A stretch of 64,000 nucleotides of DNA from Histomonas meleagridis 2922-C6/04-290x (Eukaryota; Protista; Parabasalia), in assembly GCA_020184695.1 (NCBI GenBank), contig JAANOX010000108.1, forward strand, positions 1 through 64,000, in the 5' to 3' direction. Positions within the stretch are counted from its first letter, which is position 1. Each line of letters begins with the position of its first letter. Positions 1 through 64,000 of this stretch are shown piece after piece. Below the pieces are notes generated by a model that had not been told where the DNA came from, ran no database searches, and saw only the letters and a program-made list of their open reading frames with translations. Position numbers and translations under genes: made by a program.

Positions 1-3000
1 TGATTTTTTTACATAACCAATATATTAATGATGGACATTTATCAAGAAATTCATTATTTGTTTTCCAATCTGCTTTTAAGAACTCTACATCATCAAATTT
101 AAGTTTACAAGGTTTAAATTTATCAAATTTTTCTGCAATATCAAACATATATAAAACAGTATTAAGAAGTACTCTTTTATCCATTTTTTCTATCGATAAA
201 AGATTCCTAATTAAGTTTTTAATATCTTCAAATTTTGGATTGTCATTATATCTTTTATCATACAACTCACGATATATTGAAGTAGCGATTCGAATTGCGC
301 ATTTAACAAAACTTTTGAAATTTTTATTCCTATGAATATCAGCCAAGTTTTGAATAACAGAGTTAAAATCATAGTTTTGAATAAACATTCCATTTTTAGC
401 TTTATTTTTTTTAGTAATATTGATAAACATAAATATAAGATCATTTGGTTGAAATTTTGGTAAAATTATTGAAAAATTAGGATTACATTCATTTGCAATT
501 TGAGAAGCCCATTGTATTTCTTCTCTCGATTTTTCTTTTCTTTCTATTAATTCATTTAATATTTCAGGAAGTTTTAATATTTCTTCATCTAGTTTATCTT
601 TATGCATTCTATAGATAAATGCAGCATTTAATGTAGAATACATTATTACAAAATATTTCGAATTTATTCCTGTTTTATTCACTGATTTATTTTTTAATAC
701 ACTATAAAATAATAATTTACTAACTTTTTCCATTTCAGGGAATTTATTTAATTCATATATACTATTTAAAATTGAGTCATTACTTTTATCTAATTGTTCA
801 AAAATATTAGAAATTTTGGAATACCATAAAAGATGTTCATAAATTTTAATTGAATTCTGTCTGATATTATTTAGATAAATTGCTGAAGGAATTGGCCAAA
901 GTATTATATTTGTGTCATTTGAATAATCATTCTTTTGAACATATTCTAGAAATTCTTTAACTTTTCGTTCACATAAATTATATATTTTAGTTGTAGGATC
1001 TTTAGATTTTTTATCCATATACTTTGTAATTTGTTTTTTCATAGTTTTAATTTCTTCTCTATCAATGTTAATATTGTTAAGATCATTTTTAAGTTTTTGA
1101 AACATTTCGATAAGGTTTGCTTTTTCTCTTTGATTAGATTTTTGATTAATAATTTTAATTAATGGTATTTTAGCTTTTTCAAGTAGTTCTATATAAGGTT
1201 CTGGATTCCATATTGATTTATCATTAAAAGTAACACTTTTAATTGTTGATATTTCATTATCGATATTAGATTTTTCATTTTCTGCTAAATTTTTATCAGG
1301 TTGATATAAATTACTTTTAATTCTCCATAATATTGAATTACGATTTCCAAATTTCCCTTTAAGTAATATATTTGTAAAATTCATGATTATATCTATATTA
1401 TATGTTTCAATTCTGTCTATCATTTTTGATAACGTTTGAAGCATTTCTTTTTCAAGAGGTTTAAGATTTGGTTCTAATTCATTAATATCATCTTTAGAAA
1501 ATGCAAATATTAAAGTCCATAAATTGCTAATCATATTTGAGTCAGCATAATTAAATAATAATGATAAATGTCCAAATTGATTCTTTCGTGGATTTTCGAC
1601 TGCTTTTGTTTTCATAATTCCACTTATAATCTTTTTATCAATATTTTTTGGATCTGAACATAATTTTTTACATAGTTCATAGACTATTTGATTTTTCTTG
1701 AAAACATCTGAATTACCTCCTTGAAAAGGATCAAACCCAGATTTTTTCTGATTAATCTCCAAGTGAATAGTTGTTTTAGAAAGCAACAAAGATTTTTCTT
1801 GAGCAAAAACAAATTCCGGATAAAAAATATTTTTCTTATTATTTTTCTTATTATTTCTCTTTTCTTCACCAGAAGAAAATTTATAAGTGTTATTATCAAC
1901 AATAACTATGAACTTTATATTTGCAAGATATAAATCCTTAAATAAAGGCAACCAATAACAAATATATTCGAATGGTTTAGAAATAAATTTATCATAAGGA
2001 AATATTTTTTCAATTAAAGGGATTAATTTCATATGTTTATGTAAATTTGAAATAAATATATTAAATACTCTTAAATTTTGATTATATATCAACATATTTG
2101 TTATTTTTATTATTTCAAAATTGGGTTTAAATAATTCAAATGGAATATATTGAGTTAAACATCGTGAACTTTCTTCTGTAGCAAATCGTAATAATAAATG
2201 AAACCTTAAAACTGGTTTTCGAATACTTTGATATGAAAGTAAATCTTTATCATTAAGTCTTATATTTGATACAACAGTTTCAATATCTTTAATTCCATCA
2301 ATAATATTTTCAAATATATTTGATATTATAAGAATCGAATAAAACTTTCCACAAATGAATTTTACATTGTTTGAATCAGTATTTACTATATCAAGTGCAT
2401 TTATTGTTTCTTTAATATGACGTTGTACTTCTTTGATATCACCAATTAAAATATATTTACATTTTTTAACAAAATCATAAAATGAAAAATCATTAAAAGG
2501 TTCTAAATCTTTAATGTATTTTTGAATTTGATATAAACATTTTAATACTTGTTCATTACGTTTTTTAACATTTGAGAAGTTAAATTTTGATATTAATTCT
2601 GAAGGTTCAGTACCAAACTTTTCAATCATTTGATTTTGAAAATTCATTTTTTTATTTTGATCAATATATGAATTCCAATATATTCTCATTGATTTCAAAA
2701 CAGATTGATATATATTTTCAGAAAGTACATTTTTATATTCTTCTTTATAATGAATGAAATTAAGAATTACGAATTTTAATGTTCTTCCTGTGAATTCAAT
2801 ATCTCCTGCAAATGAATCATGATCATTTTTACTTTCATTTTTAGCAAATGCATGCATAAGTGCCATTCTTGCACCAATTTGTATAGAAAGTTCATTTGGA
2901 TATAAGTTATTAACTAATGCACCAAATAATATTTGAGCTGAATATTCATCAATTGAATCAAATTGTGGAAGTGTGAATGAAAAACATTTGTTTAAAAATG

Positions 3001-6000
3001 ATTCATCAATTGTTTTATTTTCATTGATCGAAGTTGGATTATATGTAACAATTAAACGAAAATCTTTATGAATTGTACCTTCTTTTCTAGAGAAATAATA
3101 TTCTTTACCACGTTCATATAAATTAAGTTCTGGTTCATCACCACATAATGGAGAAATTTTTTCTGCAATTTCAGATGGTGCTGATTCTATCCCATCAATT
3201 AATACCATTTCTCCCTCTTTAATTGCTTTAATAAAATGAGAATCGATATGATTAAATCTATTTGCTGGTTGAATTACATCTTGGATTGAATATTTAGCTT
3301 TTTTAAGCTTTTCTTTTTGTTCTTCATTAAGTTTTTCTGGGTTCGATATAAGTTGTTCTATTTCTGCAAGAATATCTTTAAAATCTTTAGGTGTCCAATC
3401 TTCTGGTTTTTTGTTTAAAATTATTTTAATATCTTTTTTAAGTTCTTTAATATCCATAATTTCAATTAATTTTTGGTTTAATAACATTATATCTCTATCA
3501 GATATTTTGTTGTCAAGAATTGATTGACCTGTTAAAATTGAAACTCCAGTATCTACATTCATTTGATAAATATTAAGCTTTTTACCAATCATTTTAGCAA
3601 ATAATCGAATTGTATGTGATTTACCTGATGCAGTATTACCTTGGATAACACATGCACGATTTACTAGATAACAACAAGCTAAAAATACTAAGCAATGTTT
3701 TTCTGGAAGAGTTAAACAATTTATAATTGCTTGAATCTCTTCAGGATCAATATTTTCTGGATTAATTGGTAAAACAATTCCAGTTTTACTTTCTTGAGAT
3801 AAACGAATTAATAAAATTTTATTGTTTAAATTATACATAAACACAGGATTAAATTTCATATCTGTTAGTAAAAGTTTTGATAATACTTTTTGAATAATTT
3901 CTTCTTGAGTAAAACGATATGCAAATAACATTTGAGAAATTATTGTTTCATCAAAAGATTTATAAGTTAAACTTCTAAAAAGAATATATTTTGATATATC
4001 ATTTAATGTTAATTTTTGATTTATGTTATATTCAAAACAAATTCGATTTGTATCTAAATAATGTTCAAAGAATATACTTGCTTCATCCAAAAATGGTAAT
4101 CCACGAAATTTCTCCAAAATTATATCATGAATATCTTCTTTATCAGGATCATATACGATATGATAAATCGATGAATATATTAATGAACTAGGTAAATTTT
4201 CACGAAAAGAAAATCCATTTTGAGGATTAAATATTGCAACAAGTTTCATTTTACCTTTTTCAAGTGTTGAACCATTTGGTAATAAAACATGTTTTTGATT
4301 CGTATCAAAAATGCTTACCATTACTTCCAAAACAGCAGGTGATGCATTATTTATATTATGAAACACAATTATTGAATTAGAACTTTCTGCCTTAATTGCT
4401 TTAACAAGTTTTGTTTCAATCATATTAACATGAATATGACCATTATCTCGATTAATTGTAATCTTACCTAAAAGATCTTCAACTTTTGTTGATTGAGCAA
4501 TAATGATATTTACTACTTTATACCCGAAAAGATTTGCTATGTAATTAATTGCTGTTTGTTTACCTTGTCCAGGTTTACCTTCAATTATTACTGGTGTATT
4601 TGTAATTAATCCTAAATGAAGAATATCAACCATTTCTGTGAATTTTCCAGTATATGCAATTTTAGGATGTTCATTATATTCATATGTAGTTTCTATAAAT
4701 AAACCAGTAATGTTTGATTTATAGCCTTGATAACCATTTTCTTCACATCTTTCAAGTGGTCTTGCTTTAAAGTTTTGGAATGAATTTGATGAATTAATTT
4801 GTAAATTTGAGAATAAATCTAAAAGTTTTTCTCTTTGTTCTTGATGTTCTAATAAACCAGAACTTAATCGATAAAGAATTATTCCAAGATTAGTTTTTAT
4901 TTGTTCTTCTGTATTTTTAGTTATTCGATTTAATTTTTTCAACATTTCAATAGTTTTAAGTATTTGTTGGAATTTAAATTGTTTATCGAATTTATCATTA
5001 AATTCTTGAGAAAAGTTTTGAAGTAATGTAATTTGTAAATCATTACAACCCAAATGATTAATTTTTATGTAATTTTGTAAAACAATTTTTTGTTCATCAA
5101 TTGTATAATCAAATGCAGCAATTACAGAAAAACGTGATAAAACTGCTTCTGATAATTTCGATGGTGAATTTACTGGACATGTTGCTATAATACGAAAACT
5201 TGAGTTAAAATCAGTTAATTCTTTATTATTTTTTGATGTAAATGTATTATGAATATCTTCAGTTAAAGTTATACTATGTTTATCTGATAATGTTTCATTA
5301 AATCGTTCAAGTACTATTGTTGGAAGATTTGCTAAATTCTTCAATATTAATGACTTTCTTTCAAGGATAACAGATAAAAATAATCCCGGTCTAAATTCTA
5401 GAACAATACTTGATATAACGCAATTATTTTCATTTTCTTTCTTAAAAAGCTTTTTTATTAAATGATTAAGTGCATATTCAAATGATTCTGGTATAATACT
5501 ATCTTTAGTAAGTGTTAAAACTTCTTCTTCTTTTAATGTATTATTTAATAATTTTTCTTGAAGTTCATTATGTTCATTATCTAAATGACATATTTTACAT
5601 ATATAATCTAAATAAAATAATTTTGCTTCTGTCGGTTCAAAGAAACCAGAAGAACCTAATAATTGTGATATTGATGATTCTTGATTTAAAGTAATTACTT
5701 TTGCATTTCTTAAAAATTGTTTTGCTAAAAATGTTTTATAACCTGAATTACCCATTAATAAAATTGGTTCACTTGGATCTGCTAATAATATTTGAAATGC
5801 AGTATTTAATAAAGAATATAATTTTGAAAGATTTTGATTTTTTATATCAAAATGAAATGCATCAAGAGAAATTTCTAAGTTTCCTTTTGCAATAAACATT
5901 CTTCCATTAATATTCTTAATTTGAGGTTTTGCTAAATAACTTTTCTTTAATTCTACTCCAATTTTATGGTCAAGATGAAATACATGAATAATTAAATTAA

Positions 6001-9000
6001 TTATAATATCCAAAAAATCTTTTATATCATTTTCATTTACAGGTGCTAATGTATAATAAAGAATATTATGATAATATTTTATGTTATAATAATTTTTATC
6101 ATTTATATCTTGATAACGTATACGTTGAAATATCTTTGTAATATCTCTAAGTGACCATTTAGGAATAATAGTTTGTGGTATTTTGTTTAAATTTATCATA
6201 TATTTCCCAATTAATTTTGCATCATCTTCATTAATCATATGCATTTCTTCTCCTGTTTTATAACAACTTTCAGCAATTTTAACACAAATTTTTGAAATAT
6301 CACTTTCTCCTTGTTCTGGATATGTAAAATATCTAAATCGTGAAGAAATCGATTCAGGAATTACATTACGTCCAAGTGTACCAAGTTCATTTTGACAAGC
6401 AATAAAGAAGAAATTCTTATTAACACTAATTGATTCACCTACACCAGGTATAAATATTCTTCCACCTATACAAGGTTCTAATGCAGGTGCTAACGTTTTC
6501 ATACATCCTGGTGTTGATAAATTCATTTCATCGGCAATAAAAGTTAAACCTTCTTTCATAGAAACTGTTAAAGTTCCATTATAAAAATAAATTTTCCCAT
6601 TTTTAATTGTAGTTGTACCATAAAAATGATTCGGCTTTGTACCTGCATGAAATGAATGCATTTGGAATTTAGTATTATAATTTGTTTGAATTTTACGTAA
6701 TGATGCAAATGCTCGAGCTGCAGATGTTTTACCTGCACCTGTAGGACCTGAAACACATACTGGTAAACCTATCAATGAAGCAGCATATATTTTTGTCATG
6801 AATTCACAAAGAGGTGGTGAATCCATAAAGAAGAACTGACTATTATTAATTTTATCTTCTGTTAACAATCCAAATAAATAATTTTGAATATCTTTATTTG
6901 GCTTAAAATCTTCATTTTTCTTTAACATATTAATTGAAAACTCAACAATATCTTTTTGTTGAATTCCACTATCAGATAATAAATTGGAATATATGACAAC
7001 AGCTTTACATAAAAATGCAAGCCAATACATTGTAATTTCTGATTTTGAAATTTTTTTATATACTTCATCAATTAAATTAGGAGTTAATTCGGGTGACTTT
7101 ATTTTTTGTTCATTATGAACTTCTTCTGGTTGATGATTATCAGAACTTTGTAAATCTTCTTCTTTTTCATCATTAATTATAATTTCTTCATTATCATTAT
7201 CATCATTAATTATAATTTCTTCATAATCATTATTAATACTATATTCATTATCACTATATTCATTATCATTATCATCAAAAAATACTATTTCTTCATCATC
7301 ATTTTCACTTCCTTGATCTTTAACTTCTTCATTAGTTTGTTCAAATTTATTAAAACGATTCATTAACATTTGGATAAGTTCCTTCATAGATTTTTCATTT
7401 AATGAATCTAATTGATTTTCAAGTACAATTACATCAAATCTATTTAAAAATGCAGGTGAAATTAAATGTAATTTGTCGATATTGCAAGTACATATAAGTA
7501 AAAAGTTCTTGTGAATTGGAATTTGATTTTTTTGTGGATTTTCAGGTATATCAAACATTTTTTGTTCTTTATCATTATATTTTTCATCGAGTGCACTATT
7601 TAATCTTTCAGTTACAGTCGACGTAGCTTCATCAACATCATCAAGAACAGGACTTCCACCAGATTCCATTGCAAGTGTAAGAAATCCATCTTTCCATTGA
7701 ATTAATTCTTTTCCTGCAAAATTTCCAGATTTAGTATTTTCAATTGGTTTTTGTTTCCCTATTAAATCAGAACATTTTGTTTCTTCTGTGCATAAACAAT
7801 AAAGTTCTTTTTTAGGATTATAATTGTTGTTTTGTTTATCACGATATTCTGAAACCCATTTTGAAACTGATGTTTTACCACATCCTTTTGGACCCGTAAT
7901 TAATATATGTCTATGATTTTTAATGGAAAAGAGAATTGATTTTAATGCAAATGTAAGTGATTCATTACGAAAACATTCAGGAAAATCATTTGGATATTGA
8001 AATATATTATTTTTCTTTTGGTTTAAATATGGATATTTTTGTAATGTTGTCTCAAGTTCATCTCGAAGCTTTTTAGGATATCGTGCACCATAAATTGTCA
8101 TAATAGTATCATATATATCTGCTCCATCTGCAAGTGCTTTAACTGTTGCAGCAATCTCTCTTACTGTAAAACAAAAAATATCTTCTGCAATGTCTGGTTT
8201 TTCAGACCATTCCATATGAAAATCAACAAGTTGTTCAATAATTTCATTTCTAGATTTATATTTAAATTTTTTAGCTAATCCTAGACCAATTTTTAAAAGT
8301 TCTTCTTTTGTAAATTCTGGGAAATTAATTATTTGAAATCTTGATAAAAATTTGGGACCTAAATCTTGTCTTTTGTTTGCAAATAATCCTTTATTAGGAT
8401 TTTGTGTTGCAATAAGTCTAAAATCTGGATGAATTTTAATTTGTTCTAAGGGCATTCCAGGAATTTCTACACTAATGATACCACTATCAAGTGCTTCTTC
8501 AATACATTGTAACACTACTGGTGATGCTAAATTAATTTCATCTAATAATAACCAGTAACCATTTTTACATGCTTGCAAAAATGGACCTGGTTTAACTACT
8601 ATACCAGCCCATGAATTTGGTTCGCCTACATATCGACCAAATAAATCGCATGTTTTAGTTTCAGAACTTAAATTAAAACGTATTAATTTCTTTTTCATTA
8701 ATTTACAAATTATTTCTGTACTAAGTGTTTTGGATGTACCAGTTGGACCTTCAAGTAATACTGGGATTCCTACTTTTAAACAATCAAAAATTTTGGCTAA
8801 TCGATCTTTTGCACCTTCAGTAAATATAAAATTCTCATTTTCAAGGTCATTTTCATTAAGCAAAAATTCAGTTGGTTCTTTAGCACATGTTTCAATCTGC
8901 TTTATAATTGGATTAAAATCTATATTTGAATTTTCGTTGAAAAAAGGATCAGAATATAAACTAAATTTTTTTTCTTTTTTCTTTTCTTTAGTTTCCTTTT

Positions 9001-10120
9001 GTATTGATTCTTTCTGACTTTCCTCCTTTTCATTATTCTCATTTTGACTATCTAAAATAGTAGTTATATAAAGATTTGCTTGTTCGTTTCCTTCATTTGC
9101 TGCTTTTTGTATATATTTTATTCCTTCGATTTCACTTTTAGCTGTTGGCTTTTCCTCATAAAGTTTAATTCCATATTGAAACATTTCATATATATTTCCT
9201 TCATCAGCCATTTTCTTCTTTTTTAATAAATCTTCTGATATAACTTGTTCATCAGAAGTTATTTTTGATATATATTCGTTATAACTTGGAATTTCATCAT
9301 TTGTTTGCTTTTTATTAATGTTTGAAAGAAATTCCTCGATAATATCAAAAGATGGACGTGATTCAGGTGTTTTTTCTAAACATTTTTTAATTAAATTACG
9401 AATTTCATTTGGTAATTTTGTTGGTATCAATGGTTTTGCTTTATTTGTTGTAATAGCTTCAAACAAATTTTCCTTTTTTATTCGACCTGCATAAACATCA
9501 AAGTTTGAAGTAAGTAGTTGTAACATTAAAATACCAAATGAGTAGACGTCAGAATAATAAGAATAGGCACCACTTAAAAGAACTTCAGGAGCCATAGAAA
9601 TCATTACATTTAAATGATCAGAGATATCATTTTTGAAATCAATAGGATAAATATTATAAAACATAAAATCAGAAATAATTGGACTAAAATCATCACTAAC
9701 AAATATATTAAATAATGTTAATCTACCATGAATAATCTCTTTCTCATGTAAAGACTTCATAAATGAAGCAATTCCATATAATATCTTGATATTAGGAGAC
9801 CAACCTTTAGGTTCATTCCCATCTTGTAATATACTTAAGTAGATATACAAGGATCTATTTTCATAATATGGCATAATAAATCCGCCTGGATTTGACGTGT
9901 TGGGTTTAATAACTTGAAGAATCTCAACCTTGTTTGGGTGATTAAATTCAAGGTATTCATTGTATACTTTATCAAAATTTTTAAAACTTTGTGGGATCTT
10001 TCTTATGATATAGATATCATTACATCTTTGTTGTTTTGGTTTTACTTTTATTGTGTTTCCATTGCCTAATTCGCTGATGGTTTCGAAATCATCAAGAGAA
10101 GTTGTTGGATCGAACATCAT
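1..10120 (-). CDS. Giant (>3370 aa, 3'-partial) protein: N-terminal pseudokinase, SEL1-like segment and six midasin/dynein-type AAA+ modules
   Basis: ATG at 10120 (MMFDPTTSLDDFETISELG). The same frame was checked at several points and is still open at base 1 (…NNEFLDKCPSLIYWLCKKI), which probably explains its absence from the ORF track. Kinase-like motifs: IIHGRLTLFNIFV, ISDFMF, MAPE, SDVYSFGILM. Walker A motifs: GPTGTSKT (8749-8726), GPKGCGKT (7894-7871), GPTGAGKT (6748-6725), GKPGQGKQ (~4579-4556), GNTASGKS (3640-3617). Walker B motifs: LLLDEINLA, VLDDVDEA, IADEMNL. A degenerate module lies at ~5300-5500. Confidence 0.85.
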   Translation of the reverse strand, partial: MMFDPTTSLDDFETISELGNGNTIKVKPKQQRCNDIYIIRKIPQSFKNFDKVYNEYLEFNHPNKVEILQVIKPNTSNPGGFIMPYYENRSLYIYLSILQDGNEPKGWSPNIKILYGIASFMKSLHEKEIIHGRLTLFNIFVSDDFSPIISDFMFYNIYPIDFKNDISDHLNVMISMAPEVLLSGAYSYYSDVYSFGILMLQLLTSNFDVYAGRIKKENLFEAITTNKAKPLIPTKLPNEIRNLIKKCLEKTPESRPSFDIIEEFLSNINKKQTNDEIPSYNEYISKITSDEQVISEDLLKKKKMADEGNIYEMFQYGIKLYEEKPTAKSEIEGIKYIQKAANEGNEQANLYITTILDSQNENNEKEESQKESIQKETKEKKKEKKFSLYSDPFFNENSNIDFNPIIKQIETCAKEPTEFLLNENDLENENFIFTEGAKDRLAKIFDCLKVGIPVLLEGPTGTSKTLSTEIICKLMKKKLIRFNLSSETKTCDLFGRYVGEPNSWAGIVVKPGPFLQACKNGYWLLLDEINLASPVVLQCIEEALDSGIISVEIPGMPLEQIKIHPDFRLIATQNPNKGLFANKRQDLGPKFLSRFQIINFPEFTKEELLKIGLGLAKKFKYKSRNEIIEQLVDFHMEWSEKPDIAEDIFCFTVREIAATVKALADGADIYDTIMTIYGARYPKKLRDELETTLQKYPYLNQKKNNIFQYPNDFPECFRNESLTFALKSILFSIKNHRHILITGPKGCGKTSVSKWVSEYRDKQNNNYNPKKELYCLCTEETKCSDLIGKQKPIENTKSGNFAGKELIQWKDGFLTLAMESGGSPVLDDVDEATSTVTERLNSALDEKYNDKEQKMFDIPENPQKNQIPIHKNFLLICTCNIDKLHLISPAFLNRFDVIVLENQLDSLNEKSMKELIQMLMNRFNKFEQTNEEVKDQGSENDDEEIVFFDDNDNEYSDNEYSINNDYEEIIINDDNDNEEIIINDEKEEDLQSSDNHQPEEVHNEQKIKSPELTPNLIDEVYKKISKSEITMYWLAFLCKAVVIYSNLLSDSGIQQKDIVEFSINMLKKNEDFKPNKDIQNYLFGLLTEDKINNSQFFFMDSPPLCEFMTKIYAASLIGLPVCVSGPTGAGKTSAARAFASLRKIQTNYNTKFQMHSFHAGTKPNHFYGTTTIKNGKIYFYNGTLTVSMKEGLTFIADEMNLSTPGCMKTLAPALEPCIGGRIFIPGVGESISVNKNFFFIACQNELGTLGRNVIPESISSRFRYFTYPEQGESDISKICVKIAESCYKTGEEMHMINEDDAKLIGKYMINLNKIPQTIIPKWSLRDITKIFQRIRYQDINDKNYYNIKYYHNILYYTLAPVNENDIKDFLDIIINLIIHVFHLDHKIGVELKKSYLAKPQIKNINGRMFIAKGNLEISLDAFHFDIKNQNLSKLYSLLNTAFQILLADPSEPILLMGNSGYKTFLAKQFLRNAKVITLNQESSISQLLGSSGFFEPTEAKLFYLDYICKICHLDNEHNELQEKLLNNTLKEEEVLTLTKDSIIPESFEYALNHLIKKLFKKENENNCVISSIVLEFRPGLFLSVILERKSLILKNLANLPTIVLERFNETLSDKHSITLTEDIHNTFTSKNNKELTDFNSSFRIIATCPVNSPSKLSEAVLSRFSVIAAFDYTIDEQKIVLQNYIKINHLGCNDLQITLLQNFSQEFNDKFDKQFKFQQILKTIEMLKKLNRITKNTEEQIKTNLGIILYRLSSGLLEHQEQREKLLDLFSNLQINSSNSFQNFKARPLERCEENGYQGYKSNITGLFIETTYEYNEHPKIAYTGKFTEMVDILHLGLITNTPVIIEGKPGQGKQTAINYIANLFGYKVVNIIIAQSTKVEDLLGKITINRDNGHIHVNMIETKLVKAIKAESSNSIIVFHNINNASPAVLEVMVSIFDTNQKHVLLPNGSTLEKGKMKLVAIFNPQNGFSFRENLPSSLIYSSIYHIVYDPDKEDIHDIILEKFRGLPFLDEASIFFEHYLDTNRICFEYNINQKLTLNDISKYILFRSLTYKSFDETIISQMLFAYRFTQEEIIQKVLSKLLLTDMKFNPVFMYNLNNKILLIRLSQESKTGIVLPINPENIDPEEIQAIINCLTLPEKHCLVFLACCYLVNRACVIQGNTASGKSHTIRLFAKMIGKKLNIYQMNVDTGVSILTGQSILDNKISDRDIMLLNQKLIEIMDIKELKKDIKIILNKKPEDWTPKDFKDILAEIEQLISNPEKLNEEQKEKLKKAKYSIQDVIQPANRFNHIDSHFIKAIKEGEMVLIDGIESAPSEIAEKISPLCGDEPELNLYERGKEYYFSRKEGTIHKDFRLIVTYNPTSINENKTIDESFLNKCFSFTLPQFDSIDEYSAQILFGALVNNLYPNELSIQIGARMALMHAFAKNESKNDHDSFAGDIEFTGRTLKFVILNFIHYKEEYKNVLSENIYQSVLKSMRIYWNSYIDQNKKMNFQNQMIEKFGTEPSELISKFNFSNVKKRNEQVLKCLYQIQKYIKDLEPFNDFSFYDFVKKCKYILIGDIKEVQRHIKETINALDIVNTDSNNVKFICGKFYSILIISNIFENIIDGIKDIETVVSNIRLNDKDLLSYQSIRKPVLRFHLLLRFATEESSRCLTQYIPFELFKPNFEIIKITNMLIYNQNLRVFNIFISNLHKHMKLIPLIEKIFPYDKFISKPFEYICYWLPLFKDLYLANIKFIVIVDNNTYKFSSGEEKRNNKKNNKKNIFYPEFVFAQEKSLLLSKTTIHLEINQKKSGFDPFQGGNSDVFKKNQIVYELCKKLCSDPKNIDKKIISGIMKTKAVENPRKNQFGHLSLLFNYADSNMISNLWTLIFAFSKDDINELEPNLKPLEKEMLQTLSKMIDRIETYNIDIIMNFTNILLKGKFGNRNSILWRIKSNLYQPDKNLAENEKSNIDNEISTIKSVTFNDKSIWNPEPYIELLEKAKIPLIKIINQKSNQREKANLIEMFQKLKNDLNNINIDREEIKTMKKQITKYMDKKSKDPTTKIYNLCERKVKEFLEYVQKNDYSNDTNIILWPIPSAIYLNNIRQNSIKIYEHLLWYSKISNIFEQLDKSNDSILNSIYELNKFPEMEKVSKLLFYSVLKNKSVNKTGINSKYFVIMYSTLNAAFIYRMHKDKLDEEILKLPEILNELIERKEKSREEIQWASQIANECNPNFSIILPKFQPNDLIFMFINITKKNKAKNGMFIQNYDFNSVIQNLADIHRNKNFKSFVKCAIRIATSIYRELYDKRYNDNPKFEDIKNLIRNLLSIEKMDKRVLLNTVLYMFDIAEKFDKFKPCKLKFDDVEFLKADWKTNNEFLDKCPSLIYWLCKKI

Positions 10121-10868
10121 AAGAAAATGAAGAGATAACTTTTTCAAGTAATAACAACTAATGTTATCACAAAAATTATTATGAAAAAATTGGCAAAAAT
10201 TATATTTGATTTTTATTGGAACTTCTAATTTTGTAATTAGTTTTTTATATTCTTCTTGAAAAAAATATATGATATTAGAAAATATGATGTATCTAATCAT
10301 AATAGACTTTTTAATTATAATTATTAGACATCATTGTATATTTGATATGTTTCTTTACTAACATTTTTCTTATTTTTTTTTTTAATTTTTATGTAGATTT
10401 TCAAAAAATGCCAGCAATTCATCTCATTCAAATTAACTATATGAATGTTTTAAAAACATAATTGAATGCATCCTCAAAAAAATTCAATGGTAGCAAAAAA
10501 AATTTTGTGATCGATCACTAATTTTCTGAAGTTTACATAATGAAATGAACGAATTGTATACAATATAGTTACTATAGTTAGCAAAGTAGTTACGAATTTC
10601 CAATATATATTTGTTTGGGTCTATATTCATATTAAAATTCGAATTTATAGGATATAAAAAAATGTACATTTTTTAGATGTACATCGAAATTTGAACGAAT
10701 ATTTTATGATTGATTCAATAGGTAAAAAAAAAATTTCTTCACATAGTGTTATTGAGCATAATTTAAAAAAAAGTAAAATAAATACAAAAACAATCTTAAT
10801 ATTATTTTTACACAGTTTATAATATGCTTACGTATGTAATATCAAACTTATCTTCAGAAAGAAATAAT

Positions 10869-11163
10869 GGGTGGATTGGTGTAATCCCAGTCTGTAAAGT
10901 GTACTCTACCCTTAGAATTCAGGCGTTGTAACTGCTGTGGTGATAGGTAAATTAGCTTTGTGTTGAGTGCCCTCCCACCAGGTAAATCTGATGTATCATG
11001 TACTCTTGCGAAGGCAAGCTGGGGAGAGATACGATTAAAGAAAATCGCAATGCGTGAGGCCGGTAAACGGAACAGCGAATAGATTTCCAGATTCTACGGT
11101 GCGTGGATTCTGGGCGTGAGCAAACTATTACTTCCCTCCTGCAGCAGGATTGCAGCCACTGTT
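10869..11163 (+). ncRNA. Signal recognition particle (7SL/SRP) RNA
   Basis: GC-rich ~295-nt non-coding island. It has the Alu-domain motif TGTAATCCCAG near the 5' end, a helix-6-like hairpin CTTGC-GAAG-GCAAG (GNAR loop) and a helix-8-like GAGG-CCG-GTAAA-CGG-AACAG (compare CAGG-NCN-GNRA-NGN-AGCAG). The 3' GGATTGCAGCCAC can pair with the 5' end. A T9 Pol III terminator follows at 11162-11170. Confidence 0.8.
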
Positions 11164-11823
11164 TTTTTTTCTATGGAATTAATAACCGTCGGGTTTTGTA
11201 ATTTTCGTGTCACTTTTTACTCTGTGCATTTTTTTATCTTTGTATTTCTCTTCTTTTTTCCTAACAACAATTTTAAATTATTTCTAATTAGTTTCAAGCA
11301 GTACCTTTAACTTGAATTTTACCTAGTTTCATTTTTATGAACTTGGAAAATTATTTTTTTATTATCAATAAATCTAAACAATTGTTTTAAAATCATAAGT
11401 TTAAACTAAAAGCCAAACTTAAATACTGAATTGCATTGATAATATCGAACTTAAGAGGTTTAGGTTTCAACTTTTATTACAAAATAAAACTTAAAACTAA
11501 CAAAAATATTTTAATTTTGGAATATTTTGCCCACTAAAATACAGCCCATTTTATTTTGCTACATATTTGTCATCTTTAACATTAAAATTCTTTTTTAAAT
11601 CATAATGATTTTTAAAGTTTATATTTTTCATATGCATTTGTTTAAAAATTTTTCGAATTTAATATTTTTTATTTTTTTTAAAAGTAGGCAAGATTTTAAT
11701 GTTTTTCAAGATATTTTGTTTAAAATATTATTGATTGTGAATAATTTTATAAATTGCCCATTTGGAAAAATTTATTCTTTCTAGAAATTTGTCACAATTT
11801 TATATATTGAATTCAGAAATTTT

Positions 11824-14419
11824 ATGATTAAATCGAACTCAAAAATTTGTCAGATCAGGCATTTTTTAAAAATGATTCCTGAAGATTATTTTAACATCCT
11901 TAACATTCTTTTCTCTCCATCACCTGTACCTAACCTACCTGAAATCAGAGAGAAGTTTTATAATACAGTACCTTATTTTGAGTGTACATTATTGATTCTT
12001 GAAAAACAAGAATACAGACAAAACCAATTATGGATGGTTGCATCCTCTTTGTTGTGCAATTTTATTCAATATTTTGATTCTAACGGCAGGCAGAAATCTA
12101 TCGTGAAAAATCATGAATTTTTACCACACATTGATAGTTTTATAAATCGAATCCTAAATATCATTTTTTATAGTGCTCCATCTGATCTGAGCCCAATGAT
12201 GGATGACTTTGCTAAAATTCTTGGAATTTTAATCATTTATTCTCCTAACAATTTATTTGCACCACAAATTTCCGATCAACTGTTTCAAATATTTCAACAG
12301 CAAAATGTTGATATAGTTTATCTTGAAAATATTTCAAAACTTTTTGATCCAATTATCAAAAAATTTTTCTTCAATACGAACCATCATACAGATGATGCGG
12401 TAATATTTTCGAACAAATTTATTGATTTTATTGATAAAATTACTGTTAAAGAAATAATTACTAATTCAAAAAATACAACTCTTATTATAAATTTACTTTC
12501 AGCGTTTATTCAGTTTGCTAATGTTTCTGATGTAACAAAATATTTCTTATCGAAAGAATCAAATATCCTTCAACATTTGGTCGGATTTTTATTTGAATTT
12601 GTGGGGAAAATGGATGATAACTTGTTTCCATTGGCTTCTACAATAATGCCACTCCTATCTAATTTTTAGGATTTTAGATTCAGCTCCTCGTTTTCCAGAT
12701 TTTGCAGAAAAATTAAATTGGTTTAGTTCAAATATCCAATTAGTTTTGGTAAAACTTCTAACCCAAACCCCAAGGTGTGAATCAGAAACAGGTGTATCCT
12801 TTACCTTTGAAAATTACTCTTTAAAAATACTTTCTTTTTTGAGCAATGCGATTAACGAATACCCCATTTTCAGAGCACTTTTTGAAATCGCCGTAAAGTA
12901 TTCAAATTCCACACAATATTTGATCAGTCAAAAAGAAATTAATGTACAACTATATTATGATACAGCATTTTGTTATCTCCCAGGGGATAAGTGCATTGCT
13001 GAATATTGTATGAAAATAATTTCGAACTTAGCACAACAAAATCTTTCAATGTTATTGCAATGTATTTTAACCACCCAAAATTTCACAGAAGGTTTTATAA
13101 AAGTATGCACATTAACATCATATTTAATGTCTCAAAGAGGGCTTAAACCCCCGGATGAATATATCCAATTTTTAAGCAATTTTTCATTAGACATAAATAC
13201 AGAACCAATAATATTATTATTATTTTCTGAATCTTTATCATTTTTACCAGAAATTATATATAACAAATTATCAGAAATTTCATTTATTTTTATCAGTAAT
13301 AAAGAAAACGCGCAAAATCCAACTGCAAATGATATCTTACGCTTTACATTAGGATGCCAAATCATGTCAATAATGATGGATAATAAGAATTATTGTATTC
13401 CATCACATTATATTTCAACTATATTTGAGAATAACATATGTATAAAGAACTTTGCTTTTATTGTTTTACGTAAATTTGTGTTTTATACTCAAGAAGAAGA
13501 GTTTTTACTTGGCTTATATAATAATTATTTGAGTATACAACTAATTAAATATTGTGAACGTATTAATGAGAATTTTGAAAGTCAATTTGATGATTTAAAT
13601 TATGTAAGTACATTATTATGTTGTATTAATTCGATAATTGTACGATTTAAAAATAACATTGATGTTTCACCTATAATATATTGTATTCAACAATTTTTCA
13701 AATTACCTGATTTAGATGATTCACTTATATTGGATGAGGTTTTAGAATTAATAATTACAATTATAAGATATTCATTACCAAATTATGAAATAATTATTAA
13801 TTCATATTGGAATTTCTTTTTAACGAGAATTAATGATTACATTGCTATTTATATTAAGCCTTTTATAGTGTTAATCGAATATCAAACAGAAAGTTTCATG
13901 AAATGGAATTATAATGCAGCCTTTATAGATGTCATTAATCAATTAATGAAAAATGAAACTGTTCTTTGGGATGAAGAACTGATGTTTTCGATTGTTACTG
14001 TCTATACAAGGTTAGTGCAATTAAAGATTTTGGATAATGAGACATCGTCGAATTTATATGAATTCGTTTTAAATCATTTAATCGAAAATTTTGATAATCA
14101 ATTATATGGTTTAATAGATCTTGAATTATTATGTTCTATTATTATAACAAATGAAAATGTTCAAAAATTCGATGATGTAGTAAATGCAATTTTAATTTGC
14201 GTCGATAGTGATAGAGTTTATAGAGAAATAGATAAAATACTTTATGCAATGGTATTAAATAGATTACCAAAATCAGATGAAAGAGATGAAAAAATTAATC
14301 AAATAATTGGATTCGATTTGGCAAAAAATAATGAAATATTGAATTCCGATGACTTCATATGGTTAGACGAATACGATTATGAATATCCGTTCCAAAGGAT
14401 AATGAAAAATTCTCAATAA
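11824..14419 (+). CDS. HEAT/ARM-repeat protein (importin-beta/karyopherin-like); one gene split by a +1 frameshift at 12663-12667
   Basis: ORFs of 281 aa and 557 aa. The second frame is open back to 12662 (IFRILDSAPRFPDF…), and removing one T from the T5 run joins them. Leu/Ile-rich helical composition with an acidic C-terminus. The family call is by general resemblance only. Confidence 0.5.
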
Positions 14420-14975
14420 AATAAATTTTTTTTGACCTTTTTTAATTTATATGAAATGCATTTAAGATATCTTATAAACAGAAAGCAAAAAATAATAAAT
14501 ATTTTTATTAACAAATATTCTTCTTTAGATTTAAAAATCTAATCCTATAATAAATATATTTACTCTTGTGTCTTAAAATGATAATGAAATTTGTTAATGA
14601 TAAAAAGACTTTAAGACGTTTAAAGACGTTAAATCACTTCATTTTTTGAAAATAAACGTTCGCTAAAAAAATGAATACACATCAAAATGATTTGACATAT
14701 ACAATTGTTATTCCAGAATTTAAATATTCAACACAACAATTCAAACAAGAAGATAAGGTTGAAACAAGAAACTTTGGATATCCTGGCGAAAATCTGAAAT
14801 TTTGGCTTGGAAATTTGATCTAAATTTATAGATTTATTTTTAATTTGATATAACCTTTAAACCTCTGTTAATTATATTCAAATATGAAAAGTATTAATAA
14901 AACAATTTAAATAATATTATTAATAATATCGATTTCAAAAAGATACCAATTGTTGTTCCTCTCACAACAGCAAAA

Positions 14976-15515
14976 TTAAAGTTCTCCGCATTGAATGACA
15001 GTTACTGGAAGCATTGGTTCTTCTGTACCTGGTTTCAATGGAACATTTTCTATTTGACGAATTGTGTACATTCCCGAAATTACCTTTCCAAAGGCAACAT
15101 AGTTTCCGTCTAGCTCTGGAATTGGGCTTAATGTAATGAAGAATTGACATCCATTTGAATTTGGTCCACTATTAGCCATTGCAACAACGCCTACATCATT
15201 CATTGAAAATGCTGATCCTTCGTCTTCAAATGTAAATCCATAAATCGAGATGCATCCTGTTCCATCTTTTCTATCACAATCTCCTCCTTGTATAATAAAT
15301 CCTGGAACAACCCTATGAATAGGCGTTTCTTTGTAACCTACTGGAACTCCTCTTGGCTGATATTCACCAGTACATAATTGTCGAAAATTTTCACAAGTTT
15401 TTGGGCATTGTTGAGCATATAATTCAATAGTAACTCTTCCAATTGGTCTTCCAGAAATAGCGAAATCTAAAAACACTCTTGGTCCATTCCATCCAGGTTC
15501 AGGTTCGATCGACAT
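14976..15515 (-). CDS. PPIH: Cyclophilin-type peptidyl-prolyl isomerase, cyclophilin H (U4/U6 snRNP)-like
   Basis: RVFLDFAI, PKTCENFRQLCTGEY..GVPVGYK (PPIH-type insert), HRVVPGFIIQGGD, AMANSGPNSNGCQFFIT, LDGNYVAFGKV. Confidence 0.85.
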   Translation of the reverse strand: MSIEPEPGWNGPRVFLDFAISGRPIGRVTIELYAQQCPKTCENFRQLCTGEYQPRGVPVGYKETPIHRVVPGFIIQGGDCDRKDGTGCISIYGFTFEDEGSAFSMNDVGVVAMANSGPNSNGCQFFITLSPIPELDGNYVAFGKVISGMYTIRQIENVPLKPGTEEPMLPVTVIQCGEL

Positions 15516-16022
15516 GCCAAGTTAACTCTAACGTCCTCCTAGACTTTTTGTATGTACATTCAAGTAAATTTTCATAATTTTAAAATAATATGGCTTGTGC
15601 TGAATATTCTTGTGATACATTAATATCACAAAATCTAACATTACTTTTTTAAAAAAATTCGATTGAGAAATGATGGATTTCGAAAAAAGATGCATGTAAT
15701 TTTTGCTTTTTTCCTTTGTTTTCGATAGGCTGTATTTTAAAATAATAAACTCACTACAAGGCAAGCAAGTGATGAAATGTATTAAAGAAAAAATCGAAAT
15801 TTAGAGTTATTATGGTTTAAATTTTTCAAAAAGCAGAAGTGTAATATGTTTAACTTAAGTAGATCTGCTTTTCCCTGCGATAATACCTTATTACCTCCAT
15901 GAGGGTGGGATAAACATCGATAAAAATCTGATTAAAGTACAAATGATACGTTTGGGTGATTTTTATTTAAAAAGTGTATGGCAGTTTATTAAGTAAGGAC
16001 CTAGTCGCTAAAACAATAGGGC

Positions 16023-16230
16023 AATTACTTCTTGAACAAAGGAATTGATATTAATGCTAAAAATATTTATTTGTTTTATTTAAAATTTATTTTAATAATT
16101 TGATATTTCGGAATAATATTTAGAAATGCTTTCAAATGTTTAATACAGCACTTATGTATGCATCTCAAGAAGGTCATAAAGGAATAGTTAAATTACTTCA
16201 TGAGAGGAATATAGTTTTATAAAAGAAAAT
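16023..16230 (+). pseudogene. Isolated ankyrin-repeat remnant carrying four 17-nt intervening elements
   Basis: …GIDINAK-AAT|17|AAA|17|GAT|17|AGA|17|AAT-ACAGCACTT; elements at 16065-81, 16085-101, 16105-21, 16125-41. Decodes to NKDRNTALMYASQEGHKGIVKLLH. No upstream gene body. Confidence 0.75.
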
Positions 16231-17473
16231 GATAAATCTCATTTAGAAGAAAAATGATAACACACTAAATATCATTCAATTAAAATCTAATAAGCAAAGT
16301 AATTATATAATCACAAAGACAAGCAAATCGTTAAGCGTAATAAATACTCAAATAGATTGCAATATTGTTTAAAATAAGGTATATTCAGCGAAAAAAAAAT
16401 GAATTTCATCATAAAATATTTAAAAAAGAATATAACAGTAAAAATCTGTAAATTTTGGCGGATCTCTTATTTCCATCAAGCACGATAGAAAATATATTTG
16501 AAAAAGCATTATTTACAGATTTGGATGAAAATTGAATTTCATAAATTTAATTTTTTTAAACCAAACATATGATTTGATTATTTTTAAGATAGCAGTTTGT
16601 TAATTATACAAATATTTTAATATTTTGAAGTGAATATTTTTTCCAACTATTTCGTTTTCCCAGTAACTCTTATAATTTTATCAGAACATTTCTTTAGTCT
16701 GTTTCTTGGTAAAATCCCAATCACTCTTTGGAATTTCTTTATACTTTTGGCCCATCAAATGTTTGGCCAGACCACATCGCAATCAAATTACATTTCGGAC
16801 AAATCGTTCAGTATTAACAAAACAAAGTTAGTTCACAAATATTCAATTTAGCAAAGTCCAATTTTCTGGTAAATATTAATACTTGACACTCAAAATCATA
16901 TTTTTAAATAACTGATTATATTTATTTAATTTTAAATCTTTGAGTTAAGTGATGCTGTTTGAATTTTATCATAATCCAAAATATTATTTAGAGGTAAACA
17001 ATAATATAAAAGATGACACAAAAGCAAAACAATTTATTTTTTTATATTTGGAATTATTTTTTGCCTTTGACAAAAAATAAATCCGAGGTTAAAAAAGTTT
17101 TTTATTTTCGATATCGTTTTACATGACCACGCTTTCTGCTTATTGAGGATTGATTTTATTTGTCTTTTTTGCTTTATCTTTCTATTCACAAAGACTGGTT
17201 TACAATTTGTGGAATATCTCACTTTTTGAAATAGAAATTCAATTCTAAACATGTGAAAAAGTGTCATAATTAATGAAAAAAGAAAAACAAAACCACAAAA
17301 ATGAATGGGAAGAATTTCTTTCGATTAACCAGATGGTTTTTAGTCTGAATAAAAGAAGTGTAGAATTATGATCGTCATTGTTCTCCTTTGGAAATTTAAA
17401 AATTAAGTTGTTGGTAAAATCATTAAATTAATTTGTATTTTAAAAATTAAATATTACAATAAATGGTATTTTA

Positions 17474-18685
17474 TTAATCAGTTACTATTGCTATTCCAAT
17501 AGCAAAAGCCAATAAACTGTTAAATGGTTTCTTACACATCACAGTCAGCACACTATTCAATGACTTAAACATACAAAATATTCTTTCTCCGTTTTCATCG
17601 TTAATTATAAAATTCTTTAAACTCATTTGGATAAGATAAGGACCAAATTCAAGAAATTTATCCCCATCTTTATCCTTTTGCGGCGAAACGTTTTGATATA
17701 TTGTTATCCCTTCCACAGGTTCTCCGAGTTTTGCGATTAACGATAAATCTTCTTCTTTTTTGGTGATCACATATGTATCGGTTTCCGGAATAGCAACACG
17801 AAACATCTTCGAATGATGATATTTTTTGCCGCTGATGAAAGAAAAGCCTAAAAGTGAATAATATTTGGGTTCATTATCGTCATCAGATATTGGAGGTGAA
17901 TATAATGTGAAACGTTTCCCGTCATGATGGCGTTGAAGAATGCCACAAACAGTGGACTTGTCATCGGTAATAACATGTGAGTTTCCAAAATGAGTTTTTT
18001 TTGATTTGCATTTGAATATTATTGTATCGTTATGCAGCATTTGAAGAGGACGCTTCGAGCGAAGAGTGGCCTTCTTGGATATTCGTTTTCCAAAGATAAT
18101 ACTGAATGTTTCTTTAGAGTTATCATCATCATCCACTGGTTGGGCGGGTAGTGATTCAACTTCCTGCTTTTTGACCTCTGGTTCTTTTGATTCCTGTTTG
18201 GGCGTAGGCTCAGATTCTTCTTCAGTGTCAGAATTTGATTTTTTATTATTGGATGAAGGAGGTGGACTTTTTTTCTTGTTTTCTGCTGGCGGTGGCTGAT
18301 TTGGAGCTTTCTTGGTTTCTGGTGCTTTCCAATTTTTTTCTTGTTCAATGTGGAAATCTGAACTGGAGGAATCTGAAATTGATATTTCATCATCAGAAAA
18401 ATCACTTGGGCTACTTTTTTTGAGTTTCGTTTGAAGTGTTGGCAAATCGCTACTTTCCGAATCTGAATCAGATGAAAAAGTAAGTTTAGTTTCTATTGTC
18501 GATCTTAAAGGGCTCCTAACAAATCCGCCACGAGGAGCTGAAGGTGATCTAAATCCACCACGCCCTCTTTGAGCTGGACGAAATGGTCTTTTCTCCATTC
18601 CTAGGGCTGATTTGCAAGAAAAAATCACGAGTTTTTGAATGGAATTGAGCACTCCTGGGAATTGTAAACTAGTCAATATGTTCAT
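17474..18685 (-). CDS. Tubby-like C-terminal domain protein with a low-complexity S/D/E/K/P N-terminus
   Basis: 403-aa ORF (alternative ATG at 18598). The C-terminal QMSLKNFII…PFNSLLAFAIGIA resembles the Tubby SVKNFQI…PLCALQAFAIAL signature. Confidence 0.55.
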   Translation of the reverse strand: MNILTSLQFPGVLNSIQKLVIFSCKSALGMEKRPFRPAQRGRGGFRSPSAPRGGFVRSPLRSTIETKLTFSSDSDSESSDLPTLQTKLKKSSPSDFSDDEISISDSSSSDFHIEQEKNWKAPETKKAPNQPPPAENKKKSPPPSSNNKKSNSDTEEESEPTPKQESKEPEVKKQEVESLPAQPVDDDDNSKETFSIIFGKRISKKATLRSKRPLQMLHNDTIIFKCKSKKTHFGNSHVITDDKSTVCGILQRHHDGKRFTLYSPPISDDDNEPKYYSLLGFSFISGKKYHHSKMFRVAIPETDTYVITKKEEDLSLIAKLGEPVEGITIYQNVSPQKDKDGDKFLEFGPYLIQMSLKNFIINDENGERIFCMFKSLNSVLTVMCKKPFNSLLAFAIGIAIVTD

Positions 18686-19226
18686 TATTTGTTAACTTTA
18701 CATTGCAGGAATCTTATTAAACGTGGCTATGTTTGCAAAATTAAATACCACATCTTTAAAAAATTGTATTTGAAGAAATTTCAAAAAGACTTTTAACCAA
18801 ATATGGTAGAGCTCTCAGTGACAAACATTAAAAATTATATATATATTTTATAAATACATACTACATTTTGGAATTCGAAAGCCGAATAAACTAATGTTTG
18901 GAATTATGGTGCTTCATTATCCTGATGATAAATCTCAATTTGATGTTTTTAGCAAATCATTTAAAATAATTCTCATTATTTTGAGAATATTTTTTTTAAC
19001 AGTTATTTCACAATGTCGTAAATTCAAAATTATCCTAGTGTTACCAGTTTTGTTTGAAGTTTATTTATTTTTGATTTTTTCGAATGTTTTGGCATCTGCC
19101 ATCTGGAAGATAAAAAAAATTCTATCAAACATTTACATCTGGTCGCAGAATTCAAAGCATTGAATTTTTAAGCTTTCAAATACCACTTTTCATACGCGTT
19201 GTAAACTATAGAATATTGAATGAAGT

Positions 19227-22200
19227 TTGGCTTTGAAATGTTCTCAAACTAAAAGGGTGCCCCAATTCTTCAGGCTTCCATTCAAGTTGAATATTCGAGA
19301 ACTCCCCATTCCTTCAAAATGCAAGCAATTAATTGAGCTGTACAATAAATACTATGATGATTTTTATTCTGAAATGGTTCGAATGGGTAATTCAGCTCTT
19401 TCTGAATATGTTGATAAATACATTCAACTACTTACAACAATGTCAAAGTCTTTAGAAAAGGAAGATAAGTGCAGAGCTGGTATTGGAGTTGTATCATTGC
19501 ATTCCTTTGGGTATCCTAATTTTGAACAATTGACACATGTGTTTGACAGAATTATTCCACAATCTGACCGTGAGTGTGTAAAGTTTACAAGTTGGTGTGC
19601 AGGAAAACTTATTTGTCACCCACGTGAAGAGCAATTTCATTATATTTCACATTTATTCAAGAGAATTCTTGGGTGGATTCGTGCCCATGGCAGAAGAGAA
19701 AGGTATTTAGCTGCAATAAATTTGATTCAATCCCTAACATTAAATGCAGGAAGTTACATGGTAATATATTTACAAACTTTAAAGGCTGAAGCATGGAGGA
19801 TGTTATCACATCCGTCACATCAAGTTCTAAAAGACGCCGCCAAGTGTTATAGTACGTTTACCCAAGCAGTTATGCGATATTCAAGAAATCATTTACACTC
19901 ATATTTAACCTATATAATGAGTATTTGTGATGGTCTTTTAGGATTCAAAAGTCCTACCAAGGATTATGCTGCTCTTTTAATTATCAAATCCATTAGCCAA
20001 TTAAATTTAAATTATATTGTAACAGGTGTTGATCGAATTTCAGCTGTTATTTTAAACGTATATAAAAGGTCAAGTACTCCATTGATCAAAAGTCTTGCAA
20101 TATGTACTCTATCACAACTTTCTATGTATCGACCAGATTACTTTGTTGACAATATCGTTGACAAAATATTTGACAGTTTTTCTGAACTTATTTTGGATTT
20201 TGACCATGACATTGTGAAACCGTTAATTTTATTTTGCCAGACGATACCGGACTATGTATTGAAACGAATTGAATCCTATACAAAAATTGTGCTCAATTTA
20301 TTCAAGGAGAACTTATTTAAATCATGTTTTCTTTTATTGCAGACATTAATTCAAACATTTCCTGATTATTTCTTCAAGAATAATATCAATCATAAGTTAT
20401 TAAATGTATTACCAGCAAATTTTTCGATTCATTATAGTCGATTTTTTATCTCATATTTTGAAATTGCGCAAAAATATCAAAAAGATATAACTAAAGATGA
20501 ATTATTTAAAGGTTTAATCAAACGAATAATTGAAGAACTTCATAAAAATCATTTATATCCACCATTAAAATTAATTGCACATTTACCAAAGTCATTATTA
20601 AAAGAGAAAGGCGAATTAATAAAAGAAATATTACCATTGTTTTCGAATAATCCAAAAACGAAACCATATACAGTTGAAATTACTAAAGCTTTTTTCAATA
20701 TATCAATTTCGAGTCATGTTATAACGCATGATGAAATATATACCAAAATAATATTTGTAGCATTATATGAAGAAACTGCAATAAATCGATGTCGGATATT
20801 ACGTATTTTAGAGAAGAATTGTACAAAAGAAATTGCAACTAATGAACATTTAAACACATTACGCGCATTTATAAACGATGAATCATATTCAGTACGGAAA
20901 ATTATATTTAATATATATCGAAATATATCGAAATATAATCCAATTCATGTGTTATATATAACAAGAGAATCATTAATGGCAAATATATTTAATCTAAAGA
21001 AATCAGGAATTCGACAAAAGGCACAAATCGCATCGATTTTACCCGATTTAATTAAGGCTTCAATATCATCCATTAATTTATATTCCGAATTATTAATGAA
21101 CATTATTTTAAAGTCATTTAAAAAAGCGAATGAAATAAATTTTATAAATTTTCTAGAACAAAATTCACAAATATTTTATTTGGTTGGATTAGTTAATTGT
21201 ATTCCATTTATTGCCGAATTTGATCCAGATAAAATCCGGAAAAACATTGATCAATTAATAACATATTTTTGTGATCATTTAATACCAACAGAACATCGAT
21301 TATTAATATTATCGATATTAAATTCATTTATATTTATATTATCACCTCCATGCATAGATATAAATATTCGAGCTAAAGTACCATTGATATTATTAGTATG
21401 TACAAAGTTATTATCAACAATTAATTCAAGAAAAGCTAAAACTGGAATATTAAAAGTTATTGGTATAATTGGAGAAATAGAAGTACATCAAAAAACAATT
21501 TATAAGTTTAATAATAATTTCCAACAAGATGATATGGATGAAGAATTAACACGACAATTCTTTAGGCCTCATAGAGATAATGAACAAGAAATTGATGAGA
21601 TACAATTATTCGATCCAGTACAAGTTCAATATTATTATATATCTATTGTAGCTAATTCTTTATTTGAAGTATTTTCGGATGAAAAATCTTCTGATTTACG
21701 ATTTGAAACAATTCAAATCCTTGTGAAAGTATTATCGAATCCAAAGAATTCAACTTTACGATATTTCGATACATTTGTAAATAAATTATTATCAATTTTA
21801 GAAGATGAAAATGTAACAAAGATTCAATTATATTTACCCGAATTTTGTAAATTAATTCGTATGTCAGGTAATAATATAATACCATTTGTAGATCGTACAT
21901 TACGATTTATTAAGTTAAAGTTATGTAATGAATTAATAATATATTTCATGGATTTGATTTTAGCGTATATCGATTCATTAGGTAATAGTTTTTCTTTATA
22001 TATATCGAATTTAATTTATATCCTTTTAGGACTTTTGGATACATGGAAAACTAAAGATGTACAAATATGTCGGAAAATTCTCGAAATATTTTCTAAAATT
22101 GGAATTTCAACAATTAACATACGATTTCTAATTGTTTTACAAGTATGTGAAACTATTATATGTTTAAATACAATACCTTTTATCCGAATAATATCATTAA

Positions 22201-25200
22201 ATACATTAAAAATATTCGTCGAAAATTTCGATGTTTCTGATTATATACCAAATATATTACGATCGATTTCATTTTCATTCCAATATTTTAATGATGATCA
22301 ACAAACTTATGAAGAAACTAAACAACTTTTATATGCGTTAATTTTATATAATAAGAAATGGTTAATACCAAATCTTAAACAAAGTAATAATGAAATAAAT
22401 TTGTTTCAAATTAATAATCCCGAAATATCGGAAATATTACAAAAGAATTATACTAAAAATGAGTTAAAAAATTTAATTAAAAAATCTGGAATATATTTCA
22501 TACAACAAAATATCGAAAAATTCGATCGACCATATACATTTTCAGAAGATTCATTATTTGCACGTATTATTACACCTAATTTTGGCTTAGGTAAATATTA
22601 TGAAATTTGGGCATCTAATTTCATATTAACATTTATAATGTTAAGCCCTATAAATTGTATACGAATTTGTTATTCAATAGCAACATCGAATTATTCATTT
22701 GCATTATCGATTTTTAATGCGGCGTTTTATTCATGTTGGAAATTATTAACAGAAAAAGGGAAATTCTTAATAACATCGGCATTAAATGAGTTTTTTTCAT
22801 CAGAAGAAATATATTATAATAATAAAATAGGTAAAGACTTATTAAATATGTTATTCTTTATGCATAAAATGTCTTTTCCTATAAACATTGACTTTAAAGT
22901 ATTAATTAAAGCTTGTTTAAATAAAGGTTATCCTGGATTTGCATTAAGATTATTACAAGAGAAATTCGATAAAAAACAAATTAAAAACGAAGATATAATA
23001 CAATTAATTGATGTGTTATTAGAAATTAATAATTATTCGGACGCTTTAACTATCTTTAAAATGTTTATTAAGGGTCAACCTGATATAAATTTATTAATAA
23101 AGTTAAAGTTATGGGATAAAGCTTTAATGACACAAAAAGAAAAATTTAATGATCCGTTTTCTAAACAAAAAACTTTTGCACCATTTATTAGATCATTAAT
23201 AAAATTAGAACAATATGAAGATGTAATGAAACATTATGACTTCTTCCAAAAAGTTGATATATCAGAGAAGAAAAGAACATCCGAATATTTTGCAGAAGCA
23301 GCTTTAAAGCTTCAACGATGGGAAGATTTAAATAATATATTAAATTATTCGCCAAATAATAATATTAAATGTAATATCTTTTTATTGTTAAATTTATTAC
23401 ATAATAAAAAATTCGATCAAATTGATAATATAATTGAGAAAAGTTATCGATTATTATCGAATTTACCAATAAAATTTTTAGCGGAAGAACAAAAAATACA
23501 AAAAGAAATTATATATTATTCACAACAATTATTCGAAATATCAGAAATGAAAAAATGGTTCGAAACTAATGATGAAAATCTTAAAAAGAAAATTCAAGAA
23601 AATTGGGAAAAACGAATTAAAACAGCGCCTCGTGATTATGACTTTTGGAATCGAATTATTACAAATCGTGTTCATGTAACTAAAATATATGATGAATCAT
23701 TAATAAAATTATTCCAATTAACAAATAATAATAAATCATATTTAAACTCATTTCGAATATTATTTCCTAATTTCGATATGACAAAATCAAATTATATTGA
23801 ACGAATTTGTTATATTTTAGTCGAACATAATTTAGGAAGTTATAAAAAGGCATTAAATGATTTAGAAAATATATTAAATGTAATACCTAATTGTTCTTTA
23901 AAGAAACAATGCGTTTCATTATATGTCGATTGGGAAATCGAATTAAATGATTCGAAAGAATCTTATCAACATCTTTATAACTCATTAAATTCATTATTCG
24001 AATCAAGTTTCAAGAAAACTTCTTTTTGGAAATCGAAAACATTAAATAATTGTTCTGATATTAATAATAATAGTGTACAATTTAAAGGGAATTATTTCAA
24101 GAAAATTAAACCTTATTCATCATTAACATTTGTCTTTCCTAAAAACATCTTAAAAAATCTATATGATGAAAATGATGAAGAACTTTTACGTAAATGGTCA
24201 TTAATTAATATCGAAATGATGAATCATGACCTAAAGAACTCCAAAGTTTATGTTTTTAAAGCATTTCAAGCTTTATTAAAATGTTGTATCATATCACATT
24301 CATTTCCAGATATGGTACAATTATTAAATTTATTTTTTGAACATACGAAAGAAATTTTAGAATTTAATCAAAGATCAGAAGAACTTTTTGATAATTTCAC
24401 TCCGACTATGTTATTAAATGTATCACCGCAATTATTAATACAATTATCACATCCAATAACTAAAATCTCGAATTTAATACATCAAATTATATTAAAACTT
24501 TTACCTGAACATTATCATTCTTTAATATTCTCATTAATAGTAATCCAAAACTCACAAAATAAAGAACGTGCTAAAGCATCACAAGACATATTATTAAAAT
24601 TCCATCGAATTTGTCCTGAGCAACATAAAGAAGTAATGTTAATTAAGCGCTCATTAATATATGCAGCTAATACATGGTATGAATTAACATTAAATCAAAT
24701 CTATAATGCAAAAGATCAATATCAAAACAATGAATATAAAAACTTTCGAAACATTTTATTGAATTTATATCGTGAATATCAAGAGCCTCATTGTCAATTA
24801 CATTATCAATTTTTACAAGAATTTAATTTAGAAATCGAACAATTAAATGTTTTATTAAATGAAAAACAATCAACAAAAATTAATGAATCATTATATAAAT
24901 GGTGTGAAACAATGGAAGATTATGTGTCAAACATAACAAAGAATATACAATTAATACAACTTTCTTCAATATCTTCAACGTTATGTAATAAGTCTAGTTT
25001 CTATTTGGCAGTGTTCGGTACTTATAAACCTGGAAAACAAATTATTCGAATTAAATATTTCATTGGTCAAATCGGTATTTATATGTCGAAACAACAACCA
25101 AAAGAAATTATAGTACGTGGTGAAGATGGTAAATTTTATCAATATCTTCTTAAGGGTCATGAAGACTTACGATTAGATGAAAGAATTATGCAGTTCTTTA

Positions 25201-26162
25201 AGTTAATTAATTCATATATAAAACAAAATAATAATTTTAAGTCAAATATAATTTCAACGACGAACGTTATCCCGATTTCTTTGAGACACGGTTTGGTTCA
25301 ATGGTTTACGGAAACGAATACTTTACAAAGCGTAATTGAACAATACCGAAAAATCATGAAAAGAAATCCACATGAAGAAATAGACTTAATGTTAAAATAT
25401 TCGATTGATAGATATGACGGACTTTTACCAATACAAAAGATGCAAATAATGGAAAGAATTTTTAATGAAATTCCAAATGATGATTTAAGTAATTTCTTTT
25501 GGATTAAAGCATCTACTACAGATATTTGGTGGAAACGCACAGAAACTTTTATTATTTCTTGTGCAATGACTTCTATTGTTGGATATGTTATAGGTTTAGG
25601 TGATCGACATCCTTCGAATTTATTAATAGATGAACTATTTGGGAGAATAATTCACATCGATTTCGGTGATTGTTTTGAAAGAGCTGCAAAAAGAGATAGG
25701 CTTCCTGAGGTTGTTCCTTTTAGGTTAACGAGAATGATGGTAAAGGCTATGGGTATTGCAGGGATTAATGGGCTTTATAAGTCGATATTTATAAATATGT
25801 CAAAAATTTTGAGAGAAAATAAAAATGTCCTTATGATGGTGTTGGCATTGTTTGTCCATGAACCATTAGCTGACCCTGATGACGACTTCACTTACGAAAA
25901 GAAAATAATTAGAACAAGTACATCAATGAGTGTACTCTCTGCGGGATTCGATGAAAATAATGTTTTGAGTTCTGATTTCGTAAATAGAAAATATATTTCG
26001 AATACGGAATTAAGAAAAATTGTAAAAAGTAAATTAAATGGAACAGAGTTCGGTACGAAAAATCCTTTGTCTGTGGAACAACAGGCAGAAAGATTAATAG
26101 AAATGGCAACAAGTACTTATAACTTGGCAAAAATGTACCACGGATGGTGTCCGTATTGGTAA
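19227..26162 (+). CDS. TOR: TOR-like PIKK-family atypical protein kinase
   Basis: 2311-aa ORF with HEAT repeats, a FAT region, an FRB-like segment, kinase motifs YQYLLKGHEDLRLDERIMQ, GLGDRHPSNLL and IHIDFGDCFE, and FATC LSVEQQAERLIEMATSTYNLAKMYHGWCPYW. The start is uncertain (TTG 19227; ATG 19238 with a 1-nt slip; in-frame ATG ~19374). Confidence 0.92.
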   Translation: MALKCSQTKRVPQFFRLPFKLNIRELPIPSKCKQLIELYNKYYDDFYSEMVRMGNSALSEYVDKYIQLLTTMSKSLEKEDKCRAGIGVVSLHSFGYPNFEQLTHVFDRIIPQSDRECVKFTSWCAGKLICHPREEQFHYISHLFKRILGWIRAHGRRERYLAAINLIQSLTLNAGSYMVIYLQTLKAEAWRMLSHPSHQVLKDAAKCYSTFTQAVMRYSRNHLHSYLTYIMSICDGLLGFKSPTKDYAALLIIKSISQLNLNYIVTGVDRISAVILNVYKRSSTPLIKSLAICTLSQLSMYRPDYFVDNIVDKIFDSFSELILDFDHDIVKPLILFCQTIPDYVLKRIESYTKIVLNLFKENLFKSCFLLLQTLIQTFPDYFFKNNINHKLLNVLPANFSIHYSRFFISYFEIAQKYQKDITKDELFKGLIKRIIEELHKNHLYPPLKLIAHLPKSLLKEKGELIKEILPLFSNNPKTKPYTVEITKAFFNISISSHVITHDEIYTKIIFVALYEETAINRCRILRILEKNCTKEIATNEHLNTLRAFINDESYSVRKIIFNIYRNISKYNPIHVLYITRESLMANIFNLKKSGIRQKAQIASILPDLIKASISSINLYSELLMNIILKSFKKANEINFINFLEQNSQIFYLVGLVNCIPFIAEFDPDKIRKNIDQLITYFCDHLIPTEHRLLILSILNSFIFILSPPCIDINIRAKVPLILLVCTKLLSTINSRKAKTGILKVIGIIGEIEVHQKTIYKFNNNFQQDDMDEELTRQFFRPHRDNEQEIDEIQLFDPVQVQYYYISIVANSLFEVFSDEKSSDLRFETIQILVKVLSNPKNSTLRYFDTFVNKLLSILEDENVTKIQLYLPEFCKLIRMSGNNIIPFVDRTLRFIKLKLCNELIIYFMDLILAYIDSLGNSFSLYISNLIYILLGLLDTWKTKDVQICRKILEIFSKIGISTINIRFLIVLQVCETIICLNTIPFIRIISLNTLKIFVENFDVSDYIPNILRSISFSFQYFNDDQQTYEETKQLLYALILYNKKWLIPNLKQSNNEINLFQINNPEISEILQKNYTKNELKNLIKKSGIYFIQQNIEKFDRPYTFSEDSLFARIITPNFGLGKYYEIWASNFILTFIMLSPINCIRICYSIATSNYSFALSIFNAAFYSCWKLLTEKGKFLITSALNEFFSSEEIYYNNKIGKDLLNMLFFMHKMSFPINIDFKVLIKACLNKGYPGFALRLLQEKFDKKQIKNEDIIQLIDVLLEINNYSDALTIFKMFIKGQPDINLLIKLKLWDKALMTQKEKFNDPFSKQKTFAPFIRSLIKLEQYEDVMKHYDFFQKVDISEKKRTSEYFAEAALKLQRWEDLNNILNYSPNNNIKCNIFLLLNLLHNKKFDQIDNIIEKSYRLLSNLPIKFLAEEQKIQKEIIYYSQQLFEISEMKKWFETNDENLKKKIQENWEKRIKTAPRDYDFWNRIITNRVHVTKIYDESLIKLFQLTNNNKSYLNSFRILFPNFDMTKSNYIERICYILVEHNLGSYKKALNDLENILNVIPNCSLKKQCVSLYVDWEIELNDSKESYQHLYNSLNSLFESSFKKTSFWKSKTLNNCSDINNNSVQFKGNYFKKIKPYSSLTFVFPKNILKNLYDENDEELLRKWSLINIEMMNHDLKNSKVYVFKAFQALLKCCIISHSFPDMVQLLNLFFEHTKEILEFNQRSEELFDNFTPTMLLNVSPQLLIQLSHPITKISNLIHQIILKLLPEHYHSLIFSLIVIQNSQNKERAKASQDILLKFHRICPEQHKEVMLIKRSLIYAANTWYELTLNQIYNAKDQYQNNEYKNFRNILLNLYREYQEPHCQLHYQFLQEFNLEIEQLNVLLNEKQSTKINESLYKWCETMEDYVSNITKNIQLIQLSSISSTLCNKSSFYLAVFGTYKPGKQIIRIKYFIGQIGIYMSKQQPKEIIVRGEDGKFYQYLLKGHEDLRLDERIMQFFKLINSYIKQNNNFKSNIISTTNVIPISLRHGLVQWFTETNTLQSVIEQYRKIMKRNPHEEIDLMLKYSIDRYDGLLPIQKMQIMERIFNEIPNDDLSNFFWIKASTTDIWWKRTETFIISCAMTSIVGYVIGLGDRHPSNLLIDELFGRIIHIDFGDCFERAAKRDRLPEVVPFRLTRMMVKAMGIAGINGLYKSIFINMSKILRENKNVLMMVLALFVHEPLADPDDDFTYEKKIIRTSTSMSVLSAGFDENNVLSSDFVNRKYISNTELRKIVKSKLNGTEFGTKNPLSVEQQAERLIEMATSTYNLAKMYHGWCPYW

Positions 26163-26867
26163 TTGTAAATAAAAATGTATAAATATGCAAACGTCAACAT
26201 GAATATTTAAAATTATTATGTGATAAAAATTCCACTTGAATACATCCTTAAAATTTGAAAAACAATTCTGGCTCTATATTTTTACATTCACAGAAACAAT
26301 TGCATTCACTAAATCAAATACATTTACTAGTTCTAATACTTATAGTGTTTCATTTATATTAAATGAGAACTTGACACTAGCTATAACATTAATTTTTTCT
26401 TTTGAAGTTGCTTAATATATTTATATTTAAAGTTCAGAATCATCAAATGTTGAACTTAATCATAGTATACCAATTGGGATGATGAATACAAGAATTGAAA
26501 AAGATCCGTACACATGTGAAAATCCATTCGTATTAATACCGTGTTGGCCAACACGGTGCATATGGTTATTTACAAGAAAGGTGGAACATGAGTTTGAAAA
26601 TCTCTCTGTAGATTTGTTTCTTAATACACACAATTTCCAGAAGATAGGGATGACAAAACAAGGTTTTTGATAAATCAATTATTTTATCATTTTATTTTTA
26701 ATTTTAAATATAAAAGTTTTTAAATTGTTGTTAATAACTCACTTCGAATCCTGCTCCGAATTTATCATCAATCATGCAATGCATTTAATATTTTCTATGA
26801 GATCTTGCAACACCAAATTTTGATTAGAATTAACGTACCCATTCACCTCATCTGCGATTTTGTCATT

Positions 26868-29808
26868 ATGGGTGGAAGTGAAAGCCATACAAAAATAATT
26901 TGCGAAGAAAACATACAAATGTTACAAGATTTAGAAGAAATTATTTTTGATTTAGATGAGAAAAATATTGATCGATTGGTTGAATCTTCATTAAATTATT
27001 TTTCAGTAGAATTTCCATATTCTTTCTATCATATCATTTGCAGAATTGTTTATTCATATTTTGTTTCAACAAGCTATGAAGAATTATGTTTTAAGTATTT
27101 AAAATCTATTGAAAAAAAGTCAAGTTATAATATCATCAATATTTTTACTCAGTTTTTATTAAAAATTAATAGTCAAGAATCAAATTATCTACTCGAAAAA
27201 ATGATTGAAGATGAATTAATTGATCCAAATATTATTCAACATGAAAACAATCCATATTTTATACATAATTTTACAGAAAATATTTTACAGCGATCTAAAA
27301 GACTTATATATCAAATTGAAGAAAAATTTCAAAAAAATGGTTTTGAACTTCACAAAAAGTACGTCAAAGAAGGACATAATCCAAATGAAATTGCAAGAAT
27401 AATTCGAAATGATGAAATAGAAAAACTTCAAGAGATATCATCACAAACAAATTTTGATTTTAACCAAACAATTAAGCCATCACTTTATGAAAAGTGTTCA
27501 TTCATTAATAAAGAAGATGTTACATTAATTGCTTATGCAGCATTTTTTTCAGCAGAAAAATGTTTTAAATATTTACTTATAAATGGCTCTGATATAGAAA
27601 ACACAGGAAAATATGCTGTTGCGAGTGGAAATGAAGAAATTATTCACTTATGTGAACAAAATCATTCATCTTTTCAAAATGCATATGAAACAGCAATTGA
27701 ATTTCATCGAAATGATATCTTTAAATATATTTATGAAAAGAAATTCGAAGAAATTTATAATTTAGAAGTATTAGGAAAAGAATGTATTTTACATGATAAT
27801 TTTAATCTTTTTTCATTTTTAGTAAAAGAAGGAATGAAAATTAATAATACTTTTATCAATACCTCAATCATAACAGGAAATATATTTATTTTTCAATGTT
27901 TCCCAAAAAAAATTCAATAAATTTTTTGGAAATTTCAGGTTTCTCTGGTAATAAAGAATTTTATAATTACCTTATTAAACATAAATATATTAATTTAAAA
28001 CAAAATGTTTGAAAATTTTATTGAAAATTTTACAAAATAATTTAATATTTTAAAACATAATTTAGCGTTTTTTAAAAATATTTGCATTATTCTTAAATGC
28101 ATCTCAAAGAGGTTATTTAGAAATCGTTCAATTACTTCTTGAACAAGAAGGAATTGATATTAATGCTAAAAATATTTTTTTGTTTTATATAATATTTATT
28201 TTAATAATTTTGGATTTCAAAATAATATTTGGAAATTATTTAAATTATTTTGGACAGCACTTATTTGTGCATCTAGAGAAGGTCATACAGAAATAGTTAA
28301 ATTACTTCTTGAACAAGAAGGAATTGATATTAATGCTGATGATATTTATTTGTTTTATTTGAAATTTATTTTAATAATTTTATATTTCAAAATAATATAA
28401 GGAAATTATTTAAATTATTTAGAACAGCACTTCTGATAGCATCTGAATATGGTCATACAGAAACAGTTAAATTTCTTCTTGAACAAGAAGGAATTGATAT
28501 TAATGCTAAAAATATTTATTTGTTTTATTTAAAATTTATTTTAATAATTTGATATTTCAAAATAATATTTGGAAATTATTTATAATATTTAATACAGCAC
28601 TTATGTTTTCATCTTATAATGGTCATACAGAAATAGTCAGATTACTTCTTGAACAAAAAGGAATTGATATTAATGCTAAAAATATTTATTTATTTTATTT
28701 AAAACTTATTTTAATAATTTTTAATTTCAAAATAATATTTGGAAATTATTTAAATTATTTAAAACAGCACTTATGTTGGCATCTGCAAATGGTCATACAG
28801 AAATAGTTAAATTTCTTCTTGAACAAGAAGGAATTGATATTAATGCTAAAGATATTTATTTGTTTTATATAATATTTAATTTGATAAATTAAAATTTCAA
28901 TAATATATTTGGAAATTATATAAATTATTTAGAACAGCACTTATTGAAGCATCCTATGAATGTCATACAGAAATATTTAAATTACTTCTTGAACAAGAAG
29001 GAATTGATATTAATGCTAAAGGTATTTATTTGTTTTATTTAATATTTATTTTAATAATTTCATATTTCAAAATAATAATTGGAAATTATTTAAATTATTT
29101 GATACAGCACTTATATCTGCATCTTCAAAAGGATATATAGAAACAGTTAAATTACTTCTTGAACAAGAAGGAATTGATATTAATGCTAAAGGTATTTATT
29201 TTTTTTTATTTATTATCTGTTTTAATAATTTAATATTCCAAAATAATATTTGGAAATTGTTTAAATTATTTAATACAGCACTTATTTGTGCATCTAGAGA
29301 AGGTCATACAGAAACAGTTAAATTACTTCTTGAACAAGAAGGAATTGATATTAATGCTAAAAATATTTATTTGTTATATTTTATATTTATTTTAATAATT
29401 TTGGATTTCAAAATAATATTTGGAAATTATTTAAATTATTTTGGACAGCACTTATTTGTGCATCTAGAGTAGGTCATACAGAAATAGTTAAATTACTTCT
29501 TGAACAAGAAGGAATTGATATTAATGCTGATGATATTTATTTGTTTTATTTTATATTTATTTTAATAATTTTGGATTTCAAAATAATATTTGGAAATTAT
29601 TTAAATTATTTTATACAGCACTTATTTATGCATCTTGGAATGGTTATACAGAAATAGTTAAATTACTTCTTGAACAAGAAGGAATTGATATTAATGCTAA
29701 AGATATTTATTTGTTTTATTTTATATTTATTTTAATAATTTTTAATTTCAAAATAATATTTGGAAATTATTTAAATTATTTTATACAGAACTTATGATGG
29801 CATCTTGA
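26868..29808 (+). CDS. DUF3447 plus ankyrin-repeat protein whose repeats are interrupted by 44 17-nt elements (decoded ~730 aa); a 1-nt frameshift at the A8 run 27905-27912
   Basis: ATG 26868 (MGGSES, possible N-myristoylation; TCATT initiator-like motif just upstream). DUF3447-type YAAFFSAEKCFKYLL…YAVASGNEEII…AIEFHRNDIF. Ten 29-codon ankyrin cores are followed by TELMMAS* at 29785-29808. The hairpins are restored only after removing the 17-mers. Confidence 0.7.
28004..29784 (+). repeat. Tandem array of 170-nt units: 87-nt ankyrin core plus an 83-nt spacer made of 5 single codons and 4 x 17-nt elements
   Basis: Thr codons (ACA) start at 28254, 28424, 28594, 28764, 28934, 29104, 29275, 29445, 29615 and 29785, a period of 170 nt (one of 171 from a T9 run). 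A lead-in spacer at 28004-28086 has the same 20-nt register. Confidence 0.95.
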
Positions 29809-30124
29809 CAAATTGTATTTCAACATCAATAATTAAAATGAAACATTTAAAAAAAATTTGGGTATTCAATATTATTTAGTATTAACATTAGTAAAATTAA
29901 TTGAAATAGGTTTTATATATATATAAAATGATATTAATTTGAATTTACGTTATTTCATGGTTCGTTCTACATGAATAATAAACATAAAATTTTAAATTTG
30001 TGCCTTATGTATTTTAATAATAATTCGGAATTCGGAATTACCTACGAAACCATAAATTTATTTACAAATAGATCTCTTTGACTTTGTGCATGGAATTCAT
30101 TAAAAACAAAATAAAAAATTTATT

Positions 30125-30994
30125 TTATTCTAATTTCTTTGCAGGCATTTTTGGCTTAACTTTAGGGAGGAACGAAATGATAGTGTCTGCAACGTTCTGG
30201 AATGCCTTTGCATATGCACTATTTGGATGTTCTACAATTGCCGGAACACCTTTATCTGATGATTTGGAGATTTCAGGATCAATTGGAAGTGACCCTAAAA
30301 TTGGAATATTGAACTCCAACGATAATTCTTCTGCGCCATTACCAGGGAAAATCTTCGATTGCGTCTTGCAATGTTCACATATAAATCCATCAAAGTTTTG
30401 AATGATGCCTAAAATTGGAATATGCATTTGCTTGAATAGTGAAATGCTCTTCCTGACATCTGCAACAGAAATTTCTTGGGGTGTTGTAACCAATAAGGTT
30501 CCATCAATATGAAATGATTGAAGGAGAGTTAAGTGAACATCACCAGTTCCTGGCGGCGTATCAACAACAAGGTAATCTAGATCTGGCCAAGCTGCCTTTA
30601 AAAGAAATTCAGAAATGACCTTTCCAACAATAGGACCTTTCCAAAGCAATGCTGCTTCTTTATCAACTGCATTACCCAAAGAAACAGTATCTATCCCATT
30701 TGCTTTAACAGGTAAAAAGTTTGCATCTTTATCTGATGCAAGGAAATTGTCTTTGGTGTCTGCCATTGTAGGAATAGATGGGCCATATATATCTCCATCA
30801 AACAAACCAACTTTAGCTCCTGTATGTGCAAGTGCTATAGCTGTGTTAAGTGCAACTGTAGATTTTCCAACGCCACCTTTACAACTTGAAGTGAGGATAA
30901 CTCTCCCAACTCCTGGGATTACATTCTTTTTAAATATATTTTGGACTGTGCCCTGAGTTGCATTTGAAGAAAAGCGCCTGAAACTGCTCAGCAT
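30125..30994 (-). CDS. IND1: Mrp/NBP35-family P-loop ATPase, Ind1-like Fe-S assembly factor with a hydrogenosomal presequence
   Basis: N-terminal MLSSFRRFSS presequence-like segment; GKGGVGKST, DGDIYGPSIP, LWKGP, DYLVVDTPPGTGD, FICEHC. Confidence 0.8.
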   Translation of the reverse strand: MLSSFRRFSSNATQGTVQNIFKKNVIPGVGRVILTSSCKGGVGKSTVALNTAIALAHTGAKVGLFDGDIYGPSIPTMADTKDNFLASDKDANFLPVKANGIDTVSLGNAVDKEAALLWKGPIVGKVISEFLLKAAWPDLDYLVVDTPPGTGDVHLTLLQSFHIDGTLLVTTPQEISVADVRKSISLFKQMHIPILGIIQNFDGFICEHCKTQSKIFPGNGAEELSLEFNIPILGSLPIDPEISKSSDKGVPAIVEHPNSAYAKAFQNVADTIISFLPKVKPKMPAKKLE

Positions 30995-31388
30995 TTGACA
31001 CTTTTCGATTCTGTGTTATGTAAACTTCTAAATTTTCTAATCGGCATTCTAAACAGAAAAACCGCTGATGAACACCAAATTTTTTTTCTCTCTTCTTTAA
31101 ATTGGTTAATAAATATCTTGAAGCCAAGGCACTGAAGCAAGCCTAGAAAAGACAACATTTTTCGTCACAAAATTTGCATCAAAAATCTATAATAAACTTA
31201 AAGTGATTTTTGTTGATCAAATGAAAATAATACTTAAATTTTATCCTCTTGTGCTTAATTATGGGATATATTCAAAATGTTAAATGCGTAACATACATTT
31301 CACATTGAAAATGGCTAAATACAAATGAAGAAAATGTAAACTCGTTTCTATCGTTGTAAACCGTCAGTAGGAATAACTTGCAGCAAAA

Positions 31389-33710
31389 ATGGAAATTTCA
31401 ACAAATGAAACAATTGATTACCATAATCTTCAAGACAACCCATACCAATACCTACCCATATCAAGTGCTGTTGCAATTGTTGAAGACATCGTCGAGGAAG
31501 CCTTAAAAAAAAGTGAACAAAATTTAAATCTTCTAATTAACCAAAAAAACTGGCTAGCCACTGCGCTTCTTTATGCATTAACAATTAATGATCAAAAATA
31601 CGAACAATTAATTTCAAAAGCACTTAAATTAATTGAATTAATTTTCACCGATAAATCAGAAGATTCATTGCAAATCTCTATTTTTGCGTATACCTATGTG
31701 ATCCAAAATCAAAGTTCATCACATATAGACATTGATAATTCAATTGGAAAATTAAAACAAATTTTGCCCAAAATTTCGACACCTCATCCATTTATTTGCT
31801 ATTTAAATTGCATGCTTGATGTTGCCAAAGGCAAAGGTAATTGTCATTTAGATTCCTTTAACACTCTTATTTATTCTTTATTAAACATTCGTTTTAATCA
31901 ACCTATTCCAGGCATTTCCAACACAATAAATCGGATATGGGATGTTAAATCTAATGGAGAGTACATTGATATCTTCAATGGATTTCTTGAAGTTCTTTTC
32001 AAAGAATTTTGGGGAAATTCCAAATTAAATGAAAACACCCGAAAAATTTTTCTTTTATTTTTCAAGAAACTCCCAAAGAAAGAAGCGTTAAACAGAACAA
32101 TTCAAACCACCTCATTTCTTGACAGCGAATTCTTAGCATATAAATTAGTTCCAACGGAAACAATTTTCCAATTATTTTGTGATACAATATTAAACGATGC
32201 TAAAGAACTTGACATGGAAAAAATGTTATTATTATTCCAGTCACCAAACATTCATAGTAAATGGTTTGGCTTAATTAATCATTATCTCATTAATGTAATG
32301 AAAACAATTCCAAACGAAGAAAAAAGTGATTTTTTTCAACGGTTAAATACGTTATTTGTCAGACGACCGTTAGCGATGAAACCTGTTATTATTGAAATGT
32401 TTAATGAAATCAAAAAAATGAAAGCCATTGAACATATACATTTATTTTTTACAAATATTCAAATGGTCTTTCCCAAATTTTATGCGTCACAAAAGGAATC
32501 CTTTAGTCATAAGCTTAATATTCAACCCACATTTTCATTATTTGTTTCATCTGAGTTAAGTATCTTTTCGGACAACACTAAGTTCTTACAAATTTTATTG
32601 TTGTATTGTTTTACGATTGATTATAACATTGTTCTTCCATACATGACGAACACGAATATACAGCCTGATGTTATAATGTTTTTAATCCAAATTGCGAAAA
32701 TCGGAAACTTAACAGAAAAAACTAAAAACAAAATCACTTCCAAAATAAAAGAAATGAAACAACCAAATGATTATGACTTTAATTTACTTATAAAAATCTT
32801 GTTGTTAACAATCGCTTCGAAAGAACATAACTTAATACAAAACGTTTCGGATTATTTCGATTTCGAAAACAGTAAAGATGTTGTACACTTCGCTTTACCT
32901 TCTGCTATAATATCTTTCGCGAAGTCTAAACAAGGAAAGTTCCTACTTATCATTAACACTTGTATTGGGACTTCAATTTATGAAATTAATGAATTCGAAA
33001 ATATGGATAACCAATCACTTTGGGAAAAAACATTAAAATTCCTCGTGGGACTTGGATTCATATTACCGGATAATAGATATGACCTAAAGGTGGTGCAACA
33101 AGAGCCGCTAAGTCTGAAGAAGTTCTTCACCAAAACAAAAACTCCAAAATTTTACGTTTCAACCGCTTTTATCGGCTCTGAATCGACGTCACTTTTTCCC
33201 GAAAACGATGCGAATCAATCGCAACCGTCAAATGCATTCAAAAAGTTTCTGTACAATTTGGGTGAAGTTGTTAAAGTTAATAAGAATAACAACGTACCAA
33301 AGATTGTCTTCAGGATGAATTTTATCGATATCTATTATAAGTCATATTACTATTATGATGATGACTCAAAAAGGAAATTTATCAAAAATAATGATATGTT
33401 AATTATCTTTAATGATACAAAACAAAATATAAACTTCTCTAAGTTAAGAATAGATTCTGTACTCGTGTATATGGTGTCACAATATACTGATGGATTTTAT
33501 GTTATTTCACTCATCAAATCTCCACCCGAAATTTCTGCGCTAGAAGAAAAAGAAGAAATGATAGTGAAAGAGGAACATTTGAAATACGCATTGTTCTCTT
33601 TCATCTTCGCTTTCGCTAAGAAAAATGTTAGTTATTTGTTAAGGGGATTTAAGGAAAGGCAAAACGCTATCGATGACATAAATACTTCGATTGGCGAACA
33701 AATATTTTGA
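31389..33710 (+). CDS. Hypothetical protein with a possible C-terminal Rap/Ran-GAP-like domain (tuberin/RalGAP-like)
   Basis: 773-aa ORF. AFKKFLYNLGEVV and KRKFIKNNDMLIIFND loosely match RapGAP motifs (YEEFL..LG, KRHIGND.V.IV). Confidence 0.4.
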   Translation: MEISTNETIDYHNLQDNPYQYLPISSAVAIVEDIVEEALKKSEQNLNLLINQKNWLATALLYALTINDQKYEQLISKALKLIELIFTDKSEDSLQISIFAYTYVIQNQSSSHIDIDNSIGKLKQILPKISTPHPFICYLNCMLDVAKGKGNCHLDSFNTLIYSLLNIRFNQPIPGISNTINRIWDVKSNGEYIDIFNGFLEVLFKEFWGNSKLNENTRKIFLLFFKKLPKKEALNRTIQTTSFLDSEFLAYKLVPTETIFQLFCDTILNDAKELDMEKMLLLFQSPNIHSKWFGLINHYLINVMKTIPNEEKSDFFQRLNTLFVRRPLAMKPVIIEMFNEIKKMKAIEHIHLFFTNIQMVFPKFYASQKESFSHKLNIQPTFSLFVSSELSIFSDNTKFLQILLLYCFTIDYNIVLPYMTNTNIQPDVIMFLIQIAKIGNLTEKTKNKITSKIKEMKQPNDYDFNLLIKILLLTIASKEHNLIQNVSDYFDFENSKDVVHFALPSAIISFAKSKQGKFLLIINTCIGTSIYEINEFENMDNQSLWEKTLKFLVGLGFILPDNRYDLKVVQQEPLSLKKFFTKTKTPKFYVSTAFIGSESTSLFPENDANQSQPSNAFKKFLYNLGEVVKVNKNNNVPKIVFRMNFIDIYYKSYYYYDDDSKRKFIKNNDMLIIFNDTKQNINFSKLRIDSVLVYMVSQYTDGFYVISLIKSPPEISALEEKEEMIVKEEHLKYALFSFIFAFAKKNVSYLLRGFKERQNAIDDINTSIGEQIF

Positions 33711-34263
33711 AATATTAAATAAATGAAACAGACGGATTTTGTTTTTAACGTTGTGATTATGTTTTCCGTAATGTACATTTAATTTTCGTTTTTGTTGTTT
33801 ATACATTGACGTGAAAACCTGAAGAATTATACTTTGGAATAATTGACTGCTATAGCATTATTCTTAAAGGACATATTTAATAGTAGATATTTGATAAATT
33901 TTATTTGGATTTAAAGATCTGTTTTTCGCAATAATCCTATTTCACACACTTCACCCGAGGGAACGTTAATTCGATTTTTTTTTTTTTCGATTTTCTTCTC
34001 GTATTTTAATTATAATTTAAATTTGCTTAGAAACTATATAAAAAAATTATGATTTATTCTCATTTTTAATTGTTGGTCTACATGTTCAATGTATTTAAAA
34101 AATAACTTACTTCACGAGTTCTACTTTTATTAATAAACATAAAATGAAGAATTTCCACTGATTTATGTAGATTAAATTTTTCATAAGTAATTATTAATAT
34201 ATTATTTGAAACATATAATTTTGAAATGATATAGCCATGTGTATCTTTAAAAATATATTGATT

Positions 34264-35915
34264 TCATTTTGAAAACAATAATTTTAGTTTTGTTTTCCCT
34301 GAAACGTTATTTGTTTGCGTGGCTAGATCATTTTTTATTATATCTGAATTTTTGTTCTCGTTTACATCATAAAATTGAAATTTATTTTCATTTTCGAGCT
34401 GCTCATCTGAAATTAATGTATAATTTGGTAAAAAGGTTGTGTAGTCTTTATCATTTTCTGATCCATATAACCAGTTAATTGTTACAGAACCTTTTGCACG
34501 AAGTAATTTAACTATTTCTGTATGACCATTTGAATATGCATATTCATATGCTGATTTAAATATGTTGAATAATTCCCGAACAGTATATTTTAACAAAAAA
34601 TTCTCAATATCAATGCAAAATAAAAAAATCAAATTACATATTATTTAAATAAATGCTAAATAAAAGCAATAAACATCTTTTGTATCAACATCAATTCCTT
34701 CTTGTGCAAGAAGTATTTTAACAAGTTTTATGTTACCAGTTTTACATGCCCAAATAAGTGGTGTATCAAATAATTTAAATAATCTTCAAATATTATTTAT
34801 AAAATTATTAATAAAAGAAACGCCAAATACTTGACAGAAATATACCTAGTGTTGATATCAATTTCTTTCTGCTTTAAAAGATATTTAAAAAGTTCCAAAT
34901 TTTCTGATTTTGTAGAGCTAATCAAGAGATTTTTTGGTATTCGATTGGTTTGAAGAAAATATTTAACAAGATATATATTTCCGTTTGTTGCTGATTCATT
35001 TATAATGTTATTATTTATTTTCATGCCCATCTTTTCTAAAAATAAAAGAATTTCATAATTATAATACCTTACGCACTTTTCTCCTAATTCTTCTAATTTA
35101 TTAATTTTTTCTATTTTATTTTCATAAATATATTTAAAGATATCATTTCGATGAAATTCAATTGCAGCTTCATATGCACCTTCAAATGTTGAATGATTTT
35201 GTTCACATAAATGAATGATTTCTTCATTTCCACCTGCAACTACAAATCTACCTGTATTTTTAATATTTGCGTCATTCATAAGTAAATATTTAAAACAATT
35301 AATTGATCCAAAAAATGCTGCGAAATCAATTAAAGTAACTAATTTTGTCTATCATAATCTGTTGGATTAACATATGAACATCTTTCATAAAGTGATGGTT
35401 CAATTTTTTGATTATAATCAAAATCATTTTGTGATGATATTTCTTGAAGTTTTTCTATTTTATCATATCTAATTATTTTTGCAATTTTATTTGTATTTAC
35501 TCCTTCTTTAATATATTTCTTATGAAGTTTGAAATCATTATTTGAAAGCTCTTTATATGTTTTATTCGTATGACTTAAATAATTATATTTAATTAATTTG
35601 TAATGCATAAAGTATTCTGAATTCATATTTTCAGTAATATTTTTATTGATTACATTTCGATTTATCATTTTCTAAATAATGAATGTATCTGTCAGCTGAA
35701 TTCCATTTTGCACAAAATGAAGAATAAACTAACTGACTAACAATTAAAATAAATGAGTATGGAAAATTAAAATCATATAATTTTATTGTTTGGTCAATTG
35801 CAAGATTAAAGTTCTCTTTATATAAATTAATTATGATTTGTTCAAGATTAATTTCGATATATTGAGGCTCATTTCCATCACCATTTTTTTTAGAATTTAT
35901 TTCGCCATTTAACAT
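34264..35915 (-). pseudogene. DUF3447 plus ankyrin gene with two element-containing spacers; N-terminal half frameshifted or partly deleted
   Basis: ORF pieces 35643-35915, 35339-35668, 34797-35279 and 34264-34632, with DUF3447 motifs (FAAFFGSINCFKYLL, VVAGGNEEII, AIEFHRNDIF). Ankyrin cores TPLIWACKTGN… and SAYEYAYSNGHTEIVKLL are separated by 80-nt and 123-nt spacers. Confidence 0.7.
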
Positions 35916-36359
35916 TGTTCTTAAAGTGAATTAGATGCCAAACACACCTTCAAGGAATCACTTTGTTAATTATAAAAGACACCCATACATTCTTTCAAAA
36001 TATTACAATGCTGTATTTTTCGTTTTTGGATATAAATTTGTTTAATCATTATAATATTATCATTAAAAATCATATATAATATAAAATACATATTAAATAA
36101 AACGTATGCATATAATTATTTTACATATTAAAAGTATCTATGCTAAGGAATAAAAGAGAAAGTTGTAATGATTTCAGTGGCCAAATATACATTGAATTCA
36201 TTCCTTTGCAAAGAATGTTTTTTATAAATGCAAAAATGATTATAAAATTAATATTCATTGTTATTTTTATATTTCTTTGGGAAATCATGCATTGTACAAT
36301 GGAATTCCATTTCAATCAGTTGTTTCACAACAAATCTTTACATTTCGATTTAGCACTTT

Positions 36360-36536
36360 TTAGGAAATGGACATTTTTTCTGTCTCGTGGCAAAACCGTA
36401 AAAGTGGAAAAATACGTTGGCCAGTTTTTTATGTCCGATGGCCGAAATTACTGGACGCTGAACGTTAATTTCGGCGCTCGTTAACTTCATGGACATTTTT
36501 TCTGGCCAATGGACATTTTTTGCTGTCCAGGACTGT
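36360..36536. mobile_element. Possible orphan Tc1/mariner-type terminus with repeated ATGGACATTTTTT motifs
   Basis: Three ATGGACATTTTTT copies. The end reads TA-CAGTCCTGGACAG on the minus strand, like a Tc1 terminus with a TA target. No partner end was found. Confidence 0.35.
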
Positions 36537-36658
36537 AATATATATTTTCTATCGAAGTAACAATTCTATTTCATACTTTCACATCTAGTTAAAATCGTTT
36601 TTACAATAAATTTAATACTTGTATATTATTTATAACTTGCATCAGAGTTGTAGATTAA

Positions 36659-37873
36659 TGTAAAGTATTCTTCAATAAGTTTCCCCAACGATACACTTTT
36701 TTAGGCCAATAACCCTCGCATTTCTATTAAAAAGTTCTATCGTTTGGGAAACTTATTGAAGAATTCAAAATTTATTTGTTTTTTTTAGTAGTTGGTATGA
36801 TCCCCATTATTGCGAATAACTTGTTGCAGTCTGTCTTGCATAGAGTTTGCAAGATTTTAAAGCATTTCAGGGGAGATGCTTTCCCAGACTTCGAATATCG
36901 CAGCACAGAGCTCATCGATGGTTTTCGGTATAAGTTCATAAATTTTTCTTTTCATAATCGCCCATAGATTCTCAATTAGATTGAGATCTGGGCTCATTGA
37001 AGGCCAGTCTTCTAGAATGTTAACGTACATTCTTAAGTAATCTATAGTTTCTCTGCAAGTATGAGCGGTTGCTCCATCTTGCATTAAAATCCAATTTTTG
37101 ATTCCATAGACTTCATTCATCTGCGGTATCAAACCGCTTCCATCTATCAGTTCGTCTACATAGGAAACATGGTCAATGGTCCGTCTTTCAATAATGATGA
37201 GGTTTGTTTTGACTTGGGAAGATATCCCACCAAACACCAAAACCTTATCTGGGAATTTTTTTCAGTAACTATAACTTCAGGACATTTCTCGCCTCTTTTT
37301 CGATAAAGAGGTCGATGATCCTCGTTGAGCTAAAAGTAGCTTTCATCTGTGAACATCACTTTTGTCCAGTCGGTTCCAAGCTGCAAATGCTTTTGTGCAA
37401 ACAATAAACGGTCGCTTTTCTGTTTCTCTGTAAGTGCAAATGAAATCAATGGGTAGCTGAATCGATATTCTAGAATTCTTCTTGCTCTCATGATGGTAGA
37501 TTCGCTTATATTGTTGTTGAATTTTCCAGATTGATTAGCAAAGACTGATAACGAAAGATTTGATAATCGTGGATTTGCTTTCGTCATATCATCAACAAAT
37601 TCCAGGAGTTTTGTTGTAATCTTCGTCGGGGCTTCAAGTTTTGTTTTTTGAAAGCAAATGTCTTCCCCATCTTTAATCATTTTTCGAACCAATTTTACAG
37701 TCTTGTGGTCATGACCAGTCATCCGTTGGATGTCCATATCTGAATACCCTAGGTATATCCATTTTGCTATTTCCTGCCTTCTTTTTATTGTTGTTTTTGT
37801 CGCCAGCATGTTCCTTGTCTGCGGAAGATATTTGATAGCTTTACGTGGGAAACTTATTGAAGAATACTTTACA
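36659..37873 (-). mobile_element. Tc1/mariner (DDE) DNA transposon with an inactivated transposase
   Basis: Perfect 27-bp inverted repeats at 36659-36685 and 37847-37873 (TGTAAAGTATTCTTCAATAAGTTTCCC). Transposase motifs VMFTDESYF, ILMQDGATAH, WPSMSPDLNLIENLW. In-frame TAG at 37330-37332 and a frameshift at the A-run near 37255. Confidence 0.9.
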
Positions 37874-38230
37874 AAAAATTTAGAGTAATCGTCCTAAGAC
37901 CGTTTAAAATGTAGAATTCTATGAAACCTGTTTAGTAGAACCTAAACAGGAATTATAAAACAAGTTGGATGAATACTTTAGCACTACTTATTAAAAAATT
38001 CTGGTATGGGAAGAAGTGTATTTGCCCAAAAAATTTTTATTCGAAATAATTCAGCTGAGAAATTGAGTGAAAAAATTCCTCACAAAATTGCATTAACGAT
38101 AGCTATTTTTAAGAACAAAAAACGGTTTTTAATGAATGAAAAAGCTAAAATTTAAATATAATTTTAATTCAGCTCTATTTGAAGTCCGTTCCAACCATTC
38201 GACATTAATAACATCGTTAATGCAAAATTT

Positions 38231-39130
38231 CTATTTAACATCTCTCGTTTCATTATTTTTGAATCTTAATGTACTCATCAAATACGCTTCGTTCTCCCGG
38301 TTGATCCATTCATTTCCTAAAATTTCCGTGAAAAACGAACTCTTGAGGCATTCCTCTGCTGTAGGCCTTTGGTTTTGATTGATGTTCAGCATTGATCTGA
38401 TCAATTTCTTCAGTGATGGTGGCGCACATTTAAAGAAGCCCTCCTTGTAGGAAGGCTCCTTCTTGAAGTACTCCATCGAAAAGTGGTCAATTTTTATGTT
38501 CGGAAATGGTTCTTTGCCAGATAAGAGAATGTAAAATGTTACACCTAATGACCATATGTCTGTGGGGAAACTGTGTGGTTTGAGGGAAAGAAGCTCAGGA
38601 GATGCAAATTTATCTGTTCCAAGGTTACAATGACATAATTCGGTATCTTTCAATATTGACGCAAACTCAAAATCAATAAGAGCAGGATCAATTTCGCCAT
38701 TAGAAAGAGCGAAAAGGAGAACATTGGCATCTTTGATGTCTCCATGTAAAACTTTATTTGAATGGAGATAATTAACAGCAAGCAATAACTTGTACATGAT
38801 TTGCCCGCATTGCTCTAATGATTTGATTTTCCCGTTTCGAACAGCTGTATTTAGATCACCATGAATTGCTCTGTTCATTACTAAAACTCGAAAACCATTT
38901 GAATCAAAGCTTTTCCTGATCTTCATGATGTACTTTTGAGAAAGTTCTTTCATTAGCCTGGTTTCTGTTTCATAACGGTGAATTGGCGTTTTTGCCATGT
39001 CAATTAATTTTAACACAATCTTTTCTGCTGTAGAAGGTTCAAGTGAAGAGTATACGTATGAGTTGGGAGACATGTGAAGTAGTGAAAGTAATCGATAATG
39101 CTTGATTCGTGTAGGTATCCTTAAGTTCAT
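38231..39130 (-). CDS. Ser/Thr protein kinase (CAMK-like) with a degenerate glycine loop
   Basis: ATG 39130 (MNLRIPT). Motifs VLKLI, HGDIKDAN, IDFEFA, GTDKFASPE, DIWSLGV, RPTAEECL. Confidence 0.85.
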   Translation of the reverse strand: MNLRIPTRIKHYRLLSLLHMSPNSYVYSSLEPSTAEKIVLKLIDMAKTPIHRYETETRLMKELSQKYIMKIRKSFDSNGFRVLVMNRAIHGDLNTAVRNGKIKSLEQCGQIMYKLLLAVNYLHSNKVLHGDIKDANVLLFALSNGEIDPALIDFEFASILKDTELCHCNLGTDKFASPELLSLKPHSFPTDIWSLGVTFYILLSGKEPFPNIKIDHFSMEYFKKEPSYKEGFFKCAPPSLKKLIRSMLNINQNQRPTAEECLKSSFFTEILGNEWINRENEAYLMSTLRFKNNETRDVK

Positions 39131-39774
39131 TATTATCAACTTTTTGTATGCTTTACATTCTCCGAAAATCTTTGCCGTGAAGATCACATTAAAAAGGCAA
39201 TTTCCCCTCAAAACATTTCCCGAAATTATCACCAAGAACTTAAGTTAATTATACAGCAATACATCCTTTTTTGAAAAACTAGTAATGATCATCAACTTAA
39301 ACATAAGACTACATAAAAGTATGATTGCAATTTTTTTATTAATTCAAGAAAACTAAGATATATTTTTTATCCTTAATAAAAAACTATTGAATAAAAAGAA
39401 TTTATATCATGGAAATGATAATCTTCAAGGTGTCTTCGTAAAAAAAAAACACTCTGAAAAAGTGAATGTTTGAATCGATATTAATCGGAAGTTGTTATTT
39501 GGCCGGCTAACTAAGAATTCATAAACAGTTTTTCAATATTTTACAAAATTTTGGATAAAAAAAAGGTTCGGATATATCTTATTTAAATTTATATAAATAA
39601 AAACTTTGTTGATTACAGTTAAAGCAACTATATTTTAAGCAATATTTAAAAAATTATATTTATAAAATTTGATCGACCAATATGAAAAATTTCGATTTTG
39701 GTTTCAGCTGAAATACAAAGGTTTATTGTGTAAAGTTATGAAAACAGCGATTAAACCGTTTTGGTCTTTCTTTC

Positions 39775-40302
39775 ATGCTTAAGAACTACGAGGTTATAGC
39801 ACGTCCTCTCCCAACTGAAGCAGTACCAAATCCAGCTGCTATTCGTGTTCAAGTTTTTGCTGCAGATGAAGTCATTGCAAAGTCAAAATTCTGGGGTGTT
39901 GCTCGCCGTATTGCTCGTTTAAAGAAAGCTCATGGTGAAATCCTTGCAGTAAAGCATGTTATTGAGCCAGAACCAGAGCGCGTCAAGAACTATGGAATTT
40001 GGTTGACATATCGCTCCACAAATTCAATCAATAACATTTACAAAGAATTTCGTGACACAACAACAGAAGGCGCTGTCCTTCGCCTTTACCAGGAAATGGC
40101 TGGTACACATAATGTTCAAGCAAAGAATATTTCGATTATTCGTGTTAGCGAAATCCCAGATGAAGATGTTGTACATCATAACCTTCGTATGTTCCTTAAC
40201 AAGGACGTCAAGTTCCCAATACTTAAAAGATCAATTCGCCCGGCTCACCCATCACAGAAGAAGATTCTTTCTAGCAAACGTCCAACAGTTTGTGGCTTCT
40301 AA
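39775..40302 (+). CDS. RPL18A: 60S ribosomal protein L18a (eL20)
   Basis: YEVIARPLPT..P, FAADEVIAKSKFW, LKKAHGEIL, VKNYGIWLTYRS, YKEFRD, YQEMAGTH, VKFPIL. Confidence 0.93.
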   Translation: MLKNYEVIARPLPTEAVPNPAAIRVQVFAADEVIAKSKFWGVARRIARLKKAHGEILAVKHVIEPEPERVKNYGIWLTYRSTNSINNIYKEFRDTTTEGAVLRLYQEMAGTHNVQAKNISIIRVSEIPDEDVVHHNLRMFLNKDVKFPILKRSIRPAHPSQKKILSSKRPTVCGF

Positions 40303-40630
40303 ACACACCCATTTAGAGTATATTTTCTTTTTTTTGAAATATAAGTGATTTTACAAAAGAAAATTTGCTCAATTTTGCTTTTCAAAAATTATTAGATATT
40401 ATTTGTAATAAATATTATAAATATGAAGTCAAGTCATCGCAGCAATTATATTTACAATGAATTTTGGTTTATAGAATTATTTGAAATTCACCATAATTTT
40501 AAAAACAAATTTTTAGAACATTAAGTGTGGGTCTTTGAGGGATTTATTATTTAGGGATAACTAAGTGTTAAAATGAGTGCTTTGTGCGAAACGAGTGAGA
40601 AAAATTCGACCACAGTTATCACTTTTCACA

Positions 40631-41758
40631 ATGGCAACAAAGGAGCCAGGCACTGCAAAGATATCAGAAAAAATTGCTGCGATTGAAGAAGAACTTTCAA
40701 GAACTCAAATCAATAAAGCAACAATGCACCACATTTGCCTTCTTAAGGCTCGTTTGGCAAGATTAAAAAGAGAAGCGATTGAAATTGTTGCACGAAAAAG
40801 TGGAAGTTCAGGTCCAGGATTTGAAGTCAGGCGTAGTGGTGATGCAAGAATTGGTTTGTTTGGTTTTCCTTCTGTAGGAAAATCTACATTATTAAATGCG
40901 TTAACAGGTGCTAGTTCAAAAGTTGCTGCTTACGAATTTACAACTCTTACCCCAGTGCCTGGAATCATATCAATCAATGGTGCCAAAATTCAAATATTGG
41001 ATTTACCAGGAATTTTAGAAGGTGCTGCTGATGGTGTTGGCCGAGGTAAGCAAGTTATTGCAGTTGCCAGAACTTGCTCCCTTATCTTAATGGTTCTTGA
41101 TGGTATGCAGTCTCTTAATCTCCTCAAAATTCTCGAAACCGAATTAAGTGGCTATGGCATCAAACTTAATAAAACTCCACCTAAGATCCGTATAGATGTC
41201 AGAGATCGCAATGGAATTGCTATTACATCCTCATGTCCACAGCCAGATCTTGATAATGAAGTCATCATCCAAATTCTTCGAAACCAATACCGAATCAATC
41301 ACGCTGTCATCCACTTTGACGAGCCCGCCACCATTGATGATTTCATTGATGTTCTTGAAGATAATCGCGTATACATTCCCGCGATCTATGTCATCAACAA
41401 ATGTGATCAACTATCTCCAGAACAGATTGCAGAGTTTTCCAAGATGCCAGACACCATGTGCGTTTCTGCTAAGGACAATATAAATCTTGATAATTTGGTC
41501 ACCCGAATTTGGGACTATTTGGACCTGATAAGGGTGTTTACACAGCCCAGAGGCGAAGAGATCGACCCTGAGCCACTCGTACTCTCAGCCAACAGATGCA
41601 CGATACGAGATATGTGCGAGAAAATTCACACGAGCATGGTCGAGTCGTTCAAGTTCGCATGGGTAACGGGAACGTCAGTGAATCACTACCCGGCGAAGTG
41701 TGGTCTGAATCACATACTTCATGATGGGGATATTGTGACACTTATATGCAAAGGGTAA
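40631..41758 (+). CDS. DRG: Developmentally regulated GTP-binding protein (DRG family)
   Basis: EKIAAIEEELSRTQINKAT, LKARLARL, GFPSVGKSTLL, AYEFTTLT, DLPGILEGAA.G.GRGKQV, NKCD, and a C-terminal TGS domain (WVTGTSV…GLNHILHDGD). Confidence 0.93.
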   Translation: MATKEPGTAKISEKIAAIEEELSRTQINKATMHHICLLKARLARLKREAIEIVARKSGSSGPGFEVRRSGDARIGLFGFPSVGKSTLLNALTGASSKVAAYEFTTLTPVPGIISINGAKIQILDLPGILEGAADGVGRGKQVIAVARTCSLILMVLDGMQSLNLLKILETELSGYGIKLNKTPPKIRIDVRDRNGIAITSSCPQPDLDNEVIIQILRNQYRINHAVIHFDEPATIDDFIDVLEDNRVYIPAIYVINKCDQLSPEQIAEFSKMPDTMCVSAKDNINLDNLVTRIWDYLDLIRVFTQPRGEEIDPEPLVLSANRCTIRDMCEKIHTSMVESFKFAWVTGTSVNHYPAKCGLNHILHDGDIVTLICKG

Positions 41759-42899
41759 ATATAAAGATAAAATGTCTTTTAATTTGTTTATATTATGTTT
41801 TCTTATTAGTTAAACTTAACAATTTTTATTGTTTGTGTCTGCGATAATATCTCGAATAGTCATTTTAGCAATTCTTTCGATTGTTTCCTTAACATTTACA
41901 TTTGTTACAGAAATTTCGATGCACCAGTTTTTTAGTAAGTTTTTGACCAGAAGCACTTATTGCTATAAAAATACAATCGGCGTATAATTGGTTCTTTTTA
42001 TATTCTTTATAAGGTTTACAAGAGAGCTTAAAAATATAGTTTAATTTTATTTTTAACTTATTCTTAATGCTTGTTTACATATTATCAATTCCAATCTCGA
42101 ATTGTTATTATTAATTCTCCGATTTTCATTTTATTCCATTTAATTGGTTTATCTTCAATATCCAAAAAAAGCTTCTGTATAACTTTTGGTTAGGCACTTT
42201 GTTTAGTTGAATGATATGAACAAATTCTTTTTGAATATTTAAATTACAAAGTTAATATAAAATCATTAAATAATAATGCGAATCATTCATTTTTGTTTCG
42301 TTGTTAACTTTTAATACAATATCATCCCAAAAAGTTTCTAAATTTTCATTACAAATGTTTTTAAGTAATTCTTCAACAGCAATTCTACCAATTCTCGAAT
42401 ACTTATTTGAAGGAAAACTTAAAATTAATTCAATAAGTTGAGGATCTTCAATAGCAGATGTAAACATTGTTATTAATAATAATACTAAATAAGAAGAATG
42501 TTGCTTTGCTTTAGAAAGTGTTTTTATCAAAAAGATCTTTAGAAAAGAATTGTGGTTGCCCAGTGCCCATTTCACAAATTTTATGTATAAGTCCTACATA
42601 AAGTAAATTAATTGAAGATATTACATCCCATGAAATATAAAATATATCAAAAATTACATCGAAAAGTTTCGAAATCCAATTAATTGGATTTTCTTTAATG
42701 ATTGTTTTTAATGTATTTTCATGGATTTGTAGTTTCATTGGATTATTAGTATTTTTTCATATAAATAAAAGAGCATTTTTATGAGCTAAATATTTCTTTC
42801 TTGGGTTTTATTAATGTATTTGCAATATATTTATATATGGAAGTCAAGCACTTCTCCGCATTTGTTTCATTTCTTAATTACACATAATCTCACAAAGCT

Positions 42900-44030
42900 T
42901 ATTATCACTTTGGCTTATAAACGGTAGTTTTGTGAGATTGTTCTTTGGTAACAAAAAGACAACTATTGTCTTGGAGGATTCAATTACACAATGCGTTACG
43001 AGCAAATTGGATATTTACGGATCACACTTGAACTGGAGGATCTCAAGCTAGTCACCATAAAGCTAGGTGATATTTGTAACTTAAAGCCTCAGATAATAAC
43101 GAAAGCATTGAATAAATTTTACAAAAAAAAAAAAAAAAAAATCCCATAGGTCTTCAGAAAAAAACTCACTGTCGAGAAAAAGAACAATGTTATCATTCCC
43201 TCAAAAGCTCAAAAAATGAGGTTAATGGTAAATTTTCGAGATCAATATTTAATGCAGACGAAACAGGTTCTTCAGAGTGGATGGACAAAAAAACGAGAAA
43301 TATGGTTGTACCAAAGCATGGAGATGATATAAGAATCACAAGGTCAAAAGAGCATCAAAATTACAAACAATTTTGGGTTGCATTTCTGCAGCTGGTGATG
43401 TGTTAACACCTGTTCTTATCCATTCAAGAAAGACAGTTGACGAAGAAGTTTATTTAAAAGGTTTAAGGGAGGGAACAGATGTTATTTTGAGATATTCAGA
43501 ATCAGGTTATATTACTTCATCCATCTTTGAAGAGTGGATAGGAAATTTTTTTGTTAAATTTGTCAATGATACAAGAAATGCATTGTATCTAGAGGATGAA
43601 GAGGCAGTTTTATTTCTTGATAGGTGCAGTTCTCATACATCAGATGAGGTGAAACAAATATTAGCTAACAACAAAATTAAAATGATTACGTTCCCACCAC
43701 ATGCCTCGCATATTTCCCAAATGCTAGATTTAGTAACTTTTGGTGTGTTAAAACATGTTAAGCCAACAATTAAGACTCCATTTAAAAATAATTCACAAGC
43801 ACACCATATACACAAATATTCAAAGGCATTTGAGACTCAACAATATCTTCAAACAATAGATCGGCTTTTTTGAGAGCAGGTTTTTTTTTTTAATACTTCA
43901 ATATTTTCATACAAGTTTCAAATTGATGAAAATCAAATACGAAAAATAATAGAAGAATCAAAATTAATATCTGAAGAAGAATTTCAGCATCAATTTTCAA
44001 ATGCAAGAAAGAAAGAGTTTGGATTCATTC
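42900..44030 (+). mobile_element. pogo/Tigger-type (DDE_1) transposase pseudogene
   Basis: IFNADETG (~43245-43270), TILGCISAAG, AVLFLDRCSSH, FPPHASHISQMLDLVTFGVLK; multiple stops and frameshifts. Confidence 0.8.
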
Positions 44031-44572
44031 TTTTGATTTTTAATACTCTCTTTAAGTGATATATATTGTATTTTGTGATGAATTCATACTAACATTGATC
44101 CAACAAATAATATTATAAAATTTAAGAAATATTATTTATTGATAAAGATATTTTCGTTTCATTTTGGAATTTCACCACTTTTTCGAAAAACGGTTAAACA
44201 CATTTAGACTGGAATCTGTATTAAGTTATCTTTCAATTTTTTTTCAAAATTTCTCCAATATCTCTCTATTACTTTATTTTAAATATTTTTTACAATATTT
44301 TGAGGTTATTTATTTCATTTTATCACTTATATCCATTCCTCTCTATTCATTTTAAGTTCGAATTCATCAATTTCATTTAAAAAGTTTAAATATTTATGAA
44401 CTCTTTATTCATTTCAAGTTTCATTTTTTTATAATTGAATTGTTTTTAATCGTTTTTCATTCAATTTACTGGAAGTTCAACTTTGAATTTTTTCAAAAGC
44501 TTGATTCTCAATTGATAATATTCGTTTCAATTTCTGGTTGGAGGTGAAGAATTGATGTTTGTGAGTTTTGGA

Positions 44573-47500
44573 TTAGATTTTTTCACGGAGTAATTTTACT
44601 ATTTTTGTATAACTTTTTTGTTTTGCTATTTGAATTGCAGTCAAATATTATTAAAACATATTTCAAATTATTAAAACATATTTCAAATTATTAAAACATA
44701 TTTCAAATTATTAAAACATATATTAAATTATTCGAATGAATAGTTTTTGCATTAACATCAATTCCTTTATCTAAAAGTAATTTTACTATTTCTATATTAT
44801 TATTTCTAACTGCTATATGAAGTGCTGTTTCAAATTATTAAAACATATTTCAAAATATTAAAACATATTTCAAATTATTCAAATGAATATTAAATTATTC
44901 GAATTAATAGTTTTTGCGTTAATATCAATTCCTTTATCTAAAAGTAATTTTACAATTTCTATATTATTATTTTCAACTGCTATATGAAGTGCTGTTTCAA
45001 ATTATTAAAACATATATAAAACTATTAAAACATATATAAAACTATTAAAACATATATAAAACTATTAAAACATATATAAAACTATTAAATCATATATAAA
45101 ACTATTAAAACATATTCTAAATTATTAAAACAGATATCAAATTATTAAAACATATTTCAAATTATTAAAACATATATAAAACTATTAAAACATATTTCAA
45201 ATTATTAAAACATATTTCAAATTATTAAAATATATTATAAATTATTAAAATATATTATAAATTATTAAAACATATATTAAATTATTATAACATATTCTAA
45301 ATTATTAAAATATATTATAAATTATTTGAATGAATATATTTTGCATTAACATCAATTCCTTTATCTAAAAGTAATTTTACTATTTCTATATTATTATTTC
45401 TAACTGCTATATGAAGTGCTGTTTCAAATTATTAAAACATATTTCAAATGATTAAAACATATTATAAATTATTAAAACAGATATCAAATTATTAAAACAT
45501 ATATAAAACTATTAAATCATATATAAAACTATTAAAACATATTCTAAATTATTAAAACAGATATCAAATTATTAAAACATATATAAAACTATTAAAACAT
45601 ATATAAAACTATTAAAACATATTTCAAATGATTAAAACATATTATAAATTATTAAAACAGATCCAAAATTATTAAAACATATTTCAAATTATTAAAACAT
45701 ATTTCAAATTATTAAAACATATTTCAAATTATTAAAATATATTATAAATTATTAAAACATATATTAAATTATTATAACATATTCTAAATTATTTGAATGA
45801 ATATATTTTGCATTAACATCAATTCCTTTATCTAAAAGTAATTTTACTATTTCTATATTATTATTTCTAACTGCTATATGAAGTGCTGTTTCAAATTATT
45901 AAAACATATTTCAAATGATTAAAACATATTATAAATTATTAAAACAGATATCAAATTATTAAAACATATTTCAAATTATTAAAACATATTTCAAATTATT
46001 AAAACATATTCTAAATTATTAAAGCAGATCCAAAATTAATAAAACATATTTCAAATTATTAAAACATATATCAAATTATTAAAGCAGATCCAAAATTATT
46101 AAAACATATTTCAAATTATTAAAACATATATAAAATTATTAAAACATATTATAAATTATTAAAACATATTCTAAATTATTAAAACATATTCTAAATTATT
46201 AAAACATATTTCAAATTATTCAAATGAATATTTTTTGCATTAACATCGATTCCTTCTTTATCTAAAAGTAATTTTACTATTTCTATATTATTATTTTCAA
46301 CAGCTATATGAAGTGCTGTTTCAAATTATTAAAACATATTTCAAATTATTAAAACATATAACAAATTATTATAATATATTTCAAATTATTATAACATATA
46401 TCAAATTATTATAACATATATCAAATTATTATAACATATATCAAATTATTATAACATATATCAAATTATTATAACATATATCAAATTATTATAACATATA
46501 TCAAATTATTAAAACATATTCTAAATTATTAAAACATATATTAAATTATTATAACATATTCTAAATTATTTGAATGAATAATTTTTGCATTAACATCAAT
46601 TCCTTTTTGTTCCAAAACATATTTCACAAGTTCAACATATCCTGATTCTGAAGCAAATGGCAAAATATTTTTTGGAGTTTGGTTATTTTGAAGGAAATAT
46701 TGAACGAGATATAAATTTCCATTCCTTGCTGATTCATTTATATTATAAGCATTAACATTAATTCCTTTTTCTTCCAAAAATGCTAAAATTTCATAATTAT
46801 CTTTTTTGATACAAAAACTTACTAAATCATTTGTATCTTCAGACATTTTCAATATTGATTGTGTTTTTTCTAAATTATTTTCATAAAGATATTTAAAAAT
46901 ATCATTTCGATGAAATTCAATTGCTGTTTCATATGCATTATCAAATGATGAATGATTTTGTTCGCATAAATAAATGATTTCAAGATTTCCACCAGCAACT
47001 GCATATTTACCTGTGTTATCTATTTTAGAACCATTCATAAGTAAATATTTAAAACATTTAGTTGACCCAAAAAATGCTGCATAATCAATTAATGTAACAT
47101 TATCTTTATTAATGAATGAACATCTTTCATAAAGTGATGGCTCAATTTTCTGGTTAAAATCAAAGTTTGTTTGTGATGACATTTCTTGAAGTTTTTCTAT
47201 TTCATCATTTCGAATTATTTTTGCAATTTCATTTGGATTATGTGCTTCTTTAATTAATTTCTTATGAAGCTCCCATTCATTCCTCGAAAGTTCTTCATAA
47301 TTTTTTTGAATATATTCAGTAAATTTATAATCCCCTAATTCGTTAATTATTTCATTTGGCATGTATTGCACAAAATATCCTTGAGAAGCAATCGAGTTTT
47401 TTATATTTTTAATGATTTTTTTATCAAGTAAATTATCTTCAATCATTTCTGCAAGAAGATAACATGATTCTTGTGTATTTTTACAAACAAGGAAATGTCC

Positions 47501-47791
47501 ATATATATCAAAAATGTCAATTTCTTTATGAATGTTCATTTCTATTTTTTTGATTTCTTTAAGAAAATCCAAATATAAATTAATATCTTTCATTCCCATG
47601 ATAGCAATTGCATATGTAATCCTAACAATAATTAAATTAAAAGATAATGGAAAAATATTATCAAATTTACTTATGATTGATTTTGAAGTTTGAGTAATGT
47701 TTTCTTTGTTTAAATTGATTATTAAATTCTTGATATATATTAATTTTTCCAATTCGTTTTCATGGGTTTTGCTTTTTGCTTGAGATTCCAT
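44573..47791 (-). CDS. DUF3447 plus ankyrin-repeat protein with 75 17-nt elements in six hairpin loops (decoded 647 aa)
   Basis: ATG 47791 (MESQ). The frame is continuous to 46580, then runs of 13, 17, 19, 17, 4 and 5 [17-nt + codon] units alternate with ankyrin cores (TALHIAV.NNNIEIVKLLLDK.GID.NAK), ending …LLREKI* at 44575-44573. (3219 - 75x17)/3 = 648 codons with no internal stop. Confidence 0.8.
44642..46579 (-). repeat. 20-nt period arrays (ATATGTTTTAATAATTT + variable triplet) nested in ankyrin hairpins
   Basis: Blocks 46579-46320 (260 nt), 46229-45890 (340), 45802-45423 (380), 45335-44996 (340), 44908-44829 (80) and 44741-44642 (100) are all exact multiples of 20. Confidence 0.95.
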
Positions 47792-47929
47792 ACGAAATGC
47801 CACTTTTAGTATTAAATACAATATGTAGTTTACATAATCGTTTTCATCTCAAATACAATTCAAAGCTTTGAAACAAACTGAACACAAATCAAAGTGTTCA
47901 TTTCAGGAATGAGCAATTTAAAAATCTTT

Positions 47930-48340
47930 GTTAAATTATTGATTGTGTAAAAATATATTTGAAAATTATTCAAACAAATATCAAAGAAAACAAATAAATA
48001 TCTTTTGCATTAATATCAATTCCTATAAGATTTAAAACATTTATAACTTGTTGAATGTTTCCTGATATTGCTAAATAAATTAATATATTATTTGAAATTT
48101 GATTTTCTTAAATAAAAGATATATGTTCCCAATACGTGCTGATTTATTAATTATAGAATCATTGATTTTCATTCCTTCTTTTACTTAATAAACATTAAAA
48201 TTTCATAGTCATAATAAAAAACGAAATCAGTGCCTAATTTTTCTATATCACTAATTGCACCAATTTTATTTTCATAAATCTATTTGAAAATAAGGTTGTA
48301 CTGTGTTCTATAAAAATATTCCTATCAGCATTTATAAAAA
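47930..48340 (-). pseudogene. Decayed DUF3447/ankyrin fragment ending in 17-nt elements
   Basis: Frameshifted remnants (IFL*NTVQPYFQ, YDYEILMF, GIDINAKD) followed by ATTTATTTGTTTTCTTT|GAT|ATTTGTTTGAATAATTT|TCA. Confidence 0.6.
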
Positions 48341-48745
48341 TTCTCAAATTTACCCTATCGGATTTCATGGAACAAACACTATTGTTTATTTGTGAATAAC
48401 GCGATCAAGTTGAGTGTACTAAGGATGCATATGCATGAGAAGGAGAGGGTCAACAAACCCAAAATGGTCCATGGGAGTTCTTCTTTTGCTCTGATGTTGC
48501 TAATTATTAATAAATTGAAATATTTTCTGTTATACGAATAAATATATTGAAATAAATTTGAAAATAATATGGAATAGAATGATGATTTTAAAAAGGAACT
48601 TTGAATAATATTTTTTTTTTCAAATGACACAAGATGATATAATCACAAAAGATGTTATATCAGATTACGGTCTCTACAAGTTTTATTTAAAATTTGCATA
48701 TAAGGGGTAAATTTTATTATTCAATTTTTTGAAATATATAAATTC

Positions 48746-49573
48746 TCAAAGAAATGTTGCGATGTCCTTATACACTCCTTCAAATCCACAATAATTTATA
48801 TCATTGTCTCGTTTGGTAAAGATTGGATGAACAATCAAATCAAAATATTTACCAAGACATTCATCAACTAGTAACTGACGAAATATTAATGCAACTCTTG
48901 TTGGAGAGTTTCGAAACACCCCACAGCCAAAAGCTCCAAGGACCAAAACTTTACATCTATTTTCAATAGCTCGATGAATAATTTTTCGGCATCTCACAAG
49001 CATTGTATTATTGACTTCTTCCTGTGTATTTCTCCCTGTGTTGTTTGGAGCTGGAGCGGTGATTATCGAAACTTGATATGGATCATCAAGAAATTCTCCA
49101 TTGTCTTTTCTAAATACCACGACGTTCGGCGAGTATATCATATAGTCGCTGTAAAGATGAGAACCATTGGCTTGGTTGAATTGATACATTTTTTGATGAA
49201 TAATTTGAGTTGAATATAAACATGAACAACGGCATAACATTTCTTCTTGACCCTGGGCGCCGTTAAGAAATCCACCTCCTGGCTTTCTTCCTGATGCAAA
49301 GTTTAAACAAGTAACATTATCTCTATTCTCTTTTCGAATCAGTCGATAGCATGCCTCAAAGGTTGACTCTTTAGTAACCTGTATAACTCCTGCTCTGTTT
49401 GGGCATTGTGGTAATTGCGAAATTTGATCAGGTTCATAGAGAATAGAATTATGAATTGAATATTCAACTTGATCTTTAATCATGTGAACTTCTCCGCTTG
49501 GTGATGTATAACATCCATTTTTAATTACATTCATTGTTTCTTCTGCTTCAGCTTTAAAGAGATTCCTTTTCAT
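48746..49573 (-). CDS. Microbial-type poly(ADP-ribose) glycohydrolase (DUF2263/TIGR02452 macrodomain family)
   Basis: LNFASGRKPGGGFLNGAQGQEEMLCRCSCLY (GGG-X6-8-QEE motif), YSDYMIYSP.V.VFR, SIITAPAPN, LVLGAFGCGVFRN.P. Confidence 0.85.
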   Translation of the reverse strand: MKRNLFKAEAEETMNVIKNGCYTSPSGEVHMIKDQVEYSIHNSILYEPDQISQLPQCPNRAGVIQVTKESTFEACYRLIRKENRDNVTCLNFASGRKPGGGFLNGAQGQEEMLCRCSCLYSTQIIHQKMYQFNQANGSHLYSDYMIYSPNVVVFRKDNGEFLDDPYQVSIITAPAPNNTGRNTQEEVNNTMLVRCRKIIHRAIENRCKVLVLGAFGCGVFRNSPTRVALIFRQLLVDECLGKYFDLIVHPIFTKRDNDINYCGFEGVYKDIATFL

Positions 49574-50059
49574 TAAAAAGTGATGTGAAGAAAATTTTTT
49601 TTTGATAATATGTACATATTATGATTTAAATCGTTTAAAAAGTTGAATTTTTGAATTAAAATATTGCCAACGATATTTGAAGCTCGATGCCCAGCCGAAT
49701 TGAATGTCAGCATAGGAAGTGGTGGAATTTTGAAAGGTCACGTACGCTAAGGAAACAAATTTTTCGCATACAGCTTTGTCCTTGATAGATAAAAACCTTC
49801 CCTATTCAGCTCCTGCTTTCTCTAATCTATCTTTCTATATCCTTTGTATGATTATGCTTAGTCAACAAATTCCATTTTTTTTTAAATACCGCAAGAGTAG
49901 TTCCGATTCAACACTTTTCAAAAGATTTTTTCAATACAATTTTGTTAATGATATTGCTATTTATTCCAAACATTATGCATTTTTGAATTTCTTCTGATAG
50001 GTTCCAATATTGGAAGAACGATAAAACTTTTTGTAAGCTATCTTTTTTACTTTTCACTT

Positions 50060-50370
50060 ATGGTTTTGAGCTTACAATAAATATCCTCCTTTTCAATATC
50101 AATTCCTTCTTGTTCAAGAAGGATTTTAGCAATTTCCACTTGGTAATGAGTTGATGCACGCATAAGAGCTGTATAAAATAATTTGAATGTTATCCATTTA
50201 TTATTTATAAATATCAAATTTTAAAAATGTAATTTTTATTTTAAATATAAATATTTTTGTCATTGATATTAATTCCTTTTTGGGCAAGGAGTAATTGAAC
50301 TATATCTAATTTACCATTAATTGTTGCAAACATAAGTGCTGTGTTAAATAATATATATTATCACAATAGT
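50060..50370 (-). pseudogene. Two-repeat ankyrin remnant joined by an intact four-element spacer
   Basis: TALMFATINGKLDIVQLLLAQKGININDK, an 83-nt spacer decoding to N-K-D-G-Y, then TALMRASTHYQVEIAKILLEQEGIDIEK. Confidence 0.75.
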
Positions 50371-50657
50371 ATTTAGGTTTATTCTTATATTCGGATATTT
50401 TAGAAAAATATCTAAGTAAACGTTTTAATGCAGCACATGAAGAACAAATAAATCCGACTTATCGAGTTTTCCGTTAATAATTTCAATTGAAAGTATTGTA
50501 TTAAATGTATTCCATTATTGAATATTTAAATATATTTAAATAATGAAATCAATGAATTCTTTAAACTTACTTTCATAATACTTAAAAGATTAATATTCGG
50601 AAATCGTTTACATAAATTTAAACAAAATTGTCGCTTTAATGATCAATTGTTTGCTGC

Positions 50658-51200
50658 TCAGATCGTTTTCATGCTAATTTGATCATCCAGCCAATCCAAT
50701 CCTTCGTATATGCCATCTCCTGTTTGTGCAGATATTCCTTGAATTTTCCATGGACGATCTTTAATCGAGTTAAGTTGTAATATATTCGACATTTCATTTG
50801 GCCCTATTGCATTCGGAAGATCTTGCTTACTTGCATATACAAGTAAAACACAATCACGTAATTCATCATTTTTTAAAAGTAAAAAAAGTTCATCTTTTGC
50901 TTCCTCAATTCTTTCACCATCAGCAGAATCTACAACAAAAACAATTCCTTGCGAATTTTGAAAATAATGATTCCAAAGTTCTCGAATTCTACATGCTCCT
51001 TGGAGATCAAAACAATATATATCGGATCCTTTGTATTTAGTAGTTTTAACATTGAACCCAATAGTTGGAATTATTGTTATTGCTGAATCTCCAAGTTTAA
51101 GTTTGCGCAATATTGTTGTTTTTCCCGCACCAGAAATTCCAAGTAAAAGTATTTTTGTTTCCCTATTTGCGCCAAAAGAATTACTAAAGGCAGATCCCAT
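50658..51200 (-). CDS. ADP-ribosylation factor (Arf) family GTPase, divergent
   Basis: MGSAFS myristoylation start, [70 protein letters not shown]. Confidence 0.88.
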
Positions 51201-52022
51201 TCAAATGAAAATTGGAAGCCGATACGGTTAACGTTTATTCACGAAATATAAAGCATTTTATTTCATAAGACGCTGTCAACCAAATAAACGGTCGTTTTAA
51301 AACAAAAAATTAATTTTTTTTCATTTTCCTCTGAATCAAATTTAAAGAAATTAAAAAAAAATTATTATATATAACAAATTTAATAAAATTAATTTGGCTA
51401 GATTTTGTTATCTTATTTGTTTATGATCAATCTCGAATATTTCAAAATGCTTTTTTGGGCTTTAGGATAAATTACAGAAGTTAAAATTCAAAATATAAAT
51501 AGTACCAATAATAGTCAATATAAGTTTATATAAATTTTTTTTAATTTTCATCTTGTTTTCGAGTTATACAAGATTTTCTATATCTAATGACCAGTGCAAA
51601 AACTCAAAAATCTGTCTTCGCAAATTTTTATAATTTATTTGTTATGGATAATTATTGTAGCAGTTTATTCATTATTAGAGGCTCTGGACAAAGAAGTAAA
51701 ATGACTTTTTGAATTGATTATGCGGTTACAAATCCATCAAGATTTGAATGGGTAGTCAAATTTTAATACTTTACCAAAAAAAAATTGAAAGCAAATCCAT
51801 CAAACAGAAAATGTCGAGTTCCGAGACGGGTGAGCAATGCTCACAAGAAAAGTCAGAAAATATAGTGATTAGTTACCTAATCATAAGCGACAGTAACATT
51901 TTCAAAAAATACAAAAATTATCAATTCGATGATAAGATTAAAATTTTTTTTTCCTGCCAACTATTCTTAGTAAAATTATTAATTCATCCCAGTTCTACAC
52001 CATTATAGTCAAAAAATTTGAT

Positions 52023-54359
52023 ATGATTCAATTATATCAAAATTTATCTGCAATTCATCACTTTCTGTTACATCATAATTCATTATTAAATGGAAGACCA
52101 AATCAAAACAAAAAATGGTCAAATGATGAAATTTTTTGTTTATTATTCAAACTCGTATTAACAATTAACAGATCAAATATTAAAATACCGACTAGATCAG
52201 AAAATGCATGTAGAACTAAAATTTCTTCGATAATTAATTTAGTGAACAACACATCTTTATTCGAATGTTACCCTATTTCATATGAAATTCAAAGTAATTA
52301 TGATGAGGATAGAGTTGATAATGATGAAACTCAAAGTAATCACGATGAGGATAGAGTTGATAATAATGAAATTCAAGTTAATGCATATGAAATCGAAAGT
52401 ATAAAATTTATATACACAGCACACCAGAAAAAAAGAAAGATTAGGGAAAAAGTTCAAAAAAATTGTTAAAGAATAAAATGGAATTTATGAGATCTCAGAA
52501 AAAAACAAAAAATATTAAACAAAATCCAATAATTAAGTTAGCCTTAAACGACTTTAGTGATAAAAATAAAATACGAAAATATGATGATGATTTTGAACAT
52601 GTAATTCATCAGTGTCGAAATGTTTTAGGACTTGGTCGTCATAAAGTTTATGATGATAGAACAAAAGAGTATTGGATCAATGAATATATTTTAGGTTCTA
52701 AATCTTTTGGATTTTACCGTAATTCATTTCAAGGTCCATCAATAAATTCAATTAAAAAATGGATAAAGGAATCATTCATACCATCTTTTGAAGAATTTAT
52801 AAATATTGATAATATAATTAGAATTTATTTATTTTGGAAAAATCTCTATAACATCGACACTACAACTGCAACCCTCTCTATTGATGCAATGAAAGTCGAT
52901 GAGGATTTGATTTTTAATAAAAATGGAAATGTTACAGGTATATTAGAACCAATTGTTTTAAAATATAAACCTGATGACTATCGTCGAGACATTAATCTTT
53001 ATAAAGAATTATGGAAAGAAAACGTAGACAAAAATAATCTTATTGGAGGAATGTTTGTTTTTACAATTTGTCCTCACTCTGCAACACCATCCTTCCCTAT
53101 TCATGTATATCTTTCAAATAATGGTGCAGCAGATGATAAAGTTGATAAATAAATAGAAGAAATTTGTATAAAATTGAAAGCTGTTAATTTAAATATTACA
53201 ATAATATCAACTGACTCTGATACCCATTATAAAAGCAAATTTGGAGAACAATTCAATGAAATATCAAAAGAATTTACAAATAATCCATATTTGGACGAAT
53301 TTTCAATTCCTACACAAACATATTCGAATGATATGGCCCATTTGTTAAAAAGGGCCAGAAAAAGACTTGTTAAAAAAAACAATTTATTTGTATGTAAAAA
53401 TGATCAAATAAATTTTCAAAAGAAACATCAAAATGTTAATGTAGTTTATATTGATTTAATTAAGAGTTTTGATATTACGCTTACTGATTGTTTTTTCAAA
53501 AATAGTAGTCACGATGCAATGGATGACTTTTATCAGAATGCAATTTTTAATGGAAGAACATTAGAAAATGCTATTCATAACAAACATTGGGCTTCAGTTT
53601 TATATCTCTTGCCAATGACATGCATGAATAGGATTTTACGAGATAAAACTGTGTGTAGGAGAGAGAGAACAATTTGAACATATGTTGGTTTATTTATCAT
53701 GTACTTTTATTGGGCAGGATTGAAGTTACAAGGGTCCTTACAAAACAAAGAGTTGAAAAAAGAAAACTTTATTTCTATTATCTCAATGAATTTTTGTGTT
53801 GATTGTTTTAATGCTTTTTTTGCTGTTTTATTAGGGATTAGGAATATAAAAGACAAATGTAGTTTATCTAGAATAGGAACCATTAAATCAGAACATTTTT
53901 TTGCACTTCTTAGAAATAAAGCAGGAAATAAGCAAACCATAGAATCCATAAAACGGGCATTTGATCGCATTGTTATTTCTAGAAAATACAATTGTGAATG
54001 AAAGAATTTCAAGAAGAATGTTTGAAACTGGGATATTGGAAGAAGGAAATTTTGTACTTACAAACGAAGAAGTTTGGAATTGTAAAGTATTTTCACTGAA
54101 GTTATTATATTTATGTGGACAAGTTTTTCCAAGAGAAAGTGCTGCTTATAATCTGTTACAAGATGTTGATAACGAATCTATAAACTCAAATTTTAATGAG
54201 TGGGATGCTAGTTTAATTGATAGCCTAACTAAAGAAGTGACATTTACTAATGGGAATGCAAATCAAAATTGGATTCTGACTGCTTCAAAACACAGATTGA
54301 CCAATAAAGTTGGAAGAAACATTGCTTCCAGGTATTATACGAAATTAAACAGTAAGTAA
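52023..54359 (+). mobile_element. Fragmented P-element/THAP9-like transposase pseudogene
   Basis: Five collinear ORF pieces with LSIDAMKVDE, ISTDSD, SNDMAHLLKRARKRL (DxxH) and IKSEHFFALLR, matching the P-type DDE layout; interrupted by stops and frameshifts. Confidence 0.65.
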
Positions 54360-55017
54360 AACTACTTTTCAATATTTCTTTAATAATGCTTGTGTGTATA
54401 AGCCTCTGGCTTAGCTGTGGCTGATTGATAAATTGTGTTGTTTTGACTTAGACGATCATTTTTAGTTCAAAAAGTGTATTGTATTGCATACAAATTTAAA
54501 TGGAAAGTGACTAAATTCAAAGGAAATGAAATTTTTAGAAAATTATTTTATCTTTATAAAAATTTGTCTGCTGTCCTCATATGTTATATATTGGAATGTA
54601 CTAATATGCATATTACAAATAATTTCAAAATTAAAAATAAATCTATAAAAGGGAAAGTTGGTTGACACTGTCTTGATTTCATATGATCATAAAATGTATC
54701 TCATATTAGAAAAAAAATTACCAACAACGATTTCGTTGTCAAATAAATAGTAATTTTTATGAAAAATAAATATGAAGGGTATGATGAATGGTGCTCCCGG
54801 ATTTGAAAGGAATTGAACGTATCGGATTTATCGATTTTGTAAACCATGCAAATAAAACATGTTTTTCAATGCTTATTCAATTATTTTCATGTTTGTGAGA
54901 AAATATTTGCTCATTCAATTGTGTTCAATATTCGAATTCTTCACTAAGATTGAATGAAGTCTTTACTTTTTGAATACTATTAATTCAAATTCCCCACGGT
55001 TGTAGGACAGTACCGTC

Positions 55018-55200
55018 GATCATTTGACTGGAGCTCACACACAGCACATTGAGCGTATATGGCGTGAGCTTAAATAGATCAACAAAAGGTACGAAGGCAT
55101 ACCAAGATCCATGGTCGCAGTACACCTTGCTGAGTTCATTTTTCGTAGAAATGAACTGCACAAATTTGATGATCCACTTGCTGCTGCATTGAACCTAATG
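55018..55200 (+). mobile_element. Merlin/IS1595 (ISXO2-like) transposase C-terminal remnant
   Basis: DHLTGAHTQHIERIWRELK*INKRYEGIPRSMVAVHLAEFIFRRN matches the HTQxIExxW…YxG…HLxEFxFR pattern. Confidence 0.75.
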
Positions 55201-55919
55201 AGAAACACGGTTTTTTATCCAAACGAAGTAGAATTTTTTGAGTAAACATTCAATAATAAATGAAATGATGAATTTAACATCTATTGCCTCTTGCAAAATT
55301 TCGTTTGTGAAATGGTTCGGACAATATCGGGGCATGGAGGTGATAACGAGAAAATAAACAAAATTATCCGTCGCATCATGCGGATTAGTTCTCATTAATA
55401 TGAATTTATTTTTGGGAAAATATATTTCCAATGACTTATATTTATTAGTGTTGCAAATAACATATCATGACATTTTAATTTTTTCACAAAATGAATTCGA
55501 GATTATTATATCATTGGCTACGTGTCAAAATATTTTTCTATACGTATTCAAAAAATTGTATCGTATTTTACAACAAAAATTATGAATTAAAAATCAAGAA
55601 TTTTACAAATTATTTTTGATTATAGATATATTATATGACTGACAACGATCTAAAATCCTGTGCGCATGTAATGTGTAATGATATGTATACTTATAATTGT
55701 TTTTCCCAAATCATCAAAATTACATATATTTATATTTCATCATAACCTGATAACTCAATCATGATAGATGTATGGTGCAAAATACAATTTATTTATGATA
55801 GAATAATTAATATTATTTCATTAATTTTCTAGAAATTAATATATTTTATATATACCTAATTTATTTTTTCGCAAAAAATTAAAACGCCGATCATAATCGA
55901 GAGCCTATCCAAAACATCC

Positions 55920-56820
55920 CAATGAGTAGGAAAGTACCGAAGCATTTGTCGAATATATAGAAATGAACAACAGAATAGTGAGCATCCCATCAGAAGAAGC
56001 TTCAAATAATAACCATCTTGATTCTTATGCTTCATTATTCATTTCAGACAAAATGAATCACGAATTAGAAAGTTTAGGACTTACAAATCCATCGCCCAAA
56101 AATGACGAATGATATGAAACACCAACCAATTTCATTAACTTTTTAAATAACTTGAAAGGAAGAAACATCACTGAATTTAATGATTTAAAGACAACAATAA
56201 AAGATGAATCAATTAAAAATATTTGCCCATTTACATGTAGCGATTCGAATCTACATCAGAAAAATGTCAATATATATTATATGAAATTCGTATGCAGGTT
56301 TCATACAAAGAAATTATATGAATATCCTGCGACTTTTACAATTAAAATACGAAAAATATAATTTTTTCGATTAATTATGAAAACCTTTATCATTGTCATA
56401 GTCTCGATAATCTTTTCGTAGAAAGCAAGTTTCCCCTTTTAACTTCAAATCAAAAAGATAAAATGAAAAAAGAAGCAAGATTTGGAATGCCTACAAATCT
56501 CATTCGCCGTTTAAATCCAACCAATTTTTTTGCCTGGACAATTGTATAATATTATTAGAAATGATAAAAATAAACAATTTGAAAATGAAATTGAAAATCT
56601 TTATCAATATACACAAAAATGTAAGGGAGAATGTGACATTGTTTGGAAAAATGATAAAAATAATAAATTTGATAGTCTATTGATGATAAACTCGAGAACA
56701 AAATACTTTTCTTATGCAAGAGATATTGTTGCAATAGATGATACTGAATGCATCAATAGATTTCATTATCCTTTTTTACCCTTTTATGTATATGATGAGA
56801 ATAATAAAAAATAATTTTAA
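55920..56820 (+). mobile_element. Mutator-like (MULE) transposase remnant
   Basis: Broken frames with CRFH…YEYPATF, HCHSLD and DIVAIDDTECINRFHYPFLPFYVYDENN (first catalytic D region of MULEs). Confidence 0.6.
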
Positions 56821-57364
56821 AAAACCATTGAGTTTTAACTTCATTTAATATCTGATAATTATGAATTTCTTATTTTTGCACGAAACTTTGGCAATGAAAA
56901 GGATTATAATAGATGAAAATTATTTTTTTAGAATAAATAAAAGTGTTGATTTGCATTAGAAAGTGAGAAACATAAAAATTATGATTACATAGAAAAAAAA
57001 TATTATTTTTAATAAATTGGAAAGCTTTCAGAGTTAAGTTATCCATAATAATGAGGAAAATTGTTTGTCAAATTTTCACATTTGGATGAATTTGTGGGTT
57101 CTTGCAATTTTCAGAAGGTATTTCGTTGCTGTTAATTTTAAAATCATAAGATTTTTATATAAATGGGACATAAATAGGATTTTCAAAAGCTTCACCACCA
57201 ACTACCCTTACTAATGAAATTTTCACAACAGTATCAAGACTAAATATAATCATGATATTTATGTATTGGTTTCTTTCACCCAAGTTTTGGACTGCCCCAA
57301 TATTCTACCCCCCCCCCACACACACACCATCTAGTCAAAAAATTAACATTTATAGTGAATTTTA

Positions 57365-58645
57365 ATGGATTCCAAACCACTTTCTTTCCAATGCCATCTT
57401 AAAAACACAATCAAAGATGTATTTCTTTCTCGTGGCTACACAGAAATACCTTGCCCTGAGGAAGAGGACGAAGAAGAAAACTTGGATTGGGATTTCATTT
57501 GGGCAAGCAGAGCTTGGATTCATTCAAAAATGAATGGAAATCCTCCGATTATCCTACGACCAAATCAAAGAGTTAACCACTTCCAAAATTCATCTGAGTT
57601 AACAAGAAAAGATTTAATGTCAAAAAATATTCAGAAATTTAAAAGAGAACTACGCAAAACAGGAAACGATGCTATCCTTGATTTTTGTCCACTTACATTT
57701 GTTTATCCAGCTCAATATCCTTCTTTTTTAGAAGAAATGAAACGCAATCCTTGTCCATGGATTTGCAAACCAGTTGGAGGATCTCAAGGCCAAGGCATTC
57801 AGTTTGTTACCAACGAAACAGAAGCGGTTCAATTCCACCAAAGGGTAACAACACGAATCAAAGCGTGTGAAAGTGTTGATGATAAAATTCGACTTACCTA
57901 TGTTCTTCAACGGTACATACAAAATCCTCTTCTTATTGGCGGGAAGAAATTTGACATCAGGTTGTATGCATTAACGTTATCATATCAACCACTTGTTGTT
58001 TATGTTTACCGAGGAGGCTTTTGTCGGTTTTCATCCAAGCCCTATACAACAGACAACTTTGCTAATAAGGAAATCCATTTGACGAATGTTGCTGTCCAAA
58101 CTCACTCTGACTCATATAACGGTCGCCACGGTTGTAAATGGGACACTTTTTCACTGAGGGCTTACATCGCAAACCGTTATGGGCACCAGGCGGCCAACCA
58201 AGTGTTCACTAATATCCAAGGGATCATTCTCAACTCGTTATTAGCTGTAGCTCCTAGCGTGATCAGTGATAAGCATTGTTATGAGCTATATGGTTATGAT
58301 ATTCTAATTGCAGATGATTTGAAACCTTGGCTCATAGAAATTAATGCATCGCCGTCACTCGACGCGAACACTGAGGACGATTATGATTTGAAGTTTACTT
58401 TGCTAAATGAAATGCTTGATTTGGTACAGATGTTCCAAAGATTGAGCCCCTCTCAAATGCCATATCACTACGGCGGATACGACCTGGCATGGAATGGAAA
58501 CCCAGTAATGACAGTGGCAGAGTCAACAGTAACTTCATTCATCGGATGTATATCACCAATTAAACCTTCTCCAAATAATCCATTTAGAACAGACAGTAAT
58601 TTTCGAGTTAAGAGAGCTCATCCAAGTGAACCTAAGAGCAAATAG
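57365..58645 (+). CDS. TTLL9: Tubulin-tyrosine-ligase-like polyglutamylase, TTLL9-like
   Basis: WDFIW, QRVNHF…ELTRKD, WICKP…QGQGI, QRYIQNPLLIGGKKFDIRLY, HLTNVAVQ, GCKW, ISDKHCYELYGYDIL, KPWLIEINASPSL. Confidence 0.88.
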   Translation: MDSKPLSFQCHLKNTIKDVFLSRGYTEIPCPEEEDEEENLDWDFIWASRAWIHSKMNGNPPIILRPNQRVNHFQNSSELTRKDLMSKNIQKFKRELRKTGNDAILDFCPLTFVYPAQYPSFLEEMKRNPCPWICKPVGGSQGQGIQFVTNETEAVQFHQRVTTRIKACESVDDKIRLTYVLQRYIQNPLLIGGKKFDIRLYALTLSYQPLVVYVYRGGFCRFSSKPYTTDNFANKEIHLTNVAVQTHSDSYNGRHGCKWDTFSLRAYIANRYGHQAANQVFTNIQGIILNSLLAVAPSVISDKHCYELYGYDILIADDLKPWLIEINASPSLDANTEDDYDLKFTLLNEMLDLVQMFQRLSPSQMPYHYGGYDLAWNGNPVMTVAESTVTSFIGCISPIKPSPNNPFRTDSNFRVKRAHPSEPKSK

Positions 58646-58789
58646 AAATAAATATCATGTATTTAACTTTTTAAGTAAAAATAGAGTGTATCATTTCAAG
58701 ACCTTGTTTGGAAATAGCTGTTCTCAGTGTTTTATATGTTAAATTTAAAAAAAAAATGATTTTTATAAAAATGAAAATATAAATTTGAT

Positions 58790-59150
58790 ATTTGTTTCAA
58801 TTATTTGAAACTGCACTTATTTTAAAGCGTCTAAAAATAACCATATCAAAATAGTTAAAATACTTCTGAATTGCAAATATATTAATATTAATTCTAAAAG
58901 CGTTTATTTGTTTCATTTAATATTTATTTTAATAATTTTATATCGAAATAATATTTGGAAATTATTTAAATTATTTGAAACAGCACTTATTTTAGCATCT
59001 AGATGTGGTTTTTTAGAAATAGTTAAATTACTTTCTGAACAATAAGGAATTGATATTAATGCTAAATCTATTTATTTGTTTTATTTAATATTTATTTTAA
59101 TAATTTTCTATTTCAAAATAATATTTGGAAATTATTTAAATTATTTAAAA
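58790..59150 (+). pseudogene. Decayed ankyrin-repeat remnant with two four-element spacers
   Basis: Cores carry frameshifts and a TAA. Spacers decode to S-N-Y-G-E (third element only 15 nt) and S-N-S-G-K. Confidence 0.7.
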
Positions 59151-59456
59151 AGTTTAAATTTTGATTTTTTATCATTTTGATGTATTAAATTCTTCCACAC
59201 ATTGTGTGTTCACAAGAGCTACTGATTATATTTTAAAAACTTAAAAATACTTTGAAATTTTGCGAAATTTATTCTGAAAAAAGAGAAAATAAAAATACTT
59301 TTAATTTTAATTTAATATTTACTGCATGAAGTAATATATGTTAATGAATAGTAAATGATTATAAAATGAGATATTTTCATTTAAAACGAGCTGACCCAAT
59401 TAAGGCGCCTTAATAAATTTTGGCACTTTTATTTGTTCTTAGCTGCGGTTTTTTGA

Positions 59457-60746
59457 ATGTCATTCGACGGTTGTAAGACTTCACAAAAACCAATGTCCAA
59501 ACCACGTGTTGCTTATTTCTACGATGAAGAAATAGGGAATTTTTACTACGACGAAAAGCACCCGATGAAACCTGTACGAGTTCGTATGACTCATGACTTA
59601 GTTCTTGCTTATGGTCTTCATAAGCATCTTCAAGTTTTCCGGCCACGACGAGCAACACCAGTTGAAATGATGCGTTTTCACTCACCAGAGTACATCAAAT
59701 TTTTACAGACTGCTACACCCGAGAATTGTCAAAACAACATTCAAGATTGCACCAAATACTGCATTGGTTATGATTGTCCAATATTCGACGATCTTTTTGA
59801 GTACTGCCAAATTTCTGCAGGTGGGTCTATTTCCGGTGCCCAACGTCTTAATTCAGGCCTTTGTGACATTGCCATAAATTGGGCTGGTGGACTTCATCAT
59901 GCCAAAAAAGAAGCACCATCAGGCTTTTGTTATGTAGCTGATTGTGTTCTAGGCATTATGGAGCTTCTTAAATACAATCCACGAGTCATGTACATTGACA
60001 TTGACATTCATCATGGAGATGGAGTTGAAGAAGCTTTCTATGACAGCGACCGAGTTCTTACAGTGTCCTTCCACAAGTTTAGCGAGGACTTCTTCCCCGG
60101 CACAGGCCACGTTTTTGATGTTGGGGCCGGACTTGGCAAATACTATGCCGTTAACGTTCCCCTCCGAGATGGGATGACTGATGATGCGTATGCAGCCATT
60201 TTCAAGCCAGTCATCAAGCACCTCATTGATTGGTTCCGTCCGACTGCGATACTTCTTCAGTGCGGATCTGATTCGCTTGTCGGCGACCGTTTAGGGTATT
60301 TTAATTTATCAACATATGGACATGGCGCATGTGTAGCATATGTCAAATCTTTTGGTATTCCAATGTTAGTAGTTGGAGGAGGCGGTTATACAAAGACAAG
60401 TGTCGCAAGATGTTGGGCATATGAAACATCGATTTTAGTTGATCAAGAAATTTCGAACGATTTACCAGAAACAGATTATTATAACTTCTATAGACCTTCT
60501 TATAAGTTACATTTGGTGCCAGAAAAAAAACGTAATATGAATAGTCCGGAATATTTGGAAAACTTGTTCATGCACGTGATTGAAAACTTAAGACATTTGC
60601 CAGGATCGCCTTCTGTCCAAATGCAGGAACTACCGCCAAGAGACATGATACTCTCTGTGATGAACGAAAAATGTAAGTACCCAGACGTGAGTAATCAGTT
60701 CTTGAGAAGACTGGAAATACAAGAAGAGGAACAAGACGAATACTAA
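59457..60746 (+). CDS. Class I histone deacetylase (Rpd3/HDAC1-3-like)
   Basis: HPMKP.R, DCPIF, INWAGGLHHAKK..PSGFCY, YIDIDIHHGDGVEEAFY, SFHKF…FFPGTG, QCGSDSL.GDRLG, GGGGYT. Confidence 0.95.
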   Translation: MSFDGCKTSQKPMSKPRVAYFYDEEIGNFYYDEKHPMKPVRVRMTHDLVLAYGLHKHLQVFRPRRATPVEMMRFHSPEYIKFLQTATPENCQNNIQDCTKYCIGYDCPIFDDLFEYCQISAGGSISGAQRLNSGLCDIAINWAGGLHHAKKEAPSGFCYVADCVLGIMELLKYNPRVMYIDIDIHHGDGVEEAFYDSDRVLTVSFHKFSEDFFPGTGHVFDVGAGLGKYYAVNVPLRDGMTDDAYAAIFKPVIKHLIDWFRPTAILLQCGSDSLVGDRLGYFNLSTYGHGACVAYVKSFGIPMLVVGGGGYTKTSVARCWAYETSILVDQEISNDLPETDYYNFYRPSYKLHLVPEKKRNMNSPEYLENLFMHVIENLRHLPGSPSVQMQELPPRDMILSVMNEKCKYPDVSNQFLRRLEIQEEEQDEY

Positions 60747-61251
60747 ACGATGTGATTTAAGTAACTTTTGAAAAAAAATTCGCCAATTATCATATTTAAA
60801 TTTATGACCTACACGTTATATATTCCATGGTATCCATTGGATAGGCCTTTTTTCACAATTTGTGCTGTCTTGGGCAATGTTGGCCAATTTATTTTTCAAC
60901 ATTGAATTTGTGCAGTCATTCTGAGGTTTTAATCGGAACATATTTGTAGCCGTTTATTATTTTTTGAACACAATAAACGGTCGTAACAATGGCGAGTTGG
61001 AGAGAAATAAGGTAATAACGGGATTGTAATATCATTTTAGGGTTTACCTAAATTTTAATGTTTTTATTCTATTATTTATCTACACATAGATACCACATGG
61101 ATAATGCCAAAACTGCAAGCCATGTAAGTATATGAATAAATTTTTATAATGAATATCATACATTTCAGGAAGTGTGAAACATTTTCCTTCAGTAACAATT
61201 TGGGGTGTTAAAAAGAAAAAAATCAAATGTTATTTAATGATTGACTTAGCC

Positions 61252-61812
61252 TCATTGAACATAGCATCCATCTTTCTTTTTTCCTTTTTTGGAAGGTTTT
61301 TTGCTGCTATTGGTCAACGAATTCTTCAAAGCTTTTAATAGTTCATCGAAAAGCTCGTTAATCCCTGTGTTCTCTTTTACGTTTACTTCGACAACTTGGC
61401 AGCCAACCATTTCGGCGAAAGATCGACCTTCAGAAATTGGAACTTCATCAGGTTTGTCAGAAGTTTTTACAGCGCCAATAACACAAGGAAACCTCTTCTT
61501 CACCTCTTTGATCTCATTGTAATCATCTTTTAATTTCATGAGGGAAATTAGATCTTCAGTGGAATATAAAAATATAAACGCATCATATTTTGATATACTG
61601 CGTTGGCGCAGCTGGTGCACGGAAGCTGAATAAATGTCACTATCGCTGATTTTTATTGTAATTTCTTGACCTTCAAATTCAATGGTTTTGCTGAAATCGT
61701 CATCAAGTGTTGGTGAATATTTTTCAGTAAATTCTCCACGAACGTAGTAAAGTATAATATTTGTCTTATGGCATTTTTCATCACCCATCAGCAGAATGTT
61801 AATGGTGTCCAT
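61252..61812 (-). CDS. Ras/Rap-family small GTPase-like protein with degenerate nucleotide-binding motifs and a CaaX box
   Basis: ATG 61812. GDEKCHKT in place of the P-loop, YSPTLDDDF switch I, polybasic tail and CYVQ C-terminus. Confidence 0.75.
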   Translation of the reverse strand: MDTINILLMGDEKCHKTNIILYYVRGEFTEKYSPTLDDDFSKTIEFEGQEITIKISDSDIYSASVHQLRQRSISKYDAFIFLYSTEDLISLMKLKDDYNEIKEVKKRFPCVIGAVKTSDKPDEVPISEGRSFAEMVGCQVVEVNVKENTGINELFDELLKALKNSLTNSSKKPSKKGKKKDGCYVQ

Positions 61813-63178
61813 TTTAAAATAAATGCCAAATGTCAGAAAATATTGAATTAAGAAATTCGGCTTGTTTGAATGTTTGAACAGGAACGCCACGGATAGCCTT
61901 TTCTTGTAAATTTAGTCCATAATATAATATCATATAGAATGTATAAAGTTAATCTTTTTTTAAATAAAAATGTTAAGATAAAATTAATTTTTCGCCGGAA
62001 TATTTTTAGTGTAATATGTTTTTTTTTTTGAATCGAACGATACAATAAACTATTATATTTCTAAAAAAGTGTATAAATTTGTTAGAAAAACATGATTGAT
62101 TTTATTTTAAGGAATTTTCTTTAACTCCATCTCATCCATTTGAATATTCAAAAAGAACAAAGACGAATTTTGTTACGTTCCTGTTGCTTTTAAATTTGCA
62201 TTAAATTTTGCAATTTAAAGATGAAGGTTTAATTTTTGACCGTTTATTATCAGAGGCTGATGCAAGCATCACAAATGAGGTTTTCCAGTAAGGTTGGAAA
62301 GAATATATCTTCAATATAAGCTACATATTTAAAGCAGACATAATTGGACCAACAAATTTACAAAAATATATGAAAAACATTAGATATTCAGAACAAATAA
62401 TAAGCGCATATGACTATTATTTTAGTACATGGAAATTAAATTCATAAATATTAAATTTATAAAAAAAAATTTTTATTTTTTTTATTTGGTGGTATGGGTA
62501 TAAACGTTCTCGTGAAAACGTTAAAATTTTAAATTTTTTTGGAAATATACGAAATTAGAATTCCATAGTAAAAATATATTTATTTCATACATAGGCAAAC
62601 TTTTTTTAATAAGAAGAAACATGATTAAATTATATAATAATATAATAAGATATTTTTATTTTATACCCTCAAAAGGGTAAATTGAATTAAAAGTGACATA
62701 AGTTCTCAATTTTTTACCTATCTGACACCGAGTAAACTATTCAATTGCAGATGGAAGCTATCAAATTTTGGAAATTAATTCATGAAATGAATTTGATATA
62801 TTTTTCAAAATTACATACTTGTATCCAAAATTTATCTAATTTCAAAGATTTTATCAAGACAGATTTTTGAAATTTTGCTTATATCAAAATTAATCACAAT
62901 TATTCCATATTTCAAAAACAGCTCATAGATTTCTCTTGACATAAATTATTTTATTTTTTGTTAATTTTAAGCAAGTATGAACTTAAAAATTTGTTTTAAA
63001 TTTAAATTTTTATATGTGAAATTGGTTCTCCAATCAGTGATACTTAGAATGATTTCTTGAAAATTATTTCGTACCACTAAAATATCTTACTATCATCATA
63101 TAGGTAGATTTAAAATATTCACTAAAATTTAAAAATTTTCTGAAATAAAAAAGAAAAATGAATTTTAAGTTTTTGAAA

Positions 63179-63190
63179 CGACCGTTTATT
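63179..63190 (+). promoter_or_regulatory. CGACCGTTTATT upstream motif (Myb/M3-like core promoter candidate)
   Basis: Lies ~135-145 nt upstream of the 63325 ATG. The same 12-mer lies ~85 nt upstream of the Arf ATG on the minus strand (51283-51294). Confidence 0.4.
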
Positions 63191-63324
63191 ATCCGAGGCG
63201 GTCTTTTTGAACGCACCTCTTCAAATTTTGAGTTTATTACACAAAAGTGACAATCAAACATTTTCAGAGAAAGCGACCAATTTAAAACCGTTAATGTTCA
63301 CCACGATTTCACTTTTTTGAGGAA

Positions 63325-63660
63325 ATGTCCACCACTTCGTATTATACATTTCACGGAAAAGTTCAATATGCAATGTTCCGCCAAACAATCATGAGAGGTG
63401 CAATTAAACGTGGAATTCTTGCAGGTGCAACAAATTGTACAGATGATAAAAACAAAGTAATTGCTACATTTGTTGGGGATAAAGACAAAATCAATGACCT
63501 TGTTAAAACATTAGGAAGCGGTAAAGTGCTTAATTCATGGAACGCACAAGTTACCTCATACGAAGAAAATGAATCTGGTCTCCCAGTTGAATCGCACGAA
63601 GTCACAACAAAAAATGTTGACCAAATTAATTGGCCGGGTGAAGTTGAAATTTACATTTAA
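63325..63660 (+). CDS. Acylphosphatase-like protein
   Basis: 111 aa. HGKVQYAMFRQT and GATN match the acylphosphatase G(R/K)VQGV.FR and G.V.N motifs (catalytic Arg and Asn kept). Confidence 0.65.
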   Translation: MSTTSYYTFHGKVQYAMFRQTIMRGAIKRGILAGATNCTDDKNKVIATFVGDKDKINDLVKTLGSGKVLNSWNAQVTSYEENESGLPVESHEVTTKNVDQINWPGEVEIYI

Positions 63661-64000
63661 AACTAATTTAGTTTCACTTATTTCAAAATACATGAATCGT
63701 ATCTGTGCATTTTTTTTTAGTATGGTGTGATTTAATTTTGTTAAAGTTTATATGCATTTTCTTTTGTGTAAAAATGATTTGCATTTATGAGCAATTGAAG
63801 TGAATGCCTTATATGTAAACAATTAAAATCAACCCCCATATAAGATCAAAAATATTTTGGCGGTGAGCATTAAATCTTTATATATTGCTACACACTTCAT
63901 TAATTACAAAAAATATTAAATGTTTTTCCATGTCAATTAAAAAAATGCTTTTTATCAATGCTCTTCACTTTTTAATTACAATTCCATAAAAGTAATAAAT

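Follow-up and report, generated by a model that had tools for sequence, protein, structure and literature searches.

Known coding minisatellites have unit lengths divisible by three, and the question raised by a 20-nt minisatellite in the poultry parasite Histomonas meleagridis is whether it is nevertheless the amplified part of a coding sequence, built from intervening elements and single codons. The repeat lies in an ankyrin gene that is not among the called genes of contig JAANOX010000108.1 (assembly GCA_020184695.1), and was examined within a window comprising the whole stretch of 64,000 nucleotides analysed. This assembly, of the attenuated strain, is one of the two H. meleagridis genomes of PMC8529796 (ONT plus Illumina, 43 Mb, 28% GC, few introns). 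The window is AT-rich (16-37% GC in 2-kb bins) and carries long uninterrupted eukaryotic ORFs, including a 2311-aa mTOR-like kinase, a tubulin-tyrosine ligase, a histone deacetylase and a DRG GTPase.

The initial annotation of the locus, made from the sequence alone, proposed that every 20-nt unit is a 17-nt element plus one codon, that removal of the elements on the minus strand yields six stop-free loops in a 647-aa frame, that one unit equals one residue so that gain or loss of units causes no frameshift, and that the whole is a slippage- or recombination-driven generator of variable-length, antibody-like binding loops, formally like a repeat/spacer array. The observation itself was confirmed, whereas the interpretation built on it is supported only in part.

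Architecture of the locus

On the minus strand, a 426-codon ORF (47821-46541, with its ATG at 47791) encodes an N-terminal domain, DUF3447 and ankyrin (ANK) repeats, with Ank_2 and DUF3447 recognised by profile search, and stops 13 codons into the tandem repeat. Tandem Repeats Finder (TRF) reported a period of 20 and 77.5 copies. Anchoring on the coding motifs ...AATGCAAAA and ACAGCACTTCAT... resolved six arrays, each of 3+20n bases, which interrupt six ANK repeats at the hairpin tip (Table 1). Splitting each array into a first codon followed by units of 17 nt plus a codon returned exactly the six loops listed in the initial annotation. In total there are 75 elements, all exactly 17 nt, without partial units or indels. 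The segments between arrays are 87 or 84 nt long, stop-free, and read TALHIAV(E/R)NNNIEIVKLLLDK(E)GID(V/I)NAK. The complete reading, from the ATG at 47791 to the terminal TAA, sums to 647 aa.

Table 1. Coordinates of the ankyrin gene and of related features in the window.
Position	Strand	Feature	Description
46583..47791	-	First coding segment	ATG to ...GIDVNAK, 403 codons; N-terminal domain, DUF3447 and first ankyrin repeats; the plain ORF runs on to a TAA at 46541 inside array 1
46320..46582	-	Array 1	263 nt; slot-1 codon ATT plus 13 units; loop IRNRDDDDDDEVEE
46233..46319	-	ANK segment 2	29 aa, TALHIAVENNNIEIVKLLLDKEGIDVNAK
45890..46232	-	Array 2	343 nt; AAT plus 17 units; loop NERRIYEWDEWREEDIEE
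45806..45889	-	ANK segment 3	28 aa; identical in DNA to segments 4 and 6
45423..45805	-	Array 3	383 nt; TAT plus 19 units; loop YRNIEEEWIEYYDRYYDIEE
45339..45422	-	ANK segment 4	28 aa
44996..45338	-	Array 4	343 nt; TAT plus 17 units; loop YIRNIIEEYEDRYYYYYE
44912..44995	-	ANK segment 5	28 aa; differs from segment 3 at five bases: two synonymous codon changes (ATA>ATT, AAT>AAC), one V>I change and one R>E change
44829..44911	-	Array 5	83 nt, the canonical hairpin size of the family; ACT plus 4 units; loop TNEEE
44745..44828	-	ANK segment 6	28 aa
44642..44744	-	Array 6	103 nt; ACT plus 5 units; loop TNEEEL
44573..44641	-	Last coding segment	TAIQIAKQKSYTKIVKLLREKI plus the TAA stop (44573-44575)
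28171-28253		83-nt hairpin	Same 83-nt layout as array 5, here and following
28254-29785	+	ANK array	170-nt period: 87 coding bases plus 83 (5 codons + 4 x 17)
58780-59150		Decayed ANK/element fragment	In-frame TAA and a 15-nt element

Each inter-array segment matched the Pfam Ank profile (PF00023) with E-values of 2.7e-10 to 1e-9 over positions 4-31 of 33, so that the contiguous DNA lacks exactly the five hairpin positions of the 33-residue repeat, located between NAK and T-A/P-L. The two short arrays supply 5 and 6 residues at this site, while arrays 1-4 give 14-20, that is, insertions at the tip.

Variation within the 20-nt unit

The 17-mer occurs 91 times in the window at up to 3 mismatches, against 10.8 expected, a value reached in 0 of 100 shuffles. 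No slot holds a stop codon, but the units of this gene are recent, near-identical copies: the 75 slots contain only 9 codon types in 24 distinct unit types, and one unit occurs 17 times (17 of 69 inner units are identical). The absence of stops and the perfect periodicity therefore carry little independent weight. A stronger test is provided by the per-position entropy of the unit, which is 1.46, 1.12 and 1.23 bits at the three positions predicted by the flanking exon frame to be the codon, and at most 0.70 at any of the 17 element positions. The chance that the three most variable of 20 positions are those predicted is 1 in 1140.

The arrays grew by tandem duplication, as shown by runs of identical units (D6, Y5, E3) and by the comparison of exons with their arrays. 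Segments 3, 4 and 6 are identical in DNA, while their arrays have 19, 17 and 5 units, pointing to fast array turnover; differences in the other two internal segments include synonymous changes and one 3-nt indel. The loops are low-complexity and acidic, with 26 E, 11 D, 13 Y, 9 R and 9 I among 81 residues (counted by hand).

The same layout in other loci and species

In the plus-strand ANK array of the window, slot 4 is GGA, corresponding to the canonical hairpin Gly of the ANK consensus, in 9 of 9 repeats, and slot 1 is N, D or G. Shifted registers of the element were rejected, since they turn this conserved GGA into AGA or TGG. Contigs of other species from gut metagenomes, with N-terminal domains 43-51% identical, keep the 17-nt spacing with different element sequences and give D-x-x-G-x hairpins in the same register: contig L001 reads D-H-D-G-S followed by TPLL, L002 reads D-R-A-G-Y, and L008 reads D-H-F-G-N, D-H-E-G-R and D-Y-D-G-K, with Gly as GGA or GGT and Asp as GAT or GAC. 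The triplets are therefore codons under amino-acid selection, and it is the 17-nt length that is conserved, not the element sequence.

Long loops are not unique to this gene. A paralog in the virulent-strain assembly (L003, 380-1700), belonging to the same TALHIAV/TPLHLAV subfamily, has hairpins with 14, 9, 7 and 5 elements. Its 35 elements all differ, yet they align without a gap at 17 columns with the consensus ATTTATTTTAATAATTT; 33 of 35 start with a purine, and T2, T7, T8 and T17 are nearly invariant. The unit amplified in the window's gene, ATATGTTTTAATAATTT, is two mismatches from that consensus. By manual count, the 44 slots of L003 hold no stop, include GCG, GGG, GGA, GCA, CGA and TGG, and are about 30% GC, against about 9% GC in the elements of its first loop. 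Neighbouring elements there are sometimes near-duplicates carrying the same codon (TAT, TAT; GGA, GGA), the fossil trace of tandem duplication, and one further hairpin has three elements and two adjacent codons (TTT CGA), which is an exact element loss. The persistence of 14 consecutive elements of exactly 17 nt argues that long loops can be kept and decoded.

Representation in RNA

Evidence on RNA is indirect and rests on word-share searches of sequencing runs that are only presumed to be RNA; no spliced read or contig was seen for this gene, and reads were not mapped to it. Of 121 words sampled in 44560-46582, RNA-labelled runs held a share of 0.24-0.30, compared with 0.68-0.70 in DNA runs. 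Among the distinct 31-mers of this region, 17.7% are exon-internal, 19.6% span a junction and 62.7% are array-internal. Transcripts ending at or before the apparent stop at 46541 had been named beforehand as an outcome that would contradict the proposed reading, but the region beyond this stop is represented in the RNA-labelled runs. The RNA share nevertheless exceeds the 0.177 ceiling for fully processed RNA, by 3.5 sd for the best run, so that some element-bearing RNA sequence exists, although well below the DNA level. This pattern fits mature mRNA plus pre-mRNA, but also fits partial processing, DNA carry-over or paralogous arrays, and thus leaves undecided whether the elements are absent from mature RNA.

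The exact 416-aa product of the plain ORF is not on record, and a search of the protein collection with the last 100 aa of the first segment, intended to find RNA-derived fragments continuing into a processed loop, found no same-species protein fragment. A processed-junction DNA pattern sought in metagenome contigs returned as its only hit an ordinary bacterial ankyrin gene, which is irrelevant here.

Interpretation of the arrays

The explanation favoured here, with moderate confidence, is that the locus is the 3' two-thirds of an unannotated H. meleagridis ankyrin gene (47791 to 44573, minus strand), whose hairpin tips, like those of its paralogs, are written one codon at a time. The codons would be separated by fixed-length, AU-rich 17-nt elements (consensus RTTTNTTTTAATAATTT), placed between whole codons, that must be removed for the frame to continue. 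In four of the six hairpins, the unit of element plus following codon would have been amplified in tandem to 13-19 copies by replication slippage or unequal exchange, creating a minisatellite that stays in frame because 17 of every 20 bases are non-coding. After removal, each unit would add one residue to a surface loop, giving acidic, aromatic insertions of 14-20 residues and junction peptides such as TNEEETALHIAVR. The analysis itself demonstrates the anatomy, the codon nature of the triplets, the family membership of the element and the origin by tandem duplication, while removal at the RNA level, not tested on this gene, and translation of the long loops are inferences. With 75 elements, even 99% removal per element would leave only about half of the transcripts fully processed. 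Of the claims in the initial annotation, the composition of the unit and the in-frame gain or loss of residues are supported; excision, unit-number polymorphism between cells or strains, and a binding or antibody-like role are either unsupported or untested, and the repeat/spacer analogy is only formal. The loops could equally be a neutral by-product of a slippage-prone repeat that is tolerated because it stays in frame.

Among the alternatives, the arrays may be young casualties, expanded as an ordinary slippage-prone minisatellite and no longer fully processed, so that the gene yields only the 416-aa product or no stable product and the downstream segments are on their way to decay. The stop within array 1, the lack of annotation, the element-bearing words in RNA runs, the low complexity of the loops and the presence of a decayed ANK/element fragment in the same window are compatible with this view. 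It is considered doubtful, as all five downstream ANK segments and the terminal segment are intact and in one frame, with differences that include synonymous changes and one 3-nt indel, no element is partial, slot-specific variation is hard to explain in dead DNA, and L003 keeps long loops with diverged but exactly 17-nt elements. Translational bypass, in which the elements would stay in the mRNA and ribosomes would hop 17 nt after each codon, appears very unlikely: although the fixed length, the absence of splice signals and the existence of element-bearing RNA would suit it, 75 consecutive hops would be needed, successive slots differ freely without matching take-off and landing codons, no conserved structure was found in canonical spacers, and every element carries TAA triplets. 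Direct translation through the arrays was rejected, because the TAATAA inside every unit blocks one frame, T+GA/AG/AA at the unit junction blocks another, and the 20-nt period cycles through all three.

The adaptive generator suggested by the initial annotation is speculative and regarded as unlikely. In this view, unit number would change fast enough between cells, clones or strains to diversify binding loops under selection, like a contingency locus, or near-identical elements would be joined in alternative ways in the RNA, any element start to any later element end, so that one ankyrin gene yields a population of proteins with hairpin loops of many lengths. This would be a new way to diversify a binding surface, resting on an excision mechanism other than the canonical GT-AG spliceosome pathway. 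Arrays do differ in length and order between identical exons, any combination of element ends stays in frame by arithmetic, although such alternative joins were not tested, the slots are the variable part of the unit, and the insertion site lies next to the usual ANK binding face. However, only paralogous arrays within the gene were seen to differ, the orthologous locus of the second assembly not having been compared, no partner or function is known, and the 9 codon types, dominated by GAA, GAT and TAT, look like drift of a repeat rather than a selected repertoire.

Mechanism and comparison with known systems

The elements lack the ends of U2-type spliceosomal introns. All 75 start with AT and 74 end with TT (the last ends with AT), while in L003 22 of 35 start with A and 11 with G, a third starting with GT. 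Ultra-short spliceosomal introns, such as those of Stentor (15-16 nt), the Bigelowiella nucleomorph (18-21 nt) and Trichomonas vaginalis type B (23-25 nt; PMC12316389), are likewise very short, U-rich and of a narrow length class. The 5' end RT(T/A)(T/C) resembles the GT(A/T)(C/T) start of type B introns in T. vaginalis, also a parabasalid, and a TAAT motif sits about 7 nt from the 3' end, roughly where the branch A lies in the shortest T. vaginalis introns. TAAT/TAAC-like motifs at positions 9-13 are common but not invariant in L003, which does not settle whether a branch site is present, and lariat formation and dependence on snRNPs were not assayed. In contrast to those introns, the 3' end is TTT rather than AG, the length is fixed at exactly 17, and the elements sit in runs separated by single codons and confined to ankyrin hairpins. 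RNA folding showed no signal beyond shuffled controls in canonical spacers (z 0.06 to 0.87), and z of about -2 in the amplified arrays only, as expected for a semi-palindromic AU repeat; a structure-guided (bulge-helix-bulge-like) cut is therefore not supported, and no known excision machinery is implicated. The preferred reading is RNA-level excision by an unusual, length-measuring splicing route.

The 3-nt microexons of animals and plants are also one codon long and lie in surface loops, but they are isolated, flanked by long canonical introns and dependent on dedicated enhancers, whereas here up to 19 follow each other at 20-nt spacing. Coding minisatellites and contingency loci of surface adhesins and cell-wall proteins share the head-to-tail units, the expansion and contraction by slippage and the length change of a surface-exposed segment without frameshift, but have unit lengths divisible by three. 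Intron gain by tandem duplication likewise creates a new intervening sequence with both of its ends, although the classic model duplicates an exonic AGGT once, while here an existing element plus one codon is amplified many times. Translational bypass elements (T4 gene 60; the byps of Magnusiomyces mitochondria) are short non-coding inserts inside ORFs without splice signals, but are 27-55 nt long, need matched take-off and landing codons and structures, and remain in the mRNA, none of which is seen here. Lamprey VLR, antibody CDR and DGR diversification offers a formal analogy only, that of variable loops on a repeat-protein scaffold, as there are no donor cassettes, no reverse transcriptase and no evidence of somatic change. 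None of the closest systems (ultra-short introns, microexons, coding minisatellites and intron gain by tandem duplication) combines a fixed 17-nt non-GT-AG element, single-codon exons and tandem amplification inside a coding loop. Searches of the available literature found no description of such a system, and the genome paper (PMC8529796) mentions neither ankyrin genes nor these elements.

If the elements are excised, this gene carries 75 intervening sequences in about 1.5 kb, one per codon within the arrays, far denser than any intron layout known to us, and would be, to our knowledge, the first coding minisatellite with a period that is not a multiple of three. The series from the canonical four-element hairpin, through the young arrays of this gene, to the old diverged arrays of L003 shows intervening sequences multiplying by tandem duplication and makes intron gain directly observable. 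The layout also bears on what the excision machinery needs, because fixed length matters more than sequence. From a practical viewpoint, gene models of Histomonas and related gut parabasalids truncate or miss this large ankyrin family, so that proteomic and virulence/attenuation comparisons based on them are incomplete. Models of the family, including those of NCBI for Histomonas, and homologs from gut metagenomes all end just after NAK-D, reading into the first element.

Irregular elements and ankyrin fragments near the locus and in relatives

An A8 run breaks the frame between an ORF and its evident continuation (...FPKK / SINFLEISGFSGNKEFYNYLIKHKYINLKQN), which leads into the 170-nt ANK array, and one extra A would restore the frame; this represents either a homopolymer error of the ONT-based assembly or a real frameshift. 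Within the array itself, one element is 18 nt long, containing a T9 run, while the rest of that repeat stays in register; it is either a homopolymer assembly error or a broken repeat. In the paralog at 34.2-35.3 kb, the first hairpin spacer is 3 nt shorter than canonical, and since the only all-17 parse gives Y-G-F-D with Gly (GGC) at slot 2, the register there is ambiguous. The decayed fragment downstream of the TTL gene, with an in-frame stop, a frameshifted first segment and a 15-nt element, shows what neutral decay of the layout looks like.

Coordinates of the additional features
Sequence	Position (strand)	Feature
Window	26805-27920	ORF whose frame is broken from its evident continuation at the A8 run
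Window	27905-27912	A8 run
Window	29194-29211	18-nt element of the 170-nt array
Window	34765-34850 (-)	Shortened first hairpin spacer
Window	43373-43873 (+)	DDE_1 (pogo-like) transposase fragment, about 0.7 kb beyond the 3' end of the ANK gene
Window	50080-50345 (-)	Small unannotated two-repeat ANK piece between the Arf and PARG genes; canonical 83-nt hairpin reading N-K-D-G-Y
Window	58780-59150 (+)	Decayed ANK/element fragment
Window	58942-58956	15-nt element of this fragment
Window	59043-59045	In-frame TAA of this fragment
L003 (paralog, virulent-strain assembly)	1557-1622	Hairpin with three elements and two adjacent codons (TTT CGA)
L001 (gut metagenome contig)	1840-1870	Contiguous hairpin (NSKN-VMFES-ALMKA)

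The three-element hairpin of L003 is an exact 17-nt element absence relative to the four-element layout, whereas in the metagenome relative L001 the hairpin following the contiguous one carries four 17-nt elements, so that presence or absence varies within a gene. More distant relatives (P0032 and P0034; about 35% identity, with an extra N-terminal region) have mostly contiguous ANK hairpins, yet their models show junk stretches such as YVFNLFFIRTYHHQFNFFIF and C-terminal read-through into AT-rich sequence, which suggests that the elements reach further across parabasalids.
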